A DNA stretch of 63,467 bases, filler included, from Folioceros fuciformis (lineage: Eukaryota), in NCBI GenBank assembly GCA_049999805.1. It is 16 parts of 16 records of this genome, joined end to end, with 100 filler letters (N's around TTAATTAATTAA, not from the genome) between each part and the next. Parts side by side here need not be neighbours in the genome. Positions count along the whole stretch, not along the records: positions 4,367 to 13,709 come from JBNGIO010003728.1; 15 more parts are not named here. One strand, written 5' to 3'. The position numbers and the translations under genes are program-made. Within the stretch, counting starts at the first letter, position 1, and the number at the start of each line of letters is the position of its first letter. Below are positions 1 to 63,467 of this stretch, piece by piece. The notes beneath the pieces were generated by a model. That model had not been told where the DNA came from, ran no database searches, and saw only the letters and a list, made by a program, of their open reading frames with translations.

Positions 1-149
1 AAGGGGGAAAGGGGGAAAAGGGATGGGGGCGGCTGCAACCCCTGCCTCTAGCTCTAGCTAGGGCATGGCCTCCCCAGCCGTTCATGTCAGCCAAGCAATC
101 AGCCAGCCTATCGTCAGACCCTGACCCCTGACACTGACATACCCAGATA

Positions 150-478
150 CCCGTTCCTATGTTCAAACCATTATTATATTATTATTTAATTATTTAATAT
201 TATATATCTTTAATTAATATTAAACTAATCACCCAACCCTATGGCCTGGTACCGAACCTAAACCTTCCCAGGTCTGGGACCAAACCTATACCCACTCTTA
301 TAACCAAACCAACTATTTCCTGGTCAATTAACCCAATTAGCACAAAGAAAAATAGGAAAAATGACCAGAAAATCAAGGAAAATTAGGGAAAATAAGTTGA
401 AAAAGAAAACCAAACCATACCACTATTAACCCTTTTTCAACCAAAACAAACTACTACCCTAAACTTTGGAGGTTCACA
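150..478 (-). mobile_element. LTR terminus, family A (reads TGTGAACCTCCAAAG... on the minus strand)
   Basis: Near-identical copies end sharply at ...ggaggttcaca at 478, 677, 48744 and 58968, each followed by a different flank. Confidence 0.8.
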
Positions 479-677
479 TCAGGTGAGCCTGTAGGAGAAA
501 GGAGTCATTCACTTTGGGAGTCAGTCTATCTCTTAGTGAGCTCTTNNNNNNNNNNNNNNNNNNNNNNNNNNNNNNNNNNNNNNNNNNNNNNNNNNNNNNN
601 NNNNNNNNNNNNNNNNNNNNNNNNNNNNNNNNNNNNNNNNNNNNNCAAACTACTACCCCAAACTTTGGAGGTTCACA

Positions 678-870
678 CTTTGGAAGATGTTTTGTATGTC
701 CCAGGGATGGCTAAAAACCTCATGTCTTTGAGCCGGCTGATGGGTCTAAGACTATACAATATGTTTACAGACAAAATTCATGCTCCTTCCACACTACCAT
801 TGTCCCACATATGTTAGTGTTCAATGGTATCCCTGATTATGACCTGTATCGTCTTGACGTCCACTACAAG
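678..870 (+). pseudogene. Ty1/copia pol fragment (protease-integrase linker)
   Basis: Translates as LEDVLYVPGMAKNLMSL, the typical copia L.DVLYVP..KNL.S motif. It is truncated by a family A LTR end at 677. Confidence 0.65.
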
Positions 871-877
871 TCCAAAC

Positions 878-3460
878 CTACAGCCACTGGCTCCAGCCAC
901 CAGAGGTCAGTTGGATTCCAAATAATTCATCTAGCCCAAATAGGGTTGTTTGCTCAGTGACCATGAGGTTGCTTTCGAAGAGGAGCCTCTGTAGCCACCT
1001 TCCAACTTCACTCCAAACACCACCACTGAAAGAACAGAAGTTGGCTTTTGTGGGGAGCACCCACACTACATAGTCTGCACCACTCCTCCCCGTAGCCACC
1101 AATAGGCCGTCCCAACGATTAGCATTAAGCAAGCAAGCTTGGAAGAAGCACCAAATGGTTACCCTCACCTTGGGAATGATACTTATAGCTGACCACAGGA
1201 GTTTTATAGTTGCTCTCTAACGACAAAGGGATAGTTTCAGCCTGGGTGCCAATGGTTTTTGCTAATATATTTTCTACGAGCGCACAAGCCAAAGGTAGAT
1301 ATCAACCAATGGAAAGTTGAAGAAAGACCTCGCATTCTCCTGCCTACTCCCGGGACTCCCAAGCCATCTGAAGAGGTTAGGACACAACACTAACTCCCAA
1401 TTCTCCTTCAAGCGAAACCAGCACCTTAATTGAGCTTGTTGCAAAGGTTGTTTCTTATTGCCTTGTTCTTCTTGGGTGCACCATTGACCCACCCACATGG
1501 TTCTATACAGGACTGTGATCCTCCATAAATCCTCACCACAAACCACTCCTTCCTCTCTACCTATCTCCTCCAAAAACCCCTCTGTATTCATCATCCAATA
1601 GGATAAGTTCCCACTGACCCCTGTCAGTGATGACACAAATATTGCCCAATCTAATTCTGGAGAAGATGCTTCCTCTTCTTGGTCAGAATCCCTTGTCTTA
1701 CAGTCCATGGCAAAAACTCCCCACGTATTACCACGGATAACTGCTGTAGTAGCGCCTGGTTCATCCCGTCATCCATCCCTTCTTGCAACCAGGAAAGGAT
1801 TAGTCTCACGTGCTGAGATGGAATCCCGAACTCTTCTTGTATCTTGTCCAATGACTTTCAACAAGACTCTACTCAATTTCACAAGTGCCCAAGCTGGAAG
1901 AGCTCTTTTAGACTAGTTGAACCAAAAATCTGGGACCGATACACTCGAGGTATAAAGTCTTGTGTCCATAACCCCCTAAATCCTTGAAGAGGCATGCCTA
2001 GCACATTGTCCACGTTTAGAGGCTTGGCTGAAAGGAGGAAGGTTTTAACCTCTAAGAAGCTACTCCAAATCAAGGCAAGAAGCGGAGAACATTCCCTAGT
2101 GTCGAGCAAAGGCTTGTCCACCAGAATGTTATCCATCGACCTCCATCCCTTGGAAACCGCTTGTTCCAAGTGCTGGGTTAACAAGGTTTTCCAAGTGTAT
2201 CCCGCTCGGTCAGCTGCATTCAAAACCCATTGCGCATGTAGAATCTTCATTTTGCTCATAGAATCCACCAAACCCAAACAACCCAACCACTTGCACCGAA
2301 TAATATGTTGCCATGCCACCTTATGGGAAGAGGAGAGCAACTCCCTAGACTTACTCCATAAGAAGTTAGTCACAATGTGTTGCAACCTCCTCAAGTCCGC
2401 CTTATTAGGAGCCCTTAAGAACAAATAATACCACAAGGAAGCAGTCAAAATGTGGTTTAGCACCACAATCCTACTTGCAAGACTAAGATCTAGAAGACAT
2501 AATCTGGTAGCTCTCCGAATGAACCGGAGGCTGACATATTTACTTATCTCCCTATTCTCATCCCTTTCTTGGAACGGCAAACCTGGGTACTTGTGTGGGG
2601 AGCCTGGTTGAACCCGAATAATGTGGCTGATGCAAGCAAGTGGCTCCCCTTGCATATTGATGCATAGCATCCTAGTCTTACTCCAATTTCCGTTACATCT
2701 TGATAACTGACCAAAAACCTATGCCTCGGAGAACAAGGTTGTTAAAGAGGCTGCATCTACATATCACAATAGCAATGTATTGTCAGCAAATGCTGAGATA
2801 CGTAGCTGCAAGCCATCGGGATTCTGAATGCCTTCAATCGCTAGATCCTGTTTGACTACGCACAAAAGAAAGTTAGTGACGATAATACACAAAAAGGGGG
2901 CCAATGGGCATCCTTGACATACCAAGCGCGTAACATCAAACCGTTTGGCATAAGATCTGTTGACAGATACCATTGCACCTGCATCTTCACAAAGAATTGC
3001 GAACCACTTGCAAAAGTTGTTACCAAGCCCAAAGCTCCGTTCACACCTCCATAAGAAACGCCATTCAACAAAGTCATATTGCCTTATAAAAATCTAAGGA
3101 GATGAACACTATCGGCTTATGTTGAGTCACAGAAGTTATACTTGGCCTCACACAAGAGCAATAAGTTATAAAGAATCCACTTGTTCTAGATGAACCCCCA
3201 TTGTTCCACCTCCAACCACTTGTCCAGGAAGGGCTTGATCTTGTTTGCCAAGACTTAAGCAATCACTTTGCAGGTGGTCGTTAGCAGAGTGATGGGTTGC
3301 TAGTTAGCGATGGAGAGACTAGCAACTTGTTTAAGTAAAAGAGAAATAAGGCCAAGTTGAACCACGGGCCCTTACTACCTGTGGACTCCACATCCTGAAT
3401 AGGTCCTTGGAAAATGGTAAGATTTCTCTTTTTGGGAATCTCTAAGTGAACCCTGTGGTG
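878..3460 (-). mobile_element. Degenerate L1-type LINE ORF2 (RT through zf-RVT region)
   Basis: Fragments PITLLTTTCKVIA, LDFYKA, CQGCPLAPFL, SAFADNTLL, KYPGLP, FLW...KVAW...LGL and IIPKVRVTIW occur in LINE order, with many stops and frameshifts. Confidence 0.9.
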
Positions 3461-3465
3461 AAAAA

Positions 3466-4266
3466 GTTAAAAGATTAGGAAAGATTAGTAGCTAGATTAA
3501 TGGTGAGGTGAGATGTGTCTTTGAAGGGTTGCTGGAATGATCTGAGAGAAGGGATGGAATGATTTGAGAGAGGAGGGAGAGGGTTGAGAGGCACTGACCA
3601 TTTTAGTAGTCTTGAGAGGTTGGTCAATTTTGGTAAGGGCACCCAGTGGTGTCCATGGGACACAACCCCTTTCAGGTCAGAACTAGGTTTGGGTCAAAGT
3701 TAGGGTTAGGTCAGAGTTAGGTTTAGGTCAAAATTAGGGCCGGCTTAGGTCAGAGAGAGATTGCTGGGTGGTTGACTGAGGCTAACCCTAATAGATAGAG
3801 ATGGAGTTTTGGGCCAAGGTAGTATAAGAGGCTAGACCTGCCGTTGAGGAGGGGGCTGTCTACGATGCGATTTCCCTGGACCTTGGGTGCAGAACTCCTG
3901 GCTTAGGGCGCTGAGCTGGTTGAGACTAAACCAAGGTCTTGATTTCCCTTGCCACTAGGGGAACGTGGAGGATCCCAAGACTGCCAAGATTCGTGTGGCC
4001 GGATCCGCAATGGCTGACCATCTTGCATGCTGGCTGAGGTGAGGTTGCAGGGCCGTGAGCCAAGGAGGCTACCCAGCCCTAGGCCTCGCCTTTGCCTTGA
4101 AGGCTGCAAGAGGGAAGGCTGTTGTGTTCCAAATTGCAGGAGAGAAGGGTTGAGTTGCAGATTTTGGAAGTGGAAGTGTTGAAGTGAGAAGTTGAGCTGA
4201 AGTGAAGAGCTGGAGGGTGAAGTGAAGTGCTGAAGTGAAGGACTGAAGTGCTCAAGTGAAGTGCTG
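3466..4266 (-). repeat. Family C LTR-like repeat fragment
   Basis: Reverse-complement match to 35900-36411 and 58969-59950 (cacttcag-rich tract, gcggatccggccaca, aacctaa-rich tract). Confidence 0.75.
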
Positions 4267-4557
4267 NNNNNNNNNNNNNNNNNNNNNNNNNNNNNNNNNN
4301 NNNNNNNNNNTTAATTAATTAANNNNNNNNNNNNNNNNNNNNNNNNNNNNNNNNNNNNNNNNNNNNGACAGCCAACCAGCTTGCGCCACCGCCGGGTCTG
4401 TCCTTCTTGCCTAGATCCACCGGCAGCCCCGAGCCGCCTAGATCCTGCCATAGCCCAGGGCGCCCTACCTGCTTGGGTCCGGTCTGCCTTCAACCAGCCT
4501 GACTTGCCTAGATCCACCTCCAGCCCGCCACGGATGTCAGCCTGACTGCTAATCCAG

Positions 4558-4624
4558 CTTGCCATAAATCCGCTCGGCTTGCCACAGATTTGCTCCGACT
4601 TGCCACAGATTTGCTCCGACTTGC
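4558..4624 (+). repeat. 21-bp minisatellite (ttgccacagatttgctccgac), about 3 copies
   Basis: Direct tandem copies running into an N gap. Confidence 0.7.
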
Positions 4625-4965
4625 NNNNNNNNNNNNNNNNNNNNNNNNNNNNNNNNNNNNNNNNNNNNNNNNNNNNNNNNNNNNNNNNNNNNNNNNNNNN
4701 NNNNNNNNNNNNNNNNNNNNNNNNTAACCCGTGTCTTGGTTAAATAAGACATGTTGGGTTAATCTCATTAATACCCCCACTTAAGCCAACATGCTTGGGG
4801 ACGTACACCGCTAACAAACTTCGACTAGGTACGAAAGCGGGTTCCTGCATACACACTCCCTCATTACACCAGCCCGCGCTGAGACAGCATAAGGGACGGG
4901 GAATCGCAGGGCTTCAACCAGAATCGCATGCAGGCGGTGCACTGGCACAAGACATCCACAGCGCA

Positions 4966-7900
4966 ATGCCACCAGGAGCGGGAAGCCATGGAGCCCGACG
5001 CCAAGGAATTTCTGGAGACGAAGCGCCCAACACGCATCAACCTGCAGCTCCGTCACCGCCCGCTCCTACAGACCACGATCTACTGGCACGCCATGCTCAA
5101 GCTCTCCAGGGTCTGCGAGTGAGATGGAGCGGACCATTTGGGGTTGTGAGGCATACAGTTGCAGATGAGGAAGGATCCAGTTCGCACCCTGTTGCCAGTG
5201 TCACCACACTCAATTCCACTGCCAACTCCGAGGGCGAGGAGGAGGAGGAGGTGAACACATACACAAGGTATGTATTACAAAAATCTAAAGAAGCATCTTG
5301 ATTAGAATGATCGTGTGTTGTAGTAAAATAACAAAAGGCAAAGTGTCTTATGCCATACGCCATGGCGGTTAGGTATTTTGTGTTTGTGTCTTTTCACATT
5401 AGGCTATCTAGCCCTAGCTAAAACTCATTTAGCTTAACCTAATTGTTGACTAGCTGACGCTAGACTATTTCTAGGCTTCACTTCGCACCCCCACTTAGTC
5501 GTAGCCGTCAGCCGCCACTGATTTACTTGATCACCGCCACTGATTTACTTGATCACTTCATCTTCCTTCTTCTCGGCTTCAATGTCAGACCTGTGTCTCA
5601 AGCCAAGTCCAACAAAATGCAAGTTATGTTTTTCTTTTGCTAGAGCCTTGGTCAGTAAATCAGCTGTATTGTCATCTGTGGGGATGTAACTGAGACTGAT
5701 TATCTTGTTGGCAATTGCATTTCTTATGAAATGTTGTTTCACCTCCACATGTCTCGTACGAGCATGCGAGATAGGATTCCTGGCTATGGCAATGGCAGAC
5801 TGATTGTCGCAATACATTGGCGTTGGCTCCTGTTGTTGGTAACCTAGAGTTTCCAAGAAATTTCGTAAGTGCATAACTTCTTGAGCTGCAGTTGTGGCTG
5901 CCGCATATTCGGCCTCTGTAGACGATAGTGCAAACACTGTTTGCTTCTTTGAAGACCAACTAACGAGGCCGCCACACACCTTAATACAATATGCAGATAT
6001 GGACCTACGTGAGTCCTTATCATCAGCCCAATCAGAGTCCGTCTTGCACTCCATCCAAGTCCTTCCATCAGCCCCTTTCTTGCTATACAAAAGTCCTAGG
6101 TCGGATGTGCCTTTCAGGTACCTAAGGACACACTTAGCAGCTATCCAATGCTGCTGTCCAGGGTTAGCTAAGAATTGTGAGGCAATTGATGTTGCATGGG
6201 CAATATCTGGTCTAGTCCAGCCACTCAGCCATAGCAGACACCCTACAAGAACTCTATATGGTATATTCTCCATCTCCTTCTGCTCAGCAATAGTCTTGGG
6301 ACATTGATCTTGTGTCAAGGTAGCCCCCACTGCAGCTGGAGTTGCTGCTGGCTTCGCATTTTGCATGTTGAACTTCTCAAGTAATCTATTCACATAATGC
6401 TGCTGATGGAGAAATATGCTTCCCGTCACTGGGTTCATGAGTGCTTGGACACCTAGGAAGAATTTGCAAGGGCCCAAATCTGTCATTTTGAATTCCAATG
6501 ACAAGATGCCTTTTACCTCTTTTATCATGCCATCATCAGATCCAAAAATGATTGTGTCATCAACATACACCGCTAGGTAGGCAGTCTGCCCTTGCTTCTT
6601 ATATACATAGACACTGCCATCAGCATCTGATTGCTTAAACCCTCTCCTTACAAGGTATGTGTGCAACCTCAAGTTCCACCCACGATTTGATTGTTTGAGA
6701 CCATACTGGGTTTTCTTCAGCCTACAAACCTTGCTTGGGTGCTTGGCATCAATATAGCCTTCAGGCTGCATCATGTATACCTCTTCTTCAAGGAGGCCAT
6801 TAAGGAAAGTTGTTTGTACATCCATCTGGTGGATGCGATAACCTTCGTGAGCAGCAACAGCCATAAGTGTCCTTAATGATGACGCACGTACAACAGGAGA
6901 GAAAGTCTCATTGTAGTCTATCCCTTCTCTTTGTGAGAATCCACGCACCACTAGTCTAGCTTTGAACCTAGCTGTGCAGCCATCAGGGTTGAGTTTCCTC
7001 TTGAACACCCATTTGTTTGAAATCGGCCTCCTTCCTTGGGGTAAATCAACTAATTCCCAAGTCTCATTTTCAATGAGGGAATCAAATTCTGATTTGATCG
7101 CTGATTGCCATTGCTCCTTCTCCGGTGAGTTTATGGCTTCTTTGTAGGATGCTGGTTCACCTAGGTCTTGGGCTGCTATGAGTATTTGAGCCAACATGGC
7201 ATTCATATTTGCATTCGGCCGTATGTGCCCTTCCATGGCAAGGGGCACTTGACTCCATTCCAGGGGAGAGCTTGTATGGTGTCTCGATGATGATGGTCTT
7301 GTACTAAAACGGCCACCACAACCCCCTCTTCCTCCTCTGCCAGCATAGAGGACCTGGTTGTGCGAACCTTGGCCTCCACAGCTTGAGTGCATGGTAGCCT
7401 CCTCCTCAAGCAAAGCACCAATAGTGTTGGATAAGGACACAGTAGCAGCAGTGGCAGTCCTCAGGCTGTTGTTTTGTGTACTGACAAATACCTGGTATTT
7501 GTCTGGCAGTGACATGAGCAAAGCCACTGAAGCCTGCAACTCCGTGACTGTCGTGCCTGCGGATGCCAGCTTCTGTCTAAGGTGGGGAAATCGCATCACA
7601 TGCTCCTCAACACTGTCCGTGTCCTTCATCTTACAGTTCCAAAAGGATCTCGTGGCATGTACCAGGGAGGACTGATTTGTGGTCGCAAACATTTGTGACA
7701 AGGCTGTCCAGGCCATGTGTGATCCAGAGGCATCATCGATGTGGTGGATCATTGAACTGTCAATGGTGGCCTCCAATAGGGCCCTTGCTCTAAGGTCTTT
7801 CTTCATCCAGACTGCAACATCGGCCTACGGTGCGTTGGCCCCTGGCTTGGAGATTGTGCCATCCACGATGTCCCACAATTCCTCGACTTGCAGCAAGGTC

Positions 7901-9589
7901 TTGACCCTACGAGCCCACACATCATAATTTGCTCCAGAGAACCGATCCTTGTCCTTGAAGTCAAGCCGTGTCACATTCGCCATGATAGCTGGTGAGCCTG
8001 TCAACCAGGTGGGCAATGTTCCTTGGAGCCAATGTCGAGATTTTGAGGATGTCGATGGTGGTGAAATGGAGCGGGCTTTCACAGGCACGGTATCAACATG
8101 CCGCCCCTTGCTTCTGCATCGTGGCCTCTCAGCAGAAGTTCACCTCTTCGAAGGCATCAACCATGGTAGCAGGTTGTGACATCAAAAACAAATATGGAGG
8201 GATCGCAGTGGCTTGCTCCAGTCTCAGAAGTGCACACTTATTGGCCGCACCCTACAATTGTTGCCACCACGGTTTGCTCTTGCCTCCAATCTTTACCGCC
8301 ACGGCCAAGTAGTGGTCTGATTGCTACTGCTGAAGTTGCTCCATTGAAAATCGCTGTCACCACGGCCTGATTCTGCCTTCACTCCTTGCCGCCGGTGCTT
8401 GAGTTTGCCATCGATTGTTGTCACGTCTCTGCCATGCCTAATTCTGCCTAAGATCGTTGCCACCGCGGGCTGCTGCATCCACGGTTTGCTCCTGCTCTAC
8501 TCGATGTTGCCGCGCCTGGATTCTGCTATGCAACCATCCAAGAACTCCATGCATGTTTGTGCCTACGGCTGGGAGGGAGCGGAGCCCTCACAACCACGCT
8601 CAATCGTGCTAGAAATTCGTTGCCGCGTCGCTGCAAGGTCTGGTTCCCTGCCCCAGTTGCTGCCGCAGATGTTGCCACCTTGGCCTGTGCCAGCCACATA
8701 TTCCTGCCGGGCCGCTGCAGGGCATGATCACCTCCTAGATCACTGCCACAGTGCAATTGCCATGGTTTGTTGACAACTTGGAGAAACATCTGTGTGGCAG
8801 AGAATTCATCGCCTCGACTTGCATCTCGTGCATCAGGACCTCAAAGGAAGCGGGCCCTCACTGCCATACTACACCACACCATCGTCGTGCCGTGCTGTGC
8901 TATGGCATCACACCTCTGATCTCATGCACACGGCATGGATGAGAGAAAAAAAACGTTGGCAATGACAAGCGCGATGCATCCCGGCTTATTGCTCACAAGG
9001 ATTTATTGTTCACATTTTTCCCTTTTTTTATTCCTTTTTTTGTTTCAAAAGGAAAGATCACAATCGCCTCCTCTCCATGGCATCGTTGACCACCTAGCTC
9101 TGATTCCATACAAAAATCTAAAGAAGCATCTTGATTAGAATGATCGCGTGTTGTAGTAAAATAACAAAAGGCAAAGTCTTGTGTCTTATGCCATACGCCA
9201 TGGCGGTTAGGTATTTTGTGTTTATGTGTCTTTTCACATTAGGCTATCTAGCCCTAGCTAAAACTCATTTAGCTTAACCTAATTGTTGACTAGCTGACGC
9301 TAGACTATTTCTAGGCTTCACTTGGCATGTATCCCGACGTCTGGCCCAGAGCTCAAGCCGCAGTGATGTCAACTCTCAGTTGCAAGTAGCCCTCACCAAC
9401 GTAGTAGCAGCAACTAATCTTCTCGAAGCCAAGAGTGCTAAAGAAGATGATCAGCAAGCCACTGTCGAAGAAGATGTACCTGCTCAAGCAGCACCACGAA
9501 TCCCATACAGAAGACAAAGGTGCTGGGTATGTGTTAAGCAAGACGGGAGGTGCACTGTGTGTGGTAGGAAATACCACAAGGAGATCTGA
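4966..9589 (+). CDS. Putative antisense ORF in the outer copia 3' region (4966-5275 + 9333-9589, about 188 aa), split by the nested element
   Basis: Deleting 5276-9332 joins ...EEEEVNTYTRYV to SRRLAQSS...LQVALTNVV...CWVCVKQDGRCTVCGRKYHKEI* in one frame. Confidence 0.5.
5276..5487 (-). repeat. 3' LTR of the nested copia (212 bp, TG...TA)
   Basis: Direct repeat of 9109-9327, bounded by the PPT and the TSD. Confidence 0.95.
5545..7983 (-). pseudogene. Gag-RT-RNaseH in-frame fusion ORF (812 codons, one premature TAG at 7825-7827)
   Basis: ATG at 7983 (MANVTRLDF..FSGANYDVW, copia gag start), UBN2-like gag and an RGG tract, then directly EPASYKEA, RFKARLV, QMDV, YVDD and RNaseH (TDSDWA, SSTEAEY, CDNQSAI, ADLLTK). 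Confidence 0.9.
9109..9327 (-). repeat. 5' LTR of the nested copia (219 bp, TG...TA)
   Basis: Bounded by TSD TGTAT and an abutting tRNA-iMet-type PBS. Confidence 0.95.
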
Positions 9590-9860
9590 CACTAAGCATC
9601 TGTCAAGAGATAGGAGAGTAAGACTTTTCTTCACTAGTCACGTTTAGATTTCTGAACGACAGCTTCATCCCCTGACTAGGATACTCACCCTTACGTGGCT
9701 TGTCACAGGCGTGGACACAAAACAAGCCTCACCAAACAGAAAAAGTTAGGGGGCTTTACTGTTCTGTGTTTTTGGTAATCAGCCTATGATAGGAAGTAGA
9801 AGACACTAGATGACCTACAGAATAGGGAAGAGACCAGACAGCACCCAGACAAGTAATTTA

Positions 9861-12800
9861 TCATGGATAAGTAAATTCTCGTAACCCTAAGGCTGCAACA
9901 TGTTGAAAGTGGCGGCTCCTCAGCAACCCTTTTGTAAGAATGTCTGCAGTGTTGTCATTTGAGTTCACATACTCCACCCTAACAGTTCCACGTTCTACAG
10001 CATCTCGTATATAGTGATGATATAACTCGATATGCTTGGTACGTGCATGAAAGCGTGGATTGGAGACAAGAGCTATCGCACTCATGTTGTCACAGAACAA
10101 AATGGTAGGTCCCTCTTGCTTCTACTGAATTGATTCGAGAAATTGTCTTTCCCACTCAGCTTCCTTGCATGCGTCTATAAGTGCTTTATATTCGGCTTCA
10201 GTTGATGAGAGAGCAAGTGAGGTATGTTTCTTACAGCTCCAACTCACCACAGCGGAAGACAGTAGGAAACAGTAGGCTGAAAGACTTCTCCGAGAATCTG
10301 CATCCGAGGCCCAATCAGCATCTGCAAAGGAGTTAAGTACCAAACTCATACTGCCACTTGCTGAATACTGTAGGCCATAGGAAACAATGCCTTTCAAATA
10401 TCTGTAAATCCGTTTGACAGCAGCCCAATGTATGCGTCCAGGTTGCTTCAAGAACTAAGACACAACACTGACGGAATAACTAATGTCTGGACGGGTCCAA
10501 TTTGAGAGAAAAATTAGGCAACCTACTGCCTCAGCATAAGGGATAGCTGCCATCTCAACCTTGTCATGAGAAGTCTGATCTTCGGCTGTCAACCTAACCC
10601 CCACTACTGAGGGAGTAGCAACTGGTCTAGCATGCTGTAAGTTGAAACGACATAGGATTTCTTTCAAATACTCAGTCATCAATGCATAGTGATTATGCCA
10701 ACTGACCTATTTCTCAATATCTGAATGCCCAGATAGAACTAAAGATCTCCTTGATCTGTCATCTCGAATTCCCAGCGCAACATCTCTTTTACTATGGCAA
10801 GCTGCTCAAGGTTGGTGCTCAACAGCACACAGTCATCCACATACAACGCAAGGATGACAAACTGAGCACCAACGGGAAGGAAGAACACATTGCTATCAGC
10901 AGGAGACTGAAGAAAACCAAGCTGTTTAAGGTACTTCATAATTTGCTTATACCAAGCCCTAGGAGACTGTTTTAAGCCATAGATCGTTTTAAGTAGCCTA
11001 CAAACTTTCTGTGGGTACTTTTTGTCCACAAATCCTTCAGGCTGATCCATGTATAGTGTCTCCTCTAACTCACCATGTAAAAATGTTGTGCAGACATCCA
11101 TCTGCTGTACCTCCAAATCTAGTTCAGCTGCCAAGGTCATCAGAATACGAATGGAAGGGGGTTTTACCACAGGAGAAAACGTATCACCATAATCGATCCC
11201 TGGTATTTGGCTAAACCCCCTTGCTACTAGCCTAGATTTATACCTGGCTATAGTGCCATCAGCATGGAGTTTAGATTTGAAATCCCACTTGCAACTAATG
11301 GGTTTTCGTCCTGTTAGCAGATCAACCAATTCCCACGTCTGGTTTTTAATGAGCGAATTGTACTCATCAGCAATAGAGAGCTTCCATTTTTCTCCATCAG
11401 GACCATGAACAGCTTCAGGATAAGATTGGGGATTAGGTCACACTTCAGGTACACTCAAATCTACAGCTTGTGCTTGAGAGCGACGAAAATCAACTGACTG
11501 ATATGGAGGTTCAGACCATTGCTCCCTAGGATGCCTGTCACGTGAAGGATACCTGGGTTCAGGTTGATCAAGGACTTCAACTGGAGGAAGAACAACTGAA
11601 GGCTCAGAATCTATCTGGTCTTCACCACTAGAAGAAGAACTTTCTAAAACATCCAAGTCCTCATTTAACTCATCATCTGAATGGACAGGTGCTGCTGGAT
11701 CAAGATCACCATCAAGGTGATCAGGGGGATCATCTTGCTCCACATCTAGTGCATCCTCAAGCTCAGGTAATTCAGTTACAGACTCTCCATCCGAACCAAG
11801 ATATTCCACATAAGGAAAGTGTTGAAGTTCAGTTGCTAAACTGACAGGAGTAAATTTGTCTTCAGGAGGCACAGATAATGATTCTGAATTGACCCCCACT
11901 AAAGCAAAGCTGGTCTGAAGCAAGACTTGAACGAGCAGAGATAGGTTCATCAAACACCACACTCCTTGCCAACACCACTCTTTGGGTAGGTGAATCAAGC
12001 AACCTGTAAGCTTTGGTGGTTTATGAATACCCTAGAAAAATATATGGTTTTGTCCTATCATCCAGCTTACGATGACGTGGCTTAGGGACATATGCATATG
12101 CTAGAGAACCAAAGACCCTCAAATGGAGAAGACTTGGTTTCTTCTTCCAAAACACTTCATAGGGGGTTTTTCCGGGAACAGCTACTGTTAACACGCAATT
12201 CAGGATATAAGCTGCTATTGAAATAGCTTCTGCCCATAACCTCTTTGGTAAGCCTGCCCAATTGAGCGTACTTCTTGTCATTCCCATCAAAGTTTGATTC
12301 TTTCTTTCTGCAACTCCATTCTGTTGCTGAGTATATGGTACTGAATACTGATGAATAATGCCTTGTGATTGGAACATATCATCATATCTGTGGCCTGAAA
12401 ACTCCCCACCACCGTTCGAAGACATTTAATGAGGTTTCTAGTATGTCTTTGAACCAAGGAAATCCAGGACTCTATACACTCAAAGGCATCACTCTTGAGC
12501 TTGATTGGAAAGACCCAAGTATATCGAGAGAAATCATCAATCAAGGTAAGGTAATATTCAGCACCACCCAAGGACCTGATTTGAAGCTTTCCAGCAAGGT
12601 CAACATGAACAAGTTCTAAGACTGATGTTGCCCTTTGTGCTTGCTTGTTCTTAAAGGGTAGCTCCTTATGCTTAGAAAGAACACAAGAGCTACACACTGA
12701 CAGATTCTTAAAACAAGGAGGTAGTTTCTCCCTGAAGCTATTCAAAGAGGCCATCAAGTTGAGCTTTTTCTTGTTGACATGTCCTAACCTGGCATGCCAC

Positions 12801-13702
12801 AGATTTGCTTCGGAGGAAGATGACAAGGCATACACGAAGGGGGAAGTAGGACTGACATGCAGCCTATACAAGTCATCCACAAGCTCTCCTCGTGCTATGC
12901 AAAGTCTAGGGGCGGACAGTCTGTACATGCAGCAATTGCCCTGCTCCAAGGTAAAACCATAGCAGCCTGATTTCGTAGCTGCTCTAACAGATAGCAGGTT
13001 CTTGGACATAGCAGGTACGTACAAAACGCCTTCAAGCTATATATCCTCACCTTCCAGCAATGAAATGGTAACTGTTCCTGAATCCTTTACAGCTACACCT
13101 CTCGCATCCCCCACATACACTAACTGAGGTGATGTTTGTGATGTGAAGGTGGAGAATAGACTCTGATTATTGCACACATGTGATGTAGCACTAGAGTCTA
13201 TGAACCAGGCAGAAGAGGGATCTCTGGTGGATGTGAAACAGACTGTAAGAACAGTGGAGCTGCTCTTACAAGAAGAGGTTGCAAAGCCCTTGTCCTTCGT
13301 AGCGACATGAGCCTCTGTCCGAACCTCCTTCTTTGGCTCTCCAGCTTTCGTTTTACGATGGTCTCTCTCCCAATGGCCAGGCAACTAACACCAATGACAA
13401 TTTCCTTGTCTCTTGGTGAGTGAAGCTCCTGTACCACCAGGTATCTTCTTACCCTTGCTCTTCATAAATGGTTTCCCCCTAGCAGCAAATAACACCTTCT
13501 CATTCTTGGCTCTTTGATGTTGCCCCCCAAGTCTATGGCGGGACTGCTCTTCTGGAAAGAGTGCACCAGTAAGCTTGCTGAATGTAAGTGTTTGTGTCTG
13601 CCCAGCGGAGATTGCAACCATAGAAAATCTCAAGGCAGCATTCTGGGTTGAAACAAAACTCTGATAGGAGGGAGGAAGGCTGGACAGTAGCTGAGCAACC
13701 AC
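9861..13702 (-). pseudogene. copia gag-pol polyprotein, disrupted
   Basis: ORF pieces 13385-13702, 13037-13384, 12287-13024, 12021-12425, 11438-11998, 10739-11329, 10455-10682, 10122-10451 and 9861-10100 carry PR, IN, RT and RH motifs separated by stops and frameshifts. Confidence 0.92.
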
Positions 13703-13809
13703 TTCGTTCNNNNNNNNNNNNNNNNNNNNNNNNNNNNNNNNNNNNNNNNNNNNTTAATTAATTAANNNNNNNNNNNNNNNNNNNNNNNNNNNNNNNNNNN
13801 NNNNNNNNN

Positions 13810-14971
13810 ACTTTTGTGTTTACCTCTTGCTCAATGTGGTGACTTTTGTGTTTACCTCTTGCTCAATGTGGTGACTTTTGTGTTTACCTCTTGCTCAATG
13901 TCTGTTTCCCATACAAATAGTGCTCACATACGAAGAAATCGGAGAAGTCAAAAGCACATACGTAACGAAAACGAGATAAGATCTTCGTTCCTTTTTGAGA
14001 CATATGTCTTAACCGATAATGCCACAAGGAAACACTTGCCTGTTTCGTTACACAAATCACATGATCCTTAACAGTGGTTACCTGAAGTGAGTANNNNNNN
14101 NNNNNNNNNNNNNNNNNNNNNNNNNNNNNNNNNNNNNNNNNNNNNNNNNNNNNNNNNNNNNNNNNNNNNNNNNNNNNNNNNNNNNNNNNNNNNAAGGAAA
14201 CACTTGGCTGTTCCGTTACACAAATCACATGATCCTGGACAGTGGTTACCTGAAGTGAGTATAAAGTGCCACACTTCGATCCACGAGCTAACACAAGAGA
14301 ACCTTTAGAGATCTTCCAAGAATGATCCCCAAACCAATAGTGGTAGCCAGCGTCATCCAACTGCGCTGCACTAATCATGCTTTTTGTCAACTTTGGAACA
14401 TGCCTGACATCCTTCAATATGAATGAAGATCCGTTGTCGAACTTCAGCCGGACATCACCAATGCCTGCAACCTCGCATGCGTAGTTATTTCCAAGCCAAA
14501 CACATCCTTTCCTAGTAGCATCATAAGTGCTAAACCACTCCCTATGCGGAGTAACATGGAAAGATGCTTTAGAGTCAATTATCCAATTAGAGAATAAGTG
14601 ACTATCCACGGTTGTCAGTTGTGCAAAATCGAAGGAAGAAGAGTTAAGAACATCTCCATCATCAACAGAGTTCACCTCGTCACGCTTGGTACTGGGACTT
14701 GCCTTGTTGTCGCTCCACTTCTTCTCCTTTCCTTTGTCCTTCTTGAATTTCTCGCAGTCCCTTCTAATGTGACCCTTGTTGTGGCAATGGTAACACTCAA
14801 CATTGTTACGACTACAAGATTTGCTACGGGAAAGACTTCGCTCCTTATACTTCCCCTTTGAAGAGGACCTTCCTCTCTCACCATGAGGGCAATGGAACCT
14901 TTCGAAGGTTCCATATTCTTCCTGTTCACCTCCTCTGTTAACAGGCTACCTTCTACATTTACAATGGTAAG
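13810..14971 (-). mobile_element. Family D (Tnt1/Tork-like) copia gag-protease fragment
   Basis: Contains WIIDSKASFHVTPHREWFSTY and is near-identical to 28800-29720. About 3 tandem 32-bp copies at 13810-13900. Confidence 0.88.
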
Positions 14972-15266
14972 NNNNNNNNNNNNNNNNNNNNNNNNNNNNN
15001 NNNNNNNNNNNNNNNTTAATTAATTAANNNNNNNNNNNNNNNNNNNNNNNNNNNNNNNNNNNNNNNNNNNNCTGGATCCTGCCTCGCATCTCGACAAAAG
15101 CCGCAACATCTACGTGCATGACGATCGGGAGTACATGGATAGCCAGCCTGTGGTGGACTGGGGTATCCTTCTTCAGGACTGTCGATTCTAGACCTTCCAA
15201 GCTTATCAATGGATGGTGTCGGGGTGCACACGAAACGTAAAAAAGGTTTTTGTTGGGGTTAGCTCA

Positions 15267-16617
15267 CTCACTGCACTAGCAAGAGTGAGTTAAGTTGTCC
15301 TGCTAGCCCACCTGGTGACTGTGTCATACCTTGGGCCAGTGTACCTGTACACACCATGAGTCCTGGCATATACATTACATAGTACTGAAAAATAGCAAAG
15401 AGTTGCAGGTACCTGACATGTCCGTCAAAAAACATGCTAGAGCCTTTCTTACCAGGAACTAGTAAAAATTCCAATAGAAATATGGTATTCAAGAGCAAAG
15501 AAATCCAGGAGCAATATGGTGGCCCAATCGGCCGGAGGGTTGCCTTTAGGGTTCGCGTTCCTTCTTTAACGTGTGTACTGCAGATACATATAAGTGGCTC
15601 ATCAAGAAGCAAAGGTGTAGCAAGCGCGATTCGGTGCCTCCTAGGTTCAGGGCTACTAGTTGCTTGGCAATACTCCGCTATCAAGCTCCTTTAGACGGTC
15701 ATAGGCATCCCTCCTAAGGTCACGTTGATGGTCATGTGTTTGTTTCAAGCCTGCTTACCTACGATGGATTGGTGGGATGGTTTGCTTATATCNNNNNNNN
15801 NNNNNNNNNNNNNNNNNNNNNNNNNNNNNNNNNNNNNNNNNNNNNNNNNNNNNNNNNNNNNNNNNNNNNNNNNNNNNNNNNNNNNNNNNNNNTTTGCTTA
15901 TATCCCTCCTAAGGTCAGGTTGATGGTCAGGTGTTTGTTTTAAGCTTGCTTACCTACGGCGGACCGGTGGGATGGTTTGCTTATATCCCTCCTAAGGTCA
16001 GGTTGATGGTCAGTTGTTTGTTTCAAGCCTGCTTACCTGTGGCAGACCGGTGGGATGGTTTGCTTATTGCAACAGGGGAGGAATTTTGTAGGATGTGTAC
16101 CCTTGGTGCCCCTAACAAAAGCTAGCATCTATTCGTCCACTACACCTATGCTCAGGAAGTGTGGGGGGAGTTTGTAGTTAGTTGCAGTGCATCTTTCCAA
16201 CTGCAAACGTTGCTATCGTAGAACAAACAGCTCTCTTCAGCCTTAGGGAACCATTTAGCAAGCCTCTTTTCAGGTTCCAATGGTAGGGCCTATTGTGGAG
16301 CTCTTGCCTCTCTGTCTCTTGCTCAATTGCATTGCGGTGGTTTATGGTGGTAAAGATCCATTGTCAACCAAGGCTATGATGTGGAGCTCTTACCTCTCTA
16401 GTCTCTTGCTCAATTGCATTGCGGTGGTTTATGGTAGTAAAGATCCATTGTTAGCCAAGGCTATGATGTGGAGTATTTCGGTGTAAGTACTAATCGCTGC
16501 AAAAGGGATAAGGATAACATCCTTGAGGAAATTCGAATGCAACGACTGGCTCCGAGCTAATTTTCTTGCTTCATGATGTGAGAAGAGATGGAACCACTTA
16601 TGCCCTTGCAGAAGGTA
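15267..16617 (+). mobile_element. LINE ORF2 C-terminal relic (zf-RVT) with internal tandem duplications
   Basis: IPPKVRLMV.CLFQACLP..DRW repeated about 3 times (about 87-bp unit), then FCRMC...HLFVH...AQEVW. Homologous to 878-1200. A second duplication of about 85 bp lies at 16294-16470. Confidence 0.75.
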
Positions 16618-18358
16618 NNNNNNNNNNNNNNNNNNNNNNNNNNNNNNNNNNNNNNNNNNNNTTAATTAATTAANNNNNNNNNNNNNNNNNNNNNNNNNNN
16701 NNNNNNNNNNNNNNNNNGGTGGTGACGGGGGTCTTGATCCTGGCCTAGGAGACCCAAGAAGCCCCGACCCAGAGGTAGAAGCGCCTGACATCTCTTGTGG
16801 ATTTTAAACCAAAGTGTAAGTCGACGATACGTTATGACACAATGCCGAGAGTACGAGTGAAAGAAGAATCACGAGAGATTATGTAATAAAAGTATTACCC
16901 TTCATCTTTTAGAATCCACCCACTACAGTTATTTCCTCCCTTGCTTCAAGTGATCTAAAGGAGAGGAGGAGGAGGCTCGGTGACTTCAGCGCTCTCAAAA
17001 CTAGCACTCCCTTTGTGGAGAAGATCTTCATTGGCGTTGGCCACTTATTGCCAGAGAGCAAGAAGTCTGGTAGGCCGTGTTGGTGGATCAAATGAACCAA
17101 GAGAGTCTCCAGACGAAGCATAAATTTCTTCAATGGATTTCCGGTGAGGATGCACCCGCATTGCCAAACGACGATGAGGAGGAGGCAAAGGATCAGTCTC
17201 NNNNNNNNNNNNNNNNNNNNNNNNNNNNNNNNNNNNNNNNNNNNNNNNNNNNNNNNNNNNNNNNNNNNNNNNNNNNNNNNNNNNNNNNNNNNNNNNNNNN
17301 CTCCCCGCGTGCAGGGTGAGCGCCCTGGGCGCAGCGCTCCACCGCGATCGCGATGGCGGTAGCACGCTCCTCGCTGAGTGCCTGCAGCCTCGCCCGCTTG
17401 TGATGGGGATATGGCGTCGGTGCGCCCTAGAAAATTCCTTCCTCCTGCACAAGATTCAAACCAGATTGAGCTCCTAGCTTGCCGATTTGCCTGTGCACCT
17501 GGGCAGAAGCAAATCCATCACAATCTAGACAAATCCTCACAAATCCTCATCCTTCAGGAGTAGTGAGGAGAGAATTATTGATTGTCTGCTCCTTTGGAAG
17601 TGGCAGAAGGCTCCCAGATGCCCAGGGGACATGAGCATCTTCTGAAAAACCTTTTTGAAGACAATCGACTGTTGGGCTTGATCTTGGGGTGCAAGTGCAA
17701 GCACAGTTGCGATTTAGGCCAAGTGCTTGGGTCCTTCTGGTAAGGTGGAGGTCCTCTCCAAAAATCAAATCATGATTTGAAGCAAAATGGTCGGAATCCT
17801 CCCCAACAAAGTTGCTAGAGAAAAGCAAGAGCTCTCCTGCCACTGATTGCACCAACCTTGGTGTGATTCTATGGGCAGGAATTGGAGTTGATCCAAGGCG
17901 AGTTGGCCTAGGCAATCATGCATGAAGAAGACGGGGAGATCGAACAGTATGGCGCCGTCTTCTGGCCATGATTGGGCTAGAAGGTCACGCGCGTCGAATT
18001 GCCGGGGAGAGGCAGAATGCCTCTCTCTTTATTTTTAAGAATCATACAGGCTGATGTCTGTTCATATGTGCACGAAAGCAAATGAGATCTATAGAAAGTT
18101 GATAGAAGTTTGATAGCCCGTCATCCATCAAAACTCCAATATTAATCTCATTGGGGTCGGATTAGTACTCTAATGGGGGACCTACCCCATGCCTTAAGTT
18201 CCCTTTTTTTTCCCTTCTCTAAAAGATTTTTTTTTATTTTATAGGCATATTCACAGCCAAGACACTATGCTACCTAGACATTCTACCTAGACATTCTAGG
18301 ACAAGAAATCTTCTAGGCATGATAAATATAGGCCCTCCGAGCCGTAGCTCTGATACCA

Positions 18359-18567
18359 AGTTAGAATTGCTAACGCGGAAGCAGATGCATTGAAAATGAT
18401 CTATTAGCAAATTAATTAGGTGAATACAAAGGTAGGACTTAAGTAGCAGTTTACGAAGGCGTGTGCCCTTTGACTAACCTGCCAGGTGACTAACTACACT
18501 TATAACTATGTCTAGTTAGGCTAACCAACGTAATACAGAACCACATGGTCTGCCTTATATTCCAACT
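18359..18567 (-). repeat. Family E copia LTR (209 bp) followed by PBS tggtatcagagc (18347-18358)
   Basis: Homologous to 62121-62323. Inserted into a family D integrase fragment. Confidence 0.8.
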
Positions 18568-18830
18568 TATTAGAAGATCTGTTAATAAGATGCACTACAG
18601 TAGCCACTGCTTCTGCCCAAAATCCGTTAGGCAATCCAGAGTTTGACAACAAACTATGCATTCTCTCTTGGATGGTCCTGTTCATCCGTTCAGCCACACC
18701 ATTCTGGGGAGGAGTATATGGCGCAGTCAATTCTCTCTTGATTCCCTTGGAATCACAGAATGAGTGGAAAGCCTTCGAAACATACTCTCCCCCATTGTCT
18801 GTCCTTAGACACTTCAATCAGAGGCCAAAC
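18568..18830 (-). pseudogene. Family D copia integrase core fragment
   Basis: KCLRTDNGGEY...PYTPPQNGVAERMNRT...FWAEAV. Confidence 0.9.
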
Positions 18831-19072
18831 TGATGATCTAGGAGAGCCAAATGCACGGGAGCGAGTGTTAGCCAAGGGATGTCTTTGGAGCCATAGATGT
18901 GGAAGGTGTGACTGAGAGAACAATATGAAGGTTATTGGGGTAGTCCATGGATGTCAACGTATTGACATGGTTGTGCAGCACTTATGTAGCTTATCAATGG
19001 AGTAAGTACAGAAAGGGCAAGGTAGTTGCTGTGGTACCGCAAGCTAGGCCAACCAAAGCGAAGGAAACCAAG

Positions 19073-19816
19073 TGTGGTGGCAAAACCCCAGGCACTATTT
19101 GCCAACGGGTTCAACCTTTAGCGGCCACACTTATCCCACTGTCGTTGAGACGTTGGGTTTCGTTCCCACGAAGGAGCGATGGGGTTCCTAGCTGCTTAGG
19201 TCAGACTCAATCGTTTTGATGACGGATTCGAGGGCTCCCCTCTAGCTCTGATCAGGCGTGGGACAGTCCTTGTTGTCCAGCGGTCAACTGCACCTCTCTC
19301 GGTGCCCACAAACTCACTCTAGTCACTACAACGACCCTAAGCTCTCAAATCTGCGATTTCCCTCACTCACTTCACTCACTCACTCACTCTAGCACTAGCA
19401 ACCAGCAACGACACCACTACCTTCTACGCTTCCCTATGGACTCCCCCTACCCGGCAAGAGTCACTGGACTAACCCCAAAGAAAAACATGCCGCCACCCAC
19501 GATCCTACCAGACACCATGCAATCACGGTTGGCACTCACTCCGGCCTTATGAGGAAACGAAAATGACAGATCATGGGGACACGACATAGAGAGCACAATC
19601 AAGAATTAAAAGGGACCCCGCCCTTAACCCTAGCCACCACTTCTCAAAGCTTTACTAGACGCTGCACACATGCACAGCCGGGACACACATTGTTGTATCC
19701 AAGTAGGGACAGCCTGAGAGAGCTCGCAAAGTGACAACCTACCTCCTACAGGCTCTGACAACCTGCCTCCTACAGGCTCACCTGATCTTATAGGAGCCTC
19801 TCTCTCTCTGACTTCA
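19073..19816 (+). mobile_element. Family B LTR-like repeat (starts TGTGG.GGCAAAACCCC)
   Basis: The same sharp TG terminus is seen at 19073, 39026, 24201 (-) and 54748 (-), each with a different flank. This copy is interrupted at 19816. Confidence 0.8.
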
Positions 19817-20509
19817 TGTGGAGTCCACATAGTAGATAGATTCCCTAGAAAAATGATAGTATTTTTTTTTTAATGAATTGTGGTTGCATCCTTTGGCAGA
19901 GTAGATAGGGAATTGAGCTAAGTAGGACAATTAGGGCCCGGGTGGTGCTTGTGGTCGAAGGGATAACGAGTCCTGGGGATAGGGTGTCCAGATCTTTGTG
20001 GAACCCTAGATCTGTGAGTAGAGGCGAGTGGGGTTCCATGGAGCGGGCAGGCAGTGAACGAGGATGGCTAGCCGAAACAGGGCAGAGTAGTACAGCAACC
20101 GGAAGGAATGGCAAGCAATCGTGGCGAGGAGAAGGAGGAGACTAGGCTGTGGGGACTTGCAGGCTGGTGGCGGGAGAGATCAGGCCAGTCCGGCAGCAAG
20201 CGCCTAGGCAGTCGGGTAGCAGCCTGGCTGATCAGCAGGCAGGTAGCCCCACAGCGGTGGAGGTAGGTGGCAGCGCTGGATCCGTAGGCGTAGTAGGCCG
20301 GGATCGAATTCGGGATGGGGTCGGGCCTGGATCCGGCTGGCCGCAGGCACAAGAGGCAGGCGGTCCAGCCCGTCAGCATGCAGGCACCCAGACCGGCCCG
20401 GCAGTGGCCAGCGCAGCCGGTCAGGCTGTAGGCAAGCAGAAGCAGCGGGAGTCGGCCTAGCTGCTTGGCCAGCAGATCCTGGGACCTGGCTGGGCGGCCG
20501 GACTGGTCG
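19817..20509 (+). mobile_element. LTR-like insertion starting TGTGGAGTCC, GC-rich interior
   Basis: Breaks family B exactly where other copies continue (gacttca|cctctc) and starts with TG. Confidence 0.55.
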
Positions 20510-20609
20510 NNNNNNNNNNNNNNNNNNNNNNNNNNNNNNNNNNNNNNNNNNNNTTAATTAATTAANNNNNNNNNNNNNNNNNNNNNNNNNNNNNNNNNNN
20601 NNNNNNNNN

Positions 20610-22577
20610 CTTATAACTTTAGTTCTTAGTAGAATATTCTCTTAAGAGTATTATTATCTTAATTTATTCTAGTAGAGATTTATTAGAATTAGATAGTATA
20701 CTTAGTAACTAATTTAGTTTACTATAAGTACTAGATTTATTATTCTACTTAAGCTTCTTTTTTCTAGACTTTAAAGATAGTTTAGAGATAGTCTTTAAAG
20801 ACTAATTAGTTCTTAAATATTCTTATATTTTTAGTATTAGTAATATTATTATTTATATACTTAGTAAAGAAAAAAATTATCTAGTCTTAGGNNNNNNNNN
20901 NNNNNNNNNNNNNNNNNNNNNNNNNNNNNNNNNNNNNNNNNNNNNNNNNNNNNNNNNNNNNNNNNNNNNNNNNNNNNNNNNNNNNNNNNNNATAGTAACT
21001 AAGATAACTTAATTATTAGTATTAATATTAGAGTTAAGGTAGAAATAAGTATTTTACTAGATAATCTATTATTTTAACTTTTAATAATTACTATAATACT
21101 TATTAAGTTTCTTTACTAGTTTAGATAGGTATCTAGTATTACTAGTAGTAGTAGCTAGAGGTGTATCTATTTCTATATTACTTATTTTAAGAGTAATTAA
21201 AGTATTATAGGCTATACTTAAGAGTATATAAAGTACTTAAGATATACGATAAATATAGGTATTAAGTATAGTAGTACTTAAGTTAAGTTTTATAGATAGA
21301 GTAAGTTTAATAGATAGAGTTAAGATAACTAAGTAGTCTTAAGTATAGTACTTAAGTTAGATAACTAAGTTAATTATAATATTCTAGTAATATTAAATTA
21401 TAAGATTTATATATATAAGGCTTTCTATAGTTTCTATAAAGTTCTATAAATTCTATATATAGGTTACTATAAAATTCTATAGTCCTTTCTATAGTTCTAT
21501 ACTTATTTAAGAATACTAAGTATAGAATTATAGAACTATATAACCTAGTATTATTAATTAGATATCTAATACCTTAAGGTAACTAGGCTTTATACTTTAT
21601 ATATTTTCTTACTTATAAGTACTATACTTTACTCTTTAGGTTTATTATAATAAGCTACTTCTATAATATTATCTATACTAGTACTTCTATAGAAGTATCT
21701 ACTTAAGTCTCTACTATAATACTATAGTTTCTTAGCCTACTTAAGTAGTATCTTTTTACTTATATACTCTATTAAGTATATTATATAACTTTACTATACT
21801 ATACTTTTATAGTAATAAATACTAAGACTATTAGCCTTATACTAGAGTTATAGAGTTATAATACTTATCTACTAAAATAGAATAAAGTAGTAAAGTAGCT
21901 AGAAAATAATTTATTAAAAAAGTTACTAAAAAATAATAGATTACTATAGATTAAATAAATCTTTTAACTATAGAAGTTATATATTTAAGAAATAGATTTT
22001 CTTTAGTTTAGTTACTTTTTATAGTTATTCTAAGTTACTAACTTTCTTATTAGATTAGCTAAGTAATATATACTTCGTTTATTTTAGTTAATCTATTATA
22101 TATACTATTATAACTACTAAAGCTTAGTATAGTCTACTTACTTAAGTTATATTATTATTAATACTTTAAAAGCTCTTATAACCTCTATAATCTTTATAGT
22201 TTTCTAACTAAAGTAGTAGTAGATAAGACCTATAATACTAAAATAATAAAATATAATAGGTACTTACGCTATATATATTATAGTATAGTAGAAGTATATA
22301 TAATAAGATTTATTAGAGTAAGTATTAAATTAATATAAAAGAGTATAAGAGATCTCGTAGAAAAAAAAAAAGAAAAGAATTCTAATAAGTTTATTATCTA
22401 CTAAAACCTTTTCGTAATTTATTACTTAATTAATTTTACTACTTATTATCTAATTACGAGTTAAAGTCTTCTACTCTATTAATTCTAATATATAATCCGC
22501 TATTCTATACTATAGTATAGTTATCGGCTTTAAGAGAGATCTCTTAAGAGAAGTATAGTACGTCTTCTATATAATAT
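20610..22577. other. Extremely AT-rich scaffold with a RIP-type dinucleotide signature (probable ascomycete repeat relic)
   Basis: By eye, no CpA and a single TpG (21162) in about 1.87 kb of called bases. TpA is very abundant and there are no ORFs. Confidence 0.85.
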
Positions 22578-23056
22578 NNNNNNNNNNNNNNNNNNNNNNN
22601 NNNNNNNNNNNNNNNNNNNNNTTAATTAATTAANNNNNNNNNNNNNNNNNNNNNNNNNNNNNNNNNNNNNNNNNNNNTGTCCGCCCTTCCTGCTCCTTTG
22701 CCATCTTGCTTCCCGTTCCTTGCCCGTGCCATTGGTTTTTTTTGTAAGGTACGTATACGGTCCATATACGTACATCCATGTATTTTATATGTATTGATAC
22801 ATATTAATACGTATATGGTATCTATATTTCCGTTTTCTTTTTCTTTTTTTCCCCTAATTTCCCTTTTCTAATTTCTCTCTTATTTTTCTGGATTTAATTC
22901 CAGAAATTCCAACTCTACTCTTTCTCACATGTTTCCTTCTCTTGATAGTCTAGGATNNNNNNNNNNNNNNNNNNNNNNNNNNNNNNNNNNNNNNNNNNNN
23001 NNNNNNNNNNNNNNNNNNNNNNNNNNNNNNNNNNNNNNNNNNNNNNNNNNNNNNNN

Positions 23057-24201
23057 CCTCATCCTTGTCTTCTCCCACTGCTCATACTCCTCCCATGGAG
23101 ACAGGCTCAGCCACCAGGGGGAACAGTTGCAGGGGAAGGCTTTGCGGGCAGCCATCCACAAAGAAAGAGGTGACGTCCGCAAGATCTTTGAAGATCAGGC
23201 ATTCTTCAAGGTCTTAGAATAGTTTAATAGGTGGTGGATACTTGTGGTGGTAGGGTCAGCAGGTTGTAGGGCTAGCTCATCAATATTGGCGGTAGGACGT
23301 GCTAGCAAAGTCTAAATAAGTGACTGGTGATAGTCGGCTGGGCTAGTGGTCTTGTTAAAATAATAATTGTCAAGCTAGAGAGAGGTGAGGAAAGAGAGAG
23401 AGGCTCTTATAAGATCAAGTGAGCTTGTAAGAGGCAGGTTGTCACTTCACGACCTCTCTTGTGATCTGTCCTGCATGGTTGAGGACGAGCAGCATGTTGC
23501 TAGCTATGTAGTGTATGGTAGAATCGCGAGCCGCGTGTTGCCGGCTATACAACGTCTGGTAGAATTACGAGCAGCGTGTTGCCAGCTGTACAGCGTCTGG
23601 TAGAATCGTGAGCAGTGTGTTGGCGACTGTGTAGTGTCTTCTAGGATCATGAGGTGTGATGACCAGGGTTGAGGGCGAGGTCCCTTTAATTCTTAATTAT
23701 GCTCTCCATGTCGTGCCCCATGATCTGTCATTCTTGTTTCCTCGTAGGACTGGAGTGAGTGCCGACCATGCTCGCATGGTGTCTGGTAAGATCGTGGGTT
23801 GTGGCATGCTCTTCTTTGGGATTAGTCTAGTGACTCTTGCCGAGTGGGGAAGTCAAGAGGGAAGTGTAGAAGGTAGTGGTGTTGTTGATGGTGCTGGAGT
23901 GAGTGAGTGAGGGAAGTCGCAAACCTGAGAGGTTAGTGTCGTTGTAGTGGCTGGAGTGAATTTGTGGGCACAGAGAGAGGTGCAATCATCCGTTGGATAG
24001 CGAGGACTGTCCCACGCCCAATTGGAGCTAGAGGGAAGCCCTCCAATCTGTTATCGAGTTAATTGAGTCCATCCATAGCAGCGAGGAACCCCATCGCTCC
24101 TTCGTGGGACCGAAATCCAATGTCTTAACAACAGTGGGATAAGTGTGGCCACTAAAGGTCAGACCCATTGGCAAACAGTTGCCCGGGGTTTTTCCACCAC
24201 A
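23057..24201 (-). mobile_element. Family B LTR-like repeat
   Basis: Reverse-complement match to 39026-40150; terminus ...ccaccaca at 24201. Confidence 0.8.
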
Positions 24202-25253
24202 CCATAATACAAGGTTGCTTTTCATGTGCCCCTTAGATTGGCGCGAAGGTGTGACTGACAAACTCCCAGCCAACGAGGGTACCCTATGCTGGCCCAATCG
24301 CAACTCTCGTGTCCCTCTCATCGCAAAGGAAAACACTTCACTTCGAATACTCTATGGACCTTCATTACGTAGGGTCTCCTACGATCAAGAGGGTGGTGCA
24401 AGTGTTTGTGCAAATTTGAGGGAGCAAGCTCATCGGCCTGAGCCAGGCTTTAGCGGCGTCGATCTCCACCCAATGACCTTGGCACTAGCCTCAACTTGGC
24501 ATCCTCGCATTCACACGATAGGATGCAGCACACACGCAAGAATCCGCTCTCTAGGTGATTGCAAGATCGTGCTTGTGTGCACGAATTTGGGAGGCACTCA
24601 GCAGCCAGGCGGCGGTGGCCGCGCCCAACAGCGGCGCCTAGCAGCCATGGGATTAGCCCAAGCCGCAAGGAGGCTCGGATCTCGGCTGCTAAGCTGTAGG
24701 GGAAGGTCGAGGTTGAGGGGTGGCCTAGATCCCGTCCAAGGCACGAGATGGACCAGATCCCGGCCGCAAGGCGGCGAGATTAGGTCCAAGCAACAGGGAA
24801 GCCTGGATCCTTGTCACAAGGCAGTGGGATCAGGCCTCGGGTGCGGGGTAGCCTGGATCTCAACTGCGAAGGGATCAAGCCTAGCCATGGACAGCCGAAT
24901 CCTGGTGAGGCGGCAAGATCAGGCCATGGTAGCAGGGTAGCTCGAATCCCAGACGCTAGGCAATGCAGCCCGGATCCAGAGGCCCAAGGCGGCCTAATTC
25001 TGGACGCTAGGAATTGCGGCCGGATTCAAACCCCACAGTAATTGGATCTGAGCCGCAATCGGTCGGATCAAGGCCCGGCCATGGGGCGACCAGATATCGA
25101 CCGCGGGGTAAGCAGATCCAATCTTGCCAAGGTCAAAATCGTGTTTCAGGATTGGGTTATGACCTTCTGGACGCGAGAAGGATTGGATTAGGACTCGAGC
25201 TCGAGGTGGTCAAATAGAGGTCTCACTCAGGATTTTTGGCTTCATCAGCCTGC

Positions 25254-27777
25254 AAGTATCATTTGTTTAGATTAACTTAAGCTAATTTGTAGGAAGCTTC
25301 TTGCCCAGCTTCCTGCGCGCTTCTTGTGAAGCTTCCTTGGGAGCTCTTCTAGAGGGTATAAATACCCCCTTAAGCTCCCTTGCAATATTGAGAGAGACAG
25401 AGTGTGAGACCTCTCTTTCTCCTCTCCTCCTTGCTTCCTCCTCTCCTCCTTCACCATGTGACTCCTCTAGCGATCCTTCAACTGGTATCAAAGCGTGGTT
25501 GTGGAGCAAGATGGTGATGTCCGTAGGTGCTGCGAACAAGGTGCATAAGGCCGTGAGGAAGGCATCAAAGTGAGTAGGGGCCATGTGCGGCAACCCTCTG
25601 CTCGGGGTGCAGGAGGCTCCAGCCCTGCTATGCTCAAGCCCTGGGGCACCATGCTCCTGTAGCGCGAGGCACCCGGGAGGGTGCCCCCGCACCGCGTAGG
25701 GTGCCTGCCCAATGAGCGGAGCACATGGGCACTAGGCCCCTAGCCGCCGTAGGAGCCATGGGGCACGGGAGCGCGGGCGCGGGCCAGTCGGGATCCCGGC
25801 TGCGAGGCGGCGGGATCTCGATCAGAGAAAGGGATACTCCAATCGTGAGAGACCGAATTCCGGCTGCAGACGGTTGGATTAGTCTCCCAACTCCAGGCGG
25901 GGCAAAATCGAACTTGAGCCCGTCGTGTCGGCCTGAATTGTGGGCAGCTGACTCGGAACAAGGCGTGAGGGTAACTTTCAAAATCTATATTACATTTCGA
26001 TCATTTCTAACTAGCCTTTATTTGATTTGCATCAATTTTGAATGATGACGTCCTGAGAAAACGTTATGTGCAATATCGAGAAGTTAGATGGTACTAACTT
26101 CCGGTTCTAGAAAGAACAAGTTCTAGTACAGAAGAAGCAGATCAAGCCCATCAAGTTGCTAGGTGTGAAACCTGTTAGCATGACTCAGGATGAATGGCAG
26201 GATCTAGATGAGCTTGCTAAATCTACCATCATGCTAACACTGTCAAAGTTGGTCTACTTCAATGTGAAAGACAAGACCACAAGTTACGAGCTATGGCAGA
26301 AGTTGTGTGACCTGTATGAGAAGCAAAGTGCAGCTTCTCAAGTGTACTGGTTGAAACAGCTGGTAGACTTGAAGATGAAGGAAGGGACGAGGACGTCCGA
26401 TCATTAGAATGAGTTCAATACCATTTTCAGCTAGCTCTTATCTTAAGGTATCTTGTTCCCAAATTCCGTTAAGAGCTATGTTTTTGTTGGTCACATTACC
26501 AGAGAGTTGGGACACCTTTCCGACAGCTCTGAGTAATTTCGCTCCTGCCAGCGGTCTCACCATTGTAAATGTAGAAGGTAGCCTGTTAATAGAAGAGGTG
26601 AACAGGAAGAATATGGAACCTTCGAAAGGTTCCAATGCCCTCATGGTGAAAGGAAGGTCCACTTCAAAGGGGAATTGCAAGGAGCGAAGCCTTTCCCATA
26701 GTAAATCTCGTAGTCGTAACAATGTTGAGTGTTACCATTGTTACAAAAAGGGTCACATCAGAAGGGACTGCGAGAAGTTTAAGAAGGACAAAGAAAAGGA
26801 GAAGAAGCAAAGCGACAACGAGGCAAGTCCGAGTACCAAGCCTAACGAGGTGAATTCTGTTGACGATGGAGATGTTCTTATCTCTTCTTCCTTCGATTCT
26901 GCACAATTGACAGCCGTGAAGAGTCACTTATTCTCTAATTGGATAATTGACTCTGGAGCATCTTTCCATGTTACTCCGCATAGGGAGTGGTTTAGCATGT
27001 ATGATGCTACTAGGAAAGGATGTGTTCGGCTTGGAAATAACTACGCATGCAAGATTGTAGGCGTTGGTGATGTGTAGCTGAGGTTTGACAATGCATCTTC
27101 ATTCATAGTGAAGGATGTTAGGTATGTTTTGAAGTTGACAAAAAGCCTGATGCGAAATAGACGAAATCACCACATGGAGTAAGAGGTAAACACAAAAGTA
27201 AACCTCTTGAATTGGTTCACAGTGACGTTTGTGGACCTATGCCCATTGTATTATTAGGCGGTGCATTCTATTTTGTCACTTTCATAGATGATTTCTCACG
27301 CAAGGTGTGGGTTTATCCTTTGAGGAAAAAGGATGATGTTCTGACAATGTTTCAGAAATTCAACAGTATGGCCTCCGACTAAAGTGTCTAAGTACAGACA
27401 ATGGTGGAGAGTACATTTTGAAGGCTTTCCAGTCATTCTGTGATTCCAAGGGAATCAAGAGAGAATTGACTGCCCCGTATACTCCTCCCCAGAATGGTGT
27501 GGCCGAATGGATGAACAGGACCATCCAGGAGAGGATGCGTAGTTTGTTGTCAAACTTTGGATTGCCTAACGGATTTTGGGCAGAAGTAGTGGCTACTGCG
27601 ATGCATCTTATTAGCAGATCTCCTAATAAGACTGTGGATGAGAAGGTTCTAGAGGAGCTGTGGTCTAGAAAGAAGCCGTCTTACAAGCATCTACGAGTAA
27701 CCCGCATGGCAGTATGCCTCGCAGCCAAACGGCTGCGAGGCATACTACCATGTTCCAAAGGAGTTTCGGGACAAGTT
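25254..27777 (+). mobile_element. Family D copia: partial 5' LTR (to 25480), PBS (25483-25494), GC-rich leader, degenerate gag-PR-IN
   Basis: LTR ends in CA, then ac + tggtatcaaagc. gag starts near 26045; CYHCYKKGHIRRDC and WIIDSGASFH are present. About 0.3 kb is deleted near 27150 relative to the 28-32 kb copy. Confidence 0.9.
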
Positions 27778-27877
27778 NNNNNNNNNNNNNNNNNNNNNNN
27801 NNNNNNNNNNNNNNNNNNNNNTTAATTAATTAANNNNNNNNNNNNNNNNNNNNNNNNNNNNNNNNNNNNNNNNNNNN

Positions 27878-30800
27878 AGGCTTCGGTCAGGGCCGCCGCC
27901 GAGCGCGGCGGGTGCCAGCCCGGGGGCACCATCGGACGTGGGCCGCGGAGCGCGTCGAGGCTGCGGATGCCAGAGCGCAGCGAGACTGCGGGCGTCGGAG
28001 TGAGATCAGGCCGCGGGCGCTACGGGTGCCGAAACGAGGGCGTAGTGAGCACCGACGCCAAGAGCGAAAGCACAGGCTCCGAACCGTCCCGGCCATGAGG
28101 CGTCGAGATCTCTGAATTGGACGACAGGATTGCAGTCGTGAGCGAAGCTGAATTGAGGACAGCCAATGCGGAACAAATTGTGAGGGTAACAAACTCTACA
28201 TTACATTTCGACTGTTTTCTAACTAGCCTTTTGCTTGATTTGCATCGATTTTTGAATCATGACGTCCTCAGAAAACGTCATGTTCAATATCGAGAAGTTA
28301 GATGGTACTAACTTCCCGTTCTGGAANNNNNNNNNNNNNNNNNNNNNNNNNNNNNNNNNNNNNNNNNNNNNNNNNNNNNNNNNNNNNNNNNNNNNNNNNN
28401 NNNNNNNNNNNNNNNNNNNNNNNNNNAGTGGCAGGATCTAGATGAGCTTGCTAGGTCTACCATCATGCTAACATTGTTGAAGTCGGTCTACTTCAACGTG
28501 AAAGACAAGACCACAAGTTACGAGCTATGGTAGAAGTTGTATGACATATATGAGAAGCAATGTGCAGCTTCTCAGGTGTACTGGTTGAAATAGCTGGTGG
28601 ACTTGAAGATGAAGGAAGGGACAAGGATGTCCGATCATCTGAATGAGTTCAAGACCATTTTCAGCCAGCTCTCATCTCAATGTATCTTGTTCCTAGATTC
28701 CATGAGAGCTATGTTTCTGTTGGTCACATTACTAGAGAGCTGGGACACCTTTCGTACAACTTTGAGTAATTCCGCTCCTGCTAGTGGTCTTACCGTTGTA
28801 AATGTAGAAGGTAGCCTGTTAACAGAGGAGGTGAACAGGAAGAATATGGAACCTTCGAAAGGTTCCAATGCCCTCATGGTGAGAGGAAGGTCCACTTCAA
28901 AGGGGAAGTACAAGGAGCGAAGTCTTTCCCGTAGTAAATCTCGTAGTCGTAACAATGTTGAGTGTTACCATTGTCACAAGAAGGGTCACATCAGAAGGGA
29001 CTGCGAGAAGTTCAAGAAGGATAAAGGAAAGGAGAAGAAGCAGAGCGACAACAAGGCCAGTCTGAGTGTCAAGCGTGACGAGGTGAACTCTGTTGATGAT
29101 GGAGATGTTCTTACCTCTTCTTTCTTCGATCATGCACAACTGACAGCTGTGGAGAGTCACTTATTCTCTAATTGGATAATTGACTCTGGAGCATCTTTCC
29201 ATGTTGCTCTACATAGGGAGTGGTTTAGCACTTATGATGCTACTAGGAAAGGATGTGTTCGGCTTGGAAATAACTACGCATGTGAGATTGCAAGCGTTGC
29301 TGATGTGCAGCTGAAGTTCGACAATGGATCTTCATTCGTACTGAAGGATGTTACGCATGTTTCGAAGTTGACCAAAAGCATGATAAGCGCAGGGCAGTTG
29401 AATGACGCTGGCTACCAATGTTGGTTTGGAGATCGTTCTTGGAAGATCTCCAAAGGTTCTCTTGTGTTAGCTTGTGGATCGAAGTGTGGCACTTTGTACT
29501 CACTTTAGGTAACCACTGTGAAGGATCATGTGATTTGTGTAACGGAATAGCCAAGTGTTTCCTTATGGCATTTACATTTAGAACATATGTCTCAAAAAGG
29601 AATGAAGATACTATCTCGTTTTGGTTATGTCCCTGCTTTTGACTTTTCCGATTTCTCCGTGTGTGAGCACTGTTTGTATGGGAAACAGACGAAGTCACCA
29701 CATGGAGCAAGAGGTAAACACAAAAGTAAACTTCTTGAGTTGGTTCACAGTGACGTTTGTGGACCTATGCCCAGTGTATCGTTAGGCGGTGCATCTTATT
29801 TTGTCACTTTCATAGATGATTTCTCACGCAAGGTGTGGGTTTATCCTTTGAGGAAAAAGGATGATGCTCTGAGAGTGTTTCAGAAATTCGTCACCCATGT
29901 GGAGAATTAGTCTGGCCTCCGACTGAAGTGTCTAAGGATAGACAATGGGGGAGAGTATGTTTCGAAGGCTTTCAAGTCATTTTGTGATTCCAAGGGAATC
30001 AAGAGAGAATTGACTGTGCTGTATACTCCTCCCCAGAATGGTGTGGCTGAACGGATGAACAGGACCATCGAGAAGAGGATGTGTAGTTTGTTGTCAAACT
30101 CTGGATTGCCCAACGGATTTTGGGCCGAAGCAGTGTCTACGGCGGTGCATCTTATTAACAGATCTCTTAATAGGGCTGTGGATGAACAGGTTCCAGAGGA
30201 GACGTGGTCTGGAAAGAAACCGTCATACAAGCATCTACGAGTGTTTGGCTGCGAGGCATACTACCATGTTTCGAAGGAGTTTCGGGACAAGGTTGCTCCT
30301 AAGTCAAGAAAATGTATTTTTCTTGGCTATGGTGAATCTGGTGAGATCGGATACCGGCTGTGGGATCCAGAGGTCAAGAGGATGGTTCATAGCAATGACG
30401 TGTTCTTCAATGAGACCAAGATGCACAAGAAGCCTACTCCAGTTGTGGAGGTGCGATGGGTGGTCTTCCAAGAAGATGGACTTGACCGTCCCGCGCAGGT
30501 TGAACGTCGTGATGTGTAGGAACAAGTTCCTCCACTTGTAGAAGAGGAGAGAGTGCAACCAGCTTCGGTCGAGGCGCCAGTGCTTCGTAGGTCAGGAAGG
30601 ATCTCACGTCCTCATGACAGGTATGTTGCATCTCTTGATTATGTCATGCTGATGGATTGTGGGGAGCCCTCTTGTTATCAAGAGATCATGTCTATGACTA
30701 ACAAGGACAAGTGGGAGAAGGCGATGCAGTCGCAGATCGATTTGCTCCATAAGAGCCAAACTTGGGAGTTGGTTTGGTTGCCTAGGGGCAAGAAGGCGTT

Positions 30801-31974
30801 GCCATGCAAATGGGTGTATAAGATGAAGGGCATACCCCATTATGGCAAACCCAAGTACAAGGCCCGATTGGTTGTTAAGGGTTTTAAGCAACAGCAAGGT
30901 ATTGACTTTGATGAGATTTTCTCACCAGTTATCAAAATGACCACCTTGCGATGTGTTCTTGGTCTGGTTGCGAGACACGACATGGAACTTGTCCAGATGG
31001 ATGTGAAGTCGGCATTTCTGCATGGTGATCTCCAGGAAGAGGTATACATGCAGCAACCAGAGGGTTTTATTGAGAAAGGCAAAGAGAATTTGGTGTGCAT
31101 GTTAAAGAAGAGCCTTTATGGTTTGAAGCAGGCACGCAGGGAGTGGTATTACAAGTTCCACTCATTTATGCTTTCTCAAGGCTACAAGCGTAGCGATGAG
31201 GATCATTGCCTGTATACAAAGCAAGCTAAGGATGGAAGCTTGCTCATTCTGGTCCTCTATGTGGATAATATGCTAATAGCTGGGACTAGCAGTGATGAGA
31301 TTTTAGCGTTGAAGTCAAAGTTAAATGCTCGCTTTGACATGACAAACTTGGGAAAAGCAAGCCATATTCTTGACATGCGTATTCGTCGAGACAGATAGAA
31401 GCATTTGCTTTACTTGTCTCAAACTGAATACATTAACAGGGTGCTTCAATGTTTCAACATGGAGAAGGGGAAGGTATTGGGTACTCTGTTGCCTCCATAT
31501 GTGAAACTTTCTAGCAAGGATTGCCCAAGCTCTGCGGAGGACAAAGCTGAAATGGAGAAGGTTCCATACTCATCAGCTGTAGGGAGTTTGATGTATGCAA
31601 TGATTGCTACACGTCCTGACATTGCTTTTTTTGCAGTGGGAGTGGTTAGCAGGTTTATGTCAAACCCTGGCAGGAAGCATTGGGAGGCAATGAAAGGAGT
31701 TATGAGGTACTTGAATGGTACGAAAGCTTTGTGCTTATGTTTTGGTAGTGAAGATGCATCTGTAGTGGGATATATGGATGCTGATTATGCAGGGGATATA
31801 GACAAAAGGAGGTCCACATCATGTTATGTCTTCAAGTGCACTGGAGGGGCAGTCTCATAGTGATCTTGTTTGCAATCGTGCATAACGTTATCTACCACGG
31901 AGGTCGAGTACGTTGCAGAGTCTGAGGTGTGCAAGGAAGCCATGTGGCTTGCTCGTTTAGTGGGAGATTTGGGG
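27878..31974 (+). mobile_element. Family D copia: leader plus nearly complete degenerate gag-pol
   Basis: MTSSENVMFNIEKLDGTNF (28259), CCHC knuckle, DSGAS protease, LELVHSDVCGPM integrase, RT (QMDVKSAFLHG, YVDN) and RNaseH start. Many premature stops. Confidence 0.93.
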
Positions 31975-32214
31975 TATTAAGAAATAATTATTTTTGGTTC
32001 ATTAAACAGCCTTTACTAGCTTTAAACCTAGTTCGTAGATTGGTTAATTATTTATTATATTTATTAGGGTTATGAAACGGTTATGCATCTCTTGCTCATA
32101 TGCACACACACTGATACGAAACATAATTCCTTAATCGATGTTTTCTTCTTGCTCTTCCCGTCGCACTCAGCGATGCACATCTGGTCTCGCTGATTTCGTT
32201 TATGGTATCAGAGC
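31975..32214 (+). mobile_element. Family F LTR (about 228 bp) plus PBS tggtatcagagc (32203-32214), inserted in family D RNaseH
   Basis: Family D homology stops at gatttgggg (31974). An AT-rich LTR-sized segment follows and ends at a perfect iMet PBS. Confidence 0.65.
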
Positions 32215-32927
32215 TCTATTTCTAATGTCTGGAAGCATCTAGTGAAATATATAACTGGGCACAAGATCCAGTGCTCATCATCCTGATGGCCACTGCATCC
32301 CGTGCCCACAATATGCCACACTACCTGAAGACAAACATTATATCAATGGCTTCCTGGAAGAATCAATGGCTATTCTCTTCTACCCTAATAGAAGAGGCCT
32401 ACCCTACTTGCAGCAGCGACCACAACCTGGTCTGACGCCAGACACCTCTTCTCCTGCTGCATCAAGCCGAAAGGGGCGAAGTCAAGGACTTTGGAAATGA
32501 CAAGAAGTCATAAATCGCAAATCTGCAGATGCAATTTACCTTAGGCACCAATTTGTCGTTCAAAATGCTGTAGTCTCCATGTAGGGTGTGTCAGCACTCG
32601 TTTTTCCTGCACCTCCCGTCATTCTGAACCACCTATTTCATGCTCTCCGCACTTTTGTAAACAGCACGACTGCCAACCTCGCTTCACTAAGCATAAACAG
32701 GATTTGCCGCCTATTTACATTCAGCGATTGGAATCCACTCTCCACAAACTCAGGGTCTTAGAGAAAGATGTCCATAAACATCTCTGCAAATCCAAATCAG
32801 AGAACATCTCATTTAGGCAGCAATTAGNNNNNNNNNNNNNNNNNNNNNNNNNNNNNNNNNNNNNNNNNNNNTTAATTAATTAANNNNNNNNNNNNNNNNN
32901 NNNNNNNNNNNNNNNNNNNNNNNNNNN

Positions 32928-35519
32928 TTTCCAGTCATTCTGTGATTCCAAGGGAATCAAGAGAGAATTGACTGTGCCATATACTCCTCCCCAAAATGGT
33001 GTGGTTGAACGGATGAACAAGACCATCCAGGAGAGGATGCGTAGTTTGTTGTCAAACTCTGGATTGCCTACCGGATTTTGGGCAGAAGCAGTGGTTATTG
33101 CAGTGCATCTTATTAATAGATTTCCTAATAGAGTTGTGGATGAATAGGTTCCAGAGGAGAAGTGGTATGGAAAGAAGCCGTCATACAAGCATCTACAAGT
33201 GTTTGGCTGCGAGGCATACTACCANNNNNNNNNNNNNNNNNNNNNNNNNNNNNNNNNNNNNNNNNNNNNNNNNNNNNNNNNNNNNNNNNNNNNNNNNNNN
33301 NNNNNNNNNNNNNNNNNNNNNNNNATACTACCATGTCCCAAAGGAGTTTCGGGACAAGTTGGCTCCCAAGTCAAGAAAATGTATTTTTCTTGGCTATGGT
33401 GAATCTGGTGAGATGGGATACCGTCTATGGGATCCAGAGGCCAAGAGGGTGGTTGGCAGCAATGACGTGTTCTTCAATGAGATCAAGATGCACAAGAAGC
33501 CTACTCCAACTGTGGAGGTGCGACGGGTGGTCTTCCAAGAAGATAGATTTGACTGTCCCACGCATGTTGAACGTCGTGTTGTGCAAGAACAAGTCCCTCC
33601 ACTTGTAGAAGAGGAGAGAGTGCAACCAGCTCCGATCGAGGCGCCAGTGCTTTGTAGGTCAAGAAGGATCTCACGTCCTCCTGACAGGTATGTTGCATCT
33701 CTTGATTATGTCGTGCAGACGGATTGTGGGGAGCCCTCTTGTTATCAAGCAGCCATGTCAGTGATTGACAAGGACAAGTGGGAGAAGGTGATGCAGTCGC
33801 AGATGGATTCGCTCCACAAGAACCAAACTTGGGAGTTGGTTTGGTTGCCTAGGGACAAGAAGGCATTGCCATGCAAATCGGTGTATAAGATGAAGGACAT
33901 ACCCCATTATGGCAATCCCAAGTACAAGGCACGATTGGTTGCTAAGGGTTTTAAGCAACGGCAAGGTATTGACTTTGATGAGATTTTCTCACCAGTTGTC
34001 AAAATGACCACCTTGTGATGTATTCTTGGTCTGGTTGCGAGGCACGACATGGAACTTGTCCAGATGGATGTGAAGTCGGCATTTCTGCATGGTGATCTCC
34101 AGGAAGAGGTATACATGCAGCAACCAGAGGGTTTCATTGAGAAAGGTAAAGAGAATCAGGTGTGCAGGTTAAAGAAGAGCCTTTATGGTTTGAAGTAGGC
34201 ACTTAGGGAGTGGTATTTCAAGTTCCACTCATTTATGCTTTCTCAAGGCTACAAGCGTAGCGATGAGGATCATTGCCTCTATACAAAGTAAGCTAAGGAT
34301 AGAAGCTTGCTCATTCTGGTCCTCTATGTGGATGATATGCTAATTGCTAGGACTAATAGTGATGAGATTTCAGCGTTGAAGTCAAAGTTGAATGGTTGCT
34401 TTGACATTATAGACTTGGGAGAGGCAAGCCATGTTCTTGGCATGCATATTCGTCCAAGACAGACAGAAGCGTTTTCTTTACTTGTCTCAGACTGAATACA
34501 TTAACAAGATGCCTCAACGTTTCAACATGGAGAAGGGGAAGGTATTGAGTACTCTGTTGCCTCCATATTTGAAACTTTCGAGCAAGGATTGCTCAAGTTC
34601 TACGGTGGACAAAACTGAAATGGAGAAGGTTCCATACTCATCAGCTATAGGGAGTTTGATGTATGCAATGATTGCTACATGTCTTAACATTGCCTTTGCA
34701 GTGGGAGTGGTTAGCAAGTTTATGTCAAACCCTAGCAAGAAGCATTGAGAGGCAGTGAAAGGAGTTATGAGGTACTTAAATGGTACGAAAGCTTTGTGCT
34801 TATGTTTTGGTAGTGAAGATGCATCTGTCGTGGGATATACAGATGCTGATTATGCAGGGGATATGGACAAAAGGAGGTCCACATCAGGTTAGATCTTCAT
34901 GTGTACTGGAGGGGCAATCTCATGACGATCTCGTTTGCAATCATGCATAACGCTATCTACCACAGAAGCCGAGTATGTTGTAGCGACTGAGGCTTGTAAG
35001 GAAGCCATGTGGCTTGCTTGTTCAGTGGGAGATTTGGGGATCAAGGTTGAGTTGCCAGTGTTGCATTGCAATAACCAGAGTGCTATCCAATTGGCGAAGA
35101 ATCTGGTGTTTCATGCGAAGACCAAACATGTGGAAGTGAAGTATCACTTCATTCGAGAGGTGTTGGAAGACAAGAGAGTACAGCTTGTAAAAGTTCACAC
35201 CAGTCAGAACCCTACAGATGTTCTTACCAAGGGGCTCTCTTCAGAGCAATTCGCACAAGCTCGGACACTCATGGGCATGAGGTAGAGCACTCTTCTATAA
35301 AGGTAAATTGGCCTTTAAATGAGAGGTTGTAGGGTTATTAAAGCCCAATGTGCTTAGACTAATGTGTTTAGTCTAAGCACATTGGTGCACTTCAGTCTAA
35401 GCACATAGTCTAAGATTAGTGTCTAGTTAAGTATCATTAGCTTATATTAGCTTAAGTTAATCTATAGGAAGCTTCTTGCGCAACTTCCTGTGCGCTTCTT
35501 GTGAAGCTTCCTAAGGAGG
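32928..35519 (+). mobile_element. Family D copia: IN-RT-RNaseH (to 35285), PPT, partial 3' LTR (35328-35519)
   Basis: YVDD, STTEAEY, KTKHVEVKYHFIRE. aaatgagagg precedes TGTAGGGTTATTAAAGCCC. Confidence 0.93.
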
Positions 35520-36411
35520 TGTGGAGTGATTTCTTGCACACCCAAGAACCACCAAGGGGCCACACTTCCCCTGATTATCGTTGCAGTCTTATGATTCGCT
35601 CCCAAGGGAGTGAACTAATGTCAAGGTTACCTACATCTCCCTAATCTCACCCTATCTATCGGCATATACCAAGTGCTACAGCAATAGGTTAGAATTCTTG
35701 GTCCTGTCTTCGGCTCCTACCACAACACCAACCCCAACCTCAACAAAATGAGAACTCCAGCATTGTCTTTAGCGCTTGTTTCCAAGTCCAAGTATCAATC
35801 ACTTCAGTGCTGAGAGAAGGCTCCAGCCCCAAGTCTAGCCTCCAACTCTCAGCACCTAGTGCTAGCTATCTCCACAGTTGAACGAGAATCTCAACTTCAG
35901 CTAGCTCCTCACTCCAGCTTCAACACTTCATTCCACCACTTCAGCACTTCACTCCAGCATTTCAATCCTTCACTTCAGCACTTCAGTCCTTCACTTCAGC
36001 ACTTCACTTCACCCTCCAGTCCCTCACTTCAGCTTCAAGCCCCTCACTTCAGCTCAACTCCTCACTTCAACACTTCCACTTCCAAAATCTGCTACTCAAC
36101 CCTTCTCTCTTGCAATTTGGAACACAACAGCCTTCCCTCTTGCAACCTTACCTTCAAAGGCAGAGGTGAGGCCTAGGGCTGGGTAGCCTCCTTGGATCAC
36201 GGCCCTGCAACCTCACCTCAACCAGCATGCAAGGTGGTCAGCCTCTGCGGATCCGGCCACATGAATCTTGGCAGTCTTCGGATCCTCCACGTTCCCCTAG
36301 TGGCAAGGGAAATCAAGACCTTGTATTAGCCTCAACCAACTCAACGCCCTAAGCTAGGAGTTCTGCACCCAAGGTCCAAGGAAATCACACCGTAGACAGC
36401 CCCCTCCTCAA
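35520..36411 (+). mobile_element. Family C LTR-like repeat starting TGTGGAGTG, inserted in the family D LTR
   Basis: Family D LTR homology breaks near 35519. The interior matches 3850-4266 (-) and 58969-59610. Confidence 0.75.
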
Positions 36412-36511
36412 NNNNNNNNNNNNNNNNNNNNNNNNNNNNNNNNNNNNNNNNNNNNTTAATTAATTAANNNNNNNNNNNNNNNNNNNNNNNNNNNNNNNNN
36501 NNNNNNNNNNN

Positions 36512-37944
36512 GATACCTTGAGATGAGAGCTGGCTGAAAATGGTATTGAACTCGTTCAGATGATCAGACATCCTCGTCCCTTCCTCCATCTTCAAGTCCA
36601 CCAGCTGTTTCAACCAGTACACCTAAGAAGCTGCACTTTGCTTCTCATACAGGTCACACAACTTCTGTCATAGCTCGTAACTTGTGGTCTTGTCTTTCAC
36701 GTTGAAGTAGACCGACTTTGACAATGTTAGCATGATGGTAGACCTAGCAAACTCATCTAGGTGCTGCCACTCATCCTGAGACATGCTAACGGGTTTCACT
36801 CCTAGCAACTTTATCAGCTTGATCTGCTTCTTCTGCACTAGAACATTATACACTTGTTCTTTCCAGAACGGGAAGTTANNNNNNNNNNNNNNNNNNNNNN
36901 NNNNNNNNNNNNNNNNNNNNNNNNNNNNNNNNNNNNNNNNNNNNNNNNNNNNNNNNNNNNNNNNNNNNNNNNNNNNNNACCCACACCCTCACTTTCGGCA
37001 TCTACGCTCTCGGCGATCGCAGTTCGTTCGCTTTCCGGCGCCCGTCTATTGCGCTCGGCGCCTGGCCAGATCCTTGCCTCGCTAGCGCCCCACTGGCAAA
37101 CAGATGTCGTCCAGGTGTCGCCAACTGGTGCCCAAGTGGCGCCTTGCCGCCGTCCAGGTGTTGCCCTGATGGCACCCCAGTGGCGCCTCGCTGGCGGCCG
37201 GGTGGCGCCTCGTTGGCGCCCCACTAGCGCCTCGTTGGCACCTGGATGGTGCCCCGCTAGCGCCCCACTAGCGCCTTGTTGGCGCCTAGGTGGCACCCCG
37301 TTGGCGCCTTGTTGGCACCCGAGTGGCTCCTCGTTGGCGCCCCGCTCGCGCCCTAGCCCTAGCCGGCGGCTGCGCCCTAGCCGACGGTGGCACCCTAATC
37401 GGTGCCCTAGCCGTTAGCTGCGCCCTAATCGGCGCCCTAGCCGTTAGTTGCGCCCTAATCGGCGCCCTAGCCGGCAGTTGCGCCCTAGCCGCCTCCCTAG
37501 CCGGCGGCTGCGCCCTAGGTGGTGCCCTAGCCCGGCGGCTGCGCCCTAGCCTGGCGGCTGGCACCCTTGCTGCTCCTAGATGTCCGGACATCTTCTTGCC
37601 TTGTGCCTTCGTTCGTAGCACCTACAATAGACACAACCATCTTGCTCCACACCCTAGCTCTCATACCACTTGCAGGACCGCCAAAGGAGCATGGTGAAGG
37701 AGAGGAGAGGAGGAGAAAGAAAGGTCACACTCTCACACAGAGTCTCAAATAGCAAGGGAGCTCAAGGGGTATTTATACCCTCTAGAAGAGCTCCTTAGGA
37801 AGTTTCACAAGAAGCGCACAAGAAGCTGCGTAAGAAGCTTCCTACATATTAGCTTAAGCTAATCTAAACTAATGATACTTAACTAGATACTAATCTTGGA
37901 CTAAACACATTAGTCTAAGCACATTGGGCTTTAATAACCCTACA
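36512..37944 (-). mobile_element. Family D copia 5' end: LTR 37671-37944 (TG..CA), PBS 37657-37668, GC-rich leader with 30-bp tandem repeats, gag start
   Basis: Full LTR matches 55382-55673. PBS reads tggtatgagagc; gag reads YNVLVQKKQIK. Confidence 0.92.
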
Positions 37945-38846
37945 CTAACGTATATGTTCGACATGGACACATAGGTTGCTGCATCTTTCTATTCTAGGAT
38001 CAACCCACTCAACCCACACCTGGACTTGAAAACTTTATTTTCAAGCGCACCTACTCTGCAAGAGTGCGGCGGTAGACTGCACACTTGGACTGTAGGAGTA
38101 TCTTGCTACTCTCTTTTTTATATCGAGCTTTCTATTTCCTTGTGTTATTGATGTAACGAACACTTGTATGGTTTACTATGAAAACTTGGAGTCACTTCAA
38201 ATGTGTCGTAGGCAGACGATATGAAAGACCCGAGATTGAAGGATGTGGACGTAGTCATTGATTCAGAGGCAAACCCTGAAGAACTTATGTTTGTGTGGGA
38301 GGGCACTATGGAATGAGTGAATGTGTATAGTGGTTTTTAGAAATTATGTCTATCTATGGCTAAATATCAAACACGTTAAGTATATTTCAAAAAATCATTG
38401 AGTCAATAAATCACCATAGGTTTTACCATTATTGTTGAGTGAGTGCGTCAGTCTAATCGGCGCATCTTCAAAGGAAAACAAGAAATTCATTACTTGAATA
38501 GGCAGATGGCAACAGCCACATTAAAGTTCTTACTACTTAATTCAAAAAAAAAGGACAAGTTTAAAAATAGATATGTCAAGCGGGCCTAGTTTTTTGAGAA
38601 ACATGATTATAAATGGATAACTGATTGAGATACCATTGTTTCCGAAATGTACCAAATGTGCTTTGTGGAATATGATTGTTTAGCGCAGACCTTGTTCACA
38701 TTGAACCTTGTGACAGGGTTAAGGCGTTGTTCACCATGCAACATCCCGAGTTGCATTCGCTGCCCATCATGGGCTTGTTCTTCAGATGGTCGTGTGACTT
38801 GCTTGGTGAATTGTCGCGAACTCCTTGAGGTAACGTCTACATACTA

Positions 38847-39025
38847 GTGATGATGGAGCACTTCTCCAAATGGGTAGAGGCAGTGTCACTATCGGACAAG
38901 ACATCCAAGAGCACCTCGCAAGCGTTTTTGCATAATGTGTTGAGCAGATTTGGAAGCTTAGCCGAGTGCTTGACAGACCAGAGCTCCGAGTTCCGTGGCG
39001 AATGCCAAGACCTACTCGATGCAGT
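38847..39025 (+). pseudogene. Ty3/gypsy integrase core fragment
   Basis: EHFSKWVEAV.L..K.S......L.NVLSRFG....LTDQ.SEF, the gypsy rve pattern. It is cut by a family B terminus. Confidence 0.8.
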
Positions 39026-40284
39026 TGTGGAGGCAAAACCCCGGGCATTGATTGCCGACGGGTTCCACCTTTAGTGGCCACACTTATCCCACTGTCGTTG
39101 AGACATTGGGTTCTGTTCCCACGAAGGAGCGATGGGGTTCCTTGCTGCTGTGGATGGAGGGTCGGACTCAATCGACTCGATGATGGATTTGAGGGCTCCC
39201 TCTAGCTTCGATCAGGCGTAGGACGGGCCTCGCTGTCCAGCGGTCAGCTGCACCTCTTTTGGTGCCCACAAACTCACTCCAGTCACTACAACGACCCTGA
39301 CCTCTGAGATCTGCAACTTCCCTCACTCACTCTCTCGCTCCAACACCAACACCAGCAACTAACAACGACACCACTATCTTCTACACTTCCCTACTAACTC
39401 GTCCTACCCGGCAAGAGTCACTGGACTAACCCCAAAGAAAAGAAAGAAGGGAACACACTCCCCTCTCGAATATCTCCTCCCCACAACCTTACCAGACGCC
39501 ATGAAACATGACCGGCCTACAGCACTTGTCCAAACAGGGAACAAGAGTGGACAGGTCGAGAGAAAGACACATCCTTTACAATCAAGAGCTAGGGGCAAGC
39601 CCCTTCACCCTGGTCATTACACCTTGTGATCCTACCAGACACTGTACAACCGGCAACACGCGGCTTGCGATCCTACTAGACGTTGCACAGCCGGCAACAC
39701 ACTGCAGGTCCTAAACCAAGCAGGGACAGACCACAAGAGCTCGTGTAGAGAGTACCTCCAAGAGCTCACGAAGTGATAGACTGACTCCCAAAGTGAATGA
39801 CTACTTCCTCCTATAGGCTCACCTGATCTTATAGGAGCCTCTCTCTCTCTGACTTCACCTCTCTCTAGCTTGACAAATATTATTTTAATAGGACCACTAG
39901 CCTAGCCAGCTATCACCAGCCACTTATTTAGACTTCTAGCACATCCTGCCACCAATGAGCTGGCCCTACCACCACAAGGATCTACCACCTCTTAGACTAT
40001 CCTGAGGCTTCGGAGGATGTCTGATCTTCAAAGATCTGCGGACGCCGTCTCTTCCTTGCTAGATGGCCGCCCGCTAAGTCTTCCCCTGCAACTGTTCATC
40101 CTTGGTGGCTGAGCCAACCTCTAGGGGAGGAGTATGAGTAGTGGGAAAGATAGAGAGGAGGTAAGAAGCAATGGGACCAGCAGCCGGAACTTGGCCTGAA
40201 AACGATAGCTTATTCAGCGGAATCAGCTTCCAGCCAAAATGGTTCCTCGGCCATGGAAGATTGACCCTGGGGTGCTGGAATAGG
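39026..40284 (+). mobile_element. Family B LTR-like repeat (over 1.25 kb)
   Basis: TG terminus; high similarity to 53446-54748 (-). Confidence 0.82.
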
Positions 40285-43175
40285 NNNNNNNNNNNNNNNN
40301 NNNNNNNNNNNNNNNNNNNNNNNNNNNNTTAATTAATTAANNNNNNNNNNNNNNNNNNNNNNNNNNNNNNNNNNNNNNNNNNNNTTGAATGGATGAGAAG
40401 CCCAAACACTAATCTCTCAATTACTTACCCTAGTATAAGCATCTTGAATGGATGAGAAGCCCAAACACTAATCTCTCAATTACTTACCCTAGTATAAGCA
40501 TCTTTGTGTAATATTATTTTTTTTCTTTTTATCTTATCATTAAAAAGATTTTTTTTCTTACTACTTAGTTCGCGTTGTATATTGAATTCTACCCAATAAA
40601 GACAAGACCTAAGAAGATGAAATTTTATAGTTGAGCACTATAAATAATCTAATATAATATATCCAAAAAAGAAATACATGAGTACCTCCAATTGTGTAGA
40701 ATTAGAAGCCTTTTGTGTGTGAGGATATTCTTAGTTTATTTAATGTTCACAGCTAGGTATGCTTGCTAGCTAAACACATGTCAAGTCAAAAGGCTTAACA
40801 GACAGAGAGCTAAGAAAAACTTTTGCAATTTGAATTTGCGTCTTGTTCTTCACCAAGACACATATTGTACATAAAAACTAAAACTCAAAACCAAAAAATA
40901 AACTTGAAAATTGATTTCGAGTCTTATGAACAAAATGAGAGAAGGACACATCCTTCCTACAATATGGGGAATATGAGAAAAGGGCACCTACCACATGTGT
41001 TGCTCTCTTGCTCGTATAATCCAAAGCTCTCATGTGCATGCTCCTATGCTCCAAAGCTCTCAAGCTTTCACACTCCCTTGCTCTCACATGTTCCCACTTC
41101 CAAGCTTTGAATTTCCACGCTTAAGCTCTCGTATGATGCACTCATGATTCCAAGTTCTCATCTCATGCACTCATGATTCCAANNNNNNNNNNCATGATTC
41201 CAAGTTCTCATCTCATGCACTCATGATTCCAAGTTCTCAATGCCTTGTTCTGTCTCGCAGGCTCTTGTTCCCAAGCTCTCAAAGTGCTACTCTCAAAGTT
41301 ATTCCATACTTGGTTAATAGAAGAAGTGATAGCTTTTTTTTTCTCAATTGCCATATCACAATGATGAGGCTGTGATTTTAGGGTGGCTGTGATTTTAGGG
41401 TCTAAAAGTCATTACGAAGTAACACAAAATAAACAGTTAGATATCTCTCAAGTTTCCCAATTGGTTCGAAGAGGTAACTTCTGCACTTATCTATGCATAC
41501 CATGAGATGTATCTTGTGCATCTTTGAGCTAGAAACTTGGGAAACAAGCACTAATTTGAAATTGACATGGAAGTGATTAACTTTTGTTAATTTGATAGCC
41601 TATGATACAAGAAGTGCAAGAGAATCTAATGAGAAGGTACTACAAGGAGAAGAAGTGGAGGTCAAGTATTGGTTAGATGAACTTTACTAGCTTTATTTCT
41701 AAGCTATGGTTTCAATTTGTGAAGGGAACTTCAAGTTAGTAAATATTCCTCAAGCTCAAAATTTAGGGAGTTGTTTTGGTATCATTCCACAAAGTGATTT
41801 TAGCAATTTCAGCACTTCGCCATTTGACTACATGATACTGACACTGTGGGCACTAAAGAAAACTCTTAAATGCCACTTTCTTATCCATGCTCTCCACTTC
41901 CATCATCATATACTTTTACTTCACCATAACAACCATCAACAATTGCTCCTCCCAAATATGGGCTAGACCTCTTGTGTTCCTTTCGGGTGCTATTCACATT
42001 CTAAACCATTCTATCACATTCATCACCATCATATCTATGGATATGTCATGTCCCTCTTCATGTAATGAATATGGATTTGCATGCATGTCCCTAAGTTATG
42101 TCTTGTTCACCACAATACAAAAGTTGTGCGGGGCACACCATGCAATCACAAACTCAAAAAGCTTACTTCAATTGCACTTTCAAGTTCTTCAAAATTCTCT
42201 ACTTGCACCATAAAAACCTAACTACAATCTATTACTATTGTGCGATCACAGTTTTTCTTTATTTAGCCATCATAATAACAACTATAATCGCCCCATTTCT
42301 CTTGCCCTTACTTTGTGAAAGGCCTCTCAACCCGATCAATGGGCACTTTTTTACCCACTTTAAGCATTTAATGTTCCCAAAAAGGCTTTGTACAACTCAC
42401 CCTTAATAAAAAAAATGTCTAAGCACTCTGAATTAGTGGTTCATTATTTTTAGGAAAAATTAATTTACCAAAAAACAGGCCGCTCTACCCTTGCAGTGAT
42501 GAATATTTTAGCACACTTGGTACGACATTCTTTAACATATGTGATTTAAAAATTAAAAAAAAACTTGGTAAACGTATTGCGTATGGCGTATGGCATATTT
42601 CCAATCTCTTACGAGGCTAATATGAGGAGCCTCTTTAATTGGGTACCAACTTCTACCACTCTTCGTATTGAGCAAACGTAAGGCCTTCACCGCGGCACGT
42701 CCACGGTGCCAAGAAATACTTGACAACGTAATCCCTGATACCACAGTTAATCATAATTAAAAATTAATATTTTACCCCGGATATCCCTCAAGTTTTTACA
42801 AAACAAGTATGCTAGCAGAAATTTACATTACCATTTAGAAGCGGGACCATCCTTATTATGGGTTTTTGTAGGCGGTTAGCAGAACATTTTCACCTTGGTG
42901 GGAGAGCTCTTAACCTTGGTGGATACACTTGAGGCGCATCCAGATGTGTCAGGCCCATGATAGGCGTGCAGTAACCCATCCAGGACGACGTTTGTTTTGA
43001 CGGAAAATTGAGCATGAGCCATTGCTTGAAACGACGTCAGAGTCATCCATGATGTGGAGATGATGGGCGCGACTCACAGTGAGCCGGTTGTCCTCCAGCG
43101 GTTGACTGCTACCAGTTTGAAAGCTAGTTGCACCGTATTTACAGAAAACTGTTTTCCTAACGTCACCCCAGGATC

Positions 43176-45014
43176 TCAAATTGAGAGCCTCCCACATAGC
43201 TTCCATTTGGCATCCGGATCAAGCAGCAACTTCTCAAAGACCCAGAAGTCTTCCACTAGAATCTGACAAAAAGAACAAAAGCTCAGAGTTCACGCAGCAT
43301 CATAACCAACCCGATGTCCACCTGGCAACAGAACAGTTGCACTGCATCATACCTGCTTGTCTGGGTCGCCCGCAACTACCTTGCCATGCTTGTCATATGC
43401 CGCGAATTTCTGATGTCAAGCCATCCACCGACATTTAGCACTAGTTGATGGGACGTAACCCACAGGGACCGTGGCTTTCATTAACCTACGTACCTGATTG
43501 CTGAGAATTCTTAAGGTAATCTGTACAAAAGCGTTGTCAGGATTCTTCTGGTCAAACCCAAGCTGTGCAGAGGAGAGTCACAAGGGTCAGCTCTCTAACA
43601 GAAAGCTTAAATGTAAGCTTTGAGGCTGAGCAGCCCCAATGTGATGGAAACTTGTGCAAAGATAAGGATGACAGCCATCAGCATTGACCACTCACCAGTC
43701 GGCCATGGACTGTTCCTACACTCTTTATCGGTCCAGCCAGTTCCCAATGCACCCGGGCCCAATGACTGTTTTCTCTATGCTTGAGCTCCTTCTTCAACGC
43801 CTGTCACGTAAAGAGACCTCCAGACAATATAGATGGTAGCCAAAATGAGCAACAGAAAGGAGAAGACTGCACACACAGCAGCATGCACCAACTTGTTCAG
43901 CTCTACTTATTGAGGAAAATCTGTAACCTCACCGACAGCACATTATCGGTGACGAGGTGTCTCAAGGAAGACCTGTCTCCAGCTGCCAAAGCGCTGCTGA
44001 TCTGAGGGCGAAAACTCCAGCTTCAAAAGAATACTCTAGGCACAACCATATTGCTGTACCATTGGTGCGTGAAAAGGCAAAAATGATTGCAAGTCGAAGT
44101 TACAGACTGTGCCTCTTTGTATAAATCCGTAGCTTCTCGATAGAACTTTTTTTGCGAATAACCTTTAGTCTTCTGGCGCAATCTTGCTATGGTGTAAGCA
44201 GTCTTCAGCTGCAACCAGAAACATAAATGATCTGGTCATGGCTCCCAGTTTTCATATGCCAAGAACCACAAAAAGGTGAAGAGAATGGCCCATATACCAC
44301 TGAGACAATACGAACTTTCCTCTGTTGCCATCCAGCTTTGGTAAACCATCTGTCACAGCACAGCACAGGTACAGTGATTCAAGGAATGCATTCATGAGAA
44401 ACTGTCGACTGCAAGTCAATTGCAAAGAGAGCAGGAAACACACCGTTGAATAAAGGGAAGCGGCGGTGGCGGGCGTGTGTACGGATCCCCAAGAACTCCT
44501 GGACTCCCAACATACAGCTTCAACGTTCCCTGCTTCACCAAAACCGCAAATCTCACTGCTGAAGTCACACAAACGGCACGCAGCTGTGTCGCACTATCGC
44601 ACACAAATTAGGAGGGAGGGATACCCGTTTCTGCAAATGGGCGGGGAGTTGAGTTGCAAGCCCTCGCCTGCTCAGCAGTGTGCTCGCACCGGACGGTAGC
44701 AGCTGGTGCCCATCACTCCGGAATGCCCCCGAGCCAGACAAGCGTAGCAACCCAGCCGCCGATCGGGCCCATTGAACAACGCCCACCCCGGCATGGACTG
44801 CGGAGAAAACGAGATCAGATAATCAGCAGCCCACATGACGTGATTTCCTAACGAAACTTACAGGGCAATCAAACAACGTACAGTCGGCAGCTTTTTGTAG
44901 CAGACAGGCATTCACTTCCCATCTGACCCGGAGCTCCTGGCATGCTATGCGACACCCAGAAGATGAAGAGGAAACACGCAGCAAGCGGGCTGCTGATCGA
45001 GCCCACTGAGCCAT
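43176..45014 (-). CDS. Mitochondrial Tim44-domain protein (mL45/MRPL45-like, At5g27395-type), 10 exons, about 308 aa
   Basis: Exons 45014-44882, 44797-44625, 44529-44444, 44349-44298, 44208-44113, 44001-43933, 43800-43696, 43562-43494, 43409-43353 and 43262-43176 splice in frame (927 nt). Motifs SPGVLGDPY, RWFTKAGW, LKTAYTIARLR, VHWEL, AFVQITL, QKFAAYD..G.VVAGD and DFWVFEK...WKLCGRL. The exon 1/2 junction is less certain than the rest. Confidence 0.9.
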
Positions 45015-45249
45015 TGGGGGTGCGTGACAAACTTAAACCCTAGCTACCAGGTTTTGCCGGTGCCATCCCCAAGACACCCATCTTACAGGGGGGTATATGC
45101 TGTCATGAGCAGGGAGAGGGACAAGGGAGCGAGCATTTCAAGGGTTTCTATCCACCGTTAGCACCAGGAATTGGTTGGCGCTGGGAGCATCGTTTGCTGA
45201 CTCGAGGAAAGCGGGCCTGAGCGAGTTGCTTGAGGCAGTAGGGCAAGCG
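45015..45249. promoter_or_regulatory. Bidirectional promoter/5' UTR region (235 bp ATG to ATG) with a telo-box AAACCCTAG at 45035-45043
   Basis: Divergent start codons at 45014 (-) and 45250 (+). A telo-box and a partial inverted copy (agggttt, 45141-45147) are present. Confidence 0.7.
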
Positions 45250-45917
45250 ATGTCGGAAGAGGAGGTGCAGCCGAGGGATGCAAAGATCGTGAAAACGATT
45301 CTCCAATCCATGGGGGTGGAGCACTACGAGCCGCGAGTGGTGCACCAGTTTCTGGACTTCTCGTACCGGTACGTGCTGGAAGTTCTGGAGGACGCGAACG
45401 TGTACGCCGAGCACGCAGGCAAGGCTGCACTGGACACAGACGACGTCAGGCTCGCGATTCAGGCTAAGGTCAACGTCTCATTCTCGCAGCCCCCTGCACG
45501 CGAGGTAATTGCTCAGCTACCGCTTCCTGGCATCGCAGCTGCGCCCATGAGGCATGGCATGATGACAGGCTTCAGGGACTTGACATTCTCGTCTGTCATT
45601 TCCTGTCCTGCCGTGTGCAGAAACTGATGGAGCTGGCGAAGTTGAGGAACAGCTTACCGCTGCCGACGAGCGTCGGGAGCTCCACACTCGCCCTGCCTCC
45701 CGAGGCGGACTCCCTCATCGCCCCCAACTACCAGCTGGCCGTGCCCTCCCGCCCCGTCCTCGACCGCTTGGACAATGAGCAGGAGCAGGGCAGCAAGAAT
45801 GGAAACGAAGATCGGGACGGGGATGGGCCCGTGTCCCAGCCCACGCAGCTGCAGCGGACAGACCAGGATCGGAAAGTCTCCTTCGCCATCTCCAACAAGA
45901 GGATGAAGTCGGGATAA
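45250..45917 (+). CDS. TAF9: TFIID subunit 9 (TAF9), 2 exons, 183 aa
   Basis: Exons 45250-45504 and 45621-45917 flank a GT-AG intron. Histone-fold motifs [52 protein letters not shown] and LPPE.D.LI.PNYQL. Confidence 0.96.
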
Positions 45918-46394
45918 AATTTCGGGAACATTGAAGCCGCTGGGGCGTACGCACTTTTTATCATCAATTCACGGCGTCATGGAAAGAATATGGGATACGC
46001 ACCTGCCCTACAGCAGGGGTAAACAACCCAACGGAGGCATGAGGCCAGGGGAACTAGCTCATACTGCCTACCAGTGGCGAGGTAGGTACAATGGAAAAAT
46101 ATTATATAAATAGTTTAGGTGGGTATTCCATCTTTATTCATATGTGCACAGGCACGCATGTCCAGGCCGGAGTGATACGGCCTGGAGTGATAGCCCCTAA
46201 GATAATGAATCACCAAAGTAAGAGGCATAAGGACGGCTTCTTCACTTAGAGTCCAGATCATTGGACCTTTATCCATTCCAGCTCTGGTATGGCAGGGGAA
46301 CAAGCTTTCGGCATTTTAAAGGCAAGTGGTGTGTTTTGCTTCAGCATTTGAAAGGTAAGGTGGTGTGTTTTGTTGAAGTGGAGTGATGCTCTCT

Positions 46395-46690
46395 TCAAAA
46401 CATACTTAGCATACACTCAATGTGCATTAAGACCTAGAACATATATATGCTTTAAGAACATATCTAGCATGGACTCAAGGTGTATTAAGACCTAGACCAT
46501 ATCTATGCTTTAAGAACATACCTAGCATGGACTCAACGTGCATTAAGACCTAGAACATACCTAGCATAGACTCAACATGTATCGTGCATTAATACCTAGA
46601 ACATACATAGACTCAAAGTGCATTGCCCATGAAGACCTAGGACGTTCCTAGCATAGACTCAACGCGCATTACACATTGAGACCTAGCATA
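46395..46690 (+). repeat. Degenerate minisatellite (agaacatacctagcatggactcaacgtgcattaagacct-like units)
   Basis: About 6 diverged tandem units. Confidence 0.75.
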
Positions 46691-47034
46691 TCCTACTCTT
46701 GCTCAAGATTCAATTCCAAGCGCTTTGTTTAATGTATGCACCTCGCATTCATATCTTGCTCTTGCTCCAGATTCAATTACAAAGACTTTGTGCAAAGTAC
46801 ACACCAAATGTACTTATGATGTGTCATGTTTGGCTACATCGATAGGGAGATAACCAGATGTAGATAGTGTAGCCAGTACTGAAGAGGATTGAAGTTCACT
46901 TTAAGTCCATACAATCAAATTCAAGAAGAGATACTTGATAAAAGCACCTACTCAACTACCCTACTTACAAAAGCAACTAAGTTTAGGAGTATATGATGGA
47001 GCTAAAGTGAATTGAAGACTCTTACATAGACTGA

Positions 47035-47370
47035 ATACTTAAGTTGCAAGGAAAGAAAAGAAGCACAAGACTCTTATGTGGAGTGAAGACTCAAGTTATA
47101 AGGGAAAAAAAGAAACGTGAGGCTCAAGTTACATGGAAAGAAAAGAAACGTGAGACTCAAGTTACAAGGAAAGAAAAAAAAAACTCAAGTTATGAGGAAA
47201 GAAACGACACGTGAAACTCAAGTTACAAGGAAAGGAAAGAAATATGAGACTCAAGTTACAAGAAAAGGAAAAGCAACGTGAGACTCCTATGTGGAGTGAA
47301 GACTCAAATTACAAGGAAAGGAAAGAAAAGTGAGACTCCTATGTGGAGTGAAGACTGAAGTTACAAGAAC
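47035..47370 (+). repeat. About 33-bp purine-rich minisatellite (gactcaagttacaaggaaagaaaagaaacgtga)
   Basis: About 9 units, some with an extra gactcctatgtggagtgaa insert. Confidence 0.8.
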
Positions 47371-48295
47371 TTCAGTCTTTTCTTTCCTTGCAACTTTATG
47401 ATTTATAAGATATTATAAATTTATATAAGAAGAAAAGAATATTAAGAATAATAATCACTATATATATAAACTCTTAAAAAATAAGTTACTTGTATTAAGG
47501 TGGCTCATAAACCATATCTTCTATAATACCAAGACATATAGATATATGGTGGATAGTCCATTTCAGTTGATTGCTTCCGGATAGGAGACATTTTTTATCT
47601 TTTCTTTTTCACAAACTTTCATTCTTAAAAGAATGTAAAGAATAGTATTTTTATTGCTATGGAGTTGAAGCTATTGGGGTTGGAAGAAATTGCTATCGTG
47701 TGGGAGAAATTTTTTTCTTTCCTTTTTCACAAACTTTCATTCTTAAAAGAATGTAAATCATAATATTGTTATTGCTATAGAGTTGAAGCTATTGGGGTTT
47801 CAAGAAAGTAGTCATAACATATAAAATTATTATCGGCAAGTTCCAAACCATGAACTCTAATCCATTAGAAACGAGATGGAAAATTCTATCTACCTCAAAG
47901 ATGAGGAAGAAAAGGGTAATATATATTATTGAAAAAGAGATAATAATCTAATCTACTTCAAAAATTAAAGAAATAACATGAAGAATGCCAAAGAGCAAAC
48001 ACGTTCTTAGTCTAGCTCCCTTAATATTATTCCCAAAATTACTTATTGCTCCCAAACACTTCTCCCCAAGAAGCTACTTATACTTATGCGTGTATTTTCT
48101 AATTAAATATATATATATAATACAAAATTAATTAATTAAATAATTTATCCTATTTTGTTCCGTGCACCTCAGCCCTAGGAATGATTAAATAGTATNNNNN
48201 NNNNNNNNNNNNNNNNNNNNNNNNNNNNNNNNNNNNNNNTTAATTAATTAANNNNNNNNNNNNNNNNNNNNNNNNNNNNNNNNNNNNNNNNNNNN

Positions 48296-51000
48296 ACATA
48301 CCATACCCCACATATTCCCATTCCTAGGTTCCTCTTATTATTTTATATTTTATATTATTCTATTGTTATTTATTCATTTAATATTATATATCTTTAATTA
48401 ATATTAAACTAATCACACACCTAGACTCAACCTTTCCCGACCCTATGGTTCGGACCTAAACCTTCCCAGGTCTGGGACCAAACCTATACCCACTCTAATA
48501 ACCAAACCAACTATTTACTGGTCTATTAACCTAATTAGCACAAGGAAAAATAGNNNNNNNNNNNNNNNNNNNNNNNNNNNNNNNNNNNNNNNNNNNNNNN
48601 NNNNNNNNNNNNNNNNNNNNNNNNNNNNNNNNNNNNNNNNNNNNNNNNNNNNNTAAGTAGAAAAAGAATACCAAACCATACCATACCACTATTAACCCTT
48701 TTTCAACCAAAACAAACCACTACCCCACACTTTGGAGGTTCACATTCCTCTTGCACAACTTCTTCCACACTTGTTTCACAGCATTTTTAACATTTTTTTT
48801 AAACTGCTTTCCAACATCCAGCAACAAACTGAGAATGATAATTTCATTTATCAACCTTTAACAATTTTTACAGATAGACTTCAATCACACTTCATTACAA
48901 ACGGCTTCCTTATCACACTCACTTCAAAACAATTTTAACTATATCAACTTAACCAATTTTTTTTCAAGTTATTTCACGCTACTGCATCCTCCTCACTACC
49001 GCTGCTCACCAATCCTATATCAACTCCAACGGAAGCAGTTCCAGAAGACAACTTTTCTAAATTTAGCCTATTGTACCTTCTAACCGGAACATCTCCCATC
49101 CCGGCACCCTCACCAACCTTCCATCGTGTGAAACCCTGTCGGTAAGTCCTGCCTCTTCCTGCTTGGTAGTTAGATCTCCTTTTGGGAGGATCTCGCTCGA
49201 GGTAATCCTCCACACTCCTTGGCCCTTTGCTGCTTTTTCGCTTGTTTCCTACACCACCTTCAAGTTGCGCCTGTTCCCCTCTCTTGAGTTGATGGTACTG
49301 ATGCGTCAGGACTTGATATTCCACGTCCAGCTGCTTGCCCTTTAGGGTACCAAAAACAGCTGTAGCCCCTTCTCCGCGAAGCAGTTCTGAGGAAATTAAC
49401 GCCGCTGCTCCACCTCCTCAGCTCGTAAAATTTTCAATGTGACAGCAAGCTGAGCCCTCTGAGCAGTTTGCACCGCGATTTCTTCCTTCAACTTGTCTAT
49501 GTTCCTCTCCACCTTAGCTCGCAACTAAACCAACTCCTCTTTGGAAAATGTGTGGGCTTCTACGAGATTCCACTGTAACTCGCCGCCAGCCTTCAACCCT
49601 TCAGCACCTGCCTCAGGTAACTCTCCCCTTAGCTCCTCGCTTTCCATCTCCTCCTCTTCCCCCGCAACTCTGTCTTTATATTCCTCACTAGACAGTTTCT
49701 CAACCGCTGTTGGTTCGCTGCCGCCTTCTCCCCCGAACCACTTTCTTCTTGTGAAGAAGAACTGAACGTGAATAACCGTCCACGCCTGGGCCTGGGCACA
49801 AACGCGGCCACCTCCTCTAACTGATCCGTCGATGGCGCACCTGCTCCAGTGCCCAAAACCGCTGAAAACTATCACTGCTCTCCTATATGCACGTCGCCCC
49901 TCTTTTCCTCCTCACATCCTCTCTCGCTCACGCTGTTTCCTCCTGCCTCCACCTTTCCCTCCTTTGATTCTTGGCGTTCCACTGAAGCTCTACCTAACGA
50001 TGAGTTTGCCTTCCCACTCTCAACATCTTCCTTCTTGCATCTTGCCGGAGAAAAACTTGCTGTAAACAGACGGCCCGCTGGTGAACTGGCTCTCCCGCTC
50101 ACAACACTCGTTTCTTGCCGTTCTGCTAACGCGACTGTCGCAACAGACGGTTGCGTCTTGGACACTCCCTCCCCGACACTCTGAAGAATCAGACTAGCTC
50201 TACCTTCACCGCCTGTCTCACCTCCGTCTTGAATCATTGACAACGGCTCGGTCTAATTTCTTTTTCCTTCAGCTTTCGCGACTTTCTTCACTGCCGACGC
50301 GCTCGTTGCTTCCACAAACTCCTCAACCGAAATTTGAGCCACGTCCTCTGCCACTGTGCTAGATTCCTTGCCGCTCCACACCTCCTTCACTTCAACCTTC
50401 AGCACAACCGTCTTTCCATCTCCCTTGCTTTCCTCTTGATCTGCTACGCTACCCACGGGTGGCAGCTCACAACCCGGTGGTGGAGGCAAGACGGGCGACC
50501 CACAAACGTTGGCTACAGCATCATGGAGCCGCTCCAGCTGAGGGCTGAGACTGCCTTTCAGCCTCTCCAACTCCTCCATTTGCTCTTGGACTTGTCGCAA
50601 CAGCTGAGCCTTGGTGAGTCTAAGGGTCGGTTTTTGCACGATGTCTTTGACTAGACCCTTCGCCCGCTCCTTCCTCTTGCCTGCCATCCTCGCTGAACTC
50701 AAGAAACCATTGCCACCCTAAAGCTTGCCCCCTTATGATGCTCCATGGATGCCGAACTCAAAGAACGAATTTTCAAAAATTTAAAAACTCCTTAATTCAG
50801 CTCCTTACACTCACTCTGCCTTAAGCTCTCCCCACTCCAGCGACAAGCTCCAAGATCTTGAGTACTTCGTGATCTTGACTACTCCTCACACTTCAACTCA
50901 CCTACAACTTGGCTAGACCCTCACAGCTCACTTAGCAATCGCCCTTGGGTGTAGGTGTTACAAACTTTCACCTTTTTTCGATCTACTCAAAACTTCTTCT
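48296..51000 (-). mobile_element. 3' internal region plus start of the 3' LTR (48744 downward) of a family A element
   Basis: Purine-rich ggaagaagttgtgcaagaggaa lies immediately before TGTGAACC on the minus strand (PPT-like). A decayed ORF lies upstream. The upstream boundary is uncertain. Confidence 0.6.
48974..50702 (-). pseudogene. Decayed ORF of about 570 codons (acidic, coiled-coil) upstream of the family A LTR
   Basis: Pieces 50253-50702, 49872-50243 and 49629-49856 share one frame; 49525-49875 and 48974-49324 follow after shifts. Coiled-coil stretches such as LLRQVQEQMEELERLK and LRAKVERNIDKLKEEIA. Confidence 0.6.
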
Positions 51001-53090
51001 TCCTTGGAACATAATAACATTTGTACTTGTTTGGCCCAGATGCATCTTACGCCCTAACTCACCTCTTGCACCTAGCTCTGCACATGCATCTACTCAAAAC
51101 AGCTCCCATTTGTGCCATGTTCCAAGGAGGCAGAAAACATTCTTTTGATAGTGACAAAATATCAGTCCGATGATGCTCCGTGTCATGCCATTGCAACGCT
51201 TTCCTATTCACTAATGTGTGCAAATTGCTGATTCACAACACAGAACCTTTGATTCAGTTGTTCAGTTCGCTACAAGCTTCTTGATTACAATTGCTCATTG
51301 AAAAACACTTAGTGCGCCACCACTCATCAAGCTTTCTAAGCGAACTATAAAAAGAATGTTCGATCATTCTTTCTCCATCCCTATATACCTACACCATTCC
51401 GTTACTAACCACCTGAATGGTCATTTCCAAACCGTTATTAACTGTCTACAAAGTTAATCATCAAAAACCATACTCTTCAACCGTTCCTTCGAGAGAACTT
51501 TTGCTTGTCAACTGTCTCGTTAGTCAAAACGTAAGGGATTTACCCTTTCTGCCAGCGTATTCGTCCCAAGTAAATAGCGTACGCAGTTGCGACTTGCACA
51601 AAAAGTTCTCACAGATGCAAAACTCTAACAGACTTTCTAAGTCATGACAAGTGCCTCTACATCTTGATCTTCATAATACTTGCAACAGAATATTCAAGGC
51701 TGCCATTTTCTTGGAGTTCAAGAACATAGGGGGCCAACTTGCTACCCTCATTCTATTTGCAAACAAATAGAATGAGGCTAGGTTAAAAATCAAACAGACT
51801 TGACCTCCTGTCAATATCCATCCATCCATCCAAGAGAGACGCACAATTCTCTACGAGAGTCATGAATGAATTTGCCGCTGGTGTGTTCAAAAAAGGGTCA
51901 CTTGAGATTGGTAGTTGTCCATGCAAATTACCATATAAAGAAATAAATAACATAGATGTCATTCTTTGCAGTTTACATAATACTAAGTTCTTATTAATAA
52001 TGAAGCTATATCGTGTGATTGTTCGAGTTAACTTATGCATATTTTCTATAAGCAACGAACTTGAAAGCTTGATGTTAGCATTTAATTTTAATTTTAATTT
52101 TTTGATTTATTTGTGCTTTGACATAAAGAAGGGTCCAACCCTCTTAAATGCACTAGTAGTCTCTTGATACCCATGGAATACATAGAAAATGAATATGCTT
52201 ACTTTTCTCTAGTCATGTATGCTTACTTGGAAAGTCCCTCGAATGTTATGCGTCTATGTAAACTTCCTGTGCTGTGTAGACAGAGCTCGTATAAATCAAT
52301 GAGCAATGGAAAATGAGTGTGGCTTGAGGATAAAGTCACGACGTTTAATCTAAGTGGGCGATGAGTAAATGAAAAGTTACGATGGAAGAACAATTATTAT
52401 TTTGGAAGTTAACTTTGCGAACAGTTGGTACCGATATGGAATCCTCGATCACGTAATTGAGAATTATGATGCGAATATATAAGGGTTTGTATAAGGTGAT
52501 GACCCTAGAATGTATGTATTTTATTCCCCTCATATGGAGGTAGAAGGGATAGGCAAAGCTACTTCCTTGGCCGATCTCGTGTGAAGTGACCCACCAAAGA
52601 GTGGAAATATGACTAGTAGCCTTGGTCTGTATGACGAGGAGGAAGCACCCAAGGGGAGGCATCATGTGTGCACTATTGCAAGAATATACGTGTAATACTA
52701 GAGCCAGCCACCCCATATACATATGAATATAAGAACAAATAAATAAATCAATCAATAAATAAACAAACCATATTAAGTTTACACCATCTTAGTCTCAGTC
52801 TTAGGTACATTTGAAAGGCAAGATTGTAGGTACATTTGAAAGGCAAGATTGTTTGAAGCACGACACCCCCTAGATTGGTAGTAGGGCATTGTCCCTACCC
52901 ACTTGGGTATGCAAATGCGTCATGATGACCACATGCACATTTGTGAGCCTTGGGCCTTGACTTTCTAAATATATAATACACTACACTACANNNNNNNNNN
53001 NNNNNNNNNNNNNNNNNNNNNNNNNNNNNNNNNNTTAATTAATTAANNNNNNNNNNNNNNNNNNNNNNNNNNNNNNNNNNNNNNNNNNNN

Positions 53091-54748
53091 TAGTCTAAGA
53101 GGTGGTAGATCCTTGTGGTGGTAGGGCCAGGAGCTCATTGGTGGCAGGTTGTGCTAGAAGTCTAAATAAGTGGCTGGTGACAGCCGGATAGGCTATTAAA
53201 ATAATATTTCTCAAGTTAGAGAGAGGTGAAGTCAGAGAGAGAGAGAGGCTCCTATAAGATCAGGTGAGCCTGTAGGAAGAAGGAGTCATTCACTTTTGGG
53301 AATCAGTCTATCTCTTTGTGAGCTCTTGGAGGTCCTCTCTTCATGNNNNNNNNNNNNNNNNNNNNNNNNNNNNNNNNNNNNNNNNNNNNNNNNNNNNNNN
53401 NNNNNNNNNNNNNNNNNNNNNNNNNNNNNNNNNNNNNNNNNNNNNCTCCCCCAGCACCCCAGGGTTAGTCTTCCATGGCTGAGGAACCATTTTGGTTGGG
53501 AGCTGATCCCGCTGAATAAGCTACCGTTTTCAGGCCAGGTTTCGGCTGCTGATCCCACTCCTTCCCGCCTCTTCTCTATCTTTCCCATTGCTCATGCTCC
53601 TCCCCTGGAGGCTAGCTCAGCCACCAAGGGTGAACAGTTGCAGGGGAAGACTTAGCGGGCGGCCATCCAGCAAGGAAGAGGCGGCATCCGCAGATCTTTG
53701 AAGATCAGACATCCTCCGAAGTCTCAGGATAGTCTAAGAGGTGGTAGATCCTTGTGGTGGTAGGGCCAAGAGCTCATTGGTGGCAGGTTGTGCTAGAAGT
53801 CTAAATAAGTGGCTGGTGACAGCCGGCTAGGCTATTAAAATAATATTTCTCAAGTTAGAGAGAGGTGAAGTCAGAGAGAGAGAGAGGCTCCTATAAGATC
53901 AGGTGAGCTTGTAGGAGGAGGGAGTCATTCACTTTGGGAGTCAGTCTATCTCTTCGTGAGCTCTTAGAGGTCCTCTCTTCATGAGCTCTTGTGGTCTGTC
54001 CCTGCTTGGTTTAGGACCTGCAGTGTGTTGCCGGCTGTGCAACGTCTGGTAGGATCGCAAGTCGCGTGTTGCCGGCTGTACAGTGTCTGGTAGGATTGCG
54101 GGTAGCGTGTTGCCGGTTGTATAGTGTCTGGTAGGATCACAAGGTGTAATGACCAGGGTGTAGGGGCTTGCCCCTAGCTCTTGATTGTAAAGGATGTGTC
54201 TTTCTCTCGACCTGTCCACTCTTGTTCCCTGTTTGGACAAGTGCTGTAGGCCGGCCATGTTTTATGGCGTTTGGTAAGGTTGTAGGGGGGAGATATCCAA
54301 GAGGGGAGTGTGTTCCCTTCTTTCTTTTCTTTGGGGTTAGTCTAGTGACTCTTGCTGGGTAGGAGGAGTCAGCAGGGAAGTGTAGAAGGTAGTGGTGTCA
54401 TTGTTAGTTACTGGTGTTGGTGCTGGAGTGAGAGTGAGTGAAGTGAGTGAGGGAAGTCGCAGATCTAAGAGGTTAGGGTCGTTGTACTGACTGAAGTGAG
54501 TTTGTGGGCAGCGAGAGAGGTGCAGCTGACTGCCGGACAGCGAGGCCTGTCTTACGCCTGATCGGAGCTGGAGGGGAGCCCTCGAATCCATCATCGAGTC
54601 GATCAAGTCCGACCCTCCATCCACAGCAGCAAGGAACCCCATTGGTCCTTCGTGGGAACGAAACCCAATGTCTCAACGACAGTGGGATAAGTGTGGCCAC
54701 TAAAGGTGGAACCCGTTGGCAATCAGTGCCCCGGGTTTTGCCTCCACA
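53091..54748 (-). mobile_element. Family B LTR-like repeat
   Basis: Reverse-complement match to 39026-40284. 53091-53345 duplicates 53730-53985. Confidence 0.82.
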
Positions 54749-55090
54749 CCCCCCCTCGGCCTTCACCGTCGTCCCTACCTTGCACTTCTAGAGAGCCGTC
54801 AGGCGACAAGACCTTGAATGACTTCAATGTCTCTTTGCTGTTAGCTCTCACAAGCCACATCGCCCTGTCTAGTTCTAATGCTTTGTCCTGTTCATCCTCC
54901 TCCTCTGAGTCGACTCCCCTACTATCCATGGAGTAAGCAAACCACCCTTCCTCGCCTGTGGTAGGTTGTTGCCTTACGATCTGATGCACCTTTTCCTCTA
55001 GCCCCTCGTGCAACCACGAGAATATGAGTCTGACGTGCCGAGCCCCTACGCCAAACTCCCTTCTGACCTCTTCCACCTCCTTCCAGCGGG
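54749..55090 (-). pseudogene. LINE ORF2 fragment
   Basis: EEVRREFGVGARHVRLIFSWLHEG is homologous to DKIQEEFGIPSQHVRLILSWLQEG (1651-1851). Confidence 0.7.
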
Positions 55091-55159
55091 ACTCTTATCT
55101 ATTCCATAAATGCCCAAGCTGGACAATGCCTTTGCGACATATGCTTCTTTAACATTTGC

Positions 55160-55760
55160 TGGCAAGGAAGCTGTAGCTGGAAGGTCCTTATTAGCGGAGA
55201 TGGATCAAGCTCAGGACTCACCTACCTTGTTGCATTGCGACAATATGTCGGCAATAGCTTTAACTAAGAATGCCAAGTACCATGCTCGGACCAAGCACAT
55301 AGGTGTTTATCATCATTTTATTAGATAGCTAGTCTCCGAGCATCATGTAACTATTGAATACATCCCAACAGAGGAGAACCTTGTAGAGTTAATAAAGCCT
55401 AATGTGCTTAGACTAATGTAATTAGTCTAAGATTAGTGTCTAGTTAAATACCATTAGTTTAGATTAGCTTAAGCTAATCTATAGGAAGCTTCTTGCACAG
55501 CTTCCTGTGGGCTTCTTGTGAAGCTTCCTAGGGAGCTCTTCTAGAGGGTATAAATACCCCTTGAGCTCCCTTGCATATTGAGACTCATTGTGAGAGTGTG
55601 ACCTGTCTTTCTCGTCTCCTCCTTGCCTCCTCCTCTCCTCCTTCACCATGTAGCTCCTTGTAGCGGTCCTACAACTTGGCAAATATATTTACAAAAGGTT
55701 TATCCAAGGCCAAGCACGAGTATTTCTCCTCCAATGTAGGCCTTGTGGACTTATCAATGT
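55160..55760 (+). pseudogene. copia RNaseH C-terminal fragment split by a solo LTR
   Basis: CDNMSAIAL..N..YHARTKHI...HFIR...EYIPTEEN|LANIFTKGL. Confidence 0.85.
55382..55673 (+). mobile_element. Family D solo LTR (292 bp, TG..CA)
   Basis: Full-length match to 37671-37944, with no PBS or PPT. The host RNaseH frame is continuous across it. Confidence 0.9.
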
Positions 55761-56749
55761 CAATAGGATCGACTCCAATCTACGTGCAAGTGTAGGAGAG
55801 GAGAGGAGAGAAGAGAGGGTGGTATTGGTGATCACAACCATGAAAACAATACACATCACCACTGTCTTACTATGAAGGTCCGAGGTCTCCATTTAAGTAG
55901 TACATTTAGGGCTACACAACTTCCGGGTTCAATATGGGATAATCTACACTATCCTAAGTTCACTAATAACTAGAACTAGTCTAGTATGAACCCAACTGGG
56001 ATNNNNNNNNNNNNNNNNNNNNNNNNNNNNNNNNNNNNNNNNNNNNTTAATTAATTAANNNNNNNNNNNNNNNNNNNNNNNNNNNNNNNNNNNNNNNNNN
56101 NNCGCGTCGCATCCAGTCGCGTCGGCTGGGCCAAGGCCAAGGTGCTTCCGAGGGTTCCCCACATTCACGGTGCCTGCGTGTGCAAAAACAATTAGGCGGG
56201 CCCATTCACGGTGCCTGCGTGTGCAAAACTGTGTGGGTCCCACCTGAGGAGGCGAAAACACAATATAAACTAGTGGCGTATTAGCTCTACTTGGTGGGTT
56301 TTGCCAATCCGAGTTGACCTCCACCTTCACCACGCCCACCCCCCCATTCTCACCGCGACACANNNNNNNNNNNNNNNNNNNNNNNNNNNNNNNNNNNNNN
56401 NNNNNNNNNNNNNNNNNNNNNNNNNNNNNNNNNNNNNNNNNNNNNNNNNNNNNNNNNNNNNNCACATCACACTACACCCACACGCACACACACACGCTGG
56501 ATCTGTTTTTCGAATTTACATGTTATCTACAACGGGTTGGGGTTGAGACTGAGGTTGTTATGTAACCTGATTTATTACCGCCACAAGGCCTTGCTTGATT
56601 GCGCTCCACCCCATGCCACATGCCGCAACTCGGTTCCAATGCCCCGACCCGGGATCCAGACCCAGGCACGGACCTTCCACTCTCTCTCTATCTCTCGCCA
56701 GGCCTGGACTTGGAAGGCTCGGGCCGGGCCATCCGGCTTCCTCGTGGGT

Positions 56750-58330
56750 CTCCCTCTCTCCCCTCCCTTCTCTTCGCCTTGCGCCTTGCCTTGTGCCTCG
56801 CCTTTGCCTCTGCCTTTGCCTTTGCCTTTGCCTTGTGCCTTGCCTCGCCTCGCGCCCCGCCTTGCCTTGGGTCTCTGCCTTTTCTTCGCTTCACTTGGCT
56901 TGTGTCGCTGCCGTGCCTTGGGCTCGCTGCTCTCCTCCTCTCGCCACCCTTTTGCGGCACTCTCGCTTCCTCTCGACTCTCCTCCGCGCTCTCCGCCTTG
57001 CGCCTCCGTCTCCGCCTGCCTCCCCCCCGCCTCGCCTCGCCTGCCTTTTGCTTCTGCACTGCTCGGCAGTGCAAGGAGCCAGCCGCAGCGGCAGCGGCAG
57101 CGGCGCCAGTCTTGCCTCCTTCCTCCTGCCGGCCCATCCCAGAGGACTCTCCTTCTTCCTCCTCCTCTTCTTATCCTTCTTGCGTCTTGTGCCTCTCTTT
57201 GCAGTCGCCGCCGCGCGGCAGGAGCCTCGCAGCAAAGGGTCAGATCGAGGTAGGTAAGGCAGGTCAGCAGCCTCCTCTGTCTCCAGCGATTGCTGCCGCC
57301 GCTGCCCTTTTCTGGATCTGGGCTTGCTGCCTGCTGCCCGCTGCTGATTCCTCTTCCTGTGGAGGAGGGTGAGGAAGAGCTCTTCCAGCCCCTGCCGCAG
57401 CCGCAGCCGCAGCCGTGAGGTGGGAGTTGCAGCACTCGGTGTGGGCTGTGCACCCCAACTCCCCTTCACCCGCTGCGCAGCAGCACGGTTGCAAGGGAGC
57501 CGCACCTTTTCTCTTTGCGCAGCAGTGGAGTGGAGTGGAGTGGAGTGGAGTGTGGAGTGCAGTGGAGAGGAGAGGAAAAGAGAGGAGACTTCTGTCCTTC
57601 CCTTCAGAGGCAGAGGCTCTTGCTGCTGCTGGAGCCCAGAGCAGTGTGTGTGCGAGTTGGAGTGCCTGTGTCCTCTGGCCTTCCCTTCGCCACACCCCTC
57701 TGCCGCTGCAAGAAGCGGCAGCTTCTTCTTGCGCCGCTCTTCCCCACCCCGCTCTGTGCCCCATCCCGCCGGCCTGCGCCTCCGCCTGTCCGCGGGAAAT
57801 GCCTCGCCGGCATAGTCAAATCTTGGTCTCTCTGCTTTCTTTGCGCCGTCATCTCTTCTCCCCTGCATGCCTCTATTGCTGTTGCCGCCGCCGCCGTAAT
57901 GCTTATCAATTCTGATATCTCCATCGTCATCTCTCCTGCTGCCCGCTGCTCACCTGCCTCCTCCAAATTTGGTGACCTCCTCCTTCCGCCTCCGCCTCTG
58001 CCTCTTGATTGCGGGCACCGGCGCCAGCACGGCTGCCCCGTTTTGCCTCTCTCCTGGCCTCACCCGCTACCTCCCGTCCTTGCCTCTCCTCTACAGTGTA
58101 CAAGACGGAAGAGGAGGAGGAGGAGGCGCACAAGCAACTGCGGGAGCAGGAGCAACAGTAGTAGTTTCAGGAGCAGCAGGGGCGGGGCATGGTGGTGCTC
58201 CTACTCTCAAATAGTCTCTTGTGCTGTGCGCTTGCGGAAGTTTGGCCGGCGCCTCCCTAGAACCAGCACCAGCCCGATGGACAGGAGCCGCGAAGGACGA
58301 CGAGGTGGAGGAGGGGGAGGGGGAGGTTTG
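56750..58330 (+). repeat. GC-rich, microsatellite-dense region: (GCCTTT)n, (GCAGCG)n, (GTGGA)n, (AGG)n; probable long 5' UTR/promoter
   Basis: Simple repeats at about 56800-56835, 57083-57103, 57524-57552, 58110-58126 and 58305-58326. Confidence 0.7.
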
Positions 58331-58382
58331 CCTGTCTCCGCACCCCGTCGTCCGCGCACAAGTGGTTTGAAAGACGTCACAG
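58277..58382 (+). CDS. Possible first coding exon of a TIME FOR COFFEE (TIC)-like protein
   Basis: MDRSREGRRGGGGGGGGLPVSAPRRPRTSGLKDVT resembles, from memory, the TIC start MDRNREARR...GL.RRR.R....RDSP. It is followed by CAG|GT and pyrimidine-rich intron-like sequence; the rest is lost at the scaffold end. Confidence 0.45.
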
Positions 58383-58650
58383 GTGGCTTCTCCTGCTACA
58401 CTTGTTTGGGGAACAAATGCTTGCTACAAGCCTACATACTTCTCCTTACTCCTCTCTTCTTCCGTAGACTCCCTCCTCTTGCTGCCTTGCTGCTTGTGCC
58501 GTTGTTGGCTTCCCTGGCCCCCCTGTACTTGCTCTCTCGTCGTCTTTCTGNNNNNNNNNNNNNNNNNNNNNNNNNNNNNNNNNNNNNNNNNNNNTTAATT
58601 AATTAANNNNNNNNNNNNNNNNNNNNNNNNNNNNNNNNNNNNNNNNNNNN

Positions 58651-58968
58651 TATTTTAATATTATTATATTATTATTTAATCATTTAATATTATATATCTT
58701 TAATTAATATTAAACTAATCACCCAACCCTATGGCCTGGTACCGAACCTAAACCTTCCCAGGTCTGGGACCAAACCTATACCCACTCTTATAACCAAACC
58801 CACTATTTCTTGGTCAATTAACCCAATTAGCACAAAGAAAAATAGGAAAAATGACCAAAAAATAAAGGAAAATTAGGAAAAATAAGTTGAAAAAGAAAAC
58901 CAAACCATACCACTATTAACCCTTTTTCAACCAAAACAAACTACTACCCCAAACTTTGGAGGTTCACA
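58651..58968 (-). mobile_element. Family A LTR terminus
   Basis: Near-identical to 170-478. Confidence 0.82.
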
Positions 58969-61159
58969 CTCTTCATGATCCCCACTTCAGTCCTTCCTTC
59001 TTCACTTCAGCCCTTCTCCCTTCACTTCAGCACACACTCCTGCACCTCAGCAACTCACTCTTTACTTCTAGGCACTTCACTCCAACTCTTCTTCTTTTTG
59101 CTTCAGCTATCCCCTGGAAGTTGGGACACAACGGCTTCACTCCNNNNNNNNNNNNNNNNNNNNNNNNNNNNNNNNNNNNNNNNNNNNNNNNNNNNNNNNN
59201 NNNNNNNNNNNNNNNNNNNNNNNNNNNNNNNNNNNNNNNNNNNCACTCCTGCACCTCAGCAACTCACTCTTCACTTCTAGGCACTTCACTCCAACTCTTC
59301 CTCTCTTTGCTTCAGCTATCCCCTAGAAGCTGGGACACAACGGCTTCACTCCTTACAGCCTTCAAGTGTAGTGTAGATGCTAGGACTAGATAGCCCTCCT
59401 GGCTCACGGTCCTGTCACTTCACTTCAGCCAGCCTGCAAATCATTCAGCCCTTGCGGATCCGGCCACACGGATCTTGGTAGTCTTGGGTTCCTCCACGTT
59501 CCCCTAGTGGAAAGTCTCAACCGGCTTGGTTTAGTCTCAACCGGCTCAACGCCCTAAGCTAGGAGTTCTGCACACAAGGTCCAGGGAAATCACACCATAG
59601 ACAACCCCTCTCGATGGCAGGTCTCCCCTCTTATACTGCCTAGCCCTCATCTCTGTCTACTAGGGTTAACCTGAGTCAACTACCTAACCATGTCTCTCTG
59701 ACCTAAACCATCCTAAGTTCTGACCTAAACCTAACCTAAGTATGACCTAAACCTAACCTAAGTATGACCTAACCTAACCTAATCTAGGTTTGTCCTAACC
59801 TAGGTCTGACCTAAACCTAAACAAACCTAAACATAGTTCTCATCCCAACCTAACCCTGCACTTAATTGCCCGTTACCCCCTTGGACACCGCTGGTTGCCC
59901 TCTATCCCAAATTGTCAACCTCTCCCAATTAGCAAAACTCCTGAGTGCTTCCCCACCCCCTAGCAGCACGTCTGTGCTAGACCTTCTGCCTACAAGCGAC
60001 CTATTAACGAAGGGAAAGCTGAATGCCACTTATGTCATATATCCGGATCGGGTGTTATCCCTCAGTTTCGTCCGCACGAAGTCTCCTGGCAGCTCTCGCC
60101 CCCCCGACCCTTGTCCAGGTCACCTTACCTTCCTTGCTCAACGCCAGGCTCGGGCCGGGACCCGACTTGCTATGCTCTTGATCCACATACGCATGCCTGC
60201 AGGGACAGCCTCCCCGTCCCCATTCCTTCCAATTATGGGCCCCCAAAACCAACATTACCAATACCATCACTGCAAGGAACCACCCTCATGGAGTAACCCG
60301 GTTCCTGCCCGTGTCCCCCATTGGTCCAGTCTTGCAGGTTGGGGTTTCTCCCACCAACCCAACCAAACCGGTTCCCACACGTCCCTCAACACCTGTGATC
60401 GCCTAAGCAAAGGGCTGGCCGCAACCACCCCACTCAAGGGAAATACGCACCGACATCCCAAGCCCTGTGGTTCCTCTCGCTATCTAATTCCACAGGCAGA
60501 GCAACATGAAAACCTCTAGCCCCAGCCCCCTCGAGGCAGGGGCCTGCAACCTGCCTGTCCCTATCAACATGAGAGTTGTCTTTTGCAATGTGAAGGCGCA
60601 AGGGCAGCACGACCACGTCAGGCCAGTCGCCCTCCTCCTTCTACTCTGCAACCCGCCCCCTGTCAGGCTTCTAGCTAGGCCGCTGACTAGCTGGATGGCT
60701 AGATCCGACTCGCTAGTCGATCAGCCACCAATATGCCCGCAGACGACCATGCTGCCTATGCTGCTAACGCTGGGTCACCTGCCGGATGGTCCCTGCTTCG
60801 ATTCGCATGCCCAATTAGATCCATTGCCAGGCCACCCACCCGGATCCGCTCAGCACGATCAGGCCGCTTGCTTGGTCGGCCCGACTAGGCAAGTCGCCAG
60901 GCCGCCAATCTTCAGCCCCCCGCTAGCCTACCCAGCCTGGATTCGATACCGCCTCGGGTCTGCTTGCGCTGCTGGTTCGCTTGCCGCCTGCTTGGTAGGC
61001 AAGATCCGGCTGCAAGGCCACCCCGCTAGCCAATCAACCCGGCCACGTGCCTCCTGCGGCCTGGTGGCTCCAGCCCTGATTTCGTCAGCCTGCCGACTAA
61101 CAAGGCCGCCCACAAGCCGGCCTGCTCTGCCCAGCCTCGACCAACCTACCTGCCTCCAT
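58969..61159 (+). repeat. Family C-related LTR-like sequence with an (aacctaa)-rich tract at 59700-59856 and a GC-rich distal part
   Basis: Matches 35930-36411 and 3600-4266 (-). Confidence 0.7.
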
Positions 61160-61259
61160 NNNNNNNNNNNNNNNNNNNNNNNNNNNNNNNNNNNNNNNNN
61201 NNNTTAATTAATTAANNNNNNNNNNNNNNNNNNNNNNNNNNNNNNNNNNNNNNNNNNNN

Positions 61260-62120
61260 AATTCTCTGAGAACCCAGGAAGGGATCACTGGGTAGCACTT
61301 AAAAGAATTATGCGTTACCTCAAGGGTACTCCTAACTATGGTCTTTGCTGCAAGCCTAGTGGCAAAAGGAGTCTACAATTGACTTGCTATGTTGATGCAG
61401 ATTGGGCTTCCGGTGCAGACACCCAAAAGAGTCTATCGGCTTATTGCATCCTCGCCGGCTCCACTATTGTGAATTGGTCTTGTAAGAACCAAGCCTCTAT
61501 ATTTTTGTCTTCCACGGAGTCGGAGTACAAAGCCCTCACAAAAGCCACTAAGGAGGCAGAGTGAGAAAGGAAGTTATGCGAAGACTTGGGTATGCAACAA
61601 GTAGGACCTACACTTATTAACTGTGATAATATGTCAGCCATATGCCCTAGTTTCTAACCCTGTGTTTCACGCCCGCACTAAGCACATTGAGATTCAACAT
61701 CATTACGTTAGGGATGCTGCTGAGAGGGGCTTAGTGAAGATACAGTATGTGTCAATAGATGATAATACGGCCGATGTTCTAACGAAGTCTTTGCCCAAGT
61801 TTAAACATTGTTTCCACAGAGAAGGGCTTGGACTTGTAGATTGTAGTAGCTATGTGACGCTACACGAATCACTCATTTGGTGAGGCTTTCCATGTTTGTT
61901 TCATCATCTACGAAGATAACTTAAGTAGAAGACTTGCTTCTGCTCTGGTCATGACTGGTGCTCTACTGCGTGAGTTGCTGTCGACGACAAACTCAGCTTC
62001 AGCAGGTCCGACTAGAAGATGTGACAGCCGAGCCGAAGATGGTAGCCTTCAGTGACAGTTACTTTTAGTAGTGATCTCCTTTTCTTAGTTTGGAGCTCTC
62101 ATAACATGTATGAGAGGGAG
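61260..62120 (+). mobile_element. copia RNaseH relic (to 61883), 3' UTR and PPT gagagggag (62112-62120)
   Basis: YVDADWA, LSSTESEYKAL, NPVFHARTKHIEIQHHYVR, ADVLTKSL. Confidence 0.9.
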
Positions 62121-62335
62121 AGTTAGAAATAATAACAGACTACGTTGGTTCTATACCAATATGGTTAGTCAACTAGACCTAGCAGTTAGTATAGGTAGTT
62201 AGCTAGGCTAGCAAAAGGACACACCCCTTAAGAGACCACCTATAAAAGCCCACCTATGAACACACTTAATTCATTGGTAATATAGCATCTTTGCTTGAGA
62301 CACTTCCGCATGCAATTCTAACTTGGTATCAGAGC
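62121..62335 (+). repeat. Family E LTR (62121-62323) plus PBS tggtatcagagc (62324-62335)
   Basis: Homologous to 18359-18567 (-). Inverted termini AGTTAGAA...TTCTAACT. Confidence 0.82.
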
Positions 62336-63467
62336 TTCGGCTCCTACCATGGTCTCTAGGTTCAATGGCTAGACTTTGTATGTATCATTGCCTAGGTGAG
62401 CCATGGACCTTTGAAGCTCTATTTGCTAAGGTCCCCATCGTCGCTTCTATGCAACTTAATAGAAGAGCTTTCTCAAGCCTCACAATGAATTTAGTTCTTA
62501 TATATTTATAGAAATTAAATTTTATTGTCTTCTATTTTCACATAGGTTTAGAAAAAGGAAGAAAATCATGTAGANNNNNNNNNNNNNNNNNNNNNNNNNN
62601 NNNNNNNNNNNNNNNNNNNNNNNNNNNNNNNNNNNNNNNNNNNNNNNNNNNNNNNNNNNNNNNNNNNNNNNNNNGAAACGGCATTGTCACAAACCAAACG
62701 AACGTTTTGTATATTTTATTTTTTTGTTGCCCAAAGTTTCAGCCTTTAGCGTACACAATTCTTTTAAATTATACTTGGTTAGCCGGAAGAATTTATCCAA
62801 GAAGAAATATCATCTCAGCTGATATGATTTGAAATCACAAAACTATCAGAAAATTTTCCTCATATATAAGAACACCAGAAGATACTTTTGTGCATAATAA
62901 AGCTGATAAAAAAATATAATTAAAAATAATTCAGGAGAACGGGGTGCAATATAATTAAAGAGGGGTCGCGGGCCATTAACGTGTGTGCCGTTCCATTGAA
63001 CAGGCGTCCCATTCCCCTCCCCTTGGTGAAACGACAACTTAAGTTGTCGTTTCGACAAAAGGGCACCGTTTCGGCCAAGTGCGCTGTTCCTCATGTGTGC
63101 AGACCCGGTGGGTGAGGGGCCGCTAGAAATCGCCAGAGCGATCTGTCGCTGCGACAGGGGAGGCTCACCACCATCCTTGGGCGCCCTAGTAGCCTTTCCT
63201 CCCTGAGTGAATTCAGCCACAAATTGTCGGATAGCACGTCCTCAAGACATCACTCTTCTATTTGGGCTTCCTAGCCCCGATTCAGGCTTCAATCCACAAA
63301 TTTTGTTCTTCTAACAGACCTAAGACTAATCAGAAGAGAATGCCTCCACTAAGCGCTCATCCCTGGCATGAATTTCTGAGAACGGGAGAGCAGCACCTCT
63401 GATCTGTGAGGCCGAAGATTATAGCGGCTTCAATATTGTCTATTATATGTAGGTCTGCATAGTATTG

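What the first reader, a model, noticed from the sequence alone, without database searches (positions are those of the whole stretch)
4795..9589. Hidden antisense ORF with a C-terminal CxxC-x6-CxxC-x4-H motif in the 3' region of a copia element
Seen: excising the nested element plus one TSD fuses ORF 4795-5275 to 9333-9589 in frame (188 aa from ATG 4966; open for 245 codons from 4795). It ends ...RRQRCWVCVKQDGRCTVCGRKYHKEI*. It lies between the RNaseH stop (9861) and the PPT (4773-4781) of the outer copia, on the opposite strand. Known: antisense accessory ORFs are described mainly in gypsy-type plant elements (Grande, RIRE2, Retand) and are uncommon in copia. Inference: an accessory protein with an acidic tract, a helical segment and a possible zinc ribbon, perhaps regulatory or anti-silencing. 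An ORF finder would not see it because of the nested insertion.
Basis: partly seen in the sequence, partly recalled or inferred. Interest (0 to 1): 0.7.

Follow-up and report, generated by a model that had tools for sequence, protein, structure and literature searches.

The report
Backwards extra gene in copia retrotransposons
A whole group of copia-type jumping genes in this genome carries an extra, conserved protein gene on the opposite strand, something mainly known from the other large group (gypsy), and the gene comes in two unrelated versions that occupy the same slot.

Summary
Confirmed and extended. The two pieces are one gene, split by a younger nested copia; uninterrupted natural copies show this. 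It starts at ATG 4966 (188 aa), not 4795. It belongs to a family (type A: heptad helix plus CxxC-x6-CxxC-G-K/R) with 37 matches in this genome, antisense between RNaseH and the PPT. It is under purifying selection: omega 0.31 in 23 sister copies against 1.2-1.7 in other frames, and 0.56 (p=0.014) in the window's own family. The four Cys are near-invariant; the His is not (6 of 28). New: related copia without type A mostly carry an unrelated helical antisense ORF (type B, omega 0.23) in the same slot; of 84 loci, 34 had A, 38 B, 1 both, 11 neither. No homologue was found outside this genome. The Cys tail resembles the C-terminal half of CRIPT. Transcription, zinc binding and function are untested. 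Best guess: an oligomeric adaptor helping the element against the host. The window copy is dead. The scan earlier noted a different antisense gene in a fungal copia.

The parts
4725..4773 (-). First 49 bases of the 3' LTR of the outer copia; the rest falls in the N gap 4625-4724
   Evidence: Sister copies show an LTR of about 150 bp with TG...CA ends
4774..4782 (-). Polypurine tract of the outer copia
   Evidence: Sequence; kept in family copies
4783..4965 (+). Non-coding leader of the antisense gene; presumed promoter or 5' UTR (inferred)
   Evidence: Frame-breaking indels in other copies; omega 2.3 in the ORF's frame
4966..5275 (+). 5' piece of the antisense ORF: ATG, Pro/Ser/Arg-rich low-complexity part, acidic tract near 5231-5254
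   Evidence: ATG in 7 of 7 covering rows; about 194 nt from the PPT anchor, against 175-196 nt for MKT-type starts in 12 of 30 sister loci; omega 0.77, not significant
5271..5275 (.). Target site duplication, left copy
5276..9327 (-). Nested younger copia: LTRs 5276-5487 and 9109-9327 (TG...TA ends), 759-codon gag-RT-RH frame 5545-7824 without protease or integrase hits
   Evidence: LTRs differ at 2 of 212 aligned columns
9328..9332 (.). Target site duplication, right copy
9333..9589 (+). 3' piece of the antisense ORF: heptad helix about 9368-9466, CxxC-x6-CxxC at 9521-9562, stop 9587-9589
   Evidence: omega 0.56, p=0.014 in 5 family rows; profile match to sister families Prob 95.4%, E 1.7e-8
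9590..9860 (.). Non-coding spacer between the facing stop codons of the antisense ORF and pol
   Evidence: omega 1.02 over the part tested; 1, 2, 15 and 22 nt indels among copies
9861..13709 (-). Decayed gag-pol of the outer copia (gag, protease region, integrase, RT, RNaseH), broken by several stops and frame changes; contig ends at 13709

Best explanation
A protein-coding accessory gene, inherited vertically with pol in one copia clade, lies antisense between the RNaseH stop and the PPT (shown). It is expressed from its own promoter in or next to the 3' LTR (inferred from orientation and from Grande gene23). The product is a soluble protein of about 190-220 aa: a fast-evolving basic and Pro/Ser-rich head, an acidic patch, a heptad helix and a four-Cys tail (anatomy shown; fold partly modelled). 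The helix oligomerises, and the two CxxC pairs bind zinc across subunits or with a partner rather than within one chain (inferred from CRIPT/RING geometry). The oligomer acts as an adaptor or decoy for a host factor and so favours the element's propagation, for example by weakening silencing (inferred). The slot is exchangeable: related copia carry an unrelated helical protein (type B) there. The window's copy is a dead one, split by a later insertion.
For: Coding: omega 0.31 in 23 sister rows (likelihood-ratio p about 1e-45 against 1) versus 1.36, 1.20 and 1.69 in three control frames; 10 stops in 1967 codons versus 59-149. RNaseH control 0.11. Vertical descent: domain and RNaseH distances correlate, rho 0.84, permutation p 0.0005, 21 loci. 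Fixed position of the Cys motif and of the start. Hydrophobic residues at columns 13, 20, 27, 34 and 41 of alignment A2 in at least 90% of 17 rows; no membrane segment in 6 sequences. AlphaFold model: one helix 6-69 with pLDDT above 90 over residues 11-50. In CRIPT, Cys73/76 and Cys83/86 belong to two different zinc sites (PMC10676203, passages). Coiled-coil oligomerisation was predicted for the transposon accessory proteins VANC and the Athila domain, and accessory proteins have higher dN/dS than core ones (PMC13547354, passages).
Against: No transcript, protein, zinc-binding or interaction evidence. The Cys tail is modelled with low confidence (pLDDT 56-70; pTM 0.44). The window's family is divergent: a profile of the sister rows scores its copies only 3.5-9.2 bits, E 0.04-2.6 among 528 frames; the helix alone matches at Prob 4.9%; the fourth heptad position is Glu; codon-position counts within this family are not significant. 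11 of 84 loci have neither ORF, among them L021, a close sister with a short 3' region. Nothing names a host target.
Confidence: 0.45

Rival explanations
1. The protein is a nuclear DNA- or RNA-binding regulator of the element's own transcription, like Grande gene23, Retand TRP28 or HTLV-1 HBZ, with the basic head or the Cys tail binding nucleic acid.
For: Basic first 40 residues and basic Cys tail in 4 long stop-free sister ORFs; zipper-like heptads; nuclear location of Grande gene23 and predicted DNA binding of TRP28 (PMC7264820; PMC11963269).
Against: The basic head is about 100 residues from the helix, unlike a bZIP, and is weak in the window's family. No Pfam TRP28, PMD or bZIP hit. Type B fills the slot without the Cys tail.
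Confidence: 0.22
2. The protein, or its antisense RNA, restrains the element (copy-number control) or acts in particle assembly by binding Gag or integrase, rather than acting on the host.
For: Antisense transcription over the 3' end could pair with genomic RNA (PMC7264820). Co-divergence with pol fits a partner encoded by the element. Ty1 self-restriction is recalled, not from a call.
Against: Selection is on the amino-acid sequence, so RNA alone is not the explanation. Replacement of type B by an unrelated type A within one lineage fits a host conflict better than a fixed self-partner (inference).
Confidence: 0.18
3. The Cys tail is a captured 3' fragment of the host CRIPT gene, fused to a helix, and acts as a decoy in splicing or RNA processing.
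For: 15 of 18 rows hit Pfam Cript, best E 7.9e-6. In a genome search with Cript, the 11 matches after the host gene are all type A loci, and 2 reach the cut-off. CRIPT (7DVQ) is the top PDB hit of the tail, E 0.1.
Against: Only 5-9 of 17 residues match host CRIPT, mostly the Cys and G-K; DNA identity 43-61%, with no excess at silent sites visible. Four of CRIPT's eight ligands are missing. The window's own 84-aa piece does not hit Cript. IAP-type RINGs share the spacing.
Confidence: 0.1
4. The frame is not a gene: it is open by chance, or as the shadow of a sense-strand ORF or an RNA element.
For: A 90-95 codon in-register frame on the sense strand is open in 5 of 5 window-family copies. Within-family codon-position tests are not significant.
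Against: That sense frame has omega 1.36 and 59 stops in sister families; the antisense frame has 0.31 and 10. Shared indels inside the ORF are multiples of 3.
Confidence: 0.02

Closest known systems
Antisense additional ORFs between pol and the 3' LTR (aORF-3R / eORF-3'R) of Ty3/gypsy elements: Grande gene23, RIRE2, Retand TRP28, Ogre PMD, PvRetro13 ORF2
   Same: Position, orientation, presence in most copies, conservation, unknown function (PMC7264820, parts 1-2 of 3 read; PMC11963269, passages).
   Different: Host element is Ty1/copia. The ORF is short (188-220 aa, under the 250-codon cut-off of the REXdb survey) in a 3' region of about 1 kb. No TRP28, PMD, DUF390 or SMC hit. Two unrelated protein types share the slot.
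Extra ORFs of Ty1/copia lineages in REXdb (PMC6317226, passages and supplements 4 and 5)
   Same: An extra ORF 3' of pol.
   Different: SIRE's is sense (74%); its antisense figure is 1%. Bianca (5, 2) and Ikeros (4, 6) have low percentages in columns that could not be told apart; 13 of 16 lineages list none. Here 73 of 84 sampled loci carry an antisense ORF. RT-RH is only 40-44% identical to the nearest named proteins; the lineage was not classified.
CRIPT (PF10235; PDB 7DVQ) and the C-terminal half of IAP-type RING domains
   Same: CxxC-x6-CxxC spacing, followed by G-K in CRIPT.
   Different: Only four of eight ligands; preceded by a long helix; matches are weak.
HTLV-1 HBZ / HTLV-2 APH-2
   Same: Antisense gene near the 3' LTR with a zipper-like helix (nuclear location cited in PMC11963269; the bZIP detail is recalled).
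   Different: No sequence similarity found; retrovirus rather than copia; no basic region adjoining the helix.

Membership tests
Ty1/copia (outer element) | Domain order gag-PR-INT-RT-RH with RVT_2 | tested here: met
   Retrotran_gag_2 (below cut-off), Pol_BBD, gag_pre-integrs, rve (below cut-off), RVT_2 E 1.9e-61, in this order on the minus strand
Ty1/copia (outer element) | Paired LTRs, PBS and TSD | not testable with these tools
   Contig ends at 13709 and most of the 3' LTR is in a gap; PPT and LTR start are present
aORF-3R class | Between pol and the PPT, antisense | tested here: met
aORF-3R class | Present in most copies and conserved as protein | tested here: met
   less conserved than RNaseH (0.31 versus 0.11)
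aORF-3R class | Own antisense transcript; nuclear product (shown for Grande) | not testable with these tools
   No RNA holder listed
Retand/Ogre aORF proteins | Transposase_28, PMD, DUF390 or DUF601 domain | tested here: not met
   Pfam scans of window pieces, 18 type A rows, two long ORFs and 14 type B rows
env-like ORFs (SIRE, Athila) | Sense orientation and transmembrane segment | tested here: not met
   Antisense; highest 19-residue hydropathy 1.22 in 6 sequences
CRIPT | Eight Cys in two zinc sites (N-terminal, middle and two C-terminal CxxC) | tested here: not met
   Window ORF has 4 Cys, all in the tail; only the four tail Cys are conserved in the alignments
CRIPT | Pfam PF10235 score over the cut-off | tested here: inconclusive
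   2 sister copies reach it (29.6 and 25.5 bits); best protein scan 25.3 against 25.5; window piece no hit
RING finger | Eight-ligand cross-brace | tested here: not met
   Four conserved Cys only
RING finger | Fold likeness of the tail | tested here: inconclusive
   19-column Foldseek matches at E 3.7 or worse in PDB and 2.0 or worse in BFVD
   6 of 28 rows

The most novel reading that the evidence does not exclude
A large, unclassified copia radiation carries a standing antisense accessory slot, like a viral accessory locus. An ancestral helical protein (type B) was replaced in one clade by a coiled coil ending in a half-CRIPT/half-RING module. That module completes its zinc sites in trans, either as a zinc-clasped dimer or by pairing with a host zinc-finger protein as a decoy, making it a copia-encoded counter-defence protein of a new family.
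Probability: 0.25. Interest if true: 0.82.

Novelty: new variant of a known kind. Interest (0 to 1): 0.62.

Why it matters
Copia elements outside SIRE are taken to be minimal gag-pol units, and antisense accessory genes to be a gypsy (Tat/Retand/Ogre) feature whose function is still unknown. Here two new, selected protein families sit antisense in most sampled copies of a copia radiation, including a recently amplified family (four copies 99.0-99.5% alike). They are short enough to fall below the 250-codon threshold of the main survey, so more may be hidden. Their small size, simple anatomy and mutual exclusion make the function of antisense additional ORFs directly testable.

Tried and rejected
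Homologues outside the genome: none with L045's ORF (303 candidates, lengths 121-387); none with type B alignment A3 (lengths 141-2000 only); HMMER of A2 over 1.84 billion representatives gave one hit, a tandem-repeat peptide judged spurious; nothing in metagenome or viral contigs; ESM Atlas first hits 0.80 and 0.86, leads only. These collections hold little eukaryotic repeat DNA, so absence is weak evidence. A3 was too diverged for a pattern scan. Type A versus type B homology: not detected (hhalign Prob 0.7% and 0.1%). Type B fold: only generic coiled coils, best Z 4.7; Pfam no family in more than 1 of 14 rows. Expression: no RNA holder listed; one run of uncertain kind laid on L043 covered only 2055-2360, not the ORF; neither counts for or against. 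Codon-position counts within the window's family were not significant. The careful RNaseH tree did not finish; only a quick tree on 85 columns is reported. Literature: 8 searches showed no lineage-wide antisense ORF in copia; subscription papers are not covered, and REXdb supplements 1 and 3 (per-element table and sequences) could not be read and may list such ORFs. PMC12477816 (passages) had nothing on this. Earlier scan notes by sequence, by place and by a second word set were empty.
Full report
Observation. A nested copia (5276-9327; LTRs differing at 2 of 212 columns) sits between two TGTAT copies, and the flanking pieces are in one frame: 189 codons from ATG 4966 to the stop at 9589. The outer element is a decayed copia on the minus strand. 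DNA searches of the own genome (87 Mb held) found five uninterrupted copies over the junction and three further partial ones. They are colinear with the two pieces. The ATG is kept in 7 of 7 covering rows. Indels shared by several copies inside the ORF are 3 or 6 nt, while leader and spacer have 1, 2, 15 and 22 nt indels. One copy (L005) has 10 and 5 nt deletions inside the ORF. The three other copies read from ATG to stop have 3, 3 and 1 private stops. The frame upstream of 4966 is not coding (omega 2.3).

The family. The 84-aa 3' piece found three distant loci, and one of these found 37 matches at E up to 1. Of 30 loci fetched (two are one element), 28 have an RNaseH downstream on the opposite strand; two end too soon. 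The shared domain, type A, is a helix followed by CxxC-x6-CxxC-G-K/R. Over 28 rows the Cys are kept 26, 27, 28 and 28 times, the His 6 times. The motif was found antisense in 27 of 84 distinct loci and never on the sense strand; in 25 its end is 273-326 nt from RNaseH, 301 in the window. MKT-type starts lie 175-196 nt from the PPT anchor in 12 of 30 loci, found with a restricted pattern; the window's ATG is at about 194. The window's family is a divergent member: profile-profile Prob 95.4%, E 1.7e-8, reversed control 18.6%, but a sister-only HMM scores its copies just 3.5-9.2 bits and the helix alone 4.9%.

Selection. Seven of the 30 loci (partial or frameshifted) were left out of the codon alignment. 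In the other 23, omega is 0.31 against 1.36, 1.20 and 1.69 in the in-register opposite frame and two shifted frames; stops 10 against 59, 137 and 149; RNaseH 0.11. In five window-family rows the domain gives 0.56 (p=0.014), control frames 0.74-1.10, RNaseH 0.36 (4 rows), N-terminal half 0.77 (p=0.19), spacer 1.02. Simple codon-position counts within this family were not significant. Domain and RNaseH distances correlate over 21 loci (rho 0.84). On a quick RNaseH tree of 80 rows all 30 type A rows fall in one group of 36 with weak support (SH-aLRT 80); the window's family lies inside it.

A second occupant of the slot. I examined the 3' regions of the 30 best RNaseH hits, 40 more chosen from the remaining 120, and earlier loci. 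Elements without type A mostly have another antisense ORF, type B: a 40-residue helix, a Pro-containing loop and a short helix. Of 84 distinct loci, 34 had A, 38 B, 1 both (L028, where an LTR separates them) and 11 neither. The sample is not random, and 11 of the B rows seeded the profile. Type B has omega 0.23 against 1.2-2.2 in control frames (27 rows) and 98 matches in the genome. A and B show no detectable homology. Four copies 99.0-99.5% alike, whose RNaseH is only 44-45% identical to the window's, carry a 205-codon open type B frame, so the slot is old, wide and still in use. Three type B rows fall inside the type A group on the tree, with weak support.

How it may work. Shown: coding, antisense, vertically inherited, soluble, heptad helix. 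Inferred: a promoter of its own near the 3' LTR, oligomerisation through the helix, zinc binding. The tail's best look-alike is the C-terminal half of CRIPT, whose two CxxC pairs serve different zinc ions (PMC10676203); weak fold matches are to the same half of IAP-type RINGs. With only these two pairs, the copia protein would have to complete its sites in trans. Capture from host CRIPT (G000:C3696) is neither shown nor excluded: 5-9 of 17 residues match. I favour an oligomeric adaptor or decoy for a host factor (0.45) over a nucleic-acid-binding regulator (0.22), self-restriction (0.18) and a CRIPT decoy (0.10). That it is a real gene of the clade is about 0.95.

Comparison. It meets the positional and conservation criteria of the aORF-3R class described for gypsy elements (PMC7264820, parts 1-2 of 3; PMC11963269, passages) but has none of their domains. 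The REXdb survey (PMC6317226, passages and supplements 4, 5) counted ORFs of 250 codons or more and lists antisense 3' ORFs in 1% of SIRE, low percentages of extra ORFs in Bianca and Ikeros, and none in 13 lineages. The RT-RH has no named relative above 44%; host and lineage were not identified. No homologue of A or B was found elsewhere. An unchecked scan note reports a different antisense gene in a fungal copia.

Verdict. Real, selected and undescribed in the papers searched; a new variant of a known kind. Function and expression are untested, and the window's copy is dead. Interest 0.62.

Noticed in passing
L104, L110, L111, L123, L139, L142, L159-L165 and others (G000): Type B antisense ORF: an unrelated helical protein in the same slot of related copia, 98 matches in the genome, omega 0.23, no Pfam or database match.
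   Followed up: yes
L148 (G000:C3122), antisense, 246-795 nt after RNaseH: A more distant copia (RNaseH 60% identical) has a 183-codon antisense frame with a start resembling type A starts but matching neither profile: possibly a third type.
   Followed up: no
L159-L162 (G000:C1159, C6038, C5146, C237): Recently amplified copia family, copies 99.0-99.5% alike, with a 205-codon open type B frame.
   Followed up: partly
window 5276-9327: The nested copia has TG...TA LTR ends, a gag frame running straight into RT without protease or integrase hits, a long region 8180-9108 before its coding part, and only about 57 nt between pol and the 3' LTR: likely non-autonomous, and without an antisense ORF.
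   Followed up: partly
L021 (G000:C4364): Close sister of the window's family with a 3' region of about 330 nt and neither ORF: a deletion derivative or natural loss.
   Followed up: partly
L150/L151 (G000:C3696:24043-24386, minus): Host CRIPT gene, at least two exons.
   Followed up: partly
window 37075-37532, 47053-47272, 15707-16070: Tandem arrays with 11-nt, 30-nt, 33-nt and about 83-nt units.
   Followed up: no
window 4267-4366, 13710-13809 and similar: The window is a chain of separate contigs joined by N-padded linkers, so neighbours across these are not physically linked.
   Followed up: partly
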